Positions 1 to 49,215 of a DNA stretch of 49,215 bases are shown here, one piece after another. Position numbers and translations under genes: made by a program. Origin of the DNA: an uncultured Deferribacteres bacterium (lineage in GTDB: Bacteria; Zhuqueibacterota; Zhuqueibacteria; Zhuqueibacterales; Geothermadaptataceae); contig CAXHAT010000034.1 in NCBI GenBank assembly GCA_964014485.1, positions 1 to 49,215 of the forward strand. The letters are read 5' to 3'. Numbering within the stretch: position 1 is the first letter of the stretch; every line of letters starts with the position of its first letter. The notes under the pieces are model-generated. The model had not been told where the DNA came from. It was given only the letters and a program-made list of their open reading frames with translations, and made no database searches.

Positions 1-46
1 TACACCAAGAAGCTCGTCGGCAGCGTCAGATGTGTATAAGAGACAG
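1..46 (+). other. Illumina/Nextera adapter contamination (P5 end TACAC, 8-nt i5 index, Nextera read-1 adapter)
   Basis: 14-46 is exactly TCGTCGGCAGCGTCAGATGTGTATAAGAGACAG, preceded by TACAC+CAAGAAGC; it creates the spurious 'LSLIHI' C-terminus of ORF 26..1228. Confidence 0.98.
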
Positions 47-1033
47 GCGTGCGCCAATCGTCGGGACAAGCACTGCTCGCTTGTTATATCCCAGAATCTC
101 GCACAAACTGTTGTAGCCGCCGGTGTTCAGTACAAGCTCTGCGTGTTTTACATACTGGCAAATCGATTTCATGAATCGATGGATCGTCACGTTTTCGAGT
201 CCCGCCGCCCTTTGCAGCAACAGTTCCTTCTCGCGTTTGGCCATCATCGGCCCGGTGACGATCATGCTCTGGCATTCAAAGTTATCGCCCGCTTTTTCAA
301 GAAAGCGCAAATAGCTTTCGATAAGCGGAAAACTTTGCAGACCGCTGCCGGCGTTGACAAGAACGAAAGGCTTTTTCAAGCTTTGCGATAAAATTTCTTT
401 TGGAGCGCGGTCAGAACCGTTGTTCGCGCATTTCAAGTAGCCGGTATGAACGACTTTATGCGCAATCTCGGCCGGATAGCCGTAATGCGCAGTTTGATCA
501 AAAACGGATTTGCTGCCGTATACCCATACTTCATCAACAAGCCGCTTGAACATCTTGTAAACAAGATGCGCTTCCCAAGTGCTTTTCACACGCTCGGGAT
601 CGCCAACGATGTCGGGCAGGCTCCAAATGATTTTCGTTTTGGGAAGTTCTTCGCGAACATAGTAAAGCGTCCGTCGCATTTCCGCGGGCAATTTGTTTGG
701 ATCGCCTTCAACGACGACAAGATGAGGACGAAAAGTCTTGGCCGTACTCTGCGCAATCTTACGGCGGATTTTAAGCGTCTTCTTGTTGTGAATATTCAGG
801 CTTCTTGCCCGGAACTCCCGGTTGGATTTATAGACGATTCCCGGCAAATGCACAAAATCAACGTTTTGAGGGAATCGAAACTTTCCAATAATTGAAAGAT
901 CAGTTAAAACGAGAATTGAACAATCATCAACCTTGTCCGCTATGTGCGTAGCGACGTTCAGAGAGCGGGCAGTTTTGCTCAGACCATTGTTATCATGGCT
1001 GATCATCAGGATACGTAGCGAAGACACTGGCAT
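47..1033 (-). CDS. GT-B glycosyltransferase-like protein (COG4671 type), 3'-truncated by contig end
   Basis: RILMISHD..GL N-terminus, FVHLPG, FRPHLVVV, VTGPMM, GGYNSLCEIL motifs; likely start ATG 1033 with GGAGG upstream. Confidence 0.8.
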
Positions 1034-1541
1034 GACCTCCCACTTCGTTGCATTATTCCGCGCCCGCTCGAAACTCCTTTTCGACCGCCTAAATCCGATA
1101 CGTACCGAAATTGCACTGCTCTTCGGCAATCGTCTCCCGATTGCTCTGATTCGCGTACCTGACGTCCGGGCTCTTGTTGTTTTACAAATGCAACCGGGAA
1201 CGACCCTGTTCTCACTGTTGCTCATCAAATAAATTTGCGTTGCTCCATCGCCGTAGCCGTTAAACCGTCTTCCGTTCGGCTTAGCTCCCTAACGGCGGTA
1301 TGCGAGTGCAAATTTAGCTCATACTATACCCCCCGCTTGCATGAGATGAAGAAAGAATTTCTCGCATAAAGCCGCGCAAATTTCTCTCAAATTGTAGGAT
1401 ATGTTTTCAAAAAATGCGTAAAGGTTGGGTGAAGAGAAGGACGTGTTGAGGCGAAACGCGCTTGAATTACACCTGCAAACTTCTTCGGTTGCCATCCTTT
1501 GAAGCCACAAACCGTCAGAAGGATCGCCAGTGTCGAACAGA

Positions 1542-3254
1542 TCAGTTGTTTAACCTATAGGCAAAATCTAGCGAAAAAAGCGTGTTCCGCGAATCGCTGT
1601 GATCTTGATTTCGGCTCCGGTCCTGATCGTAATTGGCGATAACGCTTACCTCCAGCTGAGGAAGCGCTTGCCACGAGAGGAAGAGAAAAACGGAATTGAT
1701 GATTCGATCTGTGTAAAGCCCGAAATTGGAAATATTGCCGGTTATGGAATTGGGGTAGGTGCGCACTTCAAAATTTTCCGTCAGATTCAGCATAAACTTT
1801 CCGGCTCTAAACAACTCCAGAGAAACGCTGAAACCGTGCGCATAATAATCTTCAGAAAGAAGAAAAACGTCGCCGCCGAAGTTGCCGTTCGCCGCGTCAA
1901 CGCTGGCGGGGTTTGCGTCGATTTGATATGATCTTGAAACGTACAAATATCCCGCGCCGGCTTCGACCTCGTTGGAAAGCTTAAGCAAAAATTGCGGATT
2001 CGCGGTGAAATTCCGAAAGTCCGGCGTGACGGCGTCGGCAAGCTCGTAGTTTCGTTGATTGAAATCGCCTTTCAGGTCAAAACTGAAACTTCGCGTGAAA
2101 CCGAATTGGAAATCGGCGCGCAGGTAATTCTCACGATAATCTTTGCGCAGAAAACGAAAGCTCTCCACGTTGTTGGGATCAAAACTCGCGGCCAGCGTGA
2201 CGTAGTCTCGTTTGTAGAAACTGTTTTCCAGCGCGATTGAAGAATTCGCCGCCGTCACTTGATAAATGCTGGCGTCAAGGCGATGCTCGTTATAATTGTC
2301 AAATGAAAAGGTCGGATGGGAGCGTATAACGAAGCTATACTTGCCTGAAAAACGCGCAGACAAGCTCGACTGGTACTGAAAACCGCCGCTGACCAGGTTC
2401 TGAAAATAGTTTGGGAAAAGGTCTGTTTCCAAAGCGTACTTGCGAATTTTCAGCTCGTCCGCGAAATTCAATGAAAAATCTCTTGCCAACTCAAGTGTAC
2501 CGTTCAATTTCGCCGTATTTTCAACGAATTCCAGCGAAAGGCCGTTTCGGTAGCGCGTCCACTCCAGACGGTTTTCAAATCCAAAATGGCTGTCGCTGGT
2601 TTTTCCGGCGCGTTGCCTGAAATCGAAATCGCCGGTCACATAATCACGACTTGCTTTTACCAAAAAATTGGCCGTCACCTCGCCAAAGTTTTTCGTTTGG
2701 TGCGTCGAACGAAGCTTCAGCCCGGTGTATGGATTTCCGGCGCTTTCAAAAAATGTCGTGTCGCTGACGGTCAAAAAGCTCAGCTCAAATTCCTGTCGCC
2801 AGAAATCAAACCCGGAGGTAATTTCCGGGCGGAATTGTGAACGACTTTTCGTTTTTGGGACTGGGGATGAAGAAATTATTGCGGCTGGCTCCGCTTTTCG
2901 GTCAAGCGATTCCTGCGCAATTTCAAGGCCTGTGTCAATATAGAGCTGCGCCGTCTCAAAATCGCCGTCCTTGGCGAAAGTTTCCGCATCTTCCAGCAAT
3001 TCGATAACCTGCAGGAGCAGCTCTTTTTCCTTGCCGTTCTCTTCAGCACGCGCCCAACGAATCAAACGCGTTTTGGTAATGCTGTAATAGACGGCTTCAT
3101 CAATCACTTGCTCGCTTGAGTCCGTTTTTGCCTCTTGCGAAAGCGCACCGGTTGCGGTCACAAGAAAGCACAGCAAACTGACGCAAATCTTTCGGACGTT
3201 CGAATGAAAGCGAATCGGAGAATATGCTTTTTTTTTCCGAATGCAGTGATTCAT
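1542..3254 (-). CDS. Exported outer-membrane beta-barrel-like protein with helical N-terminal domain
   Basis: signal peptide (..ATGALSQE), alternating aromatic beta-strand pattern, C-terminal SLDFAYRL. Confidence 0.65.
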   Translation of the reverse strand: MNHCIRKKKAYSPIRFHSNVRKICVSLLCFLVTATGALSQEAKTDSSEQVIDEAVYYSITKTRLIRWARAEENGKEKELLLQVIELLEDAETFAKDGDFETAQLYIDTGLEIAQESLDRKAEPAAIISSSPVPKTKSRSQFRPEITSGFDFWRQEFELSFLTVSDTTFFESAGNPYTGLKLRSTHQTKNFGEVTANFLVKASRDYVTGDFDFRQRAGKTSDSHFGFENRLEWTRYRNGLSLEFVENTAKLNGTLELARDFSLNFADELKIRKYALETDLFPNYFQNLVSGGFQYQSSLSARFSGKYSFVIRSHPTFSFDNYNEHRLDASIYQVTAANSSIALENSFYKRDYVTLAASFDPNNVESFRFLRKDYRENYLRADFQFGFTRSFSFDLKGDFNQRNYELADAVTPDFRNFTANPQFLLKLSNEVEAGAGYLYVSRSYQIDANPASVDAANGNFGGDVFLLSEDYYAHGFSVSLELFRAGKFMLNLTENFEVRTYPNSITGNISNFGLYTDRIINSVFLFLSWQALPQLEVSVIANYDQDRSRNQDHSDSRNTLFSLDFAYRLNN

Positions 3255-3290
3255 CGGTCACGCTTATAATTGTAATTTGAGATTAAGCAC

Positions 3291-3547
3291 TTATTAACTG
3301 ATGTTACGCGCCACACAATTTCTAAACAAAGCTTAAGCGCAACATCGTCTCATTAGCGCCGGGCTTCAGCCCGGTGACATACGCAACGCTCGTTACCTTC
3401 CCTTCCGCCGCGCTGGCGCGGCGGAAGGGAAAAGGAAAAAAGCCTTCACAAATCTCCGTTCTGAAGAACGGAGCTAATGAGAATCAAAAACAGCACACAG
3501 CGTTATATCCTACACCAAAACGTTGATCGTGTAACATCTGTTATTAA
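3291..3547. mobile_element. Composite MITE-like element: outer ~20-bp inverted repeat enclosing a TCTCATTAGC..GCTAATGAGA REP-like unit (3348-3482)
   Basis: TTATTAACTGATGTTACGCG (3291-3310) is near-complementary to CGTGTAACATCTGTTATTAA (3528-3547); internal hairpins GGGCTTCAGCCC and CCTTCCGCCGCG..CGCGGCGGAAGG. Confidence 0.65.
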
Positions 3548-3564
3548 ACAGGTTCCCCTAACTG

Positions 3565-5154
3565 TTAACGCTGAATAACGCTCTCGTTCGTCCGCAAAAG
3601 CTCCATCCCAACATCGGCCAATTCACCGGCGAGAAAAAATTGTTTCCCAGCAAATTTTTCCCGAGCTTGTTGCAAAATCGTCTCAGCGCTGCGAATGAGT
3701 TGCAGCGCATTGGCGCTCTCAAACCCGGCTGTTTTGGCCGTTGCGTCGTCGAGCATTTGTTTTAAGCGCGCAATTTTGTTCGACGCAACAGTCTCGGTGA
3801 CTGTAAAGCGGCCGCCGCGCTCCTTGTTTTCAGCCTTTGTCAAAAATCTTTGGCCGACGAGCACTTGCTGAACCGCGATGCGCGCACGCCCTTGTCGAAC
3901 AGCTTGTTCGGCCCGGTTTAAGGCGGCTTGAGCAAGTCCGAGAAGTTCCTTTGCGTCAGCATTGTCGGAAGAAATCCGATCATTAGCTGCGGCAAGGGCT
4001 GATTTGAGCTGTTCGATTTCCGCTTCAATACGGGAAGCGGCGGACAGGCTTGTTTGTCCTCTCGCGCGAGAAGCGTTGTCGATCAAATTTCTCACCAGCT
4101 TCAGTCTGCCCTTTGCCGCAACAACACGTTGCGCCTGAATATCACGCTCAATTTGCACCAAGTTATTTTCAATACTGCCAACAATCTGTCGCCCGCGTTC
4201 AGAGTCCATGACCTGGCTGCGATTGCGCAAAGAACGGAAAAGTTCTTTCACCGTAGCCAGTTCGGTTTTCAACAAATCGCGCGTTTGCAGTTGCTGATTT
4301 GAGCACAAATCTTGCGCGCGCAGCAGCAAACGAATGGAGCCGTTGTAAAATTGCCCCGCGAGCAGTTTGTCGCCTTCGCGGAACGCTTGCTCCGCCTTTT
4401 GAAATTGTCGCAACGCGCGATCATAAATGTTTTGCGCGCGCGGATTGTCACACGATTCAATCGCCTTCTTTGTCCGATCCGCCAACGCTTGAAACTGCGC
4501 CCGTTCTTGATCCGCCGAACGCGTTTGCGCTATTTTGATGGAACGGTCGGCAAACTCGGTCGCCAATTCATAATTTTCAATCGCCTCGGGAAGTTTTTGG
4601 GCTTGAATCGCGCGGCGAAATTGGTTTTCGTAGCGCCGCGCCTCCTGCAGCAAGCGCTCGGCTTCCTTATTTTTTGAGCCGATCACTAGACTTTCCGCCT
4701 GGCGCATGAGAGAGGTCAAACGATTGACAAATCTTTTCGCCAGCACTTCCAGCGCTTTGGAAGCCGTTTGGTCGAACAAGCGGTCAGCATTTTCGAGCCG
4801 CCGTTTGATTGCGGCGAGCATGACCAGAACTTCCGGCGGTATGGCAGTGTTACGGTCGCTAAATTTAGTTTTCAGCGTTTCAAAATCGGCCAGCGCTTTT
4901 TCAGCAATATCAGTCGCTTGTGCAAAAAGCGCCTGCGCCACGGAAACCGCGTCTTGCGGCAGAACGCCAAGAACTTGCTGCACAGCGTCTCGCTTTTGCG
5001 TGACCCGCAACTTTAATCTTTCAATGTCCCGTACGGCGCCGCGAGTGTTTTGCGCGAGAGTCTCACCCACACCCAGAGCTAAAGCAAACAGCACTAGCCA
5101 GAAAAAAACGCGTATCCTTTCAAAATTTTGTATGGTCTTCAACATGCCAGACAC
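3565..5154 (-). CDS. Exported all-alpha repeat protein (Ala/Gln/Arg-rich helical bundles)
   Basis: signal peptide VFFWLVLFALALGVGETLA-Q; repeated helical units. Confidence 0.75.
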   Translation of the reverse strand: MSGMLKTIQNFERIRVFFWLVLFALALGVGETLAQNTRGAVRDIERLKLRVTQKRDAVQQVLGVLPQDAVSVAQALFAQATDIAEKALADFETLKTKFSDRNTAIPPEVLVMLAAIKRRLENADRLFDQTASKALEVLAKRFVNRLTSLMRQAESLVIGSKNKEAERLLQEARRYENQFRRAIQAQKLPEAIENYELATEFADRSIKIAQTRSADQERAQFQALADRTKKAIESCDNPRAQNIYDRALRQFQKAEQAFREGDKLLAGQFYNGSIRLLLRAQDLCSNQQLQTRDLLKTELATVKELFRSLRNRSQVMDSERGRQIVGSIENNLVQIERDIQAQRVVAAKGRLKLVRNLIDNASRARGQTSLSAASRIEAEIEQLKSALAAANDRISSDNADAKELLGLAQAALNRAEQAVRQGRARIAVQQVLVGQRFLTKAENKERGGRFTVTETVASNKIARLKQMLDDATAKTAGFESANALQLIRSAETILQQAREKFAGKQFFLAGELADVGMELLRTNESVIQR

Positions 5155-5170
5155 CGATAAAATTTATATT

Positions 5171-5187
5171 GATGAAATCGCGCGCCA
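5171..5187 (-). promoter_or_regulatory. Putative sigma-54 (-24/-12) promoter, non-canonical -12
   Basis: minus strand TGGCGCGCGATTTCA just upstream of the 5154/5145 start. Confidence 0.4.
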
Positions 5188-5318
5188 CACACGGCGATTT
5201 TCTCACACGTTTGCTCAAGCAAACCGGACGCCGCCGTAAATTCTGAAATAAAAAGAACGTCGCGCCCCTTGTTTTTTCTGGAATTATAAAAAATTTGACG
5301 ATGGATAGAAAGGCAAGA

Positions 5319-5358
5319 TGTACCGTTATGTACAAAAGAACGTGTACCGTCGGGTACG
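5319..5358. promoter_or_regulatory. Tandem TGT-N10-ACA-like enhancer-binding-protein sites
   Basis: TGTACCGTTATGTACA (5319-5334) and TGTACCGTCGGGTACG (5343-5358), 24 bp apart; NtrC-type regulator nearby. Confidence 0.5.
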
Positions 5359-5487
5359 AAAGGTTAAAAATTCAAATCGGGATCGCGCCTTTCTTATGGA
5401 GATTCAATCCGGTGGAAAATTGTGATCAAATGAGGATTGTAGAAAATCGTGAAGTATCGAACCGCTGCAATATTTCAGAGCGTTTTC

Positions 5488-5877
5488 TCAAGGCTCAATA
5501 AGACGGCGGTTCGTTATTCGTGCAGCGGTTTTGACAAGTCTTTTGTCGAAGGTCGCGAAAGCTTGAGCATTATGCGATTTTGCCAAATGAATAGCATCGG
5601 CAAAATCCAAGCCGAGTTTATGCCATTCGATTGCATCAAAGATAACGGCTTCGTCTTCCAGCTTAACGTTCGGCAAGCCAAACAGCGCTAAAAAGGCGTC
5701 GATAATGTCGAGCGGCTTCAATTGAAAAGCGTATCGAAGCACCCATTCGGACTCTAAAACGACAGAGATTGTAATAAAAATGGTTTCATTCTCAAACAGT
5801 GCTTTCGCTTTTTTAAATTGTGCGGGATCATCGCCTGTAAGCAGGCGAATGATTATATTTGTATCAATGGATATCAT
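5488..5877 (-). CDS. vapC: PIN-domain toxin (VapC family)
   Basis: IDTNII, E..WVL, DFADAIH, TFDK motifs; 4-bp overlap with upstream antitoxin. Confidence 0.92.
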   Translation of the reverse strand: MISIDTNIIIRLLTGDDPAQFKKAKALFENETIFITISVVLESEWVLRYAFQLKPLDIIDAFLALFGLPNVKLEDEAVIFDAIEWHKLGLDFADAIHLAKSHNAQAFATFDKRLVKTAARITNRRLIEP

Positions 5878-6128
5878 TGCTTTCGTTCCAAAGCGCCCTT
5901 CTTTATCGCTGCATCCATCTCTTCAAGAGAAACAGTATTGCCCGAACGCTTCAAACAACCACCGACCTCTTCGAGTTTGGTTTCTCTAAACAAACGAGAA
6001 GGTCTAAGCAGCACGCCGTCACCAGTATCAATAATTGATAATTCTTGTCCAATATGCCAATTGTGCCTAGACCGCACGATTTTTGGAATGATTACTTGAC
6101 CTTTGCTTGATAATTTGGTCGTTGTCAC
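5874..6128 (-). CDS. AbrB/MazE/SpoVT-family antitoxin
   Basis: TKLSSKGQVIIPK.VR motif; translationally coupled to the PIN gene. Confidence 0.92.
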   Translation of the reverse strand: MTTTKLSSKGQVIIPKIVRSRHNWHIGQELSIIDTGDGVLLRPSRLFRETKLEEVGGCLKRSGNTVSLEEMDAAIKKGALERKQ

Positions 6129-6217
6129 AATGCGCCTCCACGTAAAAGTAAGACCGATGTAAGAAATTTACGACATAGCAAAGAAGACTGCAATCAGTAT
6201 TTTGCGTGGAGCAAGGC

Positions 6218-7564
6218 TTAGTTCAACTGGAGTCCGAATCGTTCCATCATCGAATAGAGCTTGCGGCGGGTAACGCCGAGGAGTTGGGCGGCTTTGGTTT
6301 TGTTGCCATCCGCTTTTTCTATGGCGCGCATAAGCAATTTTTTTTCTAACTCTTCCAGCACAATGCCGTCGTCGGGAATGTCATAGAATGAAGGTGAAGA
6401 GCTCTGACCGTGCAGGTGGGGCGGTAACTCCGTCGGCGTGATTGGCTCGACGCCGGCCATGATGAGGGCGCGTTCGATCACGTTTTCCAGTTCGCGCACG
6501 TTGCCCGGCCAGGCATATTTTCGCAGCAAATCCATCGCGTCCGGCGTAATCGTTGCGCCTTTCTGGTATTTTTCGATGAAATGTTCAACCAATTCAGGCA
6601 CGTCTTCGATGCGACGTTTCAGGCTGGGCAAAGTGATCGGAAATACGTTGATGCGATAATACAAATCTTCCCGGAAACTGCCTTCCTTAATCATTTCTTC
6701 CAGCACGCGATTCGTCGCGGTAATGACGCGCGCTTTCAACGGAATCGGCTCAGTGCCCCCGAGACGCGTGAAGCGTTTTTCCTGCAAAACGCGCAGCAAC
6801 TTGACCTGAATTGCTTGGGAGACCTCGCCAATTTCATCGAGGAAAAGAGTTCCTTCTCCGGCCACTTCAAAGTACCCTAGTTTACGCCGATCCGCTCCAG
6901 TGAAAGCGCCTTTTTCATAGCCAAAAAGCTCGCTCTCCAACAGATTTTCCGGAAAAGCCGCACAATTCACCGCGACGAAATTATGTTCACCGCGCGAGCT
7001 CAAATTGTGGATGGCGCGCGAGGCCAATTCTTTCCCCGTGCCGCTTTCGCCGAGAATCAAAACCGTGGCTTCGCTGGGCGCGACTTTTTCCAGCATTTTA
7101 TAAACCTGCTGCATCGCACCACTCTGACCAACCATATTGTCGATGGAAAACTTGTCTTTGAGCTGCTCTTCCAGCGCCTGATTTCTCAACGCGAGCTTGC
7201 GTTTCTCAAAAACGCGCCCAGCCTTGGTTTTTAACTCTTCCAGCGAGAACGGTTTAATGACATAATCGTACGCCCCCTTTTTCATCGCTTCAACTGCGGT
7301 TTGTGCACTGGCGTAGGCGGTCATTAAAATCACTTCCGTGTCCGGGCTGAGCTTTTTCACCGCTTCGAGCACGCCAATCCCCGTCATGTCCGGCATTTTC
7401 AAATCGGTGATGACCAGAGGAACCGGGTGCTCGCGAAATTTGGCCAAAGCGTCCTCCCCCGATCCGGCGATTGTCGCTTCATAGCCGTCCTGTTTAAACG
7501 CCGTTTCCAAAACGACGGCCATTTTTCTTTCGTCGTCAACGATCAAAAGCGAGCGTTCTTGCAT
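6218..7564 (-). CDS. Sigma-54-dependent response regulator (NtrC/AtoC/ZraR type)
   Basis: REC domain (IVDDE, TDLKMP), AAA+ GESGTGKE, GAFTGA, WPGNVRELEN, Fis-type HTH. Confidence 0.97.
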   Translation of the reverse strand: MQERSLLIVDDERKMAVVLETAFKQDGYEATIAGSGEDALAKFREHPVPLVITDLKMPDMTGIGVLEAVKKLSPDTEVILMTAYASAQTAVEAMKKGAYDYVIKPFSLEELKTKAGRVFEKRKLALRNQALEEQLKDKFSIDNMVGQSGAMQQVYKMLEKVAPSEATVLILGESGTGKELASRAIHNLSSRGEHNFVAVNCAAFPENLLESELFGYEKGAFTGADRRKLGYFEVAGEGTLFLDEIGEVSQAIQVKLLRVLQEKRFTRLGGTEPIPLKARVITATNRVLEEMIKEGSFREDLYYRINVFPITLPSLKRRIEDVPELVEHFIEKYQKGATITPDAMDLLRKYAWPGNVRELENVIERALIMAGVEPITPTELPPHLHGQSSSPSFYDIPDDGIVLEELEKKLLMRAIEKADGNKTKAAQLLGVTRRKLYSMMERFGLQLN

Positions 7565-7621
7565 GGCGGGGGATCCTTGAAAGGGTGGTTTTGAAAATGT
7601 TTTGTTCTGATGATTCTGCCT

Positions 7622-7649
7622 GTAGAGACGCGATGCATCGCGTCTCTAC
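7622..7649. repeat. GTAG-type REP palindrome, class 1
   Basis: perfect palindrome GTAGAGACGCGATGCATCGCGTCTCTAC; identical copy at 11775. Confidence 0.9.
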
Positions 7650-7703
7650 AACATTCATTTTCAACAAAAAACGAGAAACCAAATCGCCGAATCAACCAAA
7701 AAA

Positions 7704-8471
7704 TCACGGCAGGACGGCGGGTTCTTCGGTCAAGATTTGATTCGCCTCTTCATACGAAGCCATCGAGCCGATGTCAAACCTTTGGCCTTCAACTTTGTGC
7801 GCGAACACAGGCTTACGTTCCACGAGGTGAGAAATAAAGAATCCCGGCGCATCCTCTGCGTTTGGCTGCTCAAGATACTCTGGGATATGTTCGAGCGCTT
7901 CAGGTTGCAGACAGTAAAGCGCCGGACACGTCCATTGCGACGGCGGATTTTCCGGTTTTTCGTGCAGCTTCAAAACGCGGTCATTTTCGCCAATCTCCAA
8001 AACGCCGGTGCGTTGCAGCTTTTCCGAATCAGTTTCCGGCAGGGACAAAATATAATTCTTTTGTGTTTCAACAAATTTTTGCCATAAAGGCGCGAGAGAA
8101 AATCGGAAAATATTGTCGCCGGCGGCAATCAGAGTTGGCGTCAACTCGTCTTTTTTGCCCAAAACAAATTGTAAATCGGCGACGGCGCCAAGACGGTTGT
8201 CGTTACTGGTCGTTCCGTCATTGTAAATTTCCATCGAAACGCCGCGTTCATCAAGCTTCGCCTGCCATTCGTTTTTCCATTCCGAAAAGTGCTCAAAAAA
8301 GAGCGCATTGGTGACAATGTCAATTTCTTCTAATTCGGGGAACGCAACAACTTGCTCCATGAAATAGTCAAGAACCGGCTTTTCGGCGACTTTCAACAGC
8401 GGCTTCGGAAAATTTTTGGTTAGCGGATACATTCGAGTAGCAAAACCGGCGCAAATAAAAAGAGCTCTCAT
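7704..8471 (-). CDS. Sugar-phosphate nucleotidyltransferase (NTP_transferase)
   Basis: ALFICAGFATRMYPLT.NFPKPLL, AGDN, EKP, RFDIG; 4-bp overlap with the kinase. Confidence 0.92.
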   Translation of the reverse strand: MRALFICAGFATRMYPLTKNFPKPLLKVAEKPVLDYFMEQVVAFPELEEIDIVTNALFFEHFSEWKNEWQAKLDERGVSMEIYNDGTTSNDNRLGAVADLQFVLGKKDELTPTLIAAGDNIFRFSLAPLWQKFVETQKNYILSLPETDSEKLQRTGVLEIGENDRVLKLHEKPENPPSQWTCPALYCLQPEALEHIPEYLEQPNAEDAPGFFISHLVERKPVFAHKVEGQRFDIGSMASYEEANQILTEEPAVLP

Positions 8472-9670
8472 AGTTTTCTCAATCCATCATCGATTCGGGT
8501 TAAAAAAGTCTGCGCAATCCCTTGCAGTTCAGGAAACTCTCCATAGTATTTTTCGCGGATCGTCTCAGCAGCGCGCTCCGCATGTTTTTTTTCGGCCAAG
8601 GCGACAACACAGCCGCCGTAGCCTCCCCCGGTAAAACGACTGCCGTAAACGCCTGTCGTCGAACTGGCGATTTCGTGCAGAATTTTCAGGTTCTCGCTGC
8701 CGCACTCGTAGTCGGCAATCGAGCTTTGGCAGGAAGCGTTCATCATCTCGCCGAACGCAGCAAAATCCGCTTTCCGCCACGCTTCCCCGCCTTTCCTGAC
8801 ACGCTCGGATTCCGTAAAAAAATGCTTAGCTCGCTTGCGCAAATTTGCAGGCAAACGTTCTTTTAAATCCTCAAATTCTTGACGAGAAATATCGGATAAA
8901 ATGCTTGCCTCCCGCTTTCCACCCATCTCGCCCAATTGCCGGGCGGCTTCGAAGCATTCCTCGACGCGCTGATTAAAACCGGTCGCAACCAAATCTCGCG
9001 AAACGCCGGAATATGCGACGATGAAACACGCCTGATCGCTATGCTCGCGACTCTCGGCATAGCGGACATTTCCGGAAAGCGTGTCAATCATTGCCAGCGA
9101 TCCTTTTCGTCCCCAGACAATGCTTGCCGGGTCGAGTATGCCGTTTTTCAGACCGAGAAAATCGTTCTCAATTTGGCGGTCTAAATCGATAAACTCGGCG
9201 TTTGAAATCTCTAAATCATTAGCCAGAGCGAGCGCTTTCAGCCAGGCCAGACCAACCGAAGCGGACGAACTCAAACCGCTGCCGACAAAATCACCGCTCA
9301 CCGCCCCAACGAACCCGCGGCGTAAACGGTAGTTTCTTTTTAGCGCTTCACTCGCGCCGTGCAAGTATTTTCCCCATTCCGGCAATTTCTCGCTGTCGGG
9401 CGTGTGCAAATCAAAGGCGACTTTTCCTGAAAAATTTTTAGTGTATGCCCGAATTTGCGGCAAATCGGTTGAGGCAAAAACCAGGACCGTCCTTGCATTG
9501 ATCGCCGCGCCCAAAACCGGCCCGCCTTGATGATCAACATGTGCACCCAGAGGACAAATTCGGAGCGGAGAAACGATCGTTTGAACATCGTTTTCTTCAA
9601 ATTGAGCTTTCGTTTTCAGGAAAGAGATCAAATTTTTACGAACGTCTACAATTTGCGGCGGCTCAAACAT
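8468..9670 (-). CDS. GHMP sugar kinase, galactokinase/galacturonokinase-like
   Basis: SPLRICPLGAHVDHQGG, GSGLSSSAS, GILD, GSRFTGGGYGGC; likely start ATG 9670. Confidence 0.88.
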   Translation of the reverse strand: MFEPPQIVDVRKNLISFLKTKAQFEENDVQTIVSPLRICPLGAHVDHQGGPVLGAAINARTVLVFASTDLPQIRAYTKNFSGKVAFDLHTPDSEKLPEWGKYLHGASEALKRNYRLRRGFVGAVSGDFVGSGLSSSASVGLAWLKALALANDLEISNAEFIDLDRQIENDFLGLKNGILDPASIVWGRKGSLAMIDTLSGNVRYAESREHSDQACFIVAYSGVSRDLVATGFNQRVEECFEAARQLGEMGGKREASILSDISRQEFEDLKERLPANLRKRAKHFFTESERVRKGGEAWRKADFAAFGEMMNASCQSSIADYECGSENLKILHEIASSTTGVYGSRFTGGGYGGCVVALAEKKHAERAAETIREKYYGEFPELQGIAQTFLTRIDDGLRKL

Positions 9671-9875
9671 AGGACTCAGAACTTCTGAAAAAATGGATGA
9701 AAAGTGATAAGTACCCGCGATTCGCAAAGGACGCGAATTCGAAGATTCGTCGCAACCAAAAGTCGTCAGATTGATTTTTTGACCTTGCAATTGCGCGCGT
9801 CATGACGTACCTATTTTAGTATTGCAAAATGCTCTGAAGCCAAATACTTCAGTATTTGATAAAAGAGTTTTATGA

Positions 9876-9967
9876 CTCGTTCCCAAACTCCGGTTTGGGA
9901 ATGAAAATGGGCTCAAAACTGGAGTTTTGAGTACAACTGCGTTCCCAATCCAGAGATTGGGAACGAG
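9876..9967. repeat. REP doublet of the CTCGTTCCCAA..TTGGGAACGAG type
   Basis: CTCGTTCCCAAACTCCGGTTTGGGAA and CGTTCCCAATCCAGAGATTGGGAACGAG in inverted arrangement. Confidence 0.75.
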
Positions 9968-10114
9968 AGTTTTTGGAGCTTCGGAATTAGATTCGCGGTA
10001 GTGCATCTCTGCGAGAATGACGTTAAGAATCGGTTGCAGTATAATAGAATTGGCGCGTAGCATCAGTTATCAAATTTCGGCGCATGAATCAGGAAAAATT
10101 CGAAAGAGGTCGGT

Positions 10115-11764
10115 ATGAAAAAATTGACTGTTCTGGTTATCGGGATCGTTTCCGCCGCACAAATTAAAGCCCAAGACAAATCCACCTGGGCGATCATCAA
10201 CGACGAAATTTTCACGCCGAAATGCGCGACCTGCCATTTTGAAGGCGGTTCTTTCGCCAAGCAATCCGGCCTTGTTCTTACGGCGGACGTCGCTTACGAG
10301 CAATTGGTCAATGCGCAGCCAACGAACGCATCAGCCCGCGCGGACGGCCTTGTCCGCGTCGGGACGACGGGGCTTGCCAGCGTCCACAACAGCTTTTTGA
10401 TGGAAAAAATTGACGCCCGCAACGAAGCGCACTTTTACGACGATCATCCGTTTTACGGCGCACTCATGCCCTTCGGCTCGGAATCGCTGACCAACGGCGA
10501 AATCAATCTCATCGCCAAATGGATTGAGCACGGCGCCCCGGAAGACGAAGCGATTCCCGGCGTTGACGAATCGCTGTTGGCGGACACCACGCGCGTCGGC
10601 GATCTGCCGTTTGAGCCGTTGACGCCGCCGGAGCAAGGCCTCCAGTTTCACATCGGCCCCTTTGAAGTCGCCGCCAACAAAGAGCGCGAATTCTACTATT
10701 ACGAGCCGCTCAATCTCCAGGAAGACGTCTACGTTAATCGCTTTGAAATCGCGATGCGCAAGGGCAGCCATCATTTTATTTTTTATTCGTTTAGTTCAGG
10801 GATTCCTTCTCAAAGAATTCCATCGCCGGGCGTTTTCCGCGATATTTACCTCCCTAGCGGGGCGATTGACATTAGCAGCCTTAGAGCACAACCGTGGCAG
10901 ATATTTTTTGCCGGGACGCAATGGCCGCGCGTGAACTATACTTTCCCCAAAAACGTCGCGCTTCGCTTGCCCAAGGGCCTCGGTCTCGATCTGAATTCTC
11001 ATTACGCGAACCGCAAGGACGAGCCGGTGCAAGGCGAAGTTTACGGCAATTTGCACACGGTCGACCGCTCGGAAATCGACTATGTCGCCGATGTACTCAA
11101 CATCAACAATTTCGGGATTAACCTGCCGCCGAATCAAGTCACCACGTTGGAACATGAAGAAACCAATGACTTGGGCGAAGACATTCACATCTTTCAGCTT
11201 TTTTCGCACGCGCATGAGCACATGCTCGAATTTCGCGTTGAACTGATGGGCGGCGAACGTGACGGCGAACTGGTCTACGTGTCCTACGACTGGGAGCATC
11301 CGCCGATTCTGGACCTGAATCCGCCGTTGACCGTACGCCCGGGCGAAGGCGTCAAACTTATCGCGACGTATAACAATTGGACGGATCGCACCCTGCGCTT
11401 CGGCCTCCTGAGTGAAGACGAGATGATGATTCTGTTCGGTTATTATTTTACCGGAGACCTGACCGTCGGTGTTGAAAGCGAAGAGACGGCGGGGATTCCT
11501 GATCAGTTCCATCTCGATCAAAACTATCCCAATCCGTTCAACCCGGTCACAACGCTGCGTTATTATCTGCCGCAAACGACAAATGTTACGCTCGGAATTT
11601 ACGACGTGAACGGAAAGCGCGTCGCGGATTTGCTGAACGGGAAAATTCAGGCGGGCAGCCATGCCGTGACCTGGGACGCAACGGACGTTCCTTCCGGCAT
11701 GTATTTCGCGCGCTACCGCGCCGGGGATTTTTCGTCAACGAAAAAAATGCTTTTGGTTAAGTAA
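10115..11764 (+). CDS. Secreted cytochrome c / copper type II ascorbate-dependent monooxygenase (PHM-like) fusion with C-terminal sorting domain
   Basis: signal peptide; CATCH heme motif; GSHHF, NSHY, SHAH, DEMM copper-ligand motifs; LDQNYPNPFNP...SGMYF...KKMLLVK. Confidence 0.8.
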   Translation: MKKLTVLVIGIVSAAQIKAQDKSTWAIINDEIFTPKCATCHFEGGSFAKQSGLVLTADVAYEQLVNAQPTNASARADGLVRVGTTGLASVHNSFLMEKIDARNEAHFYDDHPFYGALMPFGSESLTNGEINLIAKWIEHGAPEDEAIPGVDESLLADTTRVGDLPFEPLTPPEQGLQFHIGPFEVAANKEREFYYYEPLNLQEDVYVNRFEIAMRKGSHHFIFYSFSSGIPSQRIPSPGVFRDIYLPSGAIDISSLRAQPWQIFFAGTQWPRVNYTFPKNVALRLPKGLGLDLNSHYANRKDEPVQGEVYGNLHTVDRSEIDYVADVLNINNFGINLPPNQVTTLEHEETNDLGEDIHIFQLFSHAHEHMLEFRVELMGGERDGELVYVSYDWEHPPILDLNPPLTVRPGEGVKLIATYNNWTDRTLRFGLLSEDEMMILFGYYFTGDLTVGVESEETAGIPDQFHLDQNYPNPFNPVTTLRYYLPQTTNVTLGIYDVNGKRVADLLNGKIQAGSHAVTWDATDVPSGMYFARYRAGDFSSTKKMLLVK

Positions 11765-11774
11765 ACCGCCACTT

Positions 11775-11802
11775 GTAGAGACGCGATGCATCGCGTCTCT
11801 AC
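11775..11802. repeat. GTAG-type REP palindrome, class 1
   Basis: identical to 7622-7649. Confidence 0.9.
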
Positions 11803-11820
11803 ACAACCCCGAAGAATAAC

Positions 11821-14100
11821 ATGACCACCCAAGCCACCGCCTGTATTCTATGCTCGCAAAACTGCGGCGTCCAAATCGACGTTGATGAAAACGGTCATTT
11901 CACAAAAATTGTCGGTGACGGCGCGCATCCCGTTTCTGAAGGTTATCTCTGCCAAAAAGCGACGCGCCTTGATTATTACCAGAATCAGGCGCGATTGACC
12001 TCCCCTTTACGAAAAAAAGCGGACGGCACGTTCGAAGAAATTTCGTGGGACGTTGCGGTTCGGGAAATTGCTGAAAAATTGGTCGAAATCCGCGACGCGC
12101 ACGGCGGCGAAACAATCGCTTACGCCGGAGGCGGCGGACAAGGCAATCATCTTGGCGGGATTTACGGTTCCGCTCTGCGCGCAGCTTGCGACACGCCTTA
12201 CATTTACTCTGCGCTAGCGCAGGAAAAAACCGGCAATTTCTGGGTCAACGGCCACTTGTTCGGCAGGCAAAATACCAATTACTGCGAAGCCGTCGCCGAG
12301 GCGGACTATGTCATGATTATCGGCGCCAATCCGGTGCAATCGCACGGGTTGCCCAAGGCCCGACCGACGATTTTCAATCTATCAAAAAATCCAGACCGAA
12401 CGCTTGTGGTCATTGATCCTCGTAGAACGGAAACGGCGAAAAAGGCGGATATTTTTCTGCAGGTCGCGCCGGGCAAGGACGCTTTCTTGCTCGCCGCCAT
12501 GCTGGGCGTTATCATTCAGGAAAACCTGGAAGACCAAAAGTTCATCGCCCAACACACGGTCGGCTTTGAGACGATCAAGCCGCACTTTCTGGAAATTCCC
12601 GTCGAAGCGTACAGCGAAATCAGCGGCGTTGAGGCGGATCAGATTCGCAAAGTCGCGCGCGGTTTTGCCGGGGCGAAAACAGCGGCGATTCGTTCGGATT
12701 TGGGCATTGAACAAAGTGAAAACAGTACGCTCAACGCTTATCTCGCAAGACTGCTTTTTTTAATTACAGGTAATTTTGGCAAGGAAGGAACCAATTGTTT
12801 GCATACGGCGTTTCTGCCGCTCGTCGGCCATTCAAAAGAGCCGGAAGAAGGAGGCGTCACGACACAGGTTACGAGCATGAAAGGCATTGGTAAACTCTTC
12901 CCGCCCAATATTTTGCCGCTGGAAATTGACAGCGATCATCCCAAAAGATTACGCGCCTTGATTATTGAAAGTGCGAATCCATTGTCGTCCTACGCCGATA
13001 TTCCGGCGCAACGCAAAGCCTATAAAAAACTTGATCTTATGGTCGTGATTGACGTGGCGATGACGGAAACGGCAAAAGCGGCGCATTATGTTCTTCCGGC
13101 GGCTTCTCAATTCGAGAAATATGAGGCGACTTTTTTCAATCTGGAGTTTCCCAAGAATTTTTTCCACCTCAGACGGCCAATTTTGCCGCCTTTGAAAAAC
13201 ACGCTGCCAGAGCCTGAAATTCACCATCGTCTGGTGACGGCGATGGGCGAGCTGCCCAAGTCTTTCCCCGTGCTAAGAATCCTCGCAAAACTTGATCGGC
13301 GACTTCCCCAACTCCGCATTTTCCCATTAGCGCTCGCGACCACCTTTTCCGTGCGCCCAAAATGGAAAAAATACGCAGTATTGGTACTCAAGAGCGCTTT
13401 GGGACGCGCCCTTCCAGACAATGCCGATGCGGCCGCCGTTCTCTGGATGGCGGCGCATCGCTACGCTAAAAGATATCCCCAAGAAGTTCGACGGGCGGGG
13501 TTGCAAGGAAAGGGCTATTCTCTCGGAGAAAGTCTTTTCAAGAAAGTATTGACGAGTCCTTCCGGTACGCTCATCAGCATTCATCGCCATGAAGATCATT
13601 GGAAACTCATTCGCCACAAAGACAAAAAAGTCCGCCTTGCCATTCCGCTAATGCTGGAATGGTTGAACGCCTTACCGAAAAAAGAGGCGCTTGATAAGAA
13701 AAAAGCTCGGGAATATCCGTTCAATTTGATCGCGGGCGAGCGGCGCGCTTATAACGCAAATACAATTCTGCGCAATCCGGAATCGCGCAAAACCGACAAG
13801 GCCGGCGCCCTCAAAATCAACCCGGTTGACGCAAACGAGTTGGGCGTTGAAACGGATCAATGGGTGACATGCAGTTCTGAAATCGGGGAAGTCAAGATTG
13901 TTGCCAAAATTACCGACGAAGTTCCCGAGGGACTGGTCTCCATGCCGCACGGCTATGGCCTGGACTACCCTGGAGAAGATGATGAGATGCGAATCGGCGC
14001 AGCGGCAAATTCGCTGACTTCGGCGCATCATTCCGACCCGTTAGCTAAAACGCCCTATCACAAAAACGTCAGGGTCAAAATCGAGAAGTTTGCGATATAG
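11821..14100 (+). CDS. Molybdopterin-dependent oxidoreductase (DMSO reductase superfamily), cytoplasmic
   Basis: N-terminal CILCSQNC...LCQKA [4Fe-4S] motif, ISWD.A, TETA..A.YVLPA, C-terminal molydop-binding domain. Confidence 0.93.
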   Translation: MTTQATACILCSQNCGVQIDVDENGHFTKIVGDGAHPVSEGYLCQKATRLDYYQNQARLTSPLRKKADGTFEEISWDVAVREIAEKLVEIRDAHGGETIAYAGGGGQGNHLGGIYGSALRAACDTPYIYSALAQEKTGNFWVNGHLFGRQNTNYCEAVAEADYVMIIGANPVQSHGLPKARPTIFNLSKNPDRTLVVIDPRRTETAKKADIFLQVAPGKDAFLLAAMLGVIIQENLEDQKFIAQHTVGFETIKPHFLEIPVEAYSEISGVEADQIRKVARGFAGAKTAAIRSDLGIEQSENSTLNAYLARLLFLITGNFGKEGTNCLHTAFLPLVGHSKEPEEGGVTTQVTSMKGIGKLFPPNILPLEIDSDHPKRLRALIIESANPLSSYADIPAQRKAYKKLDLMVVIDVAMTETAKAAHYVLPAASQFEKYEATFFNLEFPKNFFHLRRPILPPLKNTLPEPEIHHRLVTAMGELPKSFPVLRILAKLDRRLPQLRIFPLALATTFSVRPKWKKYAVLVLKSALGRALPDNADAAAVLWMAAHRYAKRYPQEVRRAGLQGKGYSLGESLFKKVLTSPSGTLISIHRHEDHWKLIRHKDKKVRLAIPLMLEWLNALPKKEALDKKKAREYPFNLIAGERRAYNANTILRNPESRKTDKAGALKINPVDANELGVETDQWVTCSSEIGEVKIVAKITDEVPEGLVSMPHGYGLDYPGEDDEMRIGAAANSLTSAHHSDPLAKTPYHKNVRVKIEKFAI

Positions 14101-14186
14101 GACGCGTCGCGTCTCCGCAGGTCTCGATTCGATTTCGTTTAACTATTTTCAAAAATATAATCAAGGTCTAACTCGAATCGAAAGTA

Positions 14187-14720
14187 GTGAGTAAACCCCG
14201 TATCAGAAACAAAAACGCTCCACACCGGAGCCATAATCTAACGTCCGCCTATTTTGTCACAATATGCACAAAAAATATGAAGCATTTTTTCGGAAAGATT
14301 CGCGGCGGTGTGATGGAATTATCGCGGGAAGGCCAAATCGCCCAAGAAGGGTGGCTGAAATCCTGCGCAAATCGCGCAGACAAGAATTTGACTTTTGGCG
14401 CCTTTGTCGTTATGCCGAACCATTTTCACGCTATCGTTATTCTTGAGGACAAGAAGCGGAATGGACCATCTGCGGGGCGTCAACGAAAAGCAACGCCTCG
14501 GGGTTCTTTAGATTACACGCCCAAAAGCCTGGTTCATCTACTCCGAAATTACAAAACAATGGTCGCCGAAAACGCCGTGCAACTTCATCCGAATTTTGCC
14601 TGGCAAGAACAATTTCATGTTCACGCCATCCGTAACGAAAAATCCTTGAGAACCATTTCCGAATATATTCGAAACAACCCGCAGAATTGGGTGAAAGACA
14701 AGTTCTATTCGAAGTCGTAG
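14187..14720 (+). mobile_element. REP-associated tyrosine transposase (RAYT, Y1 HUH family)
   Basis: YFVTICT, VMPNHFH (HUH), WQ..FH.H.IR, YIRNNP; degenerate REPs at both sides (about 14097-14118 and 14717-14744). Confidence 0.88.
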
Positions 14721-14754
14721 AGGTGCAAGCTTTTGCATTTCAGCCGCGTTACGA

Positions 14755-16035
14755 TCAAAGACGCAGCCGATCCAAAATATCGTAAAACTCTGGAAATGAA
14801 ACGCTGGCGGCCTCAGCATTTTTGATCACGGTCTCCCCTTCCGTCGCCAATCCCGCCACCGCGAAAGCCATGGCGATGCGATGATCGCCGAAAGAAGCGA
14901 CTTCAGCGCCTTTTAACGCCGTCGGGCCGGTGACGTCAAGCCCGTCTTCAAATTCTTCAACTTGTGCGCCCATTTTTGTCAGGTTTTCACAAATGGCTCG
15001 GATTCGATCCGACTCTTTCACGCGCAGTTCCTTTGCGTCGCGAATGCGCGTCACGCCGTCCGCCTGCGTCGCCAAAACAGCGAGAATCGGAATCTCATCT
15101 ATCACCAGCGGGATTTCAGCGCCTTTGATCTCGAACGCTTGCAAACGGCTCGTTCTCACGTTCAGATCAGCGATCTCTTCATTATTTTTTACCGAAAAAT
15201 CGTCGATCAAAATATGCGCGCCAGCCCGCTGCAGAATTTTCAGCGCATAGCTGCGCGTCGGATTGAGCCCAACGTTGCGCAGCGTTAATTCGCTTTCCGG
15301 CAGCATGAATGCGGCGCACATAAAAAATATCGCCGAAGAAAAATCGCCGGGGATGGTCAAATCTTTTCCCTGCAACTGCCCTGGCGTCACGCGGGCAGTA
15401 TTTTTCAGGTTCTCGACTTCCACACCCATAAAACGCAGCATTCTTTCGGTGTGGTCGCGGCTCACGGCTGGTTGCATAACCGACGTTTGGCCTTTGGCGT
15501 AAAGCCCCGCCAACAAAACCGCCGATTTCACCTGCGCCGAAGCGACGGTCATTTCGTAAGTCAGCGGAGAAAGTGCGCCGCCTTGAATGGTGAGCGGCGC
15601 TCGACCGTCGTTTTCACTGGTAATGGTCGCGCCCATTTGCTGCAACGGCTGGATGATGCGATTCATCGGGCGGCGGCGCAAACTCTCGTCGCCATCGATC
15701 GTGGATGTGAAAGACTGACCAGCCAGAATTCCGGCGAGCAAGCGAATCGTCGTGCCGGAATTTCCGGCGTCCAAAACGCCCGTCGGCAGTTCGAGTTCAT
15801 GCAGTCCCTTCCCTTTCACAACGAGGGCAAAGTCATTTTCTGAGATTTCAACGCCCATCTTTCGCAGGCAATCGGCGGTATTTTGCACGTCGTACGCAGT
15901 GGATAAATCACGAATGACGGAATCGCCTTCGGCAATGGCCGCAAGCATCAACGCACGGTGAGAAATAGATTTATCGCCGGGGATGACGACCTGTCCGCGC
16001 AAGCCGGCGGCGGGTTTTATTGTTCGAGTTTGCAA
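14755..16035 (-). CDS. aroA: 3-phosphoshikimate 1-carboxyvinyltransferase (EPSP synthase)
   Basis: PGDKSISHR, DAGNSGTT.R, SAQVKSA, RDHTERML, ELRVKESDR, DHRIAMA; TTG start with GGAG RBS. Confidence 0.98.
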   Translation of the reverse strand: MQTRTIKPAAGLRGQVVIPGDKSISHRALMLAAIAEGDSVIRDLSTAYDVQNTADCLRKMGVEISENDFALVVKGKGLHELELPTGVLDAGNSGTTIRLLAGILAGQSFTSTIDGDESLRRRPMNRIIQPLQQMGATITSENDGRAPLTIQGGALSPLTYEMTVASAQVKSAVLLAGLYAKGQTSVMQPAVSRDHTERMLRFMGVEVENLKNTARVTPGQLQGKDLTIPGDFSSAIFFMCAAFMLPESELTLRNVGLNPTRSYALKILQRAGAHILIDDFSVKNNEEIADLNVRTSRLQAFEIKGAEIPLVIDEIPILAVLATQADGVTRIRDAKELRVKESDRIRAICENLTKMGAQVEEFEDGLDVTGPTALKGAEVASFGDHRIAMAFAVAGLATEGETVIKNAEAASVSFPEFYDILDRLRL

Positions 16036-16056
16036 AGATTTTCTCCATTTGTTTTT

Positions 16057-16084
16057 GTAGGGGTTCAAGATTTTGAACCCCTAC
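16057..16084. repeat. GTAG-type REP palindrome, class 2
   Basis: GTAGGGGTTCAAGATTTTGAACCCCTAC; near-identical copies at 17890 and 33056. Confidence 0.9.
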
Positions 16085-16088
16085 GATG

Positions 16089-17681
16089 CTATCCAAGCAA
16101 AACCCCGGGATTCAAAATCGCCTGAGGATCGTAAACGGACTTCAATTGCGCAAGCCCCTTACTCCAAAGCGGCGACGCTTCTTGCCGGAACCCGTCGCGA
16201 TGATCTCGCCCGACGGCATGATGATGCGTAATCGTGCCGCCATTGTCTAAAATGGCTTTGGAAGCTGCGGCTTTAATTTCCGTCCATTGCGCCAATTCCT
16301 GGCCGCGCTTGCCTTTGGCAATAACCGTGTAGTACGGCGCAACGCCGTCCGGGTAAACATGCGTGAAACGCCACGTTACGATCCCGCGTCCGCTAACGCA
16401 CTTGATCGCATTATTCACTGCGTCCAAAACGGCTTTGTGAAAAGCGTCGAATCGATCCCAGGTCACGGCAGACTCAAACGTTTCGCTGATCACGCCGAGC
16501 ATGACCAGCTCGTCGCGAATGTACGGCGCCAATAAGAAGGATTTTTTCCATTGATCCTCCGGCGCCGCGTCTTTGCGTTGATCTGCCGCTCGCACTTTGT
16601 CCCAGACGCCGCCGTGTTTTTTACAAATCGCCAAGCCGCGCTCCATCCAGGCGTCCAAGGCATGATCGTGCGATTCAAATCCGAGGATCAGCACCGTACT
16701 TTTGCCGTCGCCCAAGCCGCCGCTCATGGCTTCAAGCTTTGAAATGAGGCGACAGTTGGTCGGGTGCAGACCGGATTGACTCAATTCTCGGGTCGCGGCA
16801 ATTCCGGCCTTGCTCTCCCGAAAACGCACAGCGGCAGAAGCCTTGAATTTGGGCATATTTTGCAATCGCATCCATGCTTCGGTGATCACGCCGAACGCGC
16901 CTTCCGAGCCTAAAACTATTCGATTCGGATCAGGCCCGGCGCCGGAAGCGGGTAGGCGGCGCGTTTCCAAAACGCCCTGCGGCGTAAGCATTCTGATTGA
17001 CTCAACAAATTCATCGATGTGGGTGTAAACCGAGGCGTAATGCCCGCCGGAACGCGTGGCGAGCCAGCCGCCGAGAGTGGAAAATTCAAAGCTCTGCGGG
17101 AAATGACGCAAGGTGAGATTTTGCGGTTTGAGCGCAGCTTCAACCGCCGGACCAAATAATCCTGCCTGCATTCTCGCCGCTCGGGAAACGTCGTCAATTT
17201 CAAGCACACGATTGAAGCGCTGCAAATCAAGCGTTACAACGCCGCGATACCCCATCGCTTGTGTTGGCTCCACCCCGCCGACCACGCTGGAGCCGCCGCC
17301 AAAAGGCACGAGTGCGATTCTTTTGCGACCGCAAAATTCCATCAAATCAGCGATTTGATTTTCATTCTCCGGGAAGGCGACGTAGTCTGGCGGATTGTCG
17401 AAACGTCGATCTAACGCGCGAATTGTGTCACGATAAGACTTGCCGTAGCAGCGGCTTAGGCGATCTCGTTTGTCGCTCGAACACCATGAATTCAAATTTT
17501 CAGGCAAACGGAAACGCGGCGCGCAAATCGAGATTTCACCCATTCCCGGCGGCGAAATGTGTTGAAACCTAATCTGTCCCAAACCGACGCGCAGCATGTT
17601 CTTGAGGCGCGAAAATAGTTTCTTGTCTATCTCCACGCCTTCATAACCCCAGCCCCAGAATTTTCGTTGTTTCGTTTGCAA
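16089..17681 (-). CDS. FAD-binding oxidoreductase (alkyl-DHAP synthase-like, VAO/PCMH family)
   Basis: FWGWG, PFGGGSSVVGG, HFPQSFEFSTLGGW, GSEG..GVIT, THHHAVG, DPQAILNPG. Confidence 0.9.
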   Translation of the reverse strand: MQTKQRKFWGWGYEGVEIDKKLFSRLKNMLRVGLGQIRFQHISPPGMGEISICAPRFRLPENLNSWCSSDKRDRLSRCYGKSYRDTIRALDRRFDNPPDYVAFPENENQIADLMEFCGRKRIALVPFGGGSSVVGGVEPTQAMGYRGVVTLDLQRFNRVLEIDDVSRAARMQAGLFGPAVEAALKPQNLTLRHFPQSFEFSTLGGWLATRSGGHYASVYTHIDEFVESIRMLTPQGVLETRRLPASGAGPDPNRIVLGSEGAFGVITEAWMRLQNMPKFKASAAVRFRESKAGIAATRELSQSGLHPTNCRLISKLEAMSGGLGDGKSTVLILGFESHDHALDAWMERGLAICKKHGGVWDKVRAADQRKDAAPEDQWKKSFLLAPYIRDELVMLGVISETFESAVTWDRFDAFHKAVLDAVNNAIKCVSGRGIVTWRFTHVYPDGVAPYYTVIAKGKRGQELAQWTEIKAAASKAILDNGGTITHHHAVGRDHRDGFRQEASPLWSKGLAQLKSVYDPQAILNPGVLLG

Positions 17682-17740
17682 GACGATCCTGGTTTTAGAA
17701 AAAATTTACCCAATAGCACCTGAAAAACGTCACTTTTACA

Positions 17741-17810
17741 TCATTACCGCGCAGGCGGGAATCCAGGGGCTGCGCGCGATTGACTGGATTCCCGCCTGCG
17801 AGGGAATGAC
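17741..17810. repeat. GTCATTCCCGCG-type REP doublet
   Basis: TCATTACCGCGCAGGCGGGAATCCAG ... CTGGATTCCCGCCTGCGAGGGAATGAC. Confidence 0.85.
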
Positions 17811-17889
17811 TTTGACGAGAGTTTCTACGGCGTCACGGCTGTCTCGTAACATCAGAACATAATATTTTTAAAGCACTACACAACATGTC

Positions 17890-17917
17890 GTAGGGGTTCA
17901 AGATTTTGAACCCTTAC
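17890..17917. repeat. GTAG-type REP palindrome, class 2
   Basis: one mismatch to 16057-16084. Confidence 0.88.
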
Positions 17918-17985
17918 ACGCAGTAAGTCGATCATTTATAAACCATACTTTGGAGCAGCCTCACTCCTATAGTTGGCGTGCAGGC

Positions 17986-20058
17986 TTATAAGTTCTTCAA
18001 CATCTGAATCTGTTTTCGCGGCCCGACGACGACAATTTTGTCTTCCTCGCGCAATCTCTCGGACGGCTGCGGGACAATGCTGTGCTCCCGTCCGCTCGAC
18101 CCGGCGCGTTTGATGAGAATGATCTGAATATTGTATCTGGCGCGCAGGTTCAAGGCGCGCAACGACCGTCCGCAGAATTCCGACGGCGCGTTGACTTCAG
18201 AGAGCATGTAGCCGTCCACGAAATCAACGTCGTGCTCTTCGTCCAGCGACTTCATCGAGCCAACCAGTTCAGCCGTGACGTCCAGGCGGGCGATTTCTCT
18301 GTTGTAGGCCTCGATCACGTCCTTGCGCCGAATCTCGCCGATGGGCGTCGGCGGGCCCGATTTCGAAATAATCGGCAGAATATCCACGTCTTCCTTGCCG
18401 AAAATCTTCATGGCGTGGTTCAGCGTGTTCGTCGGATAAACGCAGGGGACGTCAGGCTTCATCAAATCGTGCGCCACGAGCAAGTCGTTTAGCTCATCCT
18501 GCTCGTCGATGGCCTCGCGCACTTGTGTCAATGTAATCACACCAAGAAAATCGTTTTGCGGCGAGGTGACGAAAAATTCAGGTCTCGGACTTTCGATCAT
18601 CAATCGCATTAAGTTTTTGAAAGGCATGCCGGCAGGCACAGTCTCGATGTCCGTATTCATCACGTCTTTGACCTTGATCGATTTCAAAACGTTGACGTCT
18701 CGCCCCTTGCGCAAATCAACGCCGCGCTTGATGAGCTTGATGGTAAAAATCGATTCTTTTTCCAGGCGCGTACTCAAAAGCGTCGCGATAATGCACGAAA
18801 TCATCAGCGGCAAAATAATGTTGTAGTCGTTGGTCATTTCGAAAATAATCAGAATCGCCGCAATCGGCGCATGCGTCGTCGCGGCGACCACCGCGCCCAT
18901 GCCGACCAACGCGTAGGCTCCGGACGGCGCCGTTGCGTCTGGATAAAAGCTATGAACGAGCTGCCCAAACATGCCGCCCAGCATGGCGCCGAGAAAAAGC
19001 GACGGCCCAAACGCCCCGCCGGAGCCGCCCGAGCCCAGACTCAACGACGTGGCCGCCAATTTTACAAACGCCAAAAGCAGCATTGTTTGCCAAAGCAGAC
19101 CGCCGTGCAACGCCTTGTCGAGCGTTTCATAACTGTCGCCCAGAACGTGCGGCGCAAACAGGCCGATGGCGCCGATCAGCAGGCCGCCCAGCGCTGTGTG
19201 GACATAGACGGGCGTTTTTATTTTGGCAAAAAATGACGAAACCCCCTCGAGACTTTTGATAAATGCAACCGACGCCGCGCCGGTTAAAATGCCAAGCACG
19301 GCGTAAAACAAAAGTTCTTGCGAACTGGCAAGTTGATATTCCGGCACCGAAAACGCCAACGCGTCGCCGAAATAGCTGCGCGAAACAACAGTTGCGACAA
19401 CTGAAGAGATAACGATAGGGCTGAAACGCGGCACGGCGAAATCCCCCAAAATCACCTCAACGCTAAACAGCGCTCCGGCAATAGGCGCATTAAAAGCGGC
19501 GGCAATCCCCGCAGCCGCGCCACACGCGACAAACGTTTGTACGCGCCGCGTGTTGACGCGCAAAAACTGACCGATGGCGCTGCCAACCGAAGCGCCGATA
19601 TGCACCACAGGGCCTTCATAACCGACCGAACCGCCCGTGCCGATGTAAGTTGAAGTGGCGAACAGTTTTGCGAAAACCACCCGCGCCCGCATGACGCCGC
19701 GCCGCACTGCAACGGCTTCCATCACTTCCGGAACGCCGGAGCCCTTGATCTCGGCGGCGATAAAATGAATGATGAGACCGACGAACAGTCCGCCGAGTGC
19801 GGGAACGAGCAGGATTTGCCAAAAAGGAGTTTGTCGGAGCAGGTCAACCGTCAGCGTTTGGTCACCCCAAAGAAACAGATTTGTCCAGGAAATGAGTTCG
19901 CGAATGGCGACGGCGCAGCCCCCGGCAAGCAACCCGATCAGCACAGCCACAGCGACGAGAAAAGTATACTCCGTTGCCTTAAACCGGCGATACACCGCAG
20001 GAATTCTCCGGCGGAACCAGATGATAGCCTTTAGATATTTTCTTTTCCAAAGTCCCAT
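17986..20058 (-). CDS. ClC-family chloride channel/transporter with CBS pair and TrkA-C domain
   Basis: GSGVPE, GYEGP, GGAFGP motifs; CBS repeats; C-terminal RCK-C-like domain. Confidence 0.95.
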   Translation of the reverse strand: MGLWKRKYLKAIIWFRRRIPAVYRRFKATEYTFLVAVAVLIGLLAGGCAVAIRELISWTNLFLWGDQTLTVDLLRQTPFWQILLVPALGGLFVGLIIHFIAAEIKGSGVPEVMEAVAVRRGVMRARVVFAKLFATSTYIGTGGSVGYEGPVVHIGASVGSAIGQFLRVNTRRVQTFVACGAAAGIAAAFNAPIAGALFSVEVILGDFAVPRFSPIVISSVVATVVSRSYFGDALAFSVPEYQLASSQELLFYAVLGILTGAASVAFIKSLEGVSSFFAKIKTPVYVHTALGGLLIGAIGLFAPHVLGDSYETLDKALHGGLLWQTMLLLAFVKLAATSLSLGSGGSGGAFGPSLFLGAMLGGMFGQLVHSFYPDATAPSGAYALVGMGAVVAATTHAPIAAILIIFEMTNDYNIILPLMISCIIATLLSTRLEKESIFTIKLIKRGVDLRKGRDVNVLKSIKVKDVMNTDIETVPAGMPFKNLMRLMIESPRPEFFVTSPQNDFLGVITLTQVREAIDEQDELNDLLVAHDLMKPDVPCVYPTNTLNHAMKIFGKEDVDILPIISKSGPPTPIGEIRRKDVIEAYNREIARLDVTAELVGSMKSLDEEHDVDFVDGYMLSEVNAPSEFCGRSLRALNLRARYNIQIILIKRAGSSGREHSIVPQPSERLREEDKIVVVGPRKQIQMLKNL

Positions 20059-20065
20059 GCTGTTC

Positions 20066-20262
20066 AGAAGCTGTTTTTAAAGTCCCACAGGGACGGTCGA
20101 AAGTAGCCCGGAAGTGAACTTCCGGGGAAGATGACGTTTTGTTTTTTGTCGAGTCCCGTCAGGGACGGTTGAAAGTTTATCGCGTTTCCAGCCTCAATCG
20201 TCCCTGGCGATAAATTGTCTGGCTATTATCAAGCATCCTACGGGACTTTTAAAACAGTCTCT
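20066..20262. mobile_element. MITE-like element with terminal inverted repeats and AGTCCC..GGGAC REP-like core
   Basis: AGAAGCTGTTTTTAAAGTCCC ... GGGACTTTTAAAACAGTCTCT; internal AGTCCCACAGGGACG and AGTCCCGTCAGGGACG. Confidence 0.7.
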
Positions 20263-22445
20263 CAGAATTTATATCCAAGATTGAACGGCGTTGAAAGCCC
20301 GGCGACGCGGTTGTAGACAAAGCTGATTTCCGCCGGGCCAAGCGGCGTTTGCACCCCGAGCGTCACACCGACGCCGGAGGTGAACTCCCGCCAAGGCTGG
20401 GTGAATCGCCAATCCGGGAAGACGTTTCCGGCGTTGTAGCGCAAAATCAGGTACCGGCGTTTCCACGGCTCGATTTGCAGACCGATCATAAAGGCCTGCA
20501 TGTTGCGGTCAAAAATTTCATCCGTGCGCAGGCCAACAAACGAATCGACGCCGCCGAGGAAAAACTGTTTTTGAAACGGCAATTTGTCCGTCGCAATGTG
20601 TCCGGCCTGCACACGCGTCAATAACGAAACTTTGCGACTGAAGGGAATCGCCGTCCGCCAGTCGAAGGCGATGCGACGAAAATCCGTGTCGCCACCCAGG
20701 CTTTTGGAAGCGTACTCGCCCTGAATTTTTAATGAATGACCCACGCGTGGAAAATCAGTTCTGTCAAACGTGTCCCACTGAAACAGGCTAAAGACCGCGC
20801 CAATGTAGCGCGTTGTGTCCTGATAGCTCGTTGGCGCGATGTCTGGAAAAGTGCGGTCGATTTCGCCCTTGAGCCCGGCGCCGAAAAGAATCTTGCTGGA
20901 AAAGAGCGAGCCGACAAAAATTTCTCCGGCATATTCTTGCCCACGGATTCGAAGCTCGCGGGTTCCGGCGGCGTAAAAATCAATGGGTTTTTCATTGAAG
21001 CGCGCATTGAGCCGCACGCCGAGGCCGGGAAAAATCCCCGTGTGTACGAAGTAAGTCCCGTCAAACGCCGACCTCCCGGCAAGCGCCAGATCAAAAGACA
21101 AGACCGAGCCGTGCCCGGTGAGATTGCGAAAAGTCGTGTTGAAGAGAAACGACGCTTCATTGCGGCTGTCAAAACGTGCGCCCAGGCGGAAGAGCGCGGT
21201 GTTTTTTTCCTTGAGATCGAGCACGAGTCGTACGCCGTCGCCCAGCCGCGTTGTGCGATAAATAACCTGCTCAAAAAACTGCGAATTGTAAACCCGCTCA
21301 ACGCCAGCCATGAGTTGGTCGCGGGTGATCCATTGCTCTGCGTCGATGTTTAATTCCGCGCGCACCAGGCCGCTCGAAACGTGGCGCAAACCGTTGATCT
21401 CGATATTTTTGACCAACAACGAATCTAATTGCAATGGCTGGATTTTGACGGGCTTCGCTTGAAAATCCTGAAACTGCGCCAGCGAATCCAGCAGCTTCAA
21501 AATTGGGCCTTCTTGCGCACGAACGGCGTTGCGCCCCAGCTCGATCAGATCGGTCGTGTTGTTAAAAGCGGCAAACCGCAGTTCGCCAAGCTGAGGCGTA
21601 ACCAAAATATCGCAATTCTCCCGTTGCACGCGCGTGAATTGGTCCATGTGCAACGCCAAAATTTGATTGACATAATCGAAAAGAGAGCTGAGTTCAGCGT
21701 TGCTTTTCGGACGCGCGCTAACGTCCACGCCGACCACAATGTCCGCGCCCATGCTGCGCACGTCGTCGGCAGGCAGGTTTCGACTCAGGCCGCCGTCGAC
21801 CAACTTCCTGCCGTTGCGAATCACCGGCGGGATTACGCTGGGCACGGCCATGCTCGCCTTCATCGCTTCGGCCAAAAAACCGGAGCGGATAAAAATCGCT
21901 TCGCCAGTCTCAATATCCGCCGCGACGCAGCCGTAAGGAATAGGCAATTGATTGAAGTCCGTGATATTGTGCGCGGGCCAGGTCAGCTTGGAGAGCAGCG
22001 CGGTGATTTTCCAGTCCGTCAGCAGACCGGAGGGCAATTGCACCGAACGCCGACGAATGGGCAGGGTGATCATGTAGCGCGAATCCCACGGCTTCTCGGC
22101 CATTGTCAGTCGCCGCCGTTCCGCCGCGCCGGTAAAAAGCTCGACCCAGTCGGTGACCTGGATCATCGAATCCATCTGCGCGGGCGTGTAACCGACGGCG
22201 TACAGGCCGCCGACGATGCTGCCGATGCTGGTTCCGGCGATAAAATCGATGGGCACGCCGTATTCTTCGAGCTGCATCAAAGCGCCGATGTGGGCAAAGC
22301 CCTTTGCCCCGCCGCCGCTCAGCGCCAGCCCAATTTTCGGACGATTCGGGCCGTCCGCCGCCGGTTCAGTCTGCGCGTAAAGTCTATCGATCCCGCTGTC
22401 ATGCAGCAGTAAAACGAGAAAAACGATTTTTTTCATAAGCGGCAT
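20262..22445 (-). CDS. Patatin-like phospholipase with POTRA and Omp85 barrel (PlpD-like, type Vd)
   Basis: GGGAKG, GTSIG, DGG patatin motifs; POTRA-like IEINGL segment; C-terminal NLGYKF. Confidence 0.92.
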   Translation of the reverse strand: MPLMKKIVFLVLLLHDSGIDRLYAQTEPAADGPNRPKIGLALSGGGAKGFAHIGALMQLEEYGVPIDFIAGTSIGSIVGGLYAVGYTPAQMDSMIQVTDWVELFTGAAERRRLTMAEKPWDSRYMITLPIRRRSVQLPSGLLTDWKITALLSKLTWPAHNITDFNQLPIPYGCVAADIETGEAIFIRSGFLAEAMKASMAVPSVIPPVIRNGRKLVDGGLSRNLPADDVRSMGADIVVGVDVSARPKSNAELSSLFDYVNQILALHMDQFTRVQRENCDILVTPQLGELRFAAFNNTTDLIELGRNAVRAQEGPILKLLDSLAQFQDFQAKPVKIQPLQLDSLLVKNIEINGLRHVSSGLVRAELNIDAEQWITRDQLMAGVERVYNSQFFEQVIYRTTRLGDGVRLVLDLKEKNTALFRLGARFDSRNEASFLFNTTFRNLTGHGSVLSFDLALAGRSAFDGTYFVHTGIFPGLGVRLNARFNEKPIDFYAAGTRELRIRGQEYAGEIFVGSLFSSKILFGAGLKGEIDRTFPDIAPTSYQDTTRYIGAVFSLFQWDTFDRTDFPRVGHSLKIQGEYASKSLGGDTDFRRIAFDWRTAIPFSRKVSLLTRVQAGHIATDKLPFQKQFFLGGVDSFVGLRTDEIFDRNMQAFMIGLQIEPWKRRYLILRYNAGNVFPDWRFTQPWREFTSGVGVTLGVQTPLGPAEISFVYNRVAGLSTPFNLGYKF

Positions 22446-22505
22446 GATACAAAAATCCCGTGCACAAAGCTCGCTTTACGAACCGACTGTACGCAAAACG
22501 ATTGC

Positions 22506-22533
22506 GTAGGGGCGCGGGGTGCCGCGTCTCTAC
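22506..22533. repeat. Degenerate GTAG-type REP, class 1
   Basis: GTAGGGGCGCGGGGTGCCGCGTCTCTAC. Confidence 0.7.
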
Positions 22534-22598
22534 CTGTTTCGCCTTGGAATTTTTACCCGATTCAATTATTTTCCCGCGCATAACAATCATTTTGAACC

Positions 22599-23594
22599 AT
22601 GAACACGGGGAAACAGAAATTGCCGCAGAAACCGCGCGTTTTTATCAGCCACGCCTGGGAAGACAAGCCAACCGTCTACCGCCTCGAGGAAAAGCTGCGC
22701 CAGGCCGGGGCGGAAGTCTGGGTTGACCACAGCGCAGCCCGGGCGGGCGACAACTTGCCAAAGCGTATTAGTGAAGCGCTGGCCTGGTGTTCCTGCCTGC
22801 TGCTCGTTTGGTCTGAACACGCCGAAAAATCCCATTGGGTGGAACTGGAATGGAGCAACGCCGTCTCCCTGCGCAAATTGATCATCCCCTGCCTGCTCGA
22901 TGGCCGCGCCACCCCGCCCATTCTCGCCAGCACCCTACACGCGCCTTTTAAGGATTTTGATTTGGGCTTGCAGCAAATCTGCGCCGCATTGGGCATGAGA
23001 ATCCTTGCGCGGGAGCCTGTTGTTGAGACACCTGTTCCAAAATCTGAAAATCCGCCGCCAAATGTCATTCCCGCGCAGGCGGGAATCCAGAAAACTGTGC
23101 CGCTACAACCAATTTTCAGAACAGAAAGCCGGACGCTTTCTGAAGACGATGTAGAGCAAATGCTCGCTAGGCACGGTTTCTTTGATAGTCGTAAAAATTC
23201 AAGCGGGAAAGGCTTTGACAACGATTTTAAGCTGATCGAGCGACAAGGCAAAAAGTTGGTGCTTGATCGCGCCAGCGGCCTGACTTGGCAGCAATCAGGC
23301 TCGTCCGAATATTTGAACTATAAGAACGCAGAAGCTTATGTCAAAGATTTGAACAAAAAGACGTTCGCGGGTTACCGCGACTGGCGCTTGCCGACGCTGG
23401 AAGAAGCGATGTCGTTGATGGAGCCTCAAAAAAACAGGGAAGACTTGTACATAGCCCCGGTCTTTGACGCGAAACAAGAATGGATTTGGACGGCGGATAA
23501 AGCGTCGCCAGGAGCTTGGCCTATTAATTTCATCAATGGTTGCCCCGATTGGTTTACCCTCGTCCCTAGCTACGTTCGCGCCGTTCGTTCCTGA
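22599..23594 (+). CDS. TIR domain plus Lcl/DUF1566 (C-type-lectin-like) protein; putative DGR target
   Basis: RVFISHA..D, WVD, S.WVELEW (TIR with putative catalytic Glu); D..SGLTWQ, DWRLPTLEE, WIWTAD, YVRAVR (DUF1566). Confidence 0.9.
   Translation: MNTGKQKLPQKPRVFISHAWEDKPTVYRLEEKLRQAGAEVWVDHSAARAGDNLPKRISEALAWCSCLLLVWSEHAEKSHWVELEWSNAVSLRKLIIPCLLDGRATPPILASTLHAPFKDFDLGLQQICAALGMRILAREPVVETPVPKSENPPPNVIPAQAGIQKTVPLQPIFRTESRTLSEDDVEQMLARHGFFDSRKNSSGKGFDNDFKLIERQGKKLVLDRASGLTWQQSGSSEYLNYKNAEAYVKDLNKKTFAGYRDWRLPTLEEAMSLMEPQKNREDLYIAPVFDAKQEWIWTADKASPGAWPINFINGCPDWFTLVPSYVRAVRS
23064..23090 (+). repeat. In-frame REP half-element inside the TIR-Lcl linker (encodes VIPAQAGIQ)
   Basis: GTCATTCCCGCGCAGGCGGGAATCCAG; same family as 17741 and 26622. 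Confidence 0.85.
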
Positions 23595-23747
23595 TAATCT
23601 TGATCATCTGGCCCTTTGAGTTATTTGACTCTTTAAGGGGCGGAATACGAGACGAAGCGGCTCTCAAAAAGCAGAGCGTTGATTATTCCACCCCCCTAAA
23701 AAGTTGAGGCCGTGCCGTGAATGTTCTCATGTGCAGAGCCGTTCCTT
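23514..23747 (+). repeat. Putative DGR variable region 1 (23514-23594) plus conserved downstream IMH/hairpin element
   Basis: all non-Trp codons between AW and YVRAVR end in C/T; 23595-23747 is highly similar to 26194-26346. Confidence 0.7.
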
Positions 23748-23899
23748 GCAAAATCGGGTGTGCCAGTAAACACTTGGCTTTTGACAGAAAAAAGTTTAAT
23801 ATTTTCCAGCATGAGCGCCGCACATTTCTTGGCGGCGGTCGAAGTTTTAGAAACGAGCGTCGATTGACAAGTCTGATGCTCTAAACGAAGAGGCGAACG

Positions 23900-24151
23900 A
23901 TGACTTTAGATTCCATCCCCCGGCTCAAAAAACCGGACGAAGCGCTCATCACGCGCATCGAAACACTAGAAGCAAAAAACAAGGGCATGGTCGCCGCCAT
24001 TGATCCGGACAGCGGCGATTATTTTCTCGGAAACGATACAATGACGGCGGTTAAAAAAGGCCGCCAACAGCGCCCCGAGGCCGTGTTTTATTGTATTCGC
24101 ATTGGCTACCCCGGCGTCTACGAACATCGCGGAAGCTTGGTCAAGGCGTGA
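23900..24151 (+). CDS. Small DUF5678-like protein, partner of a clan AA aspartic protease
   Basis: G..AAIDPDSGDYFLG...A...R...P...Y.IRIG pattern; GAGG RBS; GTGA overlap with the next gene. Confidence 0.7.
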   Translation: MTLDSIPRLKKPDEALITRIETLEAKNKGMVAAIDPDSGDYFLGNDTMTAVKKGRQQRPEAVFYCIRIGYPGVYEHRGSLVKA

Positions 24152-24531
24152 CGACTGCACTGAAAGGCGCCGTCAAAAATCGCAAGCCCGTCGTATCCGC
24201 CGCAGCCGATGCCGAGGGGCACGTTGACTTGGCCTCCACCCAAAAAGAATTCGAGCTCATTATTGATACGGGGTTTACGGGATTCATTGTTTTGCCGCGC
24301 AAACTTGTGCCGAAGCTCGACATTAAATTCCTGGGCTATGAGAGATTCGCGCTTGCGACCGGAAAAACGATGGATTTGCCGGTTTTTGAAGGCTGGGTAA
24401 AAACGCAAAACGACCCAATGAAAATTGAAATGGTCTTTGGCGATGAAATTATTGGGATGGCCATGCTGCAAATGATCGGCTCCAAATTGATCGTTGATTT
24501 CGAAAAGAATGAAGTGGAACTGATCGGTTGA
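24148..24531 (+). CDS. Clan AA (retropepsin-like) aspartic protease, AF_0612 type
   Basis: IDTGFTG motif, LATG, IIGM..L; GTG start overlapping the upstream stop. Confidence 0.85.
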   Translation: MTTALKGAVKNRKPVVSAAADAEGHVDLASTQKEFELIIDTGFTGFIVLPRKLVPKLDIKFLGYERFALATGKTMDLPVFEGWVKTQNDPMKIEMVFGDEIIGMAMLQMIGSKLIVDFEKNEVELIG

Positions 24532-24549
24532 TAAAACAGGAAGCCGAAA

Positions 24550-26193
24550 TTGGCGGACAAGCAAAACACAAATAATCGTCTCGCTCTCTGGCTGCCGGTG
24601 GCGGCTGTGATTGTTGCTGCACTGATTACAACGTACAAAATCTCCTGCGACGCCGGGTCACCACAATTCGTCTTGACTGACAAAAGCTTCCACTCGGACA
24701 AAATCATCACCGTGCGGTCCGCCAATGACGCCGCCCGTAAGAACAAAGCGTTGTTCGCCGAAATCGACGGTTTTCGCATGGTCGGCGAGCCGGTGAAGCC
24801 GCGCAAGGAAAACGGCGAATGGTATTGGCGCTTGCCCGCCGATGCGTTTCCTGATTCCGCCCGCACGGAAGCCGTGCATGAACTGCGGCTCGGGTTCGAT
24901 CTCGGGAAAATGACTTCCGCCGGTAAAATCGTTTTCGACCGCGGCGACCCGGAAGCCGGGGTAACGATTTCTGACGGCACATTTGGGGGAAAAGATATCT
25001 TCGCAGAATTCAGCGACGACAATCCGGACGTCAACCAAAAAATTAAGGCCGAGATTTCGTTTCGTTATCGCGGAGAGACCAAGACGATCCCTGTGCCGTT
25101 GCGCCGTATCACCGACGAAACCGGCGAGACCTTTTACGAACTGGAGTACAGCCTGCAAAGCCTGCCGCTCTACACGCCTGGCGATCCCGAATTTTACCAG
25201 CCTTATTTTGCTCTGGTGATTACTGATGAGGCGGGCAACCAGTTTCGGCGCGTCGCCACTTACAATAAATTTATTGCAACGGGCGAGGAATATTTTGGCA
25301 ACCGCGACATTGAAGCAAAACTTGAGCGGCTCGACGCGGAAACCTTTGCCCGGCGCTACAACAAATCGCCGGAAATTTTAGACATTCCCGCGCCGCATAA
25401 CGAAGCTTCCGGCAATCCTCTAATCGCGCTGAGAATCGTTTTGCGGGAACGAACCTACGTCAAACTCTCATGGACCCGTTTACCGCCCGAACTGCGCCCG
25501 GAACAGGAGCGTTTCACCATCTTTGGCGACGAGCGCGAAATCGGCGTATCCTTTGACACCACCTTTGTGGATGATACGCCGTTCCCGACTGAAGAGCGCG
25601 ACTACCGCGTGCTCGCAGAGGGCACCGACGGCAAGGAATATCCCAGCAACATCGCCAAAACAAGCCCGGACACAACCGCGCCGCCGCCCCCGGCGATTAC
25701 ACTGCGCAAAGAGCCGCGAACGCTGGCTGAAAGCGATATTCAGGCGATTCTAGATCAATACGATTTTTGGCACACAGGAAAATATGATTTAGGTTGGGAA
25801 AACCCGGACGGCAAAGGCGTGGACAATCGCTTTCAGCGGCGGCAAAACGGCGCGTTGATTCATGACGCGACCACTGGTCTGACCTGGCAGCAATCCGGCT
25901 CCGACAGCGCGCTAACCTACGCCGAAGCGGAAAAATACATTGACCGGCTCAATCAGGAGCGATTCGGCGGCTTTAGCGACTGGCGCTTACCGACGCTGGA
26001 GGAAGCGATGTCGTTGATGGAGCCCCGGCGCAGCAGTGCGCGCTTGTACATCGATCCGATCTTCGACGCGAAGCAGCCCTGGATTTGGACGGCGGACAAA
26101 GCGTCGTCGGGCGCCTGGTACGTTTATTTCTATCTTGGCTACTGCGATTGGTACGGCCTCGTCTTCGGCTACGTTCGTGCAGTGCGTTTCTGA
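24550..26193 (+). CDS. Membrane-anchored protein with beta-sandwich region and C-terminal Lcl/DUF1566 domain; putative DGR target
   Basis: N-terminal hydrophobic helix; Pro-rich linker; D.TTGLTWQ, DWRLPTLEE, WIWTAD, YVRAVR. Confidence 0.85.
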   Translation: MADKQNTNNRLALWLPVAAVIVAALITTYKISCDAGSPQFVLTDKSFHSDKIITVRSANDAARKNKALFAEIDGFRMVGEPVKPRKENGEWYWRLPADAFPDSARTEAVHELRLGFDLGKMTSAGKIVFDRGDPEAGVTISDGTFGGKDIFAEFSDDNPDVNQKIKAEISFRYRGETKTIPVPLRRITDETGETFYELEYSLQSLPLYTPGDPEFYQPYFALVITDEAGNQFRRVATYNKFIATGEEYFGNRDIEAKLERLDAETFARRYNKSPEILDIPAPHNEASGNPLIALRIVLRERTYVKLSWTRLPPELRPEQERFTIFGDEREIGVSFDTTFVDDTPFPTEERDYRVLAEGTDGKEYPSNIAKTSPDTTAPPPPAITLRKEPRTLAESDIQAILDQYDFWHTGKYDLGWENPDGKGVDNRFQRRQNGALIHDATTGLTWQQSGSDSALTYAEAEKYIDRLNQERFGGFSDWRLPTLEEAMSLMEPRRSSARLYIDPIFDAKQPWIWTADKASSGAWYVYFYLGYCDWYGLVFGYVRAVRF

Positions 26194-26386
26194 CAATCTT
26201 GATCATTTGGCTCTTTGAGTTATTTGACTCTTTAGGAGGTGGAATACGAGACGAAGCGACTCTCAAAAAGCAGAGCGTTGATTATTCCACCCTCTGAAAA
26301 AATCGTCGTCGCGTCGTGAATGTTCTCATGTGCAAAGCCGTTCCTTTCGGCCACTCGCGCGCGTTAGCGCGCCTCAAAATTTTTTT
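26113..26386 (+). repeat. Putative DGR variable region 2 (26113-26193) plus conserved downstream element and GCGCGC-GTTA-GCGCGC hairpin
   Basis: NNY codon pattern; downstream copy of 23595-23747; hairpin 26357-26372 followed by CTCAAAATTTTTTT. Confidence 0.72.
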
Positions 26387-26418
26387 AAAATCCGCCCGTC
26401 TCATTCTTCACAAAAACC

Positions 26419-26446
26419 ATCCGATTTTTTGCGTTTATTCGTCTAA
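26419..26446 (+). promoter_or_regulatory. Putative ECF sigma promoter ATCCG-N16-CGTCTAA
   Basis: same boxes and spacing recur at 33113-33140; lies upstream of the ECF gene at 26835. Confidence 0.6.
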
Positions 26447-26465
26447 ACAGAAACTTCGGTTTGCG

Positions 26466-26780
26466 GTCATTCCCGCAAAAGCGCAAAGCGCCGGAATTCC
26501 CCCTTTGAAGGGGGTTAGGGGGATGTTTTTCAACTTTGTCGAAATGGCAATAGTCCCAAACATCCCCCCGCTCCTTCATTTATGGATAGGTTTTTCTTTT
26601 TTACTCGAAAGCGCCGCTTTTGTCATACCCGCGCAGGCGGGTATCCAGCTTTGGGGCGCCGTTGTCTGGATACCCGCCGGAGTTTATCCTCGCGCAGGCG
26701 GGGACAAGTATGACACAGTGGATTGAGCTAAATTTTTCAAAAACCTACCCTTTAAAACCGTCCCCTTCAAAGAGGGAAAT
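26466..26780. repeat. Mosaic of REP-like elements (GTCATACCCGCG doublet 26622-26714; CCCCTTTGAAGGGGG-type hairpins)
   Basis: GTCATACCCGCGCAGGCGGGTATCCAG..CTGGATACCCGCC; CCCCCTTTGAAGGGGGTTAGGGGGATGT / ACATCCCCC. Confidence 0.7.
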
Positions 26781-26834
26781 TTGCGCGCTTCGCCCGGATG
26801 ACAAGCTGAACGAATTAAGTTCGGAGCGCCAAAG

Positions 26835-27638
26835 ATGGCTGAAAAATATGAAACCATTTCGGTGGAGCAGTTTCAGGAGCAATTTCTGGATTTGCACGCC
26901 AAGCTCACGTCCTATCTTTTCCGTCTCACCGCCAACCGGCAGGACGCTGAGGATTTGGCGCACGACGCTTACCTGAAGGCGCTGCGCAATCTGGCCGGGT
27001 TCGCCGGAAAGTCGAGCCTGAAAACGTGGCTTTTTTCCATTGCCACCAATTTGGCCAAGGATCATTTTCGCGTGCGCCAGCGCTGGCAGGTCGATTCGCA
27101 GGATCATTGCCGGGAAGATACGCAGGCCTCGCCGGAGAAGGTCAATCGTATGCGCGAGATTGTGGCGGAGTCGCCGGCGGAAGCGTATGAATTTCAGGAA
27201 CACATCGATTATTGCTTTACTTGCATCGCCAAAACACTGGAAATCGAGCAGCAATTGATCTTGATTTTGAAAGAAATCTACACTTTCAAAGTGTCAGAGA
27301 TCATGGAGATTTTGGGGCAGACGGAAGGCCGGGTCAAGTACGCGCTTTCGCAGGCGCGCAAACGCATTTCCGAGATTTACGAGCAGCGCTGCGAGCTGGT
27401 GAACAAGAGCGGGGCCTGCTGGCAATGCTCCGAGATCAATGATTTTATCCGCCCCGCGCGCGACGGCAAACAACAGCTTGTCCAGCTTCAATTGCGCCGT
27501 GAAGCAAAAAAAGGCGCGTCAAAAGAGCGACTGCTTGATCTGCGCACGGAATTGGTAAAAGGCGTCGATTCGCTCGGTTCGCCGGGTGCGGCGTTACACG
27601 AATATTTGCTGACGCTGATTCCGGAAAGTTTGCGTTGA
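26835..27638 (+). CDS. ECF sigma-70 factor with Cys-rich C-terminal extension
   Basis: DAEDLAHD.Y, F.GKSSLKTWLFSIATN; region 4; CFTC and CELVNKSGACWQC. Confidence 0.9.
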   Translation: MAEKYETISVEQFQEQFLDLHAKLTSYLFRLTANRQDAEDLAHDAYLKALRNLAGFAGKSSLKTWLFSIATNLAKDHFRVRQRWQVDSQDHCREDTQASPEKVNRMREIVAESPAEAYEFQEHIDYCFTCIAKTLEIEQQLILILKEIYTFKVSEIMEILGQTEGRVKYALSQARKRISEIYEQRCELVNKSGACWQCSEINDFIRPARDGKQQLVQLQLRREAKKGASKERLLDLRTELVKGVDSLGSPGAALHEYLLTLIPESLR

Positions 27639-27676
27639 ATTTGGGGTTGTCCCAAAGCATGGTTTCCGAATGAGAG

Positions 27677-27704
27677 ACACATCATGTCGTACGACATGAT
27701 GTGT
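27677..27704. repeat. 28-bp perfect palindrome
   Basis: ACACATCATGTCGT|ACGACATGATGTGT. Confidence 0.9.
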
Positions 27705-27958
27705 GACGCCATAAAAAATATTACGGTTTTGGAGAGCCCACTACCCCGGCTCATCCGTTAAGCGTCATTCTCGCCCCCGCCTGCCCGAGAATGACCGAGA
27801 TTCAGATATGAAAAAGCATAGCATTCCTTGATTCATTTTATCAAACACTGGACGTTTGACGCCGAAGCGCTTCTTCCTGAACTCGCCACGCTCCTCTTGG
27901 ATAGAAAATCCCCCCTTCGTACTTTTCGAAAACGCATAAAAATTCACACGCAAACTCT

Positions 27959-28155
27959 CTACCTGACACTTTTTTGTAAACCGCCTTCTCGAGCCGTTGA
28001 AAGGTCCAGTTTTGTCATTCTGAAGGAATCTTTGTTATCGCCCAGTACAGATCATGCTCAAAAGTTCAAGGGTCGGGTCAAAAAAGATGCTTCCAGCATG
28101 ACAATTCCGGTCTTTTTCGCCAGTCTTAGAAGGCTATACAAAAAGTGTCAGGTAG
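27959..28155 (+). mobile_element. ~195-bp MITE, family A copy 1
   Basis: TIRs CTACCTGACACTTTTT(T)GTA / TACAAAAAGTGTCAGGTAG; core GTCATTCTG..TTGTTATCGCCCAGTAC..CAGCATGAC. Confidence 0.88.
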
Positions 28156-28182
28156 TGAACACGCAAAAACAAGGGGCGTCCC

Positions 28183-28785
28183 ATGTATCGCCAGCGCATG
28201 AAAACTATTCTCGTCGACCTTTTGGTTGTTTTTACCGGCGTTTACGCAGCGTTCATGCTCGACGATTTCCGCAAGCAACAAGAGATCGAAAACAAGCGAC
28301 AGCAAATCGTCGACGCTTTGTTGACCGACCTCAAGGCAACGCAGGAAGGGCTTGACAAAGGCGTTCCGCAGATTAAGTCCATTTTTGACGGTTTTCTGGA
28401 AAAATATAAAAACGGCGAGGCTCCCGGGATAAATCACCTCGGATTTGACGTTGCGTTCCGCAGCGGCATGTGGGAAGCCATGCTGCAGTCCAGCGGCGTC
28501 GACGTTTTGGAGGTGGATTTTATTTTGCAAATGGAGGCGTACTATGAAAACCTTGAAGCGTTTCGCGCCAAGATGGAATATTTTCGCGATCTCAGCGCTC
28601 GGCAAATTGTCCCGAATCTTGGCAAGGACAGCACGTTTTTTTATGAACCGGAATCAAAAACTCTTCGCGAGCCTTACCGCTGGTACTTGAGCGCCGTCGT
28701 CGCCTTCACGCAAGGGATGACCGAGATACAAGAACGCAACCGAGCATTGGTTGAGAAACTGACGCAATTGTCTACCATTGAGTAA
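28183..28785 (+). CDS. Hypothetical membrane-anchored protein (N-terminal TM followed by coiled coil)
   Basis: DLLVVFTGVYAAFMLD TM, then helical domain; start 28183 or 28198. Confidence 0.75.
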   Translation: MYRQRMKTILVDLLVVFTGVYAAFMLDDFRKQQEIENKRQQIVDALLTDLKATQEGLDKGVPQIKSIFDGFLEKYKNGEAPGINHLGFDVAFRSGMWEAMLQSSGVDVLEVDFILQMEAYYENLEAFRAKMEYFRDLSARQIVPNLGKDSTFFYEPESKTLREPYRWYLSAVVAFTQGMTEIQERNRALVEKLTQLSTIE

Positions 28786-28921
28786 TCGCCGCCGCTCGTT
28801 TTTTTCCACAAATTCAATTTCGCATACAACCTTCCAGCCCCCAAAAGTCCCTATACAATAATAGCTCGCCGAAAAATCGCATCCCGGAGCAAGGCTCAAG
28901 GGAAACATTTTCTAAAATTGC

Positions 28922-29500
28922 ATGAACAGTATTGCGCAATATCTGAACAAGCTTGAAGAGCGGAAACTCGTCCGATCGTTTCTCAAAAAACGTGACGAAC
29001 AAGCGTTTCGAAGCCTGTATCGAAAATATACGCCCGGCGTTTATCGGCTGGCGCTCAGGCTGTTGAATGGAGACGAAGCGCTGGCAGAAGAGACGGTGCA
29101 GGAAGGTTGGACGCGCGCCGTACAAAATCTGCCGAAATTCCGCTGGCAATCGAGTTTCCGAACATGGCTGCACTCGATTATCGTGCATTGTTGCCAGGAA
29201 CAGTTCCGCCGAAAAAATCGAAAAAATTGTGACATTGACGAGTTGATCGGGGATTCTGATGAACCGGCTGAATTACACGGCGATTCAATCGATCTGGAAA
29301 ACGCCTTCAATCAATTGCCCGACGGCTATCGGCAGGTTTTGATTTTGCACGATCTCGAGGGCTACACGCACAAGGAAATCGGGCTGTTGCTTGGCGTTCA
29401 ACCCGGCACCAGCAAGAGTCAGCTTTCGCAAGCGCGCAAAGCAATGCGCCGCTATTTGCGGCCGGAAACCGCCGGTGAAGCAGGAGATTTTTATGACTGA
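28922..29500 (+). CDS. ECF sigma-70 factor
   Basis: DEQAF..LY, AEETVQEGW, FRWQSSFRTWL, LPDGYRQVLILHDLEGYTHKEI..GTSKSQLSQAR. Confidence 0.95.
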   Translation: MNSIAQYLNKLEERKLVRSFLKKRDEQAFRSLYRKYTPGVYRLALRLLNGDEALAEETVQEGWTRAVQNLPKFRWQSSFRTWLHSIIVHCCQEQFRRKNRKNCDIDELIGDSDEPAELHGDSIDLENAFNQLPDGYRQVLILHDLEGYTHKEIGLLLGVQPGTSKSQLSQARKAMRRYLRPETAGEAGDFYD

Positions 29501-30110
29501 AAAAATGAATGATCCCGAAGACTTACAACCGCGGGAAAGAGCCGTTTTAGAAAAACTGTTTAGCGAAAAAACGCCGCCGAAAACGCTCGAAGACAAAACC
29601 GTTTCGGCTTTGAAAAGCAGAGGGCTGGTGCGCAGCGCTTCTGCGTCTTACATCCCCTATTTTCTCAAGCCGTTGGGGGCGTTCGCGGCGGCGGCGCTTG
29701 TTTTTGCGGCGGGATTCTGGGCTGGAAATCGGGAAGAACCGCAGACGCCGCAAAAGTCTTCCAAACCGGTTTTCGCACTGTTCATTTACGACACGGAGGC
29801 GATGACGGAAAATGATGCGGTGCGCACGCGCGTTTATAGCCAGTGGGTCGGCGAAACGGCGGCTTCCGGGCGGTTCGCGTCCGGTACAAAGCTGGAGCAA
29901 AGCGGGCGCATAATCCGGCCCGCCGCGAATAGACTTGAAGTGATTGATCGAAAAGCGGAAACGCAGTGCGGTGATCTGCGGGGCTACATTTTGCTTGAAG
30001 CGGAGAACATGGACGAAGCCGTCAAAATCGCTTCGACAAACCCGCATTTGCGATACAAGGGGGTTTTAGAAGTCAGAGAACTGTTCCGATTTAACGGTTT
30101 AAACGATTGA
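29493..30110 (+). CDS. Putative anti-sigma factor: short cytoplasmic N-terminus, TM helix, YCII/DGPF-like domain
   Basis: overlaps the sigma stop, CAGGAG RBS; AAAALVFAAGFWAG TM; GYILLEAENMDEAVKIA..PH...G.LEVR. Confidence 0.75.
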   Translation: MTEKMNDPEDLQPRERAVLEKLFSEKTPPKTLEDKTVSALKSRGLVRSASASYIPYFLKPLGAFAAAALVFAAGFWAGNREEPQTPQKSSKPVFALFIYDTEAMTENDAVRTRVYSQWVGETAASGRFASGTKLEQSGRIIRPAANRLEVIDRKAETQCGDLRGYILLEAENMDEAVKIASTNPHLRYKGVLEVRELFRFNGLND

Positions 30111-30132
30111 TTTCATAACCAAAGGAGGCGAC

Positions 30133-30888
30133 ATGTACAACAAGCTGTTTCTCAAAACCTTAACCACATTTTTTGTACTGATTGGCGTTGCGCTGGCGGC
30201 GGCCGGAGAAAGCAAGCGCGACAGCGAAATCGAAGTTCTGCCGCGTGAATTGGAAGTTGAGCTGGCATTGAGCGCGGCGCCAAAACATTTGCGTGCGGAA
30301 GCGGGCGTTTACGTGCTGGAGAAAAACGGCTACGCACAAGTGCGGGAAAGCAAAAACGGTTTTATTTGCATCGTTACTCGCCCCGATTTCGGTATTCAAG
30401 AAGGCGCTTTTGAACCAATGTGCTTGAGCCCGGAAGCTGTGCGCGTGTACCTTGAAGTTATCCTTGAAAATGCAAAGCTGCGCGCGCAAGGCAAGAGTTT
30501 GGAAGAATTGAACCGAATTATCAGCAATGGTTATGCAACAGGAAAATACGAAACGCCTTCAAAGCCTGGCGTGATTTATATGCTGTCGCCAATAAACCGC
30601 GTGGGTGCAAACACAGGTAAAAATTTCTTGCCCGGCGCAGGCGACGGCGTCATTCCCGTACATCCCCACATCATGTATTTTGGATTTAACGTTTCGAGGG
30701 AAGAGCTTGGCTTGTTGGGCATGAGAGATCAAAAGCGTCCGGCTTGGCTGCCGCTTTTGACGGGACAGAATCGTCCGTTTTCGTGGATTGTGACTTTCAT
30801 CGACCCCAAAGCCGTGCAGGAAATTATGAACGCTCCGGGAAGCATTGCACTGACGAAAAAAATGCAAAAATACTTAAAGCAAGGATGA
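30133..30888 (+). CDS. Secreted protein of unknown family, paralog 1
   Basis: AAGGAGG RBS, signal peptide; LALSAAP, NGFIC, YMLS, PHIM motifs shared with 33200 and 34307. Confidence 0.85.
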   Translation: MYNKLFLKTLTTFFVLIGVALAAAGESKRDSEIEVLPRELEVELALSAAPKHLRAEAGVYVLEKNGYAQVRESKNGFICIVTRPDFGIQEGAFEPMCLSPEAVRVYLEVILENAKLRAQGKSLEELNRIISNGYATGKYETPSKPGVIYMLSPINRVGANTGKNFLPGAGDGVIPVHPHIMYFGFNVSREELGLLGMRDQKRPAWLPLLTGQNRPFSWIVTFIDPKAVQEIMNAPGSIALTKKMQKYLKQG

Positions 30889-30986
30889 AAGTCATGATCG
30901 GTTTTACGTTGACACAGGTTGTTTTAGACTACGCGATTTATATTGAACCAATCGGTATAACTGGTTGGATTTGGTCATGGTTTTAA
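30885..30986 (+). CDS. Small hydrophobic peptide 1 (33 aa; alternative start 30894)
   Basis: ATGA overlap with upstream stop; MKVMIGFTLTQVVLDYAIYIEPIGITGWIWSWF; resembles peptide at 31219. Confidence 0.6.
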   Translation: MKVMIGFTLTQVVLDYAIYIEPIGITGWIWSWF

Positions 30987-30997
30987 ATTGAAACGCT

Positions 30998-31188
30998 CTA
31001 CCTGACACTTTTTTGTATACTGCATTTTCGAGCCGTCTAAAGGTCCCGTTTTGTCATTCTGGAAGAATCTTTGTTATCGCCCAGTACAGATCATGCTCAA
31101 AAGTTCAAGGGTACGGATCAAAAAAGATGCTTTCAGCATGACAATTCCGGCCTCTTTCGCCAACATCAGAAACCTACACAAAAAGTGT
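30998..31188 (+). mobile_element. MITE family A copy 2 (right TIR degenerate)
   Basis: collinear with 27959-28155. Confidence 0.85.
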
Positions 31189-31218
31189 AATCCCAAAATC
31201 AAAATGGAGCATTATGAA

Positions 31219-31296
31219 ATGTTTTCAATCATTCTGAGCTTTAGCATTTTCATCGATCCGGGCGGCCTCACAAGTTTGATCATCTGGTTATTGTAA
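31219..31296 (+). CDS. Small hydrophobic peptide 2 (25 aa; alternative start 31204)
   Basis: GGAG RBS at 31206-31209; MFSIILSFSIFIDPGGLTSLIIWLL. Confidence 0.6.
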   Translation: MFSIILSFSIFIDPGGLTSLIIWLL

Positions 31297-31470
31297 GACT
31301 AACAATCGGCTTTGGTAAAGCGGCGCTTTTATCTGGGTTTTGAAAACGAAAATGTATAGCCGACATTCCGCACATCAATTGTCGCATTTGAATTCATTTG
31401 TTGAAAGAGCACTTTTTCGACAATTTTAGTGCGGCTGCAAGACATTTTTTGCGCCTGATGAGCGTTTGCC

Positions 31471-31598
31471 TCTCATTAGCCCCGGCTTTCAAGCCGGGGT
31501 TTTGGTAAAATCACACTTTTCTTCTCCCCGCCGCGCTTGCGCGGAGAAGGGGGGAAAGGACGCTTTTGTCACCGCCCTGAAGGACGGCGCTAATGAGA
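31471..31598. repeat. TCTCATTAGC..GCTAATGAGA REP-like unit, copy 2
   Basis: same termini and three-hairpin layout as 3348-3482. Confidence 0.8.
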
Positions 31599-31684
31599 GA
31601 AAGAAATGATTTCCATCTCCAATTCTTGTGTGCGGAATGTCGGGTATAGAGACGCTGACAATTGTTTTACATAATGACGGGTTG

Positions 31685-32944
31685 ATGATGAGTGACGCCA
31701 AAACATGGTTCGTGCGCGGGCTTAAAACCTTGCTAAGGTTGGTTGTTGTCTCGGTTCTGCTGATTGGCGGATGCTGGATCACCAGACCGTCCGTTCCGGT
31801 GAACGCTTCGAAGCTGCAGGCGGAAACCGTCGCATCACCGCAGTATCGCGCGGCGGCGGATTCAGCGACTTTTTTGTTCAAAAATGTCAGCCGGGAACTC
31901 AAGCTGCCGTCCGTATCCATCGCTGTCAGTGTTGGCGATGAACTGATTTGGAGCGCAGCATTTGGCTGGGCAGACGTAAGCGCTGAAAAGGCGGCGGGAC
32001 TCGGAACGCGCTATCGAGCGGGAAGTGTTTCAAAATCCATGACCGGCCTTGTAGCTGCAAAGCTCGTCGCTGCCGGAAAGCTGGATTTGGACAAGCCGGT
32101 TCATGAATATTTGCCGAATTTTCCAGAAAAGCGCTGGGCGTTTACACCGCGTCAACTAGGGGCGCACACCGCCGGGATTCGTCACTACGCCGCTCCAGGA
32201 GAAACGGGTTTTTTCGCCGAACAATTTTCTTCCCGTCAATATGCGTCCGTTGGAGAAGCACTGGAAATATTTCGAGATGATCCTCTGCTTTTTGAACCGG
32301 GCGCAGGATTTCAATATTCAACGCATGGTTTTACGCTGTTGAGCGCCGTTTTGCAAAAAGCGGCGAACAAGGACTTTCTTGATCTTGTCAACGAAACAAT
32401 CTGGCGACCGCAGGGAATGAAGGACACTCGCCCGGATGACTTTTCTCAAGAAGATCCAGAGCGCGCCGTTCCATATACCGCGATCGGCGGGCGGCTTTTC
32501 CATTGGGAAGGGCCAAATCCAAGCTACAAATGGGCTGGCGGGGGAATTCTGACCGCACCGACAGATTTGGTACGCATGGGAGGCGCGTTTTTGACTGATC
32601 GCGTCGTCTCGTCCGTTTTATGCGATTCTCTTATTGCGCCAATTCCGCTTGCCAACGGCGCGGCCAATCCGCAAGGATATGCTTTGGGGTGGCGGGTGCA
32701 GAAAGTTGCTGAATTGCTTGGCTCCGCCGATTCACTCCGCGTTCTTCATCATGGCGGTTCTTCGCCCGGCGGATCGTCATTCCTACTCTTAGTTCCAAGC
32801 GGCAAAGTTGCCGCAGCGGCGATGACCAATCTTTCTCTTTCTAGAGCCGGGCCGCTGCGCCGCGCCGTCTTCCAAATCGCAGGGCTTTTTCGCGACGTCG
32901 CTTTGAATGATATGAATTCACACTTGAAGATGAACAAAAACTGA
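31685..32944 (+). CDS. Serine hydrolase, beta-lactamase class C / AmpC-like family
   Basis: GSVSK (SxxK), HTAGIRHY, LLFEPG..F.YS, HHGG; N-terminal anchor or signal peptide. Confidence 0.92.
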   Translation: MMSDAKTWFVRGLKTLLRLVVVSVLLIGGCWITRPSVPVNASKLQAETVASPQYRAAADSATFLFKNVSRELKLPSVSIAVSVGDELIWSAAFGWADVSAEKAAGLGTRYRAGSVSKSMTGLVAAKLVAAGKLDLDKPVHEYLPNFPEKRWAFTPRQLGAHTAGIRHYAAPGETGFFAEQFSSRQYASVGEALEIFRDDPLLFEPGAGFQYSTHGFTLLSAVLQKAANKDFLDLVNETIWRPQGMKDTRPDDFSQEDPERAVPYTAIGGRLFHWEGPNPSYKWAGGGILTAPTDLVRMGGAFLTDRVVSSVLCDSLIAPIPLANGAANPQGYALGWRVQKVAELLGSADSLRVLHHGGSSPGGSSFLLLVPSGKVAAAAMTNLSLSRAGPLRRAVFQIAGLFRDVALNDMNSHLKMNKN

Positions 32945-33055
32945 CGCCAGGGAGCAACGCTTCGTGACTCAGCAAACGTTATTTACTGATGTTACCGTCT
33001 TCAAAACCGGGACTGTCCAAAAACAGAAAACTTGCATAGCGATGTACAACATGTC

Positions 33056-33083
33056 GTAGGAGTTCAAGATTTTGAACCCCTAC
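33056..33083. repeat. GTAG-type REP palindrome, class 2
   Basis: GTAGGAGTTCAAGATTTTGAACCCCTAC, with the same ACAACATGTC flank as the 17890 copy. Confidence 0.88.
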
Positions 33084-33112
33084 CGCACGCCTCACTTAAA
33101 TACATCCTTTTT

Positions 33113-33140
33113 ATCCGTTTTCTCCCGCCCAAACGTCTAA
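33113..33140 (+). promoter_or_regulatory. Putative ECF sigma promoter ATCCG-N16-CGTCTAA
   Basis: matches 26419-26446; 60 bp before the ATG at 33200. Confidence 0.65.
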
Positions 33141-33199
33141 ACGACGGCCGCCGATAGATCAATTTATTTTTGAATCTCAAAACCAGGGAGAAATTCGTC

Positions 33200-33889
33200 A
33201 TGAAAGCTTTTAAACCTGCTGCGTCGAAATTCTTGTCGTCGTTTGTTTGTTTACTTGCAATCGTTCTGGCCTCAGCCTTTTCTTTTCCGGCTTCAATGCC
33301 AACGGAAGAAACTATTGAATCCAAAAATATCAAGCCCATGCCTCGCGATCAGGAAATCGCCATGGCTTTGAGCGCAGCGCCGGTGCATTTGCGCAAGGAT
33401 GCGACGGTTTATGTGCTTGAAAACGGCAAGTATGCCAAAGTCCGAAAAGGGACGAACGGCTTTCATTGTCTGGTGGTGCGCTTCGGCGATATTATCGCGC
33501 CGTACGCTTATGATCAGGAAGGCGCCGAAACTTTGATGCAGGCGGATTTCCGCCGCGCCGAGCTGATTGCTCAAGGCAAAAAGCTTCAAGAAGCGCAGAA
33601 GATTATTGCGAAGGAATTCAAATCAGGCAAGCTGATCGCGCCGCGCAGGTCGGGCGTGGCCTACATGCTCTCCGCTGATTTTGTCAGGCATGACCACAAG
33701 ACCGGCAAAGAGTCGCAGGTATTTCCGCCGCACGTGATGTTTTACGCGCCGTACTTGAAGAATTCAGACATTGGCGCTTTGCCGGAGCATTTTAACAGCC
33801 CGGATCACGTTTATGTGCTTAATGAAGGTCAACCCGGAGCGCTGCTGATCGTCGTGCCGAAATCAAATCCGGCGGAGACGAAGAAGTAA
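33200..33889 (+). CDS. Secreted protein of unknown family, paralog 2
   Basis: AGGGAG RBS; signal peptide; ALSAAP.HLR, GTNGFHC, YMLS, PHVM. Confidence 0.85.
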   Translation: MKAFKPAASKFLSSFVCLLAIVLASAFSFPASMPTEETIESKNIKPMPRDQEIAMALSAAPVHLRKDATVYVLENGKYAKVRKGTNGFHCLVVRFGDIIAPYAYDQEGAETLMQADFRRAELIAQGKKLQEAQKIIAKEFKSGKLIAPRRSGVAYMLSADFVRHDHKTGKESQVFPPHVMFYAPYLKNSDIGALPEHFNSPDHVYVLNEGQPGALLIVVPKSNPAETKK

Positions 33890-34018
33890 TTCGAAGCCGA
33901 AATGTTGGCTAGCTTTTTGAGAAGCGCGGTGGAATCGGAGGGGCAAGCGGCGGTCGGCGAAAAAAGAAAACGAGAGAACCAGTCTGACTGCCGCTTTTTT
34001 TGAATTTTGGAAAGAATA

Positions 34019-34290
34019 ATGAAAAAGCGTTTGATTGCTTTCTTGGTGGTTTTTCCGACAATCAATCTGGATAAAATTCGAAAAAGCCACAGCGACGGCG
34101 GCATATTTTCATGGACGCCAATCGCAAGAGACGTTGCAAGCTCAGGCGAGCTATGCAATACCTGCGACTCATATCAAATCAAACTTGAAGAATAGAAAAT
34201 CGAGACCAGTCATTATTTGCGATTTTGGAAAAGAGAGTCAAACGACGGTTGGAAAATTGTCGTCGATTTGGCCAAGTCAACACATTCTTT
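34019..34290 (+). pseudogene. DUF4440/NTF2-like pseudogene
   Basis: FSWTP..RDVASSGEL...*...YLRFWKRESNDGWKIVVD; in-frame TAG at 34193-34195 and shortened N-terminus. Confidence 0.7.
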
Positions 34291-34306
34291 TTCGGAGAAG
34301 AGTCAA

Positions 34307-35002
34307 ATGATAAAATTACGAAAGTTATCTGTTTTTCTAATTCTTACTTACATATTTGCAGCGGACGTTTTCGGCCAAGCGGAAAATCCTTATGAAAAAA
34401 TGGCGCCGATTGAGGCGTACCTGATGAAAGATCGGATGCGGGAAATCGAAATTGCGCGCAGTTCTGCTCACGCTGAAATCACCGCCGATGCGACGGTGAT
34501 GGTTTTAACCAAGAACGGCTATGAAGTGGCTGTGGAAGGAACGAACGGTTTTATTTGTCTTGTTTTACGCTCTTTCACCGGCCCGTGGGCGAATCCGGAA
34601 TTCTGGAACCCGAAACACATCGATCCTATTTGTTATAATCCCGCCGCCGTGCGCACGGTTCTGCCGCAAGACACGATGCGGACGAATCTTGCCCTAAAAG
34701 GCCTCTCGAAAGAGCGGATGCGTGAAGAAATCTTGAAAGCCTACGGTTTGGGGAAATTGAAAGCGCCTGAAAACGGCGCGTTGGCGTTTATGATGTCAAA
34801 AAATCAAATGCTCGGCGACGCTATCGGACACTGGCGGCCGCATATTATGCTTTACATACCTAACGCCACCTATTTTGAATTGGGCGCTATTGGACAATTC
34901 GCGCCGGGCGTGCCATTCGACGGCGAAAATGAAATTATGACCACAATTTTGATTCCTGTACCGCACTGGTCGGACGGTACGCCGGAAGCCGGACAGCCTT
35001 GA
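34307..35002 (+). CDS. Secreted protein of unknown family, paralog 3
   Basis: GGAG RBS, ATG 34307, signal peptide; GTNGFICLV.R, PIC, FMMS, PHIM. Confidence 0.85.
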   Translation: MIKLRKLSVFLILTYIFAADVFGQAENPYEKMAPIEAYLMKDRMREIEIARSSAHAEITADATVMVLTKNGYEVAVEGTNGFICLVLRSFTGPWANPEFWNPKHIDPICYNPAAVRTVLPQDTMRTNLALKGLSKERMREEILKAYGLGKLKAPENGALAFMMSKNQMLGDAIGHWRPHIMLYIPNATYFELGAIGQFAPGVPFDGENEIMTTILIPVPHWSDGTPEAGQP

Positions 35003-35127
35003 GCAGACAAGCGCTTTTTGATATTTTCTTCGATCATTTTCCTTGCCAACTGGTCTTTTTTGTGCAATGCTCTGTTTTGCAAGATTCTTGTGAAAACCGT
35101 CCAATTTGAAATAAGGAGATCACTAGG

Positions 35128-35438
35128 CTGCGAAAAACGACCGGCTCTGCTATTGCGCTCATTGTTATTTCCTCCCAACCCAAAATCTCTCAAGCCCAAG
35201 ACGGTTGACGTGGCCGGAAAAGGCGGAGAATTTGCAAGTTTTGCCAAAGGATTGGCCCGGCGCACGACTGCGCTTCCCCATGCGCGAGTTTGCACGCGCG
35301 CTTGGCGTTGATTGCGCGCATTGTCACGTCGGCGAATCGGGCAATAAACCTGAAGCTGAGAAGTATTACAAGAAGTCGCTCGAATTAGATCCGAGCAATC
35401 AAAACGCCAAGGACATGCTGAAGAAATTGCAGGAGTGA
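35128..35438 (+). pseudogene. Frameshifted, internally deleted c-type cytochrome (reaction-centre cytochrome-like) / TPR gene
   Basis: AAGGAG RBS; out-of-frame signal-like segment; NLQVLP...M..F.RALGVDCAHCHV joined directly to the TPR end YYKKSLELDPSNQNA. Confidence 0.65.
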
Positions 35439-35441
35439 CCG

Positions 35442-36035
35442 TCACTTTTGAGCGGTGGAACGCAGAAAATCTTTAAACTGTTCGCTGCTATAGTCCGCCA
35501 TCCCCAACTTTCTATAAACGATTCGTCCCTCCGCGTCGATCACAAATGTCGCCGGGATAGTATTGTTCAAAAACGCTTTCGGCACGCTTCCAGCCAAGCG
35601 GTAGACTGGGAATGTGTATGGACGGTCATTGAGAAAATCTTTTACCTGAGATAAACTCTGGTCTGTCGCAACGGTGACAATTGAAACGTTTTCAGACTGC
35701 ATCATCTCAAAAAGCCCCTGAATTGCCGGAAGCTCAGCAAGGCAGGGCGGGCACCAGGTCGCCCAGAAATTCAGGAAAACCGTTTTGCCCCGAAAATCTT
35801 CAAGATTCGCAGATTCCCCACTCAGGGTTCGGAGCGGCATATTCAAATCCGCTTCAACCGGCGCGCTGTCTAACTTGGGAATTTTGGGCTGAAACAATCC
35901 AACGGCGAACGCGGCGCGATGCAAAAAAGTGCTGATCGGCCTATTCCAGCCCGTCACATTCAGCAGCACAAAAACCCCAATCAGTAACGCCCACTCTAAA
36001 ACCGACCGTTTCCAACTCTTTTTATTTTTTTCCAC
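35442..36035 (-). CDS. TlpA-family thiol-disulfide oxidoreductase
   Basis: TM anchor; NFWATWCPPC..ELP; IPATFVID..G. Confidence 0.93.
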   Translation of the reverse strand: MEKNKKSWKRSVLEWALLIGVFVLLNVTGWNRPISTFLHRAAFAVGLFQPKIPKLDSAPVEADLNMPLRTLSGESANLEDFRGKTVFLNFWATWCPPCLAELPAIQGLFEMMQSENVSIVTVATDQSLSQVKDFLNDRPYTFPVYRLAGSVPKAFLNNTIPATFVIDAEGRIVYRKLGMADYSSEQFKDFLRSTAQK

Positions 36036-36059
36036 TGCGATGGCTTTCCCGATTTTTCA

Positions 36060-36253
36060 CTACCTGACACTTTTGTATAGGTTCTAAAACTGGCGAAAGA
36101 GGCCGGGATTGTCATGCTGGAGGCGTCTTTTTTGATCCGATCCTTGAACTTTTGAGCATGATCTGTACTGGGCGATAACAAAGATTCTTCCAGAATGACA
36201 AAACGAAGCCTTCGACGGCTCGAAAATACAGTTTACAAAAAAGTGTCAGGTAG
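36060..36253 (-). mobile_element. MITE family A copy 3
   Basis: reverse complement of copy 1; supplies the queD stop codon. Confidence 0.88.
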
Positions 36254-36658
36254 AGAGTCCCGATATTCCGCGCATGAGTCGCGCGTTTCCCAAAGCCGCA
36301 CTGCGGCGACCGGCAATTTTCTGCTTTGGGCAAATTCAAAAATCAATTTTGCAATATTCTCAGCCGTTGGATTTCCTTCCATGACAAAAATGCGCTCACC
36401 TGCTTCCTGCAAGATCAAAACAAGCGGATCGTCCGCTCTAAGAAGCGTGCGATGATCCAGCTCATTGTCCACAAAATCTTTAACCGTGCGCTTAACGACC
36501 GAAAAATCATGAACCATGCCGCGCGCATCGAGTTTTTCTGCGGCAAGTTCAATTTCGACCAAGCCGTTGTGCCCGTGCAAGCTTGCGCATTTGCCTTCGT
36601 AATCCAGCAGGCGGTGGCCGTAACAAAAATCTATTCTTTTTATAATGCGATGTTTCAT
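36233..36658 (-). CDS. queD: 6-carboxy-5,6,7,8-tetrahydropterin synthase
   Basis: F.YGHRL..Y.GKC..LHGH, LDH, NPTAENIA, LWET. Confidence 0.9.
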   Translation of the reverse strand: MKHRIIKRIDFCYGHRLLDYEGKCASLHGHNGLVEIELAAEKLDARGMVHDFSVVKRTVKDFVDNELDHRTLLRADDPLVLILQEAGERIFVMEGNPTAENIAKLIFEFAQSRKLPVAAVRLWETRDSCAEYRDSLPDTFL

Positions 36659-36757
36659 CTAATTATTCTCAATATTCGCCGGCCGGCTTCCGTCAAAAAG
36701 CCGTTGCCGGTGATTGCGTTTTTTCTGATGATCAAAAATGAAATGTAATCGGATAAT

Positions 36758-37702
36758 TTGTTCCGGCCAATGATAACCGAACCTGACACTCCCGCAGTAG
36801 CCAAAGTCCCGATCGTTTATCACAATGATTACGTCACGCCGCTGCCGGACGGGCACCGCTTTCCGATGCCCAAATTTAAGCTTCTCTATGATTTATTGCT
36901 TGAAGAAAGCGTCATTCATTCCACTCAAGTTCATCGTCCTGAAATCGCTTCGCATGTGTTGTTGGAAAAGGCTCACTCGTCGGAGTATGTGACTGCATTT
37001 TGCGACGGAACATTGTCGGAAAAAGCGGTTCGCAAAATCGGCTTGCCGTGGAGCGAGGCATTGGTCACGCGGACCAGAACGGCTGTCGGCGGGACTTACT
37101 TGACGGCAAAATTGGCCTTGGATCGCGGTCTGGCTTGTAACCTTGCCGGGGGAACCCACCACGCCTTTTCGGATCATGGTTCGGGATTTTGCATTTTCAA
37201 TGACATGGCCGTTGTTTCCCAAGCGTTGCTGGATGAAAACGCTGTCCGCCAAATTTTAATTATCGATCTCGACGTGCATCAAGGCGACGGCACGGCGGCG
37301 ATATTTGGCGACGAAGCGCGCGTGTTCACTTTTTCGATGCACTGCGAGAAAAACTTCCCGTTCATCAAGCAAAAAAGCGATTCAGACGTATCGCTGCCAG
37401 TTGGAACGCCAGACGCAGCTTATCTCGGAACACTGAAAAACCATCTCAACAAGTTGCTCGACGAAGTACGCCCTGATTTGGTTTTTTACGACGCAGGCGT
37501 CGATCCGCACCGAAACGACGCTCTGGGAAAACTTTCTCTGACGGACGCAGGCTTGTTCGAGAGAGACAAGTTTGTCATTCAATCTTGCGTAGATCGGAAA
37601 ATCCCAATTGCGACTGTTATCGGCGGCGGGTATGACAAAAACCGGCGCGAATTGGCTTACCGGCATTCTTTTGTCGTTCGTGCGGCGTTGGCGATGCAAT
37701 AA
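36758..37702 (+). CDS. Histone deacetylase-family protein
   Basis: HRFPM.K, GGTHHA, GFCIFND, DLDVHQGDGT, GVD, GGGY. Confidence 0.95.
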   Translation: MFRPMITEPDTPAVAKVPIVYHNDYVTPLPDGHRFPMPKFKLLYDLLLEESVIHSTQVHRPEIASHVLLEKAHSSEYVTAFCDGTLSEKAVRKIGLPWSEALVTRTRTAVGGTYLTAKLALDRGLACNLAGGTHHAFSDHGSGFCIFNDMAVVSQALLDENAVRQILIIDLDVHQGDGTAAIFGDEARVFTFSMHCEKNFPFIKQKSDSDVSLPVGTPDAAYLGTLKNHLNKLLDEVRPDLVFYDAGVDPHRNDALGKLSLTDAGLFERDKFVIQSCVDRKIPIATVIGGGYDKNRRELAYRHSFVVRAALAMQ

Positions 37703-37788
37703 TTTTCTTTGAGATATGGCGCGATTCTGCAATTCATCGGCGTGCAAGTCTTGGCCTAGGCTTCTGTTTGGCATAAGCCGGAGTCGAA

Positions 37789-37923
37789 CTGTCGAAAAAG
37801 CGCCGAGTTGTCAAATTGTAAGCATCTTTTTTGATCTAACCTTTGAACTTGTGAGCGTAATCTGTATCGGGCGATAACAAAGATTCTTACAGAATGACAT
37901 GCAGACAGTTTTTCGACAATCTC
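37789..37923 (-). mobile_element. Element with the family A core but different ends (CTGTCGAAAAAG / TTTTTCGACAA)
   Basis: AGCATCTTTTTTGATC..TTGAACTT..GGGCGATAACAAAGATTCTT.CAGAATGAC core. Confidence 0.7.
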
Positions 37924-37976
37924 GAAGCGTTTGAGATGAAGTGGCGACCATAAATCGCCGCGCTCCGAAGCTTTGG

Positions 37977-39194
37977 TTATTCAGAGACCAAAACGCTCTC
38001 GATCATCTCCAACTTACCGTCAATGTTTTGGCGCGGAATAATCCCCAAAATCTTACAAAGCAACGGGTAAATATCGATGTTTCGCTGCGTGCCGGTTTTG
38101 AAGCCTTTCTTAAAGTTCGGCCCCGCCGCGTAAAAAATGCCGTGCATATCGATATGATTTGGATCGAAGCCGTGATGTCCTCTAATCGTAAGAGGGCCTC
38201 GGTTGGTGGTCAGGCTCCAGCCGAGATCGGCAAGCAGAATGATCGGCGGGATGAAAGGATGGCGGCTAAAATGGTAGTCTTTCGGCATGTTGTCGCGCGT
38301 TAAAACGCGAAAATATTTTGCATTTTTCCTAAGCGCTTGCGCCGTTTCTTCTACGCTCGCGTTTTTGGGCCTTAAAAACATGATTGGGCCGCTGTCAGTT
38401 ATCCGGCACTGAATCTCCCCTAAAAGCTCTTCCACATTGACAGACCGCGATGCGTCAATTTCGGCCATGCCATGATCGGATGTTATGACAATATTTGTTT
38501 TCGCGCTGATCCCAATTTTTTCAATTCCATCACGCAGATAGCCTAGCAAACTGTCAACTTGTGCAATCGCCGCTTCGGTTTCGGGGGCGTTCGGGCCAAA
38601 TTTGTGACCTTTGGAATCTACGGCGTCAAAATATAAGGTGATGAATCGAGGGCGTTTCCGTTCCGGCAATTTGAGCCATTCCAGAACGCCGTCAACGCGC
38701 TCTTTGTATGGACGCTCGTGCTCGTAGTGCTGAATATAAGTCGCTCGCCGGTGCCTGGCGCCAATCTCCGAGCCGGGCCAGAAGTAATTGGCGCAGATCA
38801 CTCCTTGCCGTTCGGCGGTTTCCCAAATGGCTTCTCCCTGGTACCAACGCGGATTGCGCACCGCGGCTGTATCGCGCAGGCTATATTTTTCGCCCGTCGC
38901 CGGATTTTCATAATTGTTCGCAATCAGCCCATGACTTTCGGCGTAGAGTCCGGTTACGGTCGAGTAATGATTTGGGAAAGTCTTGCTAGGAAAAACCGGT
39001 TTTAAGGAAAGCGCGGCAACGCCTTCAGCGGCCAGTTTTTCAAGGTTTGGTGATTTGCCTTTTTGGATGTAATCCCAGCGAAAGCCGTCGAAAGAAATGA
39101 GAATGACAATGTTTTTTTCAGAGGCGAGGCAAGCGGTCGGCGGTCCCCAAAAATTGAGCAGCGTAAGCGCAACGAGCAGGAAAGTTTTTTTCAT
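37977..39194 (-). CDS. Ectonucleotide pyrophosphatase/phosphodiesterase (alkaline phosphatase superfamily), secreted
   Basis: ISFDGFR, FPSKTFPNH, D..GH, TSDHGM, GHHG. Confidence 0.95.
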   Translation of the reverse strand: MKKTFLLVALTLLNFWGPPTACLASEKNIVILISFDGFRWDYIQKGKSPNLEKLAAEGVAALSLKPVFPSKTFPNHYSTVTGLYAESHGLIANNYENPATGEKYSLRDTAAVRNPRWYQGEAIWETAERQGVICANYFWPGSEIGARHRRATYIQHYEHERPYKERVDGVLEWLKLPERKRPRFITLYFDAVDSKGHKFGPNAPETEAAIAQVDSLLGYLRDGIEKIGISAKTNIVITSDHGMAEIDASRSVNVEELLGEIQCRITDSGPIMFLRPKNASVEETAQALRKNAKYFRVLTRDNMPKDYHFSRHPFIPPIILLADLGWSLTTNRGPLTIRGHHGFDPNHIDMHGIFYAAGPNFKKGFKTGTQRNIDIYPLLCKILGIIPRQNIDGKLEMIESVLVSE

Positions 39195-39215
39195 GAAGAT
39201 GGATCGCAGGAAAAT

Positions 39216-39845
39216 TTATTTCGATTTGGCGGGTTGGGGCAGGGAGTCAAAAATCTTTTCAACCTCGAGTTCAAAGCCGGGCAGCACTTCCGGCGCGGTA
39301 AGTACGTCGCGAACGCTATATTTTTGTTCCTTTGTACATACCCAAACCTCGCGGGTTTTTGAAACCACCAACCACACGATTTGAGCGCCTTGCTCAAGGT
39401 ATTCATCAACTTTGTCCAGCACTTTGAAAAGGTTGTCGGTTGGCGAGATAATTTCAATGGCCAAATCAGGAGCCATTGTCGGGAACTTATGCAAATCTTC
39501 CGGCATGCGTTCTTTTTTGACAAACGCAATATCAGGAATGCGAGACTCTCGTGAACGATCCGGCCAGAGTCGAAAATTTGTTTCCGGCATTACATAGCCA
39601 ACAGGATTCTTTTCGAGATAAACCGCTAATCGACCAGCCAGAAACAATTGAATTAAGCCATGTTCCGGATTTGCCATTTTATAAACAACCCTCCCATCGT
39701 AAAGCTCTGCATTGTACGGCAGCGACATTTGCTCCAATTCATCAACCGTCACATCCGTACGTTCTTCAATCGGCGTTTCCGCCGCCGCAGGAGCGGTCTC
39801 ACGCTTTTTTTCCGCGACGACGTTTGCTTGCATGACTTCAGCCAT
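39216..39845 (-). CDS. Uma2-family (DUF820) PD-(D/E)xK endonuclease
   Basis: EL.DG, H..I, R.PDIAF, PDLAIEIISP, K..EY...G; likely start ATG 39845. Confidence 0.9.
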   Translation of the reverse strand: MAEVMQANVVAEKKRETAPAAAETPIEERTDVTVDELEQMSLPYNAELYDGRVVYKMANPEHGLIQLFLAGRLAVYLEKNPVGYVMPETNFRLWPDRSRESRIPDIAFVKKERMPEDLHKFPTMAPDLAIEIISPTDNLFKVLDKVDEYLEQGAQIVWLVVSKTREVWVCTKEQKYSVRDVLTAPEVLPGFELEVEKIFDSLPQPAKSK

Positions 39846-39935
39846 TGGACTCTTTTGCTCCGACTTACGATCTCCAAATTTGCGTTTAAAATTATAACGG
39901 CTCAAGCCGAGAATTTCAAGGGTTTTATAGAAAGC

Positions 39936-39964
39936 AAAAAGGGCGACTACAATGTCGCCCTTTT
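39936..39964 (-). terminator. Intrinsic terminator after the TonB-dependent receptor (bidirectional-looking)
   Basis: AAAAA-GGGCGAC-tacaat-GTCGCCC-TTTT. Confidence 0.8.
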
Positions 39965-40017
39965 GAAAAAATACTTCGACGTCTAAAAATCGGCTTTAAC
40001 TCTAGCAGAGCCGCCTT

Positions 40018-42825
40018 TTAGAATCTGAGGCTCAAACCAACATTGAAGGTTCTCGGCAATCCAAAATAAACCTCGGCGTCATCAGCGTCATGGTCTCTGT
40101 CGAAAGCGTTGAACTGGCTGTTATCGACGGCGTCCTGGATGTAGGTTTCGTCGAGCAGGTTGAAAACATTCACGAACAGAAACGGTCTGGCGCTGCCAAA
40201 ATTCAGGGGTAAGTCATAGGATGCGTGCAGATCGACGAGACTGTAGTTTGGAGCTCTCCAACTCTGAACTCTGTCGTCCGGGCTGGTTCTGCTGAAAGGA
40301 TTGAAATCAGCGTAGTGGTCGCGATAATGCTTCACAACGCCCTGTAATCTGAGACCGTCAACCGGGAAAATGCTGCCGGAGAAGGCAAATTGCGTCTGCG
40401 GCGCGTCGCCCACTTTCAGGTCTTTCAAGTAGAACGTATAATTGGCGTCTTGCCCCTGTCCCGGGACGCGAGAAACGCCGGGAGCGTCGTTGGTGTAAAC
40501 CCAATCGGCGAAAGTGATCGCTGCATCAAGGCGGAAGGTCGTCGCTGGTTGATATGCAGCTTCAAACTCGACGCCGGAGTGATCTGCGTCAACGCCGCGC
40601 AAGAAAACGAGCACTTCGTCGCCGGTGTCTAATTCGAATTCCGTTTCCTTGAAGGTCCTGTTTCGCCACGAGGTGTAGTAGTAGTTGGCCTTCAAGGTCA
40701 GATTGCGGTTGTTCGTGGTGTAGGCGATCCCGCCCTCGTAAGATGAGAATTCCTGGTTTTCAACTTCTTCGTTTTTCACGCCGGAAACGTCGTCGATAAC
40801 GTCGTCAAAAATAGGCACTTTTGAGACGAAGCCGAGGTTGCCGTAGACGTGGAAATTGTTGTTCAGACGATAGCTCGCGCCGCCCTTAATCTGGTAACCG
40901 TTGATGTTGTCCGACTCTGAGGTAATTTCATTACCTGAAGCGTCCGCGTTGAAATGGTTGGTGTAGCCATACTTGATCGTTGAAAATCCGCCCATACCGT
41001 AAGCGGAGAGCGATCCCTTCGAGTATTCGCCTTGACCAAAAAAGCCGAGCCAGTCGACCGTATTGGTAAAATGGTAATCTACGATATCGCCCAGGCCGCG
41101 ACGATACTCAGACTCAGACCAAAAATCGCTGACCGGCTCTCTGACGCCTGGGTGGTTCGGAACGAAAAAACTTCCGCCCAAAAGGTCGCGCACTTCGCGG
41201 AAATGGTCGATTTCCGCCGTCCGCCAATCAATACCCGCAGTGAATTTGAAAGCGTCGCTAACCGAATATTGCGCCTTGGAAATCGCGCCGATTGTCCATT
41301 GGTTGTTGCGGCTGTTTCTCAAAATCCCAAGAGATTGGCCGGATTCTTTTTCGTATCTGCGACTGTCAATATGCGCAACCGTAGAATCGCGGTTGACGGC
41401 AATCGTGGCGTCCCAATTCCAGGACCAGGGAGAACCGAAGAAAAAGAACCTGCCGGAACTTTGGTCAAACGGGCCTTCGAAAGAGTTGCGAACCAGGTCG
41501 CCGTAAGTACCCGTGCCGCCGCCGCGACCGCCGGAATAGTAGAAAATCGAATAGAGGTTCAGACGGTTGCTTAATTGTGAAAACCAGTTCAGGTTGACTT
41601 GCGGCTTGTGAAAGAAATTTTCGCGTTCCATCATGACATTACGGTCAAAACGCGAATCCAAGCCGCCGCCCATCAGGAAGAATGGTCCGCCAAGATTGCC
41701 CAAGTACTGTTGCCCTGTGTAAGATTCGCTTACCGGGCCCCAGTTTTGATTATAGTGACGACCGGCCTCGTTGAATTTATCAAAAGCGGCGGCATCGTAA
41801 TCATCCAAACCCTCGGCGAACGAACGATCATACGTGCCGATATTTTGGCGATAGAGGTTCTGACCGTGGCGCTGCGGCGCGCCGATAGCGTAGAGTTCAA
41901 GACGGTTGTTACGGTTGATGTTGTAGCTGGCGCCGGCGTAGTACGCCCAGGCATCCGTCCAGGTCTGGTCGATTAAACCATTGCCGCGCTTACGCACGAG
42001 ATTAGCGCTGAAAGCGAATTTGTCGCCGAGCAAGCCGGTGTTATAACTAACGGTCGTTTTCCAGAATCCGTCATTGCCGAATTCCTGCTTGTAGAGACCG
42101 CCAGCTTCAAGCGAGGTCGGGTCAGTGATAATATTCATCGTCCCGCCGATGGAAGGCGTTGCCAAATTGACGGCGCTGAGACCGCGCTGCACCTGGATCG
42201 AACGCGTGGCGTCACCAACACCGTCCCAATTTGACCAATAAACCCAGCCGTTTTCCATATCATTGACCGGAACGCCGTTGATCATGATTGCCACGTTGCG
42301 TTGGTTGAAACCGCGCACGTTAACGCGAGCATCGCCTGCGCCGCCGCCGCCGGCAGTCGCATAAACGCTTGGCGTTGTGTTAAGAACAAGCGGGATATCA
42401 CGGGAGCCGAGCTGCTTGCTCAACTGTTCTTTGTCAACATTGGAAAAAGCGACCGGCGTTTCGCGATCGATCGCGCGGTTCGCCGTGACTTCCAGTCCTT
42501 CGCTGAAAATCGTTTGTTGAGTAAGAGAAAAGTTTGCTGTCGCAGTGCTGTTATTGGTTACGTTTACCTTCTGCTTGCCAATTTCAAAGCCAATAAATGT
42601 GGCTTTTACAGTGTACGAACCATCAGGCACGTTTTCGATAGTGAAATTCCCGTCTGCATCGGCGGCGGAACCAAGAGAAGTTCCGACAACAGTAACGTTA
42701 GCGCCGGCGAGCCCTTCGCCGGACTGAGAGTCAGTCACCTTGCCGGTAATCGTTCCCATTGCCAAAGCGAGACCGGGAAGCAGCGCCAAGCTAAGAACAA
42801 GTACAAAACGTTTCAATTGTGTCAT
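40018..42825 (-). CDS. TonB-dependent receptor with N-terminal carboxypeptidase-like domain
   Basis: signal peptide, G.ITGKV.D...GE.L.GAN, plug RGF.Q.N.A.MING.P, barrel ending GLSLRF. Confidence 0.95.
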   Translation of the reverse strand: MTQLKRFVLVLSLALLPGLALAMGTITGKVTDSQSGEGLAGANVTVVGTSLGSAADADGNFTIENVPDGSYTVKATFIGFEIGKQKVNVTNNSTATANFSLTQQTIFSEGLEVTANRAIDRETPVAFSNVDKEQLSKQLGSRDIPLVLNTTPSVYATAGGGGAGDARVNVRGFNQRNVAIMINGVPVNDMENGWVYWSNWDGVGDATRSIQVQRGLSAVNLATPSIGGTMNIITDPTSLEAGGLYKQEFGNDGFWKTTVSYNTGLLGDKFAFSANLVRKRGNGLIDQTWTDAWAYYAGASYNINRNNRLELYAIGAPQRHGQNLYRQNIGTYDRSFAEGLDDYDAAAFDKFNEAGRHYNQNWGPVSESYTGQQYLGNLGGPFFLMGGGLDSRFDRNVMMERENFFHKPQVNLNWFSQLSNRLNLYSIFYYSGGRGGGTGTYGDLVRNSFEGPFDQSSGRFFFFGSPWSWNWDATIAVNRDSTVAHIDSRRYEKESGQSLGILRNSRNNQWTIGAISKAQYSVSDAFKFTAGIDWRTAEIDHFREVRDLLGGSFFVPNHPGVREPVSDFWSESEYRRGLGDIVDYHFTNTVDWLGFFGQGEYSKGSLSAYGMGGFSTIKYGYTNHFNADASGNEITSESDNINGYQIKGGASYRLNNNFHVYGNLGFVSKVPIFDDVIDDVSGVKNEEVENQEFSSYEGGIAYTTNNRNLTLKANYYYTSWRNRTFKETEFELDTGDEVLVFLRGVDADHSGVEFEAAYQPATTFRLDAAITFADWVYTNDAPGVSRVPGQGQDANYTFYLKDLKVGDAPQTQFAFSGSIFPVDGLRLQGVVKHYRDHYADFNPFSRTSPDDRVQSWRAPNYSLVDLHASYDLPLNFGSARPFLFVNVFNLLDETYIQDAVDNSQFNAFDRDHDADDAEVYFGLPRTFNVGLSLRF

Positions 42826-43144
42826 TTGACACCCTCCAAAAAATTGAACATAAAAACGAACATCCTGATATTTTTATCCTATTAGGCGGCGAGGTTTTAA
42901 AGGCATGTTTCATTGCTGAAACATATCGATAAAACCGGGCGAAAATAACCGATCACTTATAGAAATGCAAGCAAAAATCTATGCCGAACGCTTCTATTCT
43001 TAAAGCGTCAATTTTAAGAGCAGACAGATATAAAAACGAAATGTGAAGAGAGGATAAATCAGAAGTGAAATCGCGATAAATACAATGATCGCTCCATGAA
43101 AGTCTCAAAAGGCGGGCTCGAACGCAGCGGATGCACCCGAATGC

Positions 43145-43597
43145 CTACGGCAGGTTGTCCACGTCAGCAATATCCTGGGGGCGGGCGCTGACGCGTTTAT
43201 TTTTCTTTAGATTCTCAACGTCAATAAAGTTGACGATGACGCCGTCAATATCGACGGCGACTTTTGACTTATAACACTTGTCAAAATTTACGCCGGGAAT
43301 TGTCGTGATCAAGTCGATCCGGCGAGGCGGACGGCCAAGTTGCACAACCTGATCGGGTGTTGTAAAATCGGCGGTTTGAAAATCGAGCGAACCGAAGCCG
43401 AAGGCGTCGAGCGCTTTGATCACGCTTTCGGCATTTTCTTCACTTATATCCAACCAAATGTCGAGATCTTTGGTATATCGGGGATGTCCGTGCAAAGCGA
43501 CGGCATAGCCGCCGACAACCAGGTAGCGGACTTCATTTTCGTTTAATAACGCGATAAACTCTTTGAAGTCTTGGTTCAGCTCCGGGTTTCCAGCCAT
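43145..43597 (-). CDS. Nucleotidyltransferase-fold protein (DUF6036-like), putative TA component
   Basis: YLVVGGYAV..HG.PRYTKDLD, RIDL, K....R.QD..D. Confidence 0.85.
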   Translation of the reverse strand: MAGNPELNQDFKEFIALLNENEVRYLVVGGYAVALHGHPRYTKDLDIWLDISEENAESVIKALDAFGFGSLDFQTADFTTPDQVVQLGRPPRRIDLITTIPGVNFDKCYKSKVAVDIDGVIVNFIDVENLKKNKRVSARPQDIADVDNLP

Positions 43598-43724
43598 GGT
43601 GCTCACGAATGATCTCCTCCACAGCCGCCAGACGCGCTTGGTACGGCTGCGTCACCCAGTATTCATATTCTTTCGGCTGTTCGTTCAAATGATATTTTTT
43701 GACGATTTTTTCGAATTTGCGCAT
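43533..43724 (-). CDS. Small partner protein of the nucleotidyltransferase
   Basis: EYW...P...RL.A.E..........RLQRVYRVIK; overlaps the start of the downstream gene. Confidence 0.7.
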   Translation of the reverse strand: MRKFEKIVKKYHLNEQPKEYEYWVTQPYQARLAAVEEIIREHHGWKPGAEPRLQRVYRVIKRK

Positions 43725-43744
43725 TGTTCAATCCGTTTTATTCA

Positions 43745-43960
43745 CTACCTGACACTTTTTGTATAGCCTTCCAAGATTGGCGAAAAAGGCCGGATTTGTC
43801 ATGCCGTAAGCATCTTTTTTGATCCAATCCTTGAACTTTCAGGCATGATCCGTACTGGGCGATAACAAAGATTTTGCTTCGCCGGCCTTTGGCTCTGCAG
43901 AATGACAAAACTGGACCTTTCAACGGCTCGAAAAGGCGGTTTACAAAAAGTGCCAGGTAG
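43745..43960 (-). mobile_element. MITE family A copy 4 (with ~20-bp internal insertion)
   Basis: same TIRs and core; extra GCTTCGCCGGCCTTTGGCTC segment. Confidence 0.88.
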
Positions 43961-44165
43961 AGAGTCCGTTTTATAAAAATTAAATATAGTCAAAACGGTA
44001 TTGAGACAAAAGCGAATCCTACTCTTCACGCTCGTTCTCCATTACGCCTGCCAGTTGCGAATCAAAATGGATAGAAGGGTTTCTTCTTGTGCCATGATCG
44101 TCGTTTGAATATATTATTTGTCTGACTTTTCACAGAGATGTTGAAATTTAAACCGGCAGGTCAAA

Positions 44166-47100
44166 ATGAATCAAACCACCCCATATATCCCCAAAAACAA
44201 GATCCGCATCGTCACCGCAGCTTCGCTTTTTGACGGCCATGACGCGGCGATTAACATCATGCGCCGAATCATCCAGGCCACAGGCGTCGAAGTCATCCAT
44301 CTTGGCCATGATCGAGCGGTTGAAGAAGTGGTTGACGTTGCGATACAGGAGGATGTTCAGGGAATCGCCATAACTTCCTACCAGGGCGGGCACATCGAAT
44401 ATTTTAAATATATGTTTGATTTGCTGCAGCAGCGCCATGCAGGGCAGATTAAAATTTTTGGCGGGGGCGGCGGAGTGATTTTGCCCGAGGAAATCAAGGA
44501 ATTGCACAAGTATGGCGTCGCCCGCATCTATTCGCCGGACGACGGGCGGGAATTGGGCTTGCAAGGCATGATCAACGATTTGGTGCAAAAGTGCGATTTT
44601 CCGACTGGCGTTAATCTCAACGGTGAAGCGACTGACGTAACCGCCAAAGACCCGCTCGCCATTGCCCGACTCATCTCAGCGGCGGAAAATCATTTGGACC
44701 AATCGCAAGGGGCGCTTGAGCAAATTCACACGCAGGCAAAAGCGGTCAAAACGCCGATTCTTGGCATTACGGGAACGGGCGGCGCTGGAAAATCTTCCTT
44801 GATCGACGAGCTCGTCCGCAGATTCCTGATCGATTTTCAAAATAAGACAATGGCGATCATTTCCGTCGATCCATCAAAACGTAAAACCGGCGGCGCTTTG
44901 TTGGGCGACCGCATTCGGATGAACGCGATTCGCAACAAGCGCGTTTATATGCGCTCGCTCGCCACACGTCAATCCAATCTCGCGCTTTCGGCCCACGTCG
45001 CGGAAGCGCTGCAAATTCTCAAAGCGGCCAAATTCGATTTCATCATTCTCGAAACGTCAGGCATCGGTCAATCGGACACCGAAATCGTTGATCATTCTGA
45101 CGTCAGCCTCTATGTGATGACGCCGGAATTCGGCGCGGCGACGCAGCTCGAGAAGATCGACATGCTCGACTACGCGGATTTGGTTGCGATTAACAAATTC
45201 GACAAACGCGGCGCTCTCGACGCTATCCGCGACGTAAAAAAACAATACAAACGCAACCATCAGCTTTGGGCCGCAAAGGACGACGAGCTTCCGGTTTACG
45301 GCACAATCGCTTCGCAATTCAACGATCCGGGAATGAATGCTCTTTATCGGGCGGTCATGGACAAAATCGTCGCACAAACCGGCGCCAAACTCAATTCAAG
45401 CTTTGAGCTGACCAAAGCATTGTCGGAAAAAATCTACGTCATTCCGCCAGGCCGCGTACGCTATCTTTCCGAAATCGCCGACAACAACCGCGCATATGAC
45501 CGCTGGGTCGAAAAACAAAAAAACGTAGCCCAAAAGCTCTACAGCCTAAACAAATCGATTGAAATTCTACGAGAAAATGAGAACCCCGAGACGCAAGCCG
45601 CCGTCGCCCAACTCGAAATCGCCCGTGAGAAAGCCGCGACGGAACTTCACCCCGCCAGCAGGCAAATTCTAAAAGGCTGGCAAGAGAAAAAAGCGCGCTA
45701 CAAAGACCCTGTCTATCGCTTCAAAGTACGTGACAAAGAAATTAAAATAGAGACGCACACCGAAAGCTTGTCATTTACACAAGTTCCGAAAATCACACTG
45801 CCGCGCTATGAGGCCTGGGGCGACGTTTTGCAGTGGAATTTGCAGGAAAACGTCCCCGGCGAGTTTCCCTTCACAAGCGGCCTTTTCCCGTTCAAGCGCC
45901 AGGGCGAAGACCCGACGCGCATGTTTGCCGGAGAAGGCGGCCCGGAACGCACGAATCAGCGTTTTCACTACGTCAGCAAGGCCATGCCCGCCAAACGGCT
46001 CTCCACCGCTTTTGATTCGGTCACGCTTTACGGCAGCGACCCGGATCATCGTCCGGACATTTATGGCAAAGTCGGCAATTCCGGCGTGTCTATTTGCTGC
46101 CTTGACGATGCGAAAAAACTTTATTCCGGCTTCAATCTCACTGATCCCAAGACTTCCGTTTCAATGACCATTAACGGCCCGGCTCCGATGCTGCTTGGCT
46201 TTTTTCTCAACGCCGCGATTGATCAACAATGCGAAATTTACATCAGAGAAAACGGCCTGTCAGATAAAGTTGAGCAAAAGATTGCGACGTTTTACAAAGA
46301 AAAACCAGAACCGCGCCCTGCGTATCAAGGCGACCTCCCCGAAGGAAACGACGGTCTTGGGTTGATGTTGCTCGGAATCACAGGCGACCAGGTTTTGCCC
46401 CGCGACATTTACGAAAACATTAAAGCCAAAACGCTCAACCAGGTGCGAGGCACGGTTCAGGCGGATATTTTAAAGGAAGACCAGGCGCAAAACACCTGCA
46501 TTTTTTCGACGGAATTCGCGCTTCGCCTGATGGGCGACGTCCAGCAATATTTCATCGATCAGAATGTGCGCAATTTTTATTCAGTGTCGATCTCCGGCTA
46601 CCACATTGCCGAAGCCGGCGCGAATCCAATCACTCAGCTCGCGCTGACATTGGCGAACGGATTCACTTATGTGGAATACTATCTCAGCCGGGGCATGGAC
46701 ATTGATAAATTCGGCCCCAATCTGTCGTTTTTCTTTTCAAACGGCGTCGACCCCGAGTACGCGGTGGTTGGACGCGCGGCGCGGCGCATTTGGGCGAAGG
46801 CGATGAAGCATCACTACAACGCAAGCGACCGCGCGCAAAAGTTGAAATACCATATTCAAACTTCCGGGCGTTCTTTGCACGCACAGGAAATCGATTTTAA
46901 CGATATTCGCACAACTTTGCAGGCGCTGTACGCGATTTACGACAATTGCAATTCGCTGCACACCAACGCATACGACGAAGCGATTACCACGCCGACGGAA
47001 GCGTCCGTGCGTCGTGCAATGGCGATTCAACTCATTATAAACAAAGAGTTAGGACTGGCAAAAAACGAAAACCCGATGGCGGGCTCTTTCATCATCGAAG

Positions 47101-47546
47101 AATTAACCGACCTGGTTGAGGAGGCGGTGCTTGCGGAATTTGACCGTCTAACGGAACGCGGCGGCGTGCTCGGCGCGATGGAGACAATGTACCAGCGCAG
47201 CAAAATCCAGGAAGAGAGTCTGCACTATGAAACGCTGAAGCACTCCGGCGACTATCCGATTATCGGCGTGAACACATTTTTGAATGAAAAAGGTTCTCCG
47301 ACGATCATCCCGCAAGAAGTGATTCGCGCGACGAAGGAAGAAAAAGAATATCAGATTTCAATGCTCAAGAATCTTCATGCCAACAACGATGAAAAAGCAA
47401 CCAATGCATTGCAAAACATTCAACGTGCGGCTCTGCAAAACCAAAACGTTTTTGAAGCATTAATGGAAGCGTGCAAAGTCTGTTCTTTGGGCCAAATTAC
47501 GACCGCGCTTTTTGAAGTGGGGGGACAATATCGCAGGAATATGTAG
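44166..47546 (+). CDS. icmF: Fused isobutyryl-CoA mutase / MeaB-like GTPase (IcmF)
   Basis: B12-binding DGHD N-terminus, GTGGAGKSS GTPase, [19 protein letters not shown]. Confidence 0.95.
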
Positions 47547-47582
47547 GATCAGGCGGGGCAGCCATCTTGTGCTTGTAGAGAA

Positions 47583-48626
47583 TTATTCCAAGTCAAAAGT
47601 AAGATCAGAAGCGTCTTCGCCTTCCAAGTAGTCGGCAAATTCACTCGCATAAAACGGCGTTTGAATAAAGCCGATTGAACCCCATCCCCCAAAAACGGCA
47701 AGCTGACCGTGCTCGGGATTCCTGCCCAAAATCGGTTGATTATCCTTCGTTTTTGGACGTATTCCCGCCGCGTGACTGACTATTTCAAAAGGCGTGAGCA
47801 TAATTCGTTCGAGCCGCCGAATGAGTTCATTTCGACCGTCTTCCGTCGGCGCAATCGTCAAGTCTTCCATGTCAAACGTCGCTCCAGCCCTGTACTCGCC
47901 GTTGCCTACGGGAATGATCATGAGGCTTTTGTTGATCATGAATCCGGGGTCAAAATCTTCAAACTTCACCGTAAGCCACTCGCCCTTCATCGGCGTATGC
48001 GGGAGCCAATCGAAAAACGGGTTTTGGTAAACGCGGTAGCCTTCGCAGAAAACAATGGTTTTGGCCGTTTTGTCGCCGTATCTCACGCCGTTTCCTGTGA
48101 TCTTCAACTGATCGTATTCAAAAGCAGCTTCACAAGGCGCGGCGTTTTGCTCGAGCCATGCGCGGTAGCGCGGCAGCATCGATTGGCCGTCCATGTAGAA
48201 CGTGCCCGCGATTCTAATTCCGCCAAGCTCGCAGGCAATTTTATCAAAACTGTTCGGCGCAACTTCTCCTTTGAAGTATTGTGCGTACGCATGATCATCC
48301 TTTTTGCGCTCCCAATTTCTGCGTTGCTTTGCGTCCAAAAAGAAACGGATTTGATCGATGTCACGACAAAATTCACACCCGAGTAAATCTTCAAGACGCT
48401 TATAAGTTTCCCGCGCAAAAGGAAAGACCGCCGCATTTTCCGACGCCAACTTTAGATTACGTCCGCGAACGGGATTGCAAACGCCCAACGCATTTGTTGA
48501 CGCCGATGTGTGATGCCCGTCATCGAAAACGAGCACGCTTTTGCCCTTTTGCAGCAGGAAATATGAAAGCATCGTTCCTGCAATGCCTTGCCCCACAATG
48601 AAGTAATCAAAAATTGTTTTTGCCAT
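47583..48626 (-). CDS. FAD-dependent oxidoreductase (DAO family)
   Basis: IVGQGIAG, KGE.L, GATF, AGIRP...D..P.LG. Confidence 0.9.
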   Translation of the reverse strand: MAKTIFDYFIVGQGIAGTMLSYFLLQKGKSVLVFDDGHHTSASTNALGVCNPVRGRNLKLASENAAVFPFARETYKRLEDLLGCEFCRDIDQIRFFLDAKQRRNWERKKDDHAYAQYFKGEVAPNSFDKIACELGGIRIAGTFYMDGQSMLPRYRAWLEQNAAPCEAAFEYDQLKITGNGVRYGDKTAKTIVFCEGYRVYQNPFFDWLPHTPMKGEWLTVKFEDFDPGFMINKSLMIIPVGNGEYRAGATFDMEDLTIAPTEDGRNELIRRLERIMLTPFEIVSHAAGIRPKTKDNQPILGRNPEHGQLAVFGGWGSIGFIQTPFYASEFADYLEGEDASDLTFDLE

Positions 48627-48631
48627 TGCCG

Positions 48632-48886
48632 CTATCGTGTATTGTTTTTCGAAGATTTAAACCGAAAGATGACAGGAATGCCCACCCGAACTTTTTCAGG
48701 ATTTCCTTTTTGTATTGCCAGCTTCCAGCGTATCGATCGTACAGCGTCAATTGCTGACTGATCAAGATCGGGATGGACGGATCTTGGTATTCTTGTTTCC
48801 AAAATTCGCCCCTTTTCATCGACAAGTACATTGACGATGACAGTGCCTTCAAAGCCGCCTTTGCGAGCAGAGTCTGGATATTTCAG
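48632..48886 (-). pseudogene. TonB C-terminal domain fragment
   Basis: LKYPDSARKGGFEGTVIVNVLVDEKG...DLDQSAIDAVR..RW..A.QKG.PEKVRVGIPVIFR; in-frame stop just upstream and no standard start codon. Confidence 0.7.
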
Positions 48887-49131
48887 GTCTGAATTTTACT
48901 TTTCTACCGACACGTTGCATCAGCAGCGTTCCCGCCCGCTCTTTTCATAGATCAGTTTTGTGCAAAAAATGAAATAATCTTTGAAAATGCCGAAACACGT
49001 GCAAGTGATACATCAAGCACTTCCAAGAATCAAGGGATTTTGCTCGCTTCATCTAACACCTTCTGCATAAACTCCGCCCGAAAGGATTCCGTTGGCGAAT
49101 TCCAGTTCGTTCAGTCCTGACTGCCCGGACG

Positions 49132-49215
49132 TCTTATTAGCCGCGCGCTTCAGCGCGTGGTCCCGGTGGAGCGTTCTTCTTTTTCTCCCGCCGAGATAGC
49201 TCGGCAGGAGAAGAA
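49132..49215. repeat. TCT(C/T)ATTAGC REP-like unit, copy 3, cut by the window end
   Basis: TCTTATTAGCCGCGCGCTTCAGCGCGTGG ... TCTCCCGCCGAG-ATAG-CTCGGCAGGAGA. Confidence 0.7.

What the first reader, a model, noticed from the sequence alone, without database searches (positions are those of the whole stretch)
22599..26386. Paired putative DGR target genes: a cytoplasmic TIR-Lcl protein and a membrane-anchored Lcl protein, without RT or template in the window
Seen: both genes end in DUF1566/Lcl domains whose scaffold is very similar at DNA level (e.g. GACTGGCGCTT[G/A]CCGACGCTGGA[A/G]GAAGCGATGTCGTTGATGGAGCC). The 17 codons between AW and YVRAVR differ at 11 residues (PINFINGCPDWFTLVPS vs YVYFYLGYCDWYGLVFG), and every non-Trp codon in both ends in C or T. 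Known: adenine mutagenesis of AAY template codons gives this NNY pattern, and C-type-lectin-fold domains are standard DGR targets. Inference: these are remote targets of a DGR elsewhere in the genome, coupling a hypervariable ligand sensor to a TIR with an intact WxxxE glutamate (possible NADase or immune signalling) and to a surface-displayed version. Five third-position C/T differences suggest drift or two templates.
Basis: partly seen in the sequence, partly recalled or inferred. Interest (0 to 1): 0.8.

Follow-up and report, generated by a model that had tools for sequence, protein, structure and literature searches.

The report
DGR target genes lacking their template
Two neighbouring genes, one a TIR "immune-effector" protein and one a membrane-anchored protein, end in a lectin-like domain carrying the footprint of retroelement-driven hypermutation, but the template that wrote them is not in this genome assembly.

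Summary
Gene A (22599-23594, TIR_2 + Lcl_C) and gene B (24550-26193, N-terminal hydrophobic helix + Lcl_C) each have 17 codons between AW and YVRAVR. All 16 non-Trp codons in each end in C or T.

The DGR reading is partly supported.
- The genome holds two Avd-type DGR cassettes that target Lcl_C domains (contigs C74 and C135) and a third of another type (C94).
- The C74 template matches four variable regions with adenine-only mismatches. One belongs to a TIR-Lcl paralogue of A on another contig.
- B is a full-length paralogue of the C135 cassette's own target.
- No template in the 8.4-Mb assembly fits A or B. The best adenine-tolerant match still has 14-17 non-adenine mismatches in 77 nt.
- B and a paralogue on C5 differ at 12 of 98 bases in the template-sized span. 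All 12 are at codon positions 1-2 and none of 31 third positions differ, against 38 of 84 upstream. They were therefore rewritten from one shared template that is missing.
- A has drifted at synonymous sites and looks frozen.

TIR-Lcl proteins are a large family, mostly from candidate division KSB1, and a relative's TIR-Lcl is a verified DGR target. This is a new member of a known kind.

The parts
22599..23594 (+). Gene A: 331-aa TIR-Lcl protein with no signal peptide or hydrophobic helix (the TIR starts at residue 14)
   Evidence: ORF. Pfam TIR_2 E 1.7e-23 and Lcl_C E 4.8e-19. 52% identical to the C135 paralogue P0010, a verified target of the C74 template.
22638..22976 (+). TIR domain of A (residues 14-126), with W80xxxE84
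   Evidence: Pfam. The AlphaFold model's best Foldseek hits are SARM1, SPARTA TIR-APAZ, PdTIR and AbTir (E 1.6e-5 to 4e-4). E84 is invariant in 32 of 32 homologues.
23067..23091 (+). REP-like palindromic element lying in frame in the disordered linker of A
   Evidence: 305 copies (up to 3 substitutions) on 155 contigs of the genome. Contig depth 352 in run X1. Linker residues 138-168 have pLDDT below 50.
23256..23588 (+). Lcl_C (DUF1566) domain of A
23520..23570 (+). Variable region of A (17 codons, 16/16 non-Trp NNY)
   Evidence: No cognate template in the assembly.
23571..23602 (+). 3' constant end of A's template-sized span and its IMH-like end. It reads GATAATC where the 8 other NNY-type variable regions of the genome read GACAATC.
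   Evidence: Read from the sequences printed. The C74 template itself has T at this base.
23595..23760 (+). Conserved 3' flank of A (copy 1 of 4 in the genome)
23900..24151 (+). 83-aa ORF between A and B, matching no family
24091..24531 (+). Clan AA (DTGF) aspartic-protease-like ORF between A and B
   Evidence: TIGR03698, E 4.5e-9, 36.6 bits, below the 57.35-bit cut-off.
24550..26193 (+). Gene B: 547-aa protein with an N-terminal hydrophobic helix (about residues 11-29), a middle part of unknown fold and a C-terminal Lcl_C
   Evidence: 35% identical over residues 5-535 to P0127, the cis target of the C135 DGR. The helix and its N-in orientation are read from the sequence (inference). The Ig-like or fn3 leads for the middle part are weak.
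25858..26187 (+). Lcl_C domain of B
   Evidence: Model pLDDT 88.9; best PDB hit is the Legionella Lcl C-terminal domain 8q4e (E 1.4e-3), then C-type lectin-like domains.
26101..26201 (+). Template-sized span of B: 5' constant 18-mer, variable region 26119-26169, 3' constant 24-mer and GACAATC
   Evidence: Identical to the C5 paralogue at every base except 12 first or second positions of variable codons. The two constant ends occur only in B and C5.
26194..26346 (+). Conserved 3' flank of B (copy 2 of 4), containing an imperfect long inverted repeat
   Evidence: The predicted stem is mostly invariant. DNA folding z-scores are only -0.5 to -2.1.
26356..26385 (+). GC hairpin (6-bp stem, 4-nt loop) followed by a T-run after a 7-nt spacer; a terminator-like end of the conserved 3' region
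   Evidence: Read. Pairs 174-187 of the alignment include two with changes on both sides. The terminator scan did not call it.

Best explanation
A and B are acceptor (variable-protein) genes of the Avd-type, Lcl_C-targeting DGR system that is abundant in this lineage. Each carries a C-terminal C-type-lectin-like Lcl_C domain. Its last ~17 codons were written by adenine-mutagenic reverse transcription of an AAY-rich template. After the stop come an IMH-like end and a conserved ~150-nt 3' region. The templates that wrote them are not the two Lcl-type templates in the assembly. B, and a TIR-Lcl paralogue on contig C5, were overwritten from one shared third template after the paralogues diverged, and recently enough that no synonymous drift has accumulated. 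That template, with or without its own RT, most likely lies in DNA missing from this 465-contig assembly (about 50%), or was lost very recently. A was written from a different or older template, has drifted since, carries a template-like base in its IMH-like end, and is probably frozen. Functionally (inferred): A is a cytoplasmic sensor-effector, in which a variable lectin face binds a ligand and ligand-driven clustering switches on a TIR NAD+-consuming domain. B displays the same kind of variable face outside the membrane on a stalk.
For: - Domains.
- NNY footprint: 16/16 in both genes, P 1e-5 and 8e-5, with verified and non-DGR paralogues as controls.
- Own genome: 6 RVT_1 matches. C74, C135 and C94 carry the DGR-type LGxxxSQ motif (motif recalled). 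Avd reading frames start directly after the C135 and C74 targets, and Pfam 23S_rRNA_IVP is weakly matched on C135. AAY-rich templates were printed.
- The C74 template against four variable regions gives 12-18 adenine mismatches and 0 non-adenine mismatches before the IMH. One of the four is the TIR-Lcl paralogue at C135:21514-22452.
- The C135 template against its cis target gives 18 adenine and 0 non-adenine mismatches plus a 3-nt insertion in the AAC run. Against its second target it gives 19 adenine and 2 internal non-adenine mismatches.
- B against C5: 88/252 differences upstream (38/84 at third positions). In the template-sized span there are 12/98, with 0/31 at third positions and all 12 at positions 1-2 of variable codons.
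- B is homologous over its full length to the C135 cis target.
- In relative G025, one template matches both its cis target (15 adenine, 0 other) and the adjacent TIR-Lcl gene (13 adenine, 0 other).
- The family alignments show hypervariable columns exactly at these positions.
Against: - No cognate template was found. Adenine-tolerant scans of all 465 contigs give at best 14-17 non-adenine mismatches in 77 nt for A and B.
- B's 24-nt 3' constant end occurs only in B and C5, and A's only in A.
- Exact-pattern scans of genome contigs, metagenome contigs and viral contigs, and a scan of 29 genomes of the order allowing up to 3 mismatches, found no further copy of this scaffold.
- No variation was seen. 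Logan contigs from two other samples of the same study carry the same variable regions (X3 over A, X2 over B, depth 2-3). The 90% clusters of A and B hold one sequence each. The same is true of the verified targets P0010 and P0127, so this does not discriminate.
- B and C5 differ in length by one codon.
- The functional part (NADase activity, ligand sensing, membrane topology) is inference only.
Confidence: 0.55

Rival explanations
1. Both variable regions are fossils. The DGR that wrote A, B and the C5 paralogue has been lost from the genome, and all three are now ordinary, fixed lectin-like domains.
For: No cognate template in an assembly rated 97% complete. None in 28 relatives of the order or in three public collections. 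Identical variable regions in contigs of other samples. A shows synonymous drift across the template-sized span, with 11/31 third positions different from B.
Against: B and C5 show 0 differences at 31 third positions and at all constant first and second positions of the span, while the adjoining coding DNA differs at 38/84 third positions. The loss would therefore have to be very recent. The assembly has 465 contigs and contig depth in the holder runs is only about 5, so a 3-kb repeat-bearing cassette could easily be missing.
Confidence: 0.35
2. A and B are current trans targets of one of the two Lcl-type DGRs already in the assembly (the C74 or C135 template).
For: The C74 template does act in trans on two other contigs, including a TIR-Lcl gene with the same 3' flank family as A and B. 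A's 3' constant end is only 3 substitutions from the C74 template's end.
Against: 17 or more non-adenine mismatches in 77 nt to either template. A templated TGG codon in A, B and C5 lies where both templates have AAC. The verified targets have 0 non-adenine mismatches before the IMH.
Confidence: 0.03
3. No DGR is involved. The NNY pattern comes from codon bias or selection for particular residues, and the B/C5 identity comes from paralogue gene conversion.
For: Lcl_C paralogues without DGR signs still have fairly high NNY counts (C130 15/17, C45 17/18).
Against: Gene conversion would also homogenise the 12 variable bases. Those differences fall only at codon positions 1-2 of the codons that are AAY in the related templates. 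Paralogues of both genes are verified targets.
Confidence: 0.04

Closest known systems
DUF1566/Lcl_C-type (CLec2, 'category d') DGR targets, exemplified by Legionella LdtA (Wu et al. 2018, PMC5758913; passages read)
   Same: The variable region lies at the C-terminus of a DUF1566-type lectin-like domain. About half of such targets carry appended N-terminal domains. LdtA is surface-displayed, as is proposed for B.
   Different: No cognate template lies beside or elsewhere in the assembly. B is anchored by an N-terminal helix rather than a lipoprotein signal (read from the sequence). A is cytoplasmic with a TIR domain, and TIR is not mentioned in that survey (0 occurrences).
DGR-diversified putative antigen sensors with conflict-system effectors in Thiohalocapsa PB-PSB1 and other multicellular bacteria (Dore et al. 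2024, PMC10907252; passages read)
   Same: C-type lectin variable regions are fused to or linked with TIR, caspase-like or NTPase domains. Some loci are incomplete or remote and are diversified in trans. One remote locus showed no diversification.
   Different: There the TIR sits in large STAND, CHAT or vWA-MoxR architectures with FGE-sulfatase-type lectin domains. Here it is a minimal 331-aa TIR + Lcl_C fusion with no NTPase switch, in a KSB1-like lineage.
Treponema denticola DGR with multiple remote targets (as summarised in PMC5758913; passages read)
   Same: One template serves several genes far from the RT. Here the C74 template serves four variable regions on three contigs.
   Different: For A and B themselves, the template is not found.
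NAD+-consuming TIR effectors: SARM1, SPARTA TIR-APAZ, AbTir, Thoeris ThsB
   Same: TIR fold and a conserved WxxxE glutamate. Domain-level hits to defence TIR models.
   Different: All NCBIfam scores are far below the family cut-offs (39 against 600 bits, 31 against 220). No partner genes of those systems were found beside A: no family match among the four ORFs of 22599-26193 apart from A's own TIR domain. The sensor is a variable lectin domain instead of Argonaute, SAVED, ARM or a ThsA partner.

Membership tests
DGR variable (target) protein | Variable region inside a C-terminal C-type-lectin-fold domain | tested here: met
   Lcl_C E 4.8e-19 (A) and 1.1e-18 (B). The model of B's domain (pLDDT 88.9) best matches the Legionella Lcl C-terminal domain 8q4e, then C-type lectin-like domains (E 1.4e-3 and weaker).
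DGR variable (target) protein | A cognate template repeat that differs from the variable region only at template adenines | tested here: not met
   The best adenine-tolerant match in all 465 contigs has 14-17 non-adenine mismatches in 77 nt. The constant ends are not found elsewhere. None found in public collections or relatives. The assembly is incomplete (97%, 465 contigs), so absence from the organism is not shown.
DGR variable (target) protein | DGR-type RT, with an accessory gene, in the same genome | tested here: met
   RVT_1 matches on C74, C135 and C94 with the SQ-containing motif. Avd-like ORFs sit next to the C74 and C135 templates.
DGR variable (target) protein | Adenine-mutagenesis footprint: variable codons restricted to NNY, with differences at codon positions 1-2 | tested here: met
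   16/16 NNY in both genes. B against C5: 12 differences, all at positions 1-2, 0 of 31 at position 3.
DGR variable (target) protein | IMH-type 3' end and downstream recognition element like those of verified targets | tested here: inconclusive
   B has GACAATC, like the 7 other such variable regions (6 verified plus C5); A has GATAATC. Both share the 3' flank of the verified target C135:21514-22452. The function of these elements is untested, and fold energies are not exceptional.
DGR variable (target) protein | Sequence variation of the variable region within a population | tested here: inconclusive
   Only Logan contigs at depth 2-7 were available. Identical variable regions in X2 (B) and X3 (A), and no contig over A's variable region in X1.
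TIR NAD+-consuming effector | TIR fold | tested here: met
   TIR_2 E 1.7e-23. Foldseek hits to SARM1, SPARTA, PdTIR and AbTir.
TIR NAD+-consuming effector | Catalytic glutamate | tested here: inconclusive
   W80xxxE84 is present and E84 is invariant in 32 of 32 homologues. Its equivalence to the SARM1 catalytic glutamate is recalled, not shown by a residue-level superposition here.
TIR NAD+-consuming effector | NAD+ cleavage or a defence phenotype | not testable with these tools
   Needs an enzyme assay and phage challenge.
Thoeris / retron-TIR / SPARTA (named TIR defence systems) | Full-length match above the curated cut-off, with partner genes | tested here: not met
   NCBIfam scores of 39.3 against 600 bits and 30.8 against 220 bits, covering the TIR domain only. 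PADLOC hits are TIR-domain only, and the neighbouring ORFs match nothing.

The most novel reading that the evidence does not exclude
TIR-Lcl proteins are a minimal, NTPase-less class of DGR-diversified intracellular immune receptors: a variable lectin face wired directly to a TIR effector. A genome keeps a repertoire of them, each tied to a different template. Here there are four paralogues: one written by the C74 template, one (C5) by a missing third template shared with the surface protein B, one (A) frozen, and one never diversified. The ~500-nt module of Lcl_C, IMH-like end and conserved 3' region would be a portable acceptor cassette that lets a few RT/Avd pairs service many sensors in trans.
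Probability: 0.3. Interest if true: 0.75.

Novelty: new member of a known kind. Interest (0 to 1): 0.45.

Why it matters
DGR-diversified lectin sensors fused to immune effectors have been proposed as a bacterial analogue of antigen receptors, but they rest on few examples, mostly large STAND or vWA architectures. This locus belongs to a large family (2118 hits at E <= 0.001; all 120 listed carry both domains) with the simplest possible design, TIR plus variable lectin. That makes it a tractable model for testing whether ligand binding by a hypervariable domain can switch on a TIR. The genome also shows that acceptors can outlive, or be separated from, their template. Surveys that need RT, template and variable region on one contig will therefore miss such genes.

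Tried and rejected
- **Read evidence for variation.** Only Logan contigs of three runs of one study were available, at depth about 2-7, so there is no verdict. The gap over A's variable region in X1 proves nothing.
- **Rfam on 22000-27000.** Only two chance-level hits (E 0.78 and 0.85).
- **Flank as a structured element.** RNAalifold predicts a long stem, but most pairs are invariant across only 4 sequences. DNA folding z-scores are -0.5 to -2.1. The terminator scan does not call it. The structure is therefore unproven.
- **Flank pattern scans.** Scans of metagenome contigs and genome contigs found nothing.
- **Scaffold pattern scans.** Scans of genome contigs, metagenome contigs and viral contigs found nothing. 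Among 29 genomes of the order, only four chance-like 3-mismatch hits appeared.
- **AAY-rich window scan of the genome.** Too noisy to use as run. It did reveal other, FGE-sulfatase-type template-like repeats on C1 and C343.
- **C94 DGR.** Its template is of the FGE-sulfatase type and is unrelated to A and B.
- **PDB sequence search with A's Lcl_C domain.** No meaningful hit.
- **ESM Atlas for B residues 35-380.** Only weak Ig-like or fn3 leads (scores up to 0.85, TM below 0.5).
- **Earlier findings of this scan.** Nothing to show.
- **Script-based tblastn with Avd and RT proteins.** This step was not run. The question was covered by family searches.


Full report
**1. What is in the window**

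Gene A (22599-23594, +) encodes 331 aa. Pfam gives TIR_2 (residues 14-126, E 1.7e-23) and Lcl_C/DUF1566 (220-330, E 4.8e-19). Gene B (24550-26193, +) encodes 547 aa with Lcl_C at 437-546 (E 1.1e-18) and no other Pfam domain.

A has no signal peptide or hydrophobic helix. B has a hydrophobic stretch at about residues 11-29, preceded by K and R. I read this as an N-in membrane anchor with the rest of the protein outside; that is inference from the sequence.

The 17 codons between AW and YVRAVR lie at 23520-23570 and 26119-26169. They differ at 11 of 17 residues. All 16 non-Trp codons in each gene end in C or T. The rest of each gene has 155/314 and 295/530 such codons, giving P 1.2e-5 and 8.5e-5.

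**2. The genome does carry DGRs that target this domain**

The window is contig C34 of an 8.4-Mb, 465-contig assembly rated 97% complete. A Pfam RVT_1 search finds 6 RTs.
- The RTs on C74, C135 and C94 carry the LGxxxSQ motif of DGR RTs (the motif is recalled).
- C74 and C135 have the classic order: Lcl_C target, avd, AAY-rich template, RT, second Lcl_C target.
- C94 is a different kind, with an FGE-sulfatase-type template.
- Thirteen Lcl_C domains are found in the genome.

**3. Which variable regions belong to which template**

An adenine-tolerant scan shows that the C74 template matches four variable regions. Adenine mismatches number 12-18, and there are no non-adenine mismatches before the IMH. 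The four are:
- its two cis targets;
- one on C30;
- one at C135:21514-22452, a TIR-Lcl protein 52% identical to A.

The C135 template matches its second target with 19 adenine and 2 internal non-adenine mismatches. It matches its primary target with 18 adenine mismatches, 0 others, and one extra codon in the AAC run. Remote (trans) targeting of a TIR-Lcl gene therefore does occur in this genome.

**4. A and B have no template in the assembly**

- The same kind of scan with A's and B's spans (121 nt and 77 nt) finds only the genes themselves. The next best windows have 14-17 non-adenine mismatches in 77 nt. The C135 template has 17.
- B's 24-nt 3' constant end occurs only in B and in a paralogue on C5. 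A's occurs only in A. No partial copy sits at a contig end.
- A, B and C5 share a templated TGG codon where both known templates have AAC.
- A pattern of the scaffold's constant positions finds nothing in genome contigs, metagenome contigs or viral contigs. Among 29 genomes of the order it finds only A, B and C5, plus four 3-mismatch chance-like hits.

**5. B was nevertheless written from a template, one it shares with C5**

B and the C5 gene (a 354-aa TIR-Lcl protein, P0079) differ at 88 of 252 bases in the Lcl_C coding DNA upstream of the span, including 38 of 84 third positions.

Inside the 98-nt span that corresponds to the templates of the other DGRs, they differ at 12 bases. All 12 are at first or second positions of variable codons, and 0 of 31 are at third positions. 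Paralogue gene conversion would have erased those 12 differences. Overwriting of both genes from one AAY-rich template explains the pattern.

The one-codon length difference between B and C5 has a precedent in the C135 cis target.

The complete lack of drift means this third template was in use recently. I put about even odds on it being present but unassembled, against recently lost. The contigs laid have depth of only about 5.

**6. A looks older**

Against B, A differs at 31 of 98 bases of the span, including 11 of 31 third positions. That is close to the 42 of 84 seen upstream.

A's IMH-like end reads GATAATC. The 8 other NNY-type variable regions of the genome read GACAATC, and the C74 template itself has T at that base. 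Whether this base matters is untested. If it does, A is no longer a competent acceptor.

**7. The 3' flank**

A, B, C5 and the verified C135 TIR-Lcl target share about 150 nt after the stop. Pairwise differences there are:
- A/B: 18 of 150;
- B/C5: 20 of 150;
- A/C5: 32 of 150.

All are below the 88 of 252 seen in the coding DNA.

The first ~40 nt are also shared with the other variable regions of the genome, and with relatives, but not with the templates. The rest contains an imperfect long inverted repeat and ends in a GC hairpin with a T-run.
- Covariation is minimal.
- Fold energies are unexceptional.
- Rfam has nothing.
- The flank is found nowhere else.

One bearer is a working target of the C74 template, so the flank is compatible with homing. 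I take it to be a conserved 3' UTR or acceptor element, but this is inference.

**8. The family**

- A's search returns 2118 proteins at E <= 0.001. All 120 listed carry both PF07603 and PF13676, and many are named candidate division KSB1.
- In an alignment of 32, the TIR core (including E84) is invariant. The columns matching A's variable codons are hypervariable.
- In relative G025, one template matches both its cis target (15 adenine, 0 other) and the adjacent TIR-Lcl gene (13 adenine, 0 other).
- B is 35% identical over residues 5-535 to the C135 cis target.
- The same Lcl_C module is fused elsewhere to caspase, kinase, nSTAND, CHAT and other domains.
- The model of A (pLDDT 75.9) matches NAD+-consuming TIRs. 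The model of B's Lcl_C domain (pLDDT 88.9) best matches the Legionella Lcl C-terminal domain, then C-type lectin-like domains.

Rows from the unpublished genomes G016 and G023 (L024, L042, L044) are 3 of the 32 rows of alignment A4 and appear in the tallies. No claim here rests on them alone.

**9. How it most likely works**

Shown:
- the domain make-up;
- the mutagenesis footprint;
- paralogy to verified targets;
- a shared missing template for B and C5.

Inferred:
- The variable face of the lectin-like domain binds a ligand.
- In A, binding to a multivalent ligand clusters the TIR and turns on NAD+ consumption or signalling, as oligomerisation does in SARM1 and SPARTA (recalled knowledge).
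- B presents a variable face outside the cell.

**10. Comparison with print**

- DUF1566-type variable regions and remote targets are described in PMC5758913 (passages read).
- TIR, CHAT and NTPase domains in DGR targets, trans-diversified remote loci and one undiversified locus are described in PMC10907252 (passages read).
- DGR-linked conflict systems are described in PMC7159879 (passages read).
- PMC8144416 (passages read) states that its pipeline cannot see remote targets.
- Searches for DGR with TIR and DUF1566, with KSB1, and with TIR domain and NADase listed no paper whose title or abstract describes a TIR + DUF1566 DGR target. Supplements were not read and may list such proteins.

**11. 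Verdict**

This is a real feature and a real DGR footprint, but the retroelement link for these two genes is incomplete. It is a new member of a known kind, of moderate interest.

Noticed in passing
window 23067-23091 (also 17743, 17807 on the minus strand, 26625): A REP-like palindromic element lies in frame inside gene A's disordered linker. It has 305 copies (up to 3 substitutions) on 155 contigs of the genome, and contig depth 352 in run X1. A copy also sits just upstream of the C74 template and around the C94 DGR.
   Followed up: partly
window 23900-24151 and 24091-24531: Two small overlapping ORFs lie between A and B. One is an 83-aa protein with no family. The other is a clan AA (DTGF) aspartic-protease-like protein (TIGR03698, E 4.5e-9, below cut-off). 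Their relation to A and B is unknown.
   Followed up: partly
window 20262-22445 (-): A 727-aa protein combining a patatin-like phospholipase N-terminus with an Omp85/BamA-like C-terminus, directly upstream of gene A on the opposite strand.
   Followed up: no
G000 contig C94:25800-28400: A third DGR of another type: a target with an FGE-sulfatase-type variable region, an accessory ORF that looks HRDC-like by eye (not tested), an RT of 344 aa, and a template downstream of the RT near the contig end. Further template-like AAY-rich repeats lie on C1 (~112145) and C343 (~819-897, next to a weak Avd match).
   Followed up: partly
G000 contig C45:3782-4126 (-): An Lcl_C paralogue with 17/18 NNY codons. 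Its downstream DNA keeps only the distal part of the conserved 3' flank and lacks the inverted-repeat part. It may be a decayed acceptor.
   Followed up: no
G000 contig C322:587-850 (-): A fourth TIR-Lcl paralogue (P0111, 305 aa). Its variable-region-equivalent stretch has codons ending in A or G and a different length, so it lacks the DGR footprint.
   Followed up: partly
window 27952-28148 vs 30991-31188: A ~200-nt direct repeat (85-89% identical) about 3 kb apart, in the region of the sigma-factor genes.
   Followed up: no
window 36088-36200, 37787-37899, 43775-43887: A three-copy 113-nt repeat family, 79-80% identical.
   Followed up: no
window 7621-7650 and 11774-11803: Two identical copies of a perfect 30-nt palindrome, with a 70% copy at 22505-22534 just upstream of gene A.
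   Followed up: no

Follow-up and report, generated by a model that had tools for sequence, protein, structure and literature searches.

The window, by which we mean the whole stretch of 49,215 nucleotides that was analysed, contains a cluster of plus-strand genes that begins with an ECF sigma factor and continues with a predicted anti-sigma factor, with a predicted secreted protein that we refer to as "family X", and with two small hydrophobic reading frames, which we refer to as "P1" and "P2"; the two frames are separated by a truncated MITE, and they are followed by a second MITE, a serine hydrolase and two pseudogenes. The positions of these features are listed in Table 1.

Table 1. Features of the cluster around P1 and P2, with positions in the window.
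Feature	Position	Strand	Remarks
ECF-type autoregulatory promoter-like site, T[AG]CAACC-N14/15-G[TG]C[AC]C	28823..28856	+	Motif shared by relatives
ECF sigma factor	28922..29500	+	Pfam Sigma70_r2 and Sigma70_r4_2 above cut-off
Predicted anti-sigma factor, one hydrophobic helix and C-terminal YCII	29493..30110	+	Pfam YCII, E 4e-6
Family X, predicted secreted, conserved Cys pair and PHxM	30133..30888	+	No Pfam or NCBIfam match
P1	30885..30986	+	33 aa with the start at 30885 (overlapping as ATGA) or 30 aa with the start at 30894
MITE, right end truncated	30993..31188	.	196 bp; left 7-bp target site at 30986-30992, no right repeat
P2	31204..31296	+	30 aa with the start at 31204 or 25 aa with the start at 31219
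Second MITE family, intact inverted ends	31360..31643	.	Present in 20 full-length copies
Serine hydrolase, beta-lactamase-like (LACTB/CubicO type), N-terminal hydrophobic stretch	31685..32944	+	PF00144, E 5e-54
DUF4440/SnoaL pseudogene	34019-34282		Signal-peptide-like start and C-terminal strands, with a stop
c-type cytochrome/TPR pseudogene	about 35120-35438		Start codon lost, frameshifted, middle deleted; two ends left

The gene that follows the sigma factor is likely an anti-sigma factor, a role that we assign from its position and its build; it has matches in 14 other genomes among 167 of the phylum. The excerpted text of PMC8999054 mentions YCII proteins beside ECF genes, and no peptides. 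The genes of the sigma factor, the anti-sigma factor and family X, together with P1, lie no more than 22 nt apart, so that P1 is probably part of the sigma transcript. The promoter-like motif that is located at 28823, ahead of the sigma gene, recurs across the phylum before such ECF/YCII-anti-sigma pairs: of the 11 relatives in which the start of the sigma gene could be placed, 7 carry it upstream of that gene, which lends support to the description of the operon as "ECF-controlled" in the first-pass annotation of this DNA. Since ECF genes are commonly autoregulated, the motif at 28823 is presumably the sigma factor's own promoter, and it likely drives the sigma factor, the anti-sigma factor, family X and P1.

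When the genome was scanned with a matrix derived from five relatives' sites, with its own site excluded, the site at 28823 ranked second of 16,764,692 positions; one of the five training sites, as well as one row of the anti-sigma alignment, comes from an unpublished genome (G016), so that the matrix score rests partly on that genome. The matrix reveals no second promoter-like site in the region 27500-35500; a higher-scoring site on contig C35 could belong to a member of the regulon. At 26835-27638 lies a second sigma factor that resembles the ECF type and has a long C-terminal extension containing Cys; a similar-looking gene occurs near family X in a Rhodothermales locus (L029).

Reading frames, starts and composition of P1 and P2

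Translated from 30885, P1 reads MKVMIGFTLTQVVLDYAIYIEPIGITGWIWSWF, and P2, translated from 31204, reads MEHYEMFSIILSFSIFIDPGGLTSLIIWLL. In the ORF list of the window, which contains 145 ORFs of at least 80 aa, the two frames appear as the tails of TTG-started ORFs of 80 and 81 aa, as the first-pass annotation had remarked; the gene call for P1 in the protein library (P0026) starts at 30894. P1 had also been described there as coupled to the upstream gene through an ATGA, and the ATG at 30885 does overlap the TGA of the family X gene; the Shine-Dalgarno sequence AAGGA, at 30881-30885, is placed for the second ATG, at 30894, with an energy of -5.0 kcal/mol vs -0.2 kcal/mol for the ATG at 30885 (the anti-Shine-Dalgarno sequence being the 16S end of the same genome). 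Overlaps of this type are common, as 302 of the 2,976 long ORFs of the genome (about 10%) end in ATGA. The GGAG site that had been proposed for P2 is indeed present, at 31206-31209, where it serves the ATG at 31219 with -5.6 kcal/mol; the ATG at 31204 is without a Shine-Dalgarno site. The energies of P1 and P2 are near those of two family X paralogues (-6.6 and -8.0 kcal/mol), and, with 25-33 aa and -5.0/-5.6 kcal/mol, both frames have the size (up to about 50 codons) and the ribosome-binding site expected of small membrane proteins.

The synonymous codons of P2 follow the coding pattern of the genome (p 0.0024 vs the intergenic model); the codon use of P1 is closer to the intergenic model and is located at the 5th percentile among real gene ends. 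Both frames are hydrophobic, with GRAVY values of 1.0 (P1) and 1.2 (P2), and the best 19-residue hydropathy is 1.16 in P1, in a stretch with two acidic residues, and 1.84 in P2; by this measure, hydropathy speaks clearly for a putative membrane helix in P2 and marginally in P1. The AlphaFold model of P1, computed from a two-sequence alignment, places helices at residues 3-20 and 22-32, and is weak (pLDDT 73.7, pTM 0.34). Neither peptide contains Cys or basic residues, and the net charge of both is negative; the last 10 residues are free of charged residues and include four aromatic residues in P1 and one in P2. The locus is found in three DNA runs from one study, which may include the source sample, and none of the runs listed is an RNA run; the contigs of the three DNA runs over P1, P2 and the junction of the truncated MITE are identical to the assembly, with no variants.

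Likeness of P1 and P2, and the search for their relatives

Compared from 30894 and from 31204, respectively, P1 and P2 consist of 30 codons each and align without gaps, with their starts and stops in register, 8 identities and a BLOSUM62 score of 39, while their DNA is identical at 43 of 93 bases (46%). The gapless alignment over divergent DNA that the first-pass annotation had noticed is thus reproduced, and its view of the two as paralogues holds as well: in a six-frame scan of the genome (16,757,252 positions), P1 and P2 are mutual top non-self matches, with a score of 45 vs 39 and 41 for the next matches, and they are again each other's top non-self match among 544,350 stop-anchored tails. 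Their local score of 47 was reached by none of 3000 shuffles, and a composition-preserving null gives a probability of chance likeness of 0.0013 family-wise (genome-wide), or 1.6e-5 for the pair only. Seven of the 3,785 neighbouring intergenic small-ORF pairs outscore P1/P2, all of them DNA repeats with 64-94% DNA identity; among the 3,314 pairs with DNA identity below 60%, P1/P2 come first with a score of 37, and the runner-up scores 23.

The similarity is located at the protein level, since DNA identity is only 46% and is lowest at third positions: over the last 24 codons, 35 of 72 bases are identical, of which 14, 14 and 7 (of 24 each) occur at codon positions 1, 2 and 3, and six of the eight identical residues are encoded by different codons. 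The sense frame scores 39, and the five other frames score between -5 and -21, all of them with stops; the conserved information of P1 and P2 is located in the sense frame. In a neutral-divergence simulation at the same DNA identity, a fraction of 0.00076 of 100,000 pairs stayed open and reached the score, a result that is supporting, not independent, since the two frames had been chosen for their likeness. The two reading frames are old paralogues, whose likeness goes beyond chance and has been kept at the protein level.

Relatives of the pair were sought at several distances. A two-sequence profile, compared with 1.84 billion protein representatives, where a query of 30 residues surfaces only from about 35 bits upwards, gave four matches, i.e. 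P1 and three longer proteins with repeated matches, two of which were read and found to be low-complexity; a word-indexed protein search gave one candidate, P1 itself. The best non-self match in 29 genomes of the order has an E value of 0.53, and no homologue was found in 167 genomes of the phylum, where seven non-self matches occur at E <= 0.1, the best of them at 0.011; the genomes searched include no congener of the source. In class samples around the Ignavibacteria (301), Rhodothermales (301) and Thermoanaerobaculia (181) records, 5, 4 and 0 genomes, respectively, have a match at E <= 0.02, and each of the 9 matches falls in another gene, either in antisense or in a different frame. Homologues of P1/P2 are also absent from 10 single genomes and from the viral contigs, plasmids and phages that were searched, and none was found in the PDB sequences, PHROGs, NCBIfam, Pfam or the ESM Atlas. 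A pattern scan of metagenomes gave 22 matches, of which a single one (L126) starts with Met, is short and falls outside a long ORF; its tail is polar and its score 32, and it was taken as chance. In the open-access literature searched, nothing was found on the pair.

Family X, the serine hydrolase and their loci elsewhere

Three paralogues of family X are located in the window (30133-30888, 33200-33889 and 34307-35002), and 440 related stretches occur in GTDB genomes, the best 80 of the 440 being mostly from Acidobacteria. The structural model of family X has a pLDDT of 86.5 and no clear PDB match; in a fold search, no Foldseek match was obtained at E <= 0.001 and the best VIA Z was 6.0 over 44 residues, although the absence of a Foldseek match does not establish a new fold. 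Family X may be an unknown enzyme, with loci that are without precursors, and, being widespread and with no clear structural match, it may be a better target than P1/P2. The gene is intact up to P1. A possible -1 frameshift in the A-run around 30855, by which family X and P1 would be joined, was dismissed because four homologues have the same terminal helix at their ends.

Of 79 loci that were inspected downstream of family X, one has a short hydrophobic ORF within 450 nt, unrelated to P1/P2, and about half (L022-L097), many of them from soil Acidobacteria, have a DUF4199 gene directly after family X. DUF4199 was not found in the genome studied here; tandem DUF4199 pairs occur in its sister family (L163-L171). 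When all 183 non-self loci were scanned again, no match to a small ORF appeared in the vicinity of an anti-sigma gene or of family X. Because the relatives' loci are without one, a P1/P2-like peptide is no standing part of the anti-sigma module or of the family X module. Conserved small ORFs at syntenic loci, which had been named in the first-pass annotation as a check, did not appear, in loci that are not truly syntenic, as the fetched relatives of the neighbouring genes are 30-43% identical and stand in other gene orders. Both genes that are pseudogenes in the window have counterparts near family X elsewhere: in Rhodothermales (locus L029), a SnoaL gene is located upstream of family X, and an intact, 250-aa form of the c-type cytochrome/TPR protein occurs near family X in genome G001.

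The serine hydrolase belongs to a broad group of the LACTB/CubicO type, with relatives that are up to 66-67% identical; no close relatives occur in 251 genomes. Its gene call in the protein library (P0030, 435 aa) begins inside the second MITE and is likely 16-17 codons too early.

Readings of the pair

The reading that we favour, with moderate confidence, is that P1 and P2 form an orphan pair of membrane-inserted accessory or modulating subunits, of 25-33 residues, that belong to an ECF envelope-stress operon. A stress signal would cause the membrane anti-sigma factor to free the sigma factor, and the freed sigma factor would transcribe the operon from 28823; the translation of P1 would be coupled to that of family X, and P1 and P2 would each insert in the inner membrane as a helix, a [DE]-P-x-G kink and a short helix. 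From there, they could act on one of the envelope proteins of the operon, as MgrB, SafA or CydX do; family X is the first-guess partner, for the sole reason that P1 is coupled to it. Later, the MITE and a deletion would have severed P2 from P1; at present, P2 would need read-through of the MITE hairpin.

This reading has precedents among the small single-helix membrane regulators and accessory subunits. According to the part of PMC12648545 available, MgrB, SafA, UgtS and CydX are also hydrophobic, shorter than 50 aa and located in, or right behind, an envelope-signalling operon, and such regulators can be confined to a single species, as in the case of SafA and UgtS, so that some of them are equally narrow in range as P1/P2; in general, prokaryotes hold many unannotated small membrane proteins (excerpt of PMC10903887). 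Unlike these regulators, with which they share no sequence match, P1 and P2 are tandem paralogues predicted from the sequence, in which the [DE]-P-x-G kink is acidic and basic residues are lacking. If translated, they add two to the orphan microproteins already on record, of note only for being an old pair of paralogues kept in an ECF regulon, and they offer a small and cheap test case, with two synthetic 30-mers and one predicted promoter, for small membrane modulators in the ECF regulons of uncultured marine bacteria.

The main alternative, though we consider it unlikely, is that P1 and P2 are relics left by deletions, either the leftover C-termini of a pair of membrane paralogues that were once longer or small genes in decay, so that the selection recorded in them is past. 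The main ground for this alternative is that the cluster is prone to deletion. The MITE between P1 and P2, which the first-pass annotation had recognised, is real and belongs to a family with 94 full-length copies in the genome, where the outer right end is kept in 90 copies and the 7-bp duplication in 80; the copy at 30993-31188 is without both, and this loss points to a deletion, which took the right end of the MITE together with host DNA and ends 15 nt before the first ATG of P2. The second MITE, after P2, is flanked by a 6-bp duplication (31354-31359 and 31644-31649); neither it nor the truncation of the first had been remarked upon in the first-pass annotation. The DUF4440/SnoaL and c-type cytochrome/TPR pseudogenes of the same cluster are also products of deletion; moreover, the C-termini of paralogues would likewise align at the stop, the codon use of P1 is atypical, and the likeness between P1 and P2 is located mostly within a 15-residue core.

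Against a relic origin, the frames of P1 and P2 are open, with starts and Shine-Dalgarno sites, whereas both true pseudogenes have stops or frameshifts, and the intact family X gene reaches up to P1. No parent protein was found among the 1.84 billion representatives, in Pfam at E 10 or among the genome's own ORFs. The C-terminal helix of DUF4199 (PF13858), which reads TFI[DEH]PFPIG[LF], is loosely similar to P1/P2, but its P and G are separated by two additional residues, and its tail is basic; as a parent, DUF4199 obtains an hhalign probability of 1.4%, from a low-diversity alignment of 12 sequences, and no Pfam match at E 10.

The first-pass annotation had suggested that the peptides could be pheromone or RiPP precursors, with the neighbouring proteins as their processing enzymes; in its fuller form, this alternative holds that P1 and P2 are precursors of secreted signals, cut by the serine hydrolase or by family X and sensed by the outer YCII domain of the anti-sigma factor. 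We find it improbable. The two frames are short, hydrophobic paralogues, whose core is conserved while the aromatic C-terminus (W-x-W-x-W-F in P1) varies, and their neighbours include a membrane sensor pair and a hydrolase that is predicted to be protease-like. In SHP/ComS precursors, an acidic residue precedes the hydrophobic C-terminus, as is also seen in P1 and P2. These precursors, of the Rgg/RRNPP systems, resemble the pair in being hydrophobic and 17-30 residues long, and the streptococcal SHP precursors are of comparable size (PMC13361665, in excerpt). The neighbourhood differs: P1/P2 are next to an ECF/anti-sigma pair, and a Pfam scan of the 35 gene-like ORFs, out of the 145 of the window, found no RiPP modifying enzyme, no peptide exporter and no HTH-TPR receptor, the only TPR near P1/P2 being a stub in the pseudogene at 35205. 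The genome, which is 97% complete, yielded neither AgrB nor a C39 peptidase; the peptides are acidic and without Cys, the aromatic tail is absent from P2, and elsewhere the anti-sigma factor and family X, the latter at 79 loci, are without such peptides. On this evidence, both the precursor role and the processing role of the neighbours are unsupported. Were the peptides signals nonetheless, the ECF sigma factor would make them, and the hydrolase or family X would free their C-termini, feeding back on the anti-sigma factor; the prospect that P1/P2 are the first peptide-signal family read by YCII-type anti-sigma factors, in an ECF autoinduction loop of a two-membrane marine bacterium, is slight indeed, and it is only through a peptide-signal role that the pair would open a long-standing question.

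It is similarly improbable that the likeness of P1 and P2 arose by chance between two T-rich frames, or that it is the shadow cast in antisense by a minus-strand gene now decayed. Elsewhere, the best matches are mostly antisense shadows of real genes, which implies that the motif arises easily in that way, and one antisense frame shares its wobble position with the sense frame, so that the third-position pattern alone cannot separate the two; that antisense frame, however, has two stops inside the core of P1, the sense frame is the only one with a positive score, and the composition-preserving null argues against chance at the genome-wide level.

We judge it slightly less probable still that P1 and P2 are pore-forming peptides of the type I toxin kind, repressed by antisense RNA: like Ldr/Fst, Ibs, Hol_Tox and PepG1, they are small (<=70 aa), hydrophobic, tandem and missed by simple ORF lists (PMC2887945, in part), a minus-strand promoter-like site ends at 31290, and the N-terminus of P2 faintly resembles Hol_Tox (PF16935, E 1.3) and PepG1 (NF041589, E 0.21), but these matches reach 9.4 bits vs a cut-off of 23.3 and 11.2 bits vs 70, respectively, and P1 has none; known type I loci are spaced by >400 nt (same excerpt of PMC2887945), while P1 is coupled upstream, overlapping family X or starting 5 nt behind it, and P2 starts 316-331 nt behind it; the toxins have a charged or bulky C-terminal cluster, and the last 10 residues of P1 and P2 are uncharged, with four aromatic residues and one, respectively; the 5' regions of P1 and P2 fold no better than shuffles (z -0.38 and +1.01), promoter-like sites number 10 vs 6.0 +/- 2.5 expected, nothing lies above the gathering score in Rfam, stable folds occur only in the MITEs, and neither a structured leader nor a candidate antitoxin was seen.

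In a different part of the window, a TIR + Lcl_C protein adjoins a second Lcl_C protein (22599-23594 and 24550-26193), with a common 300-nt repeat.
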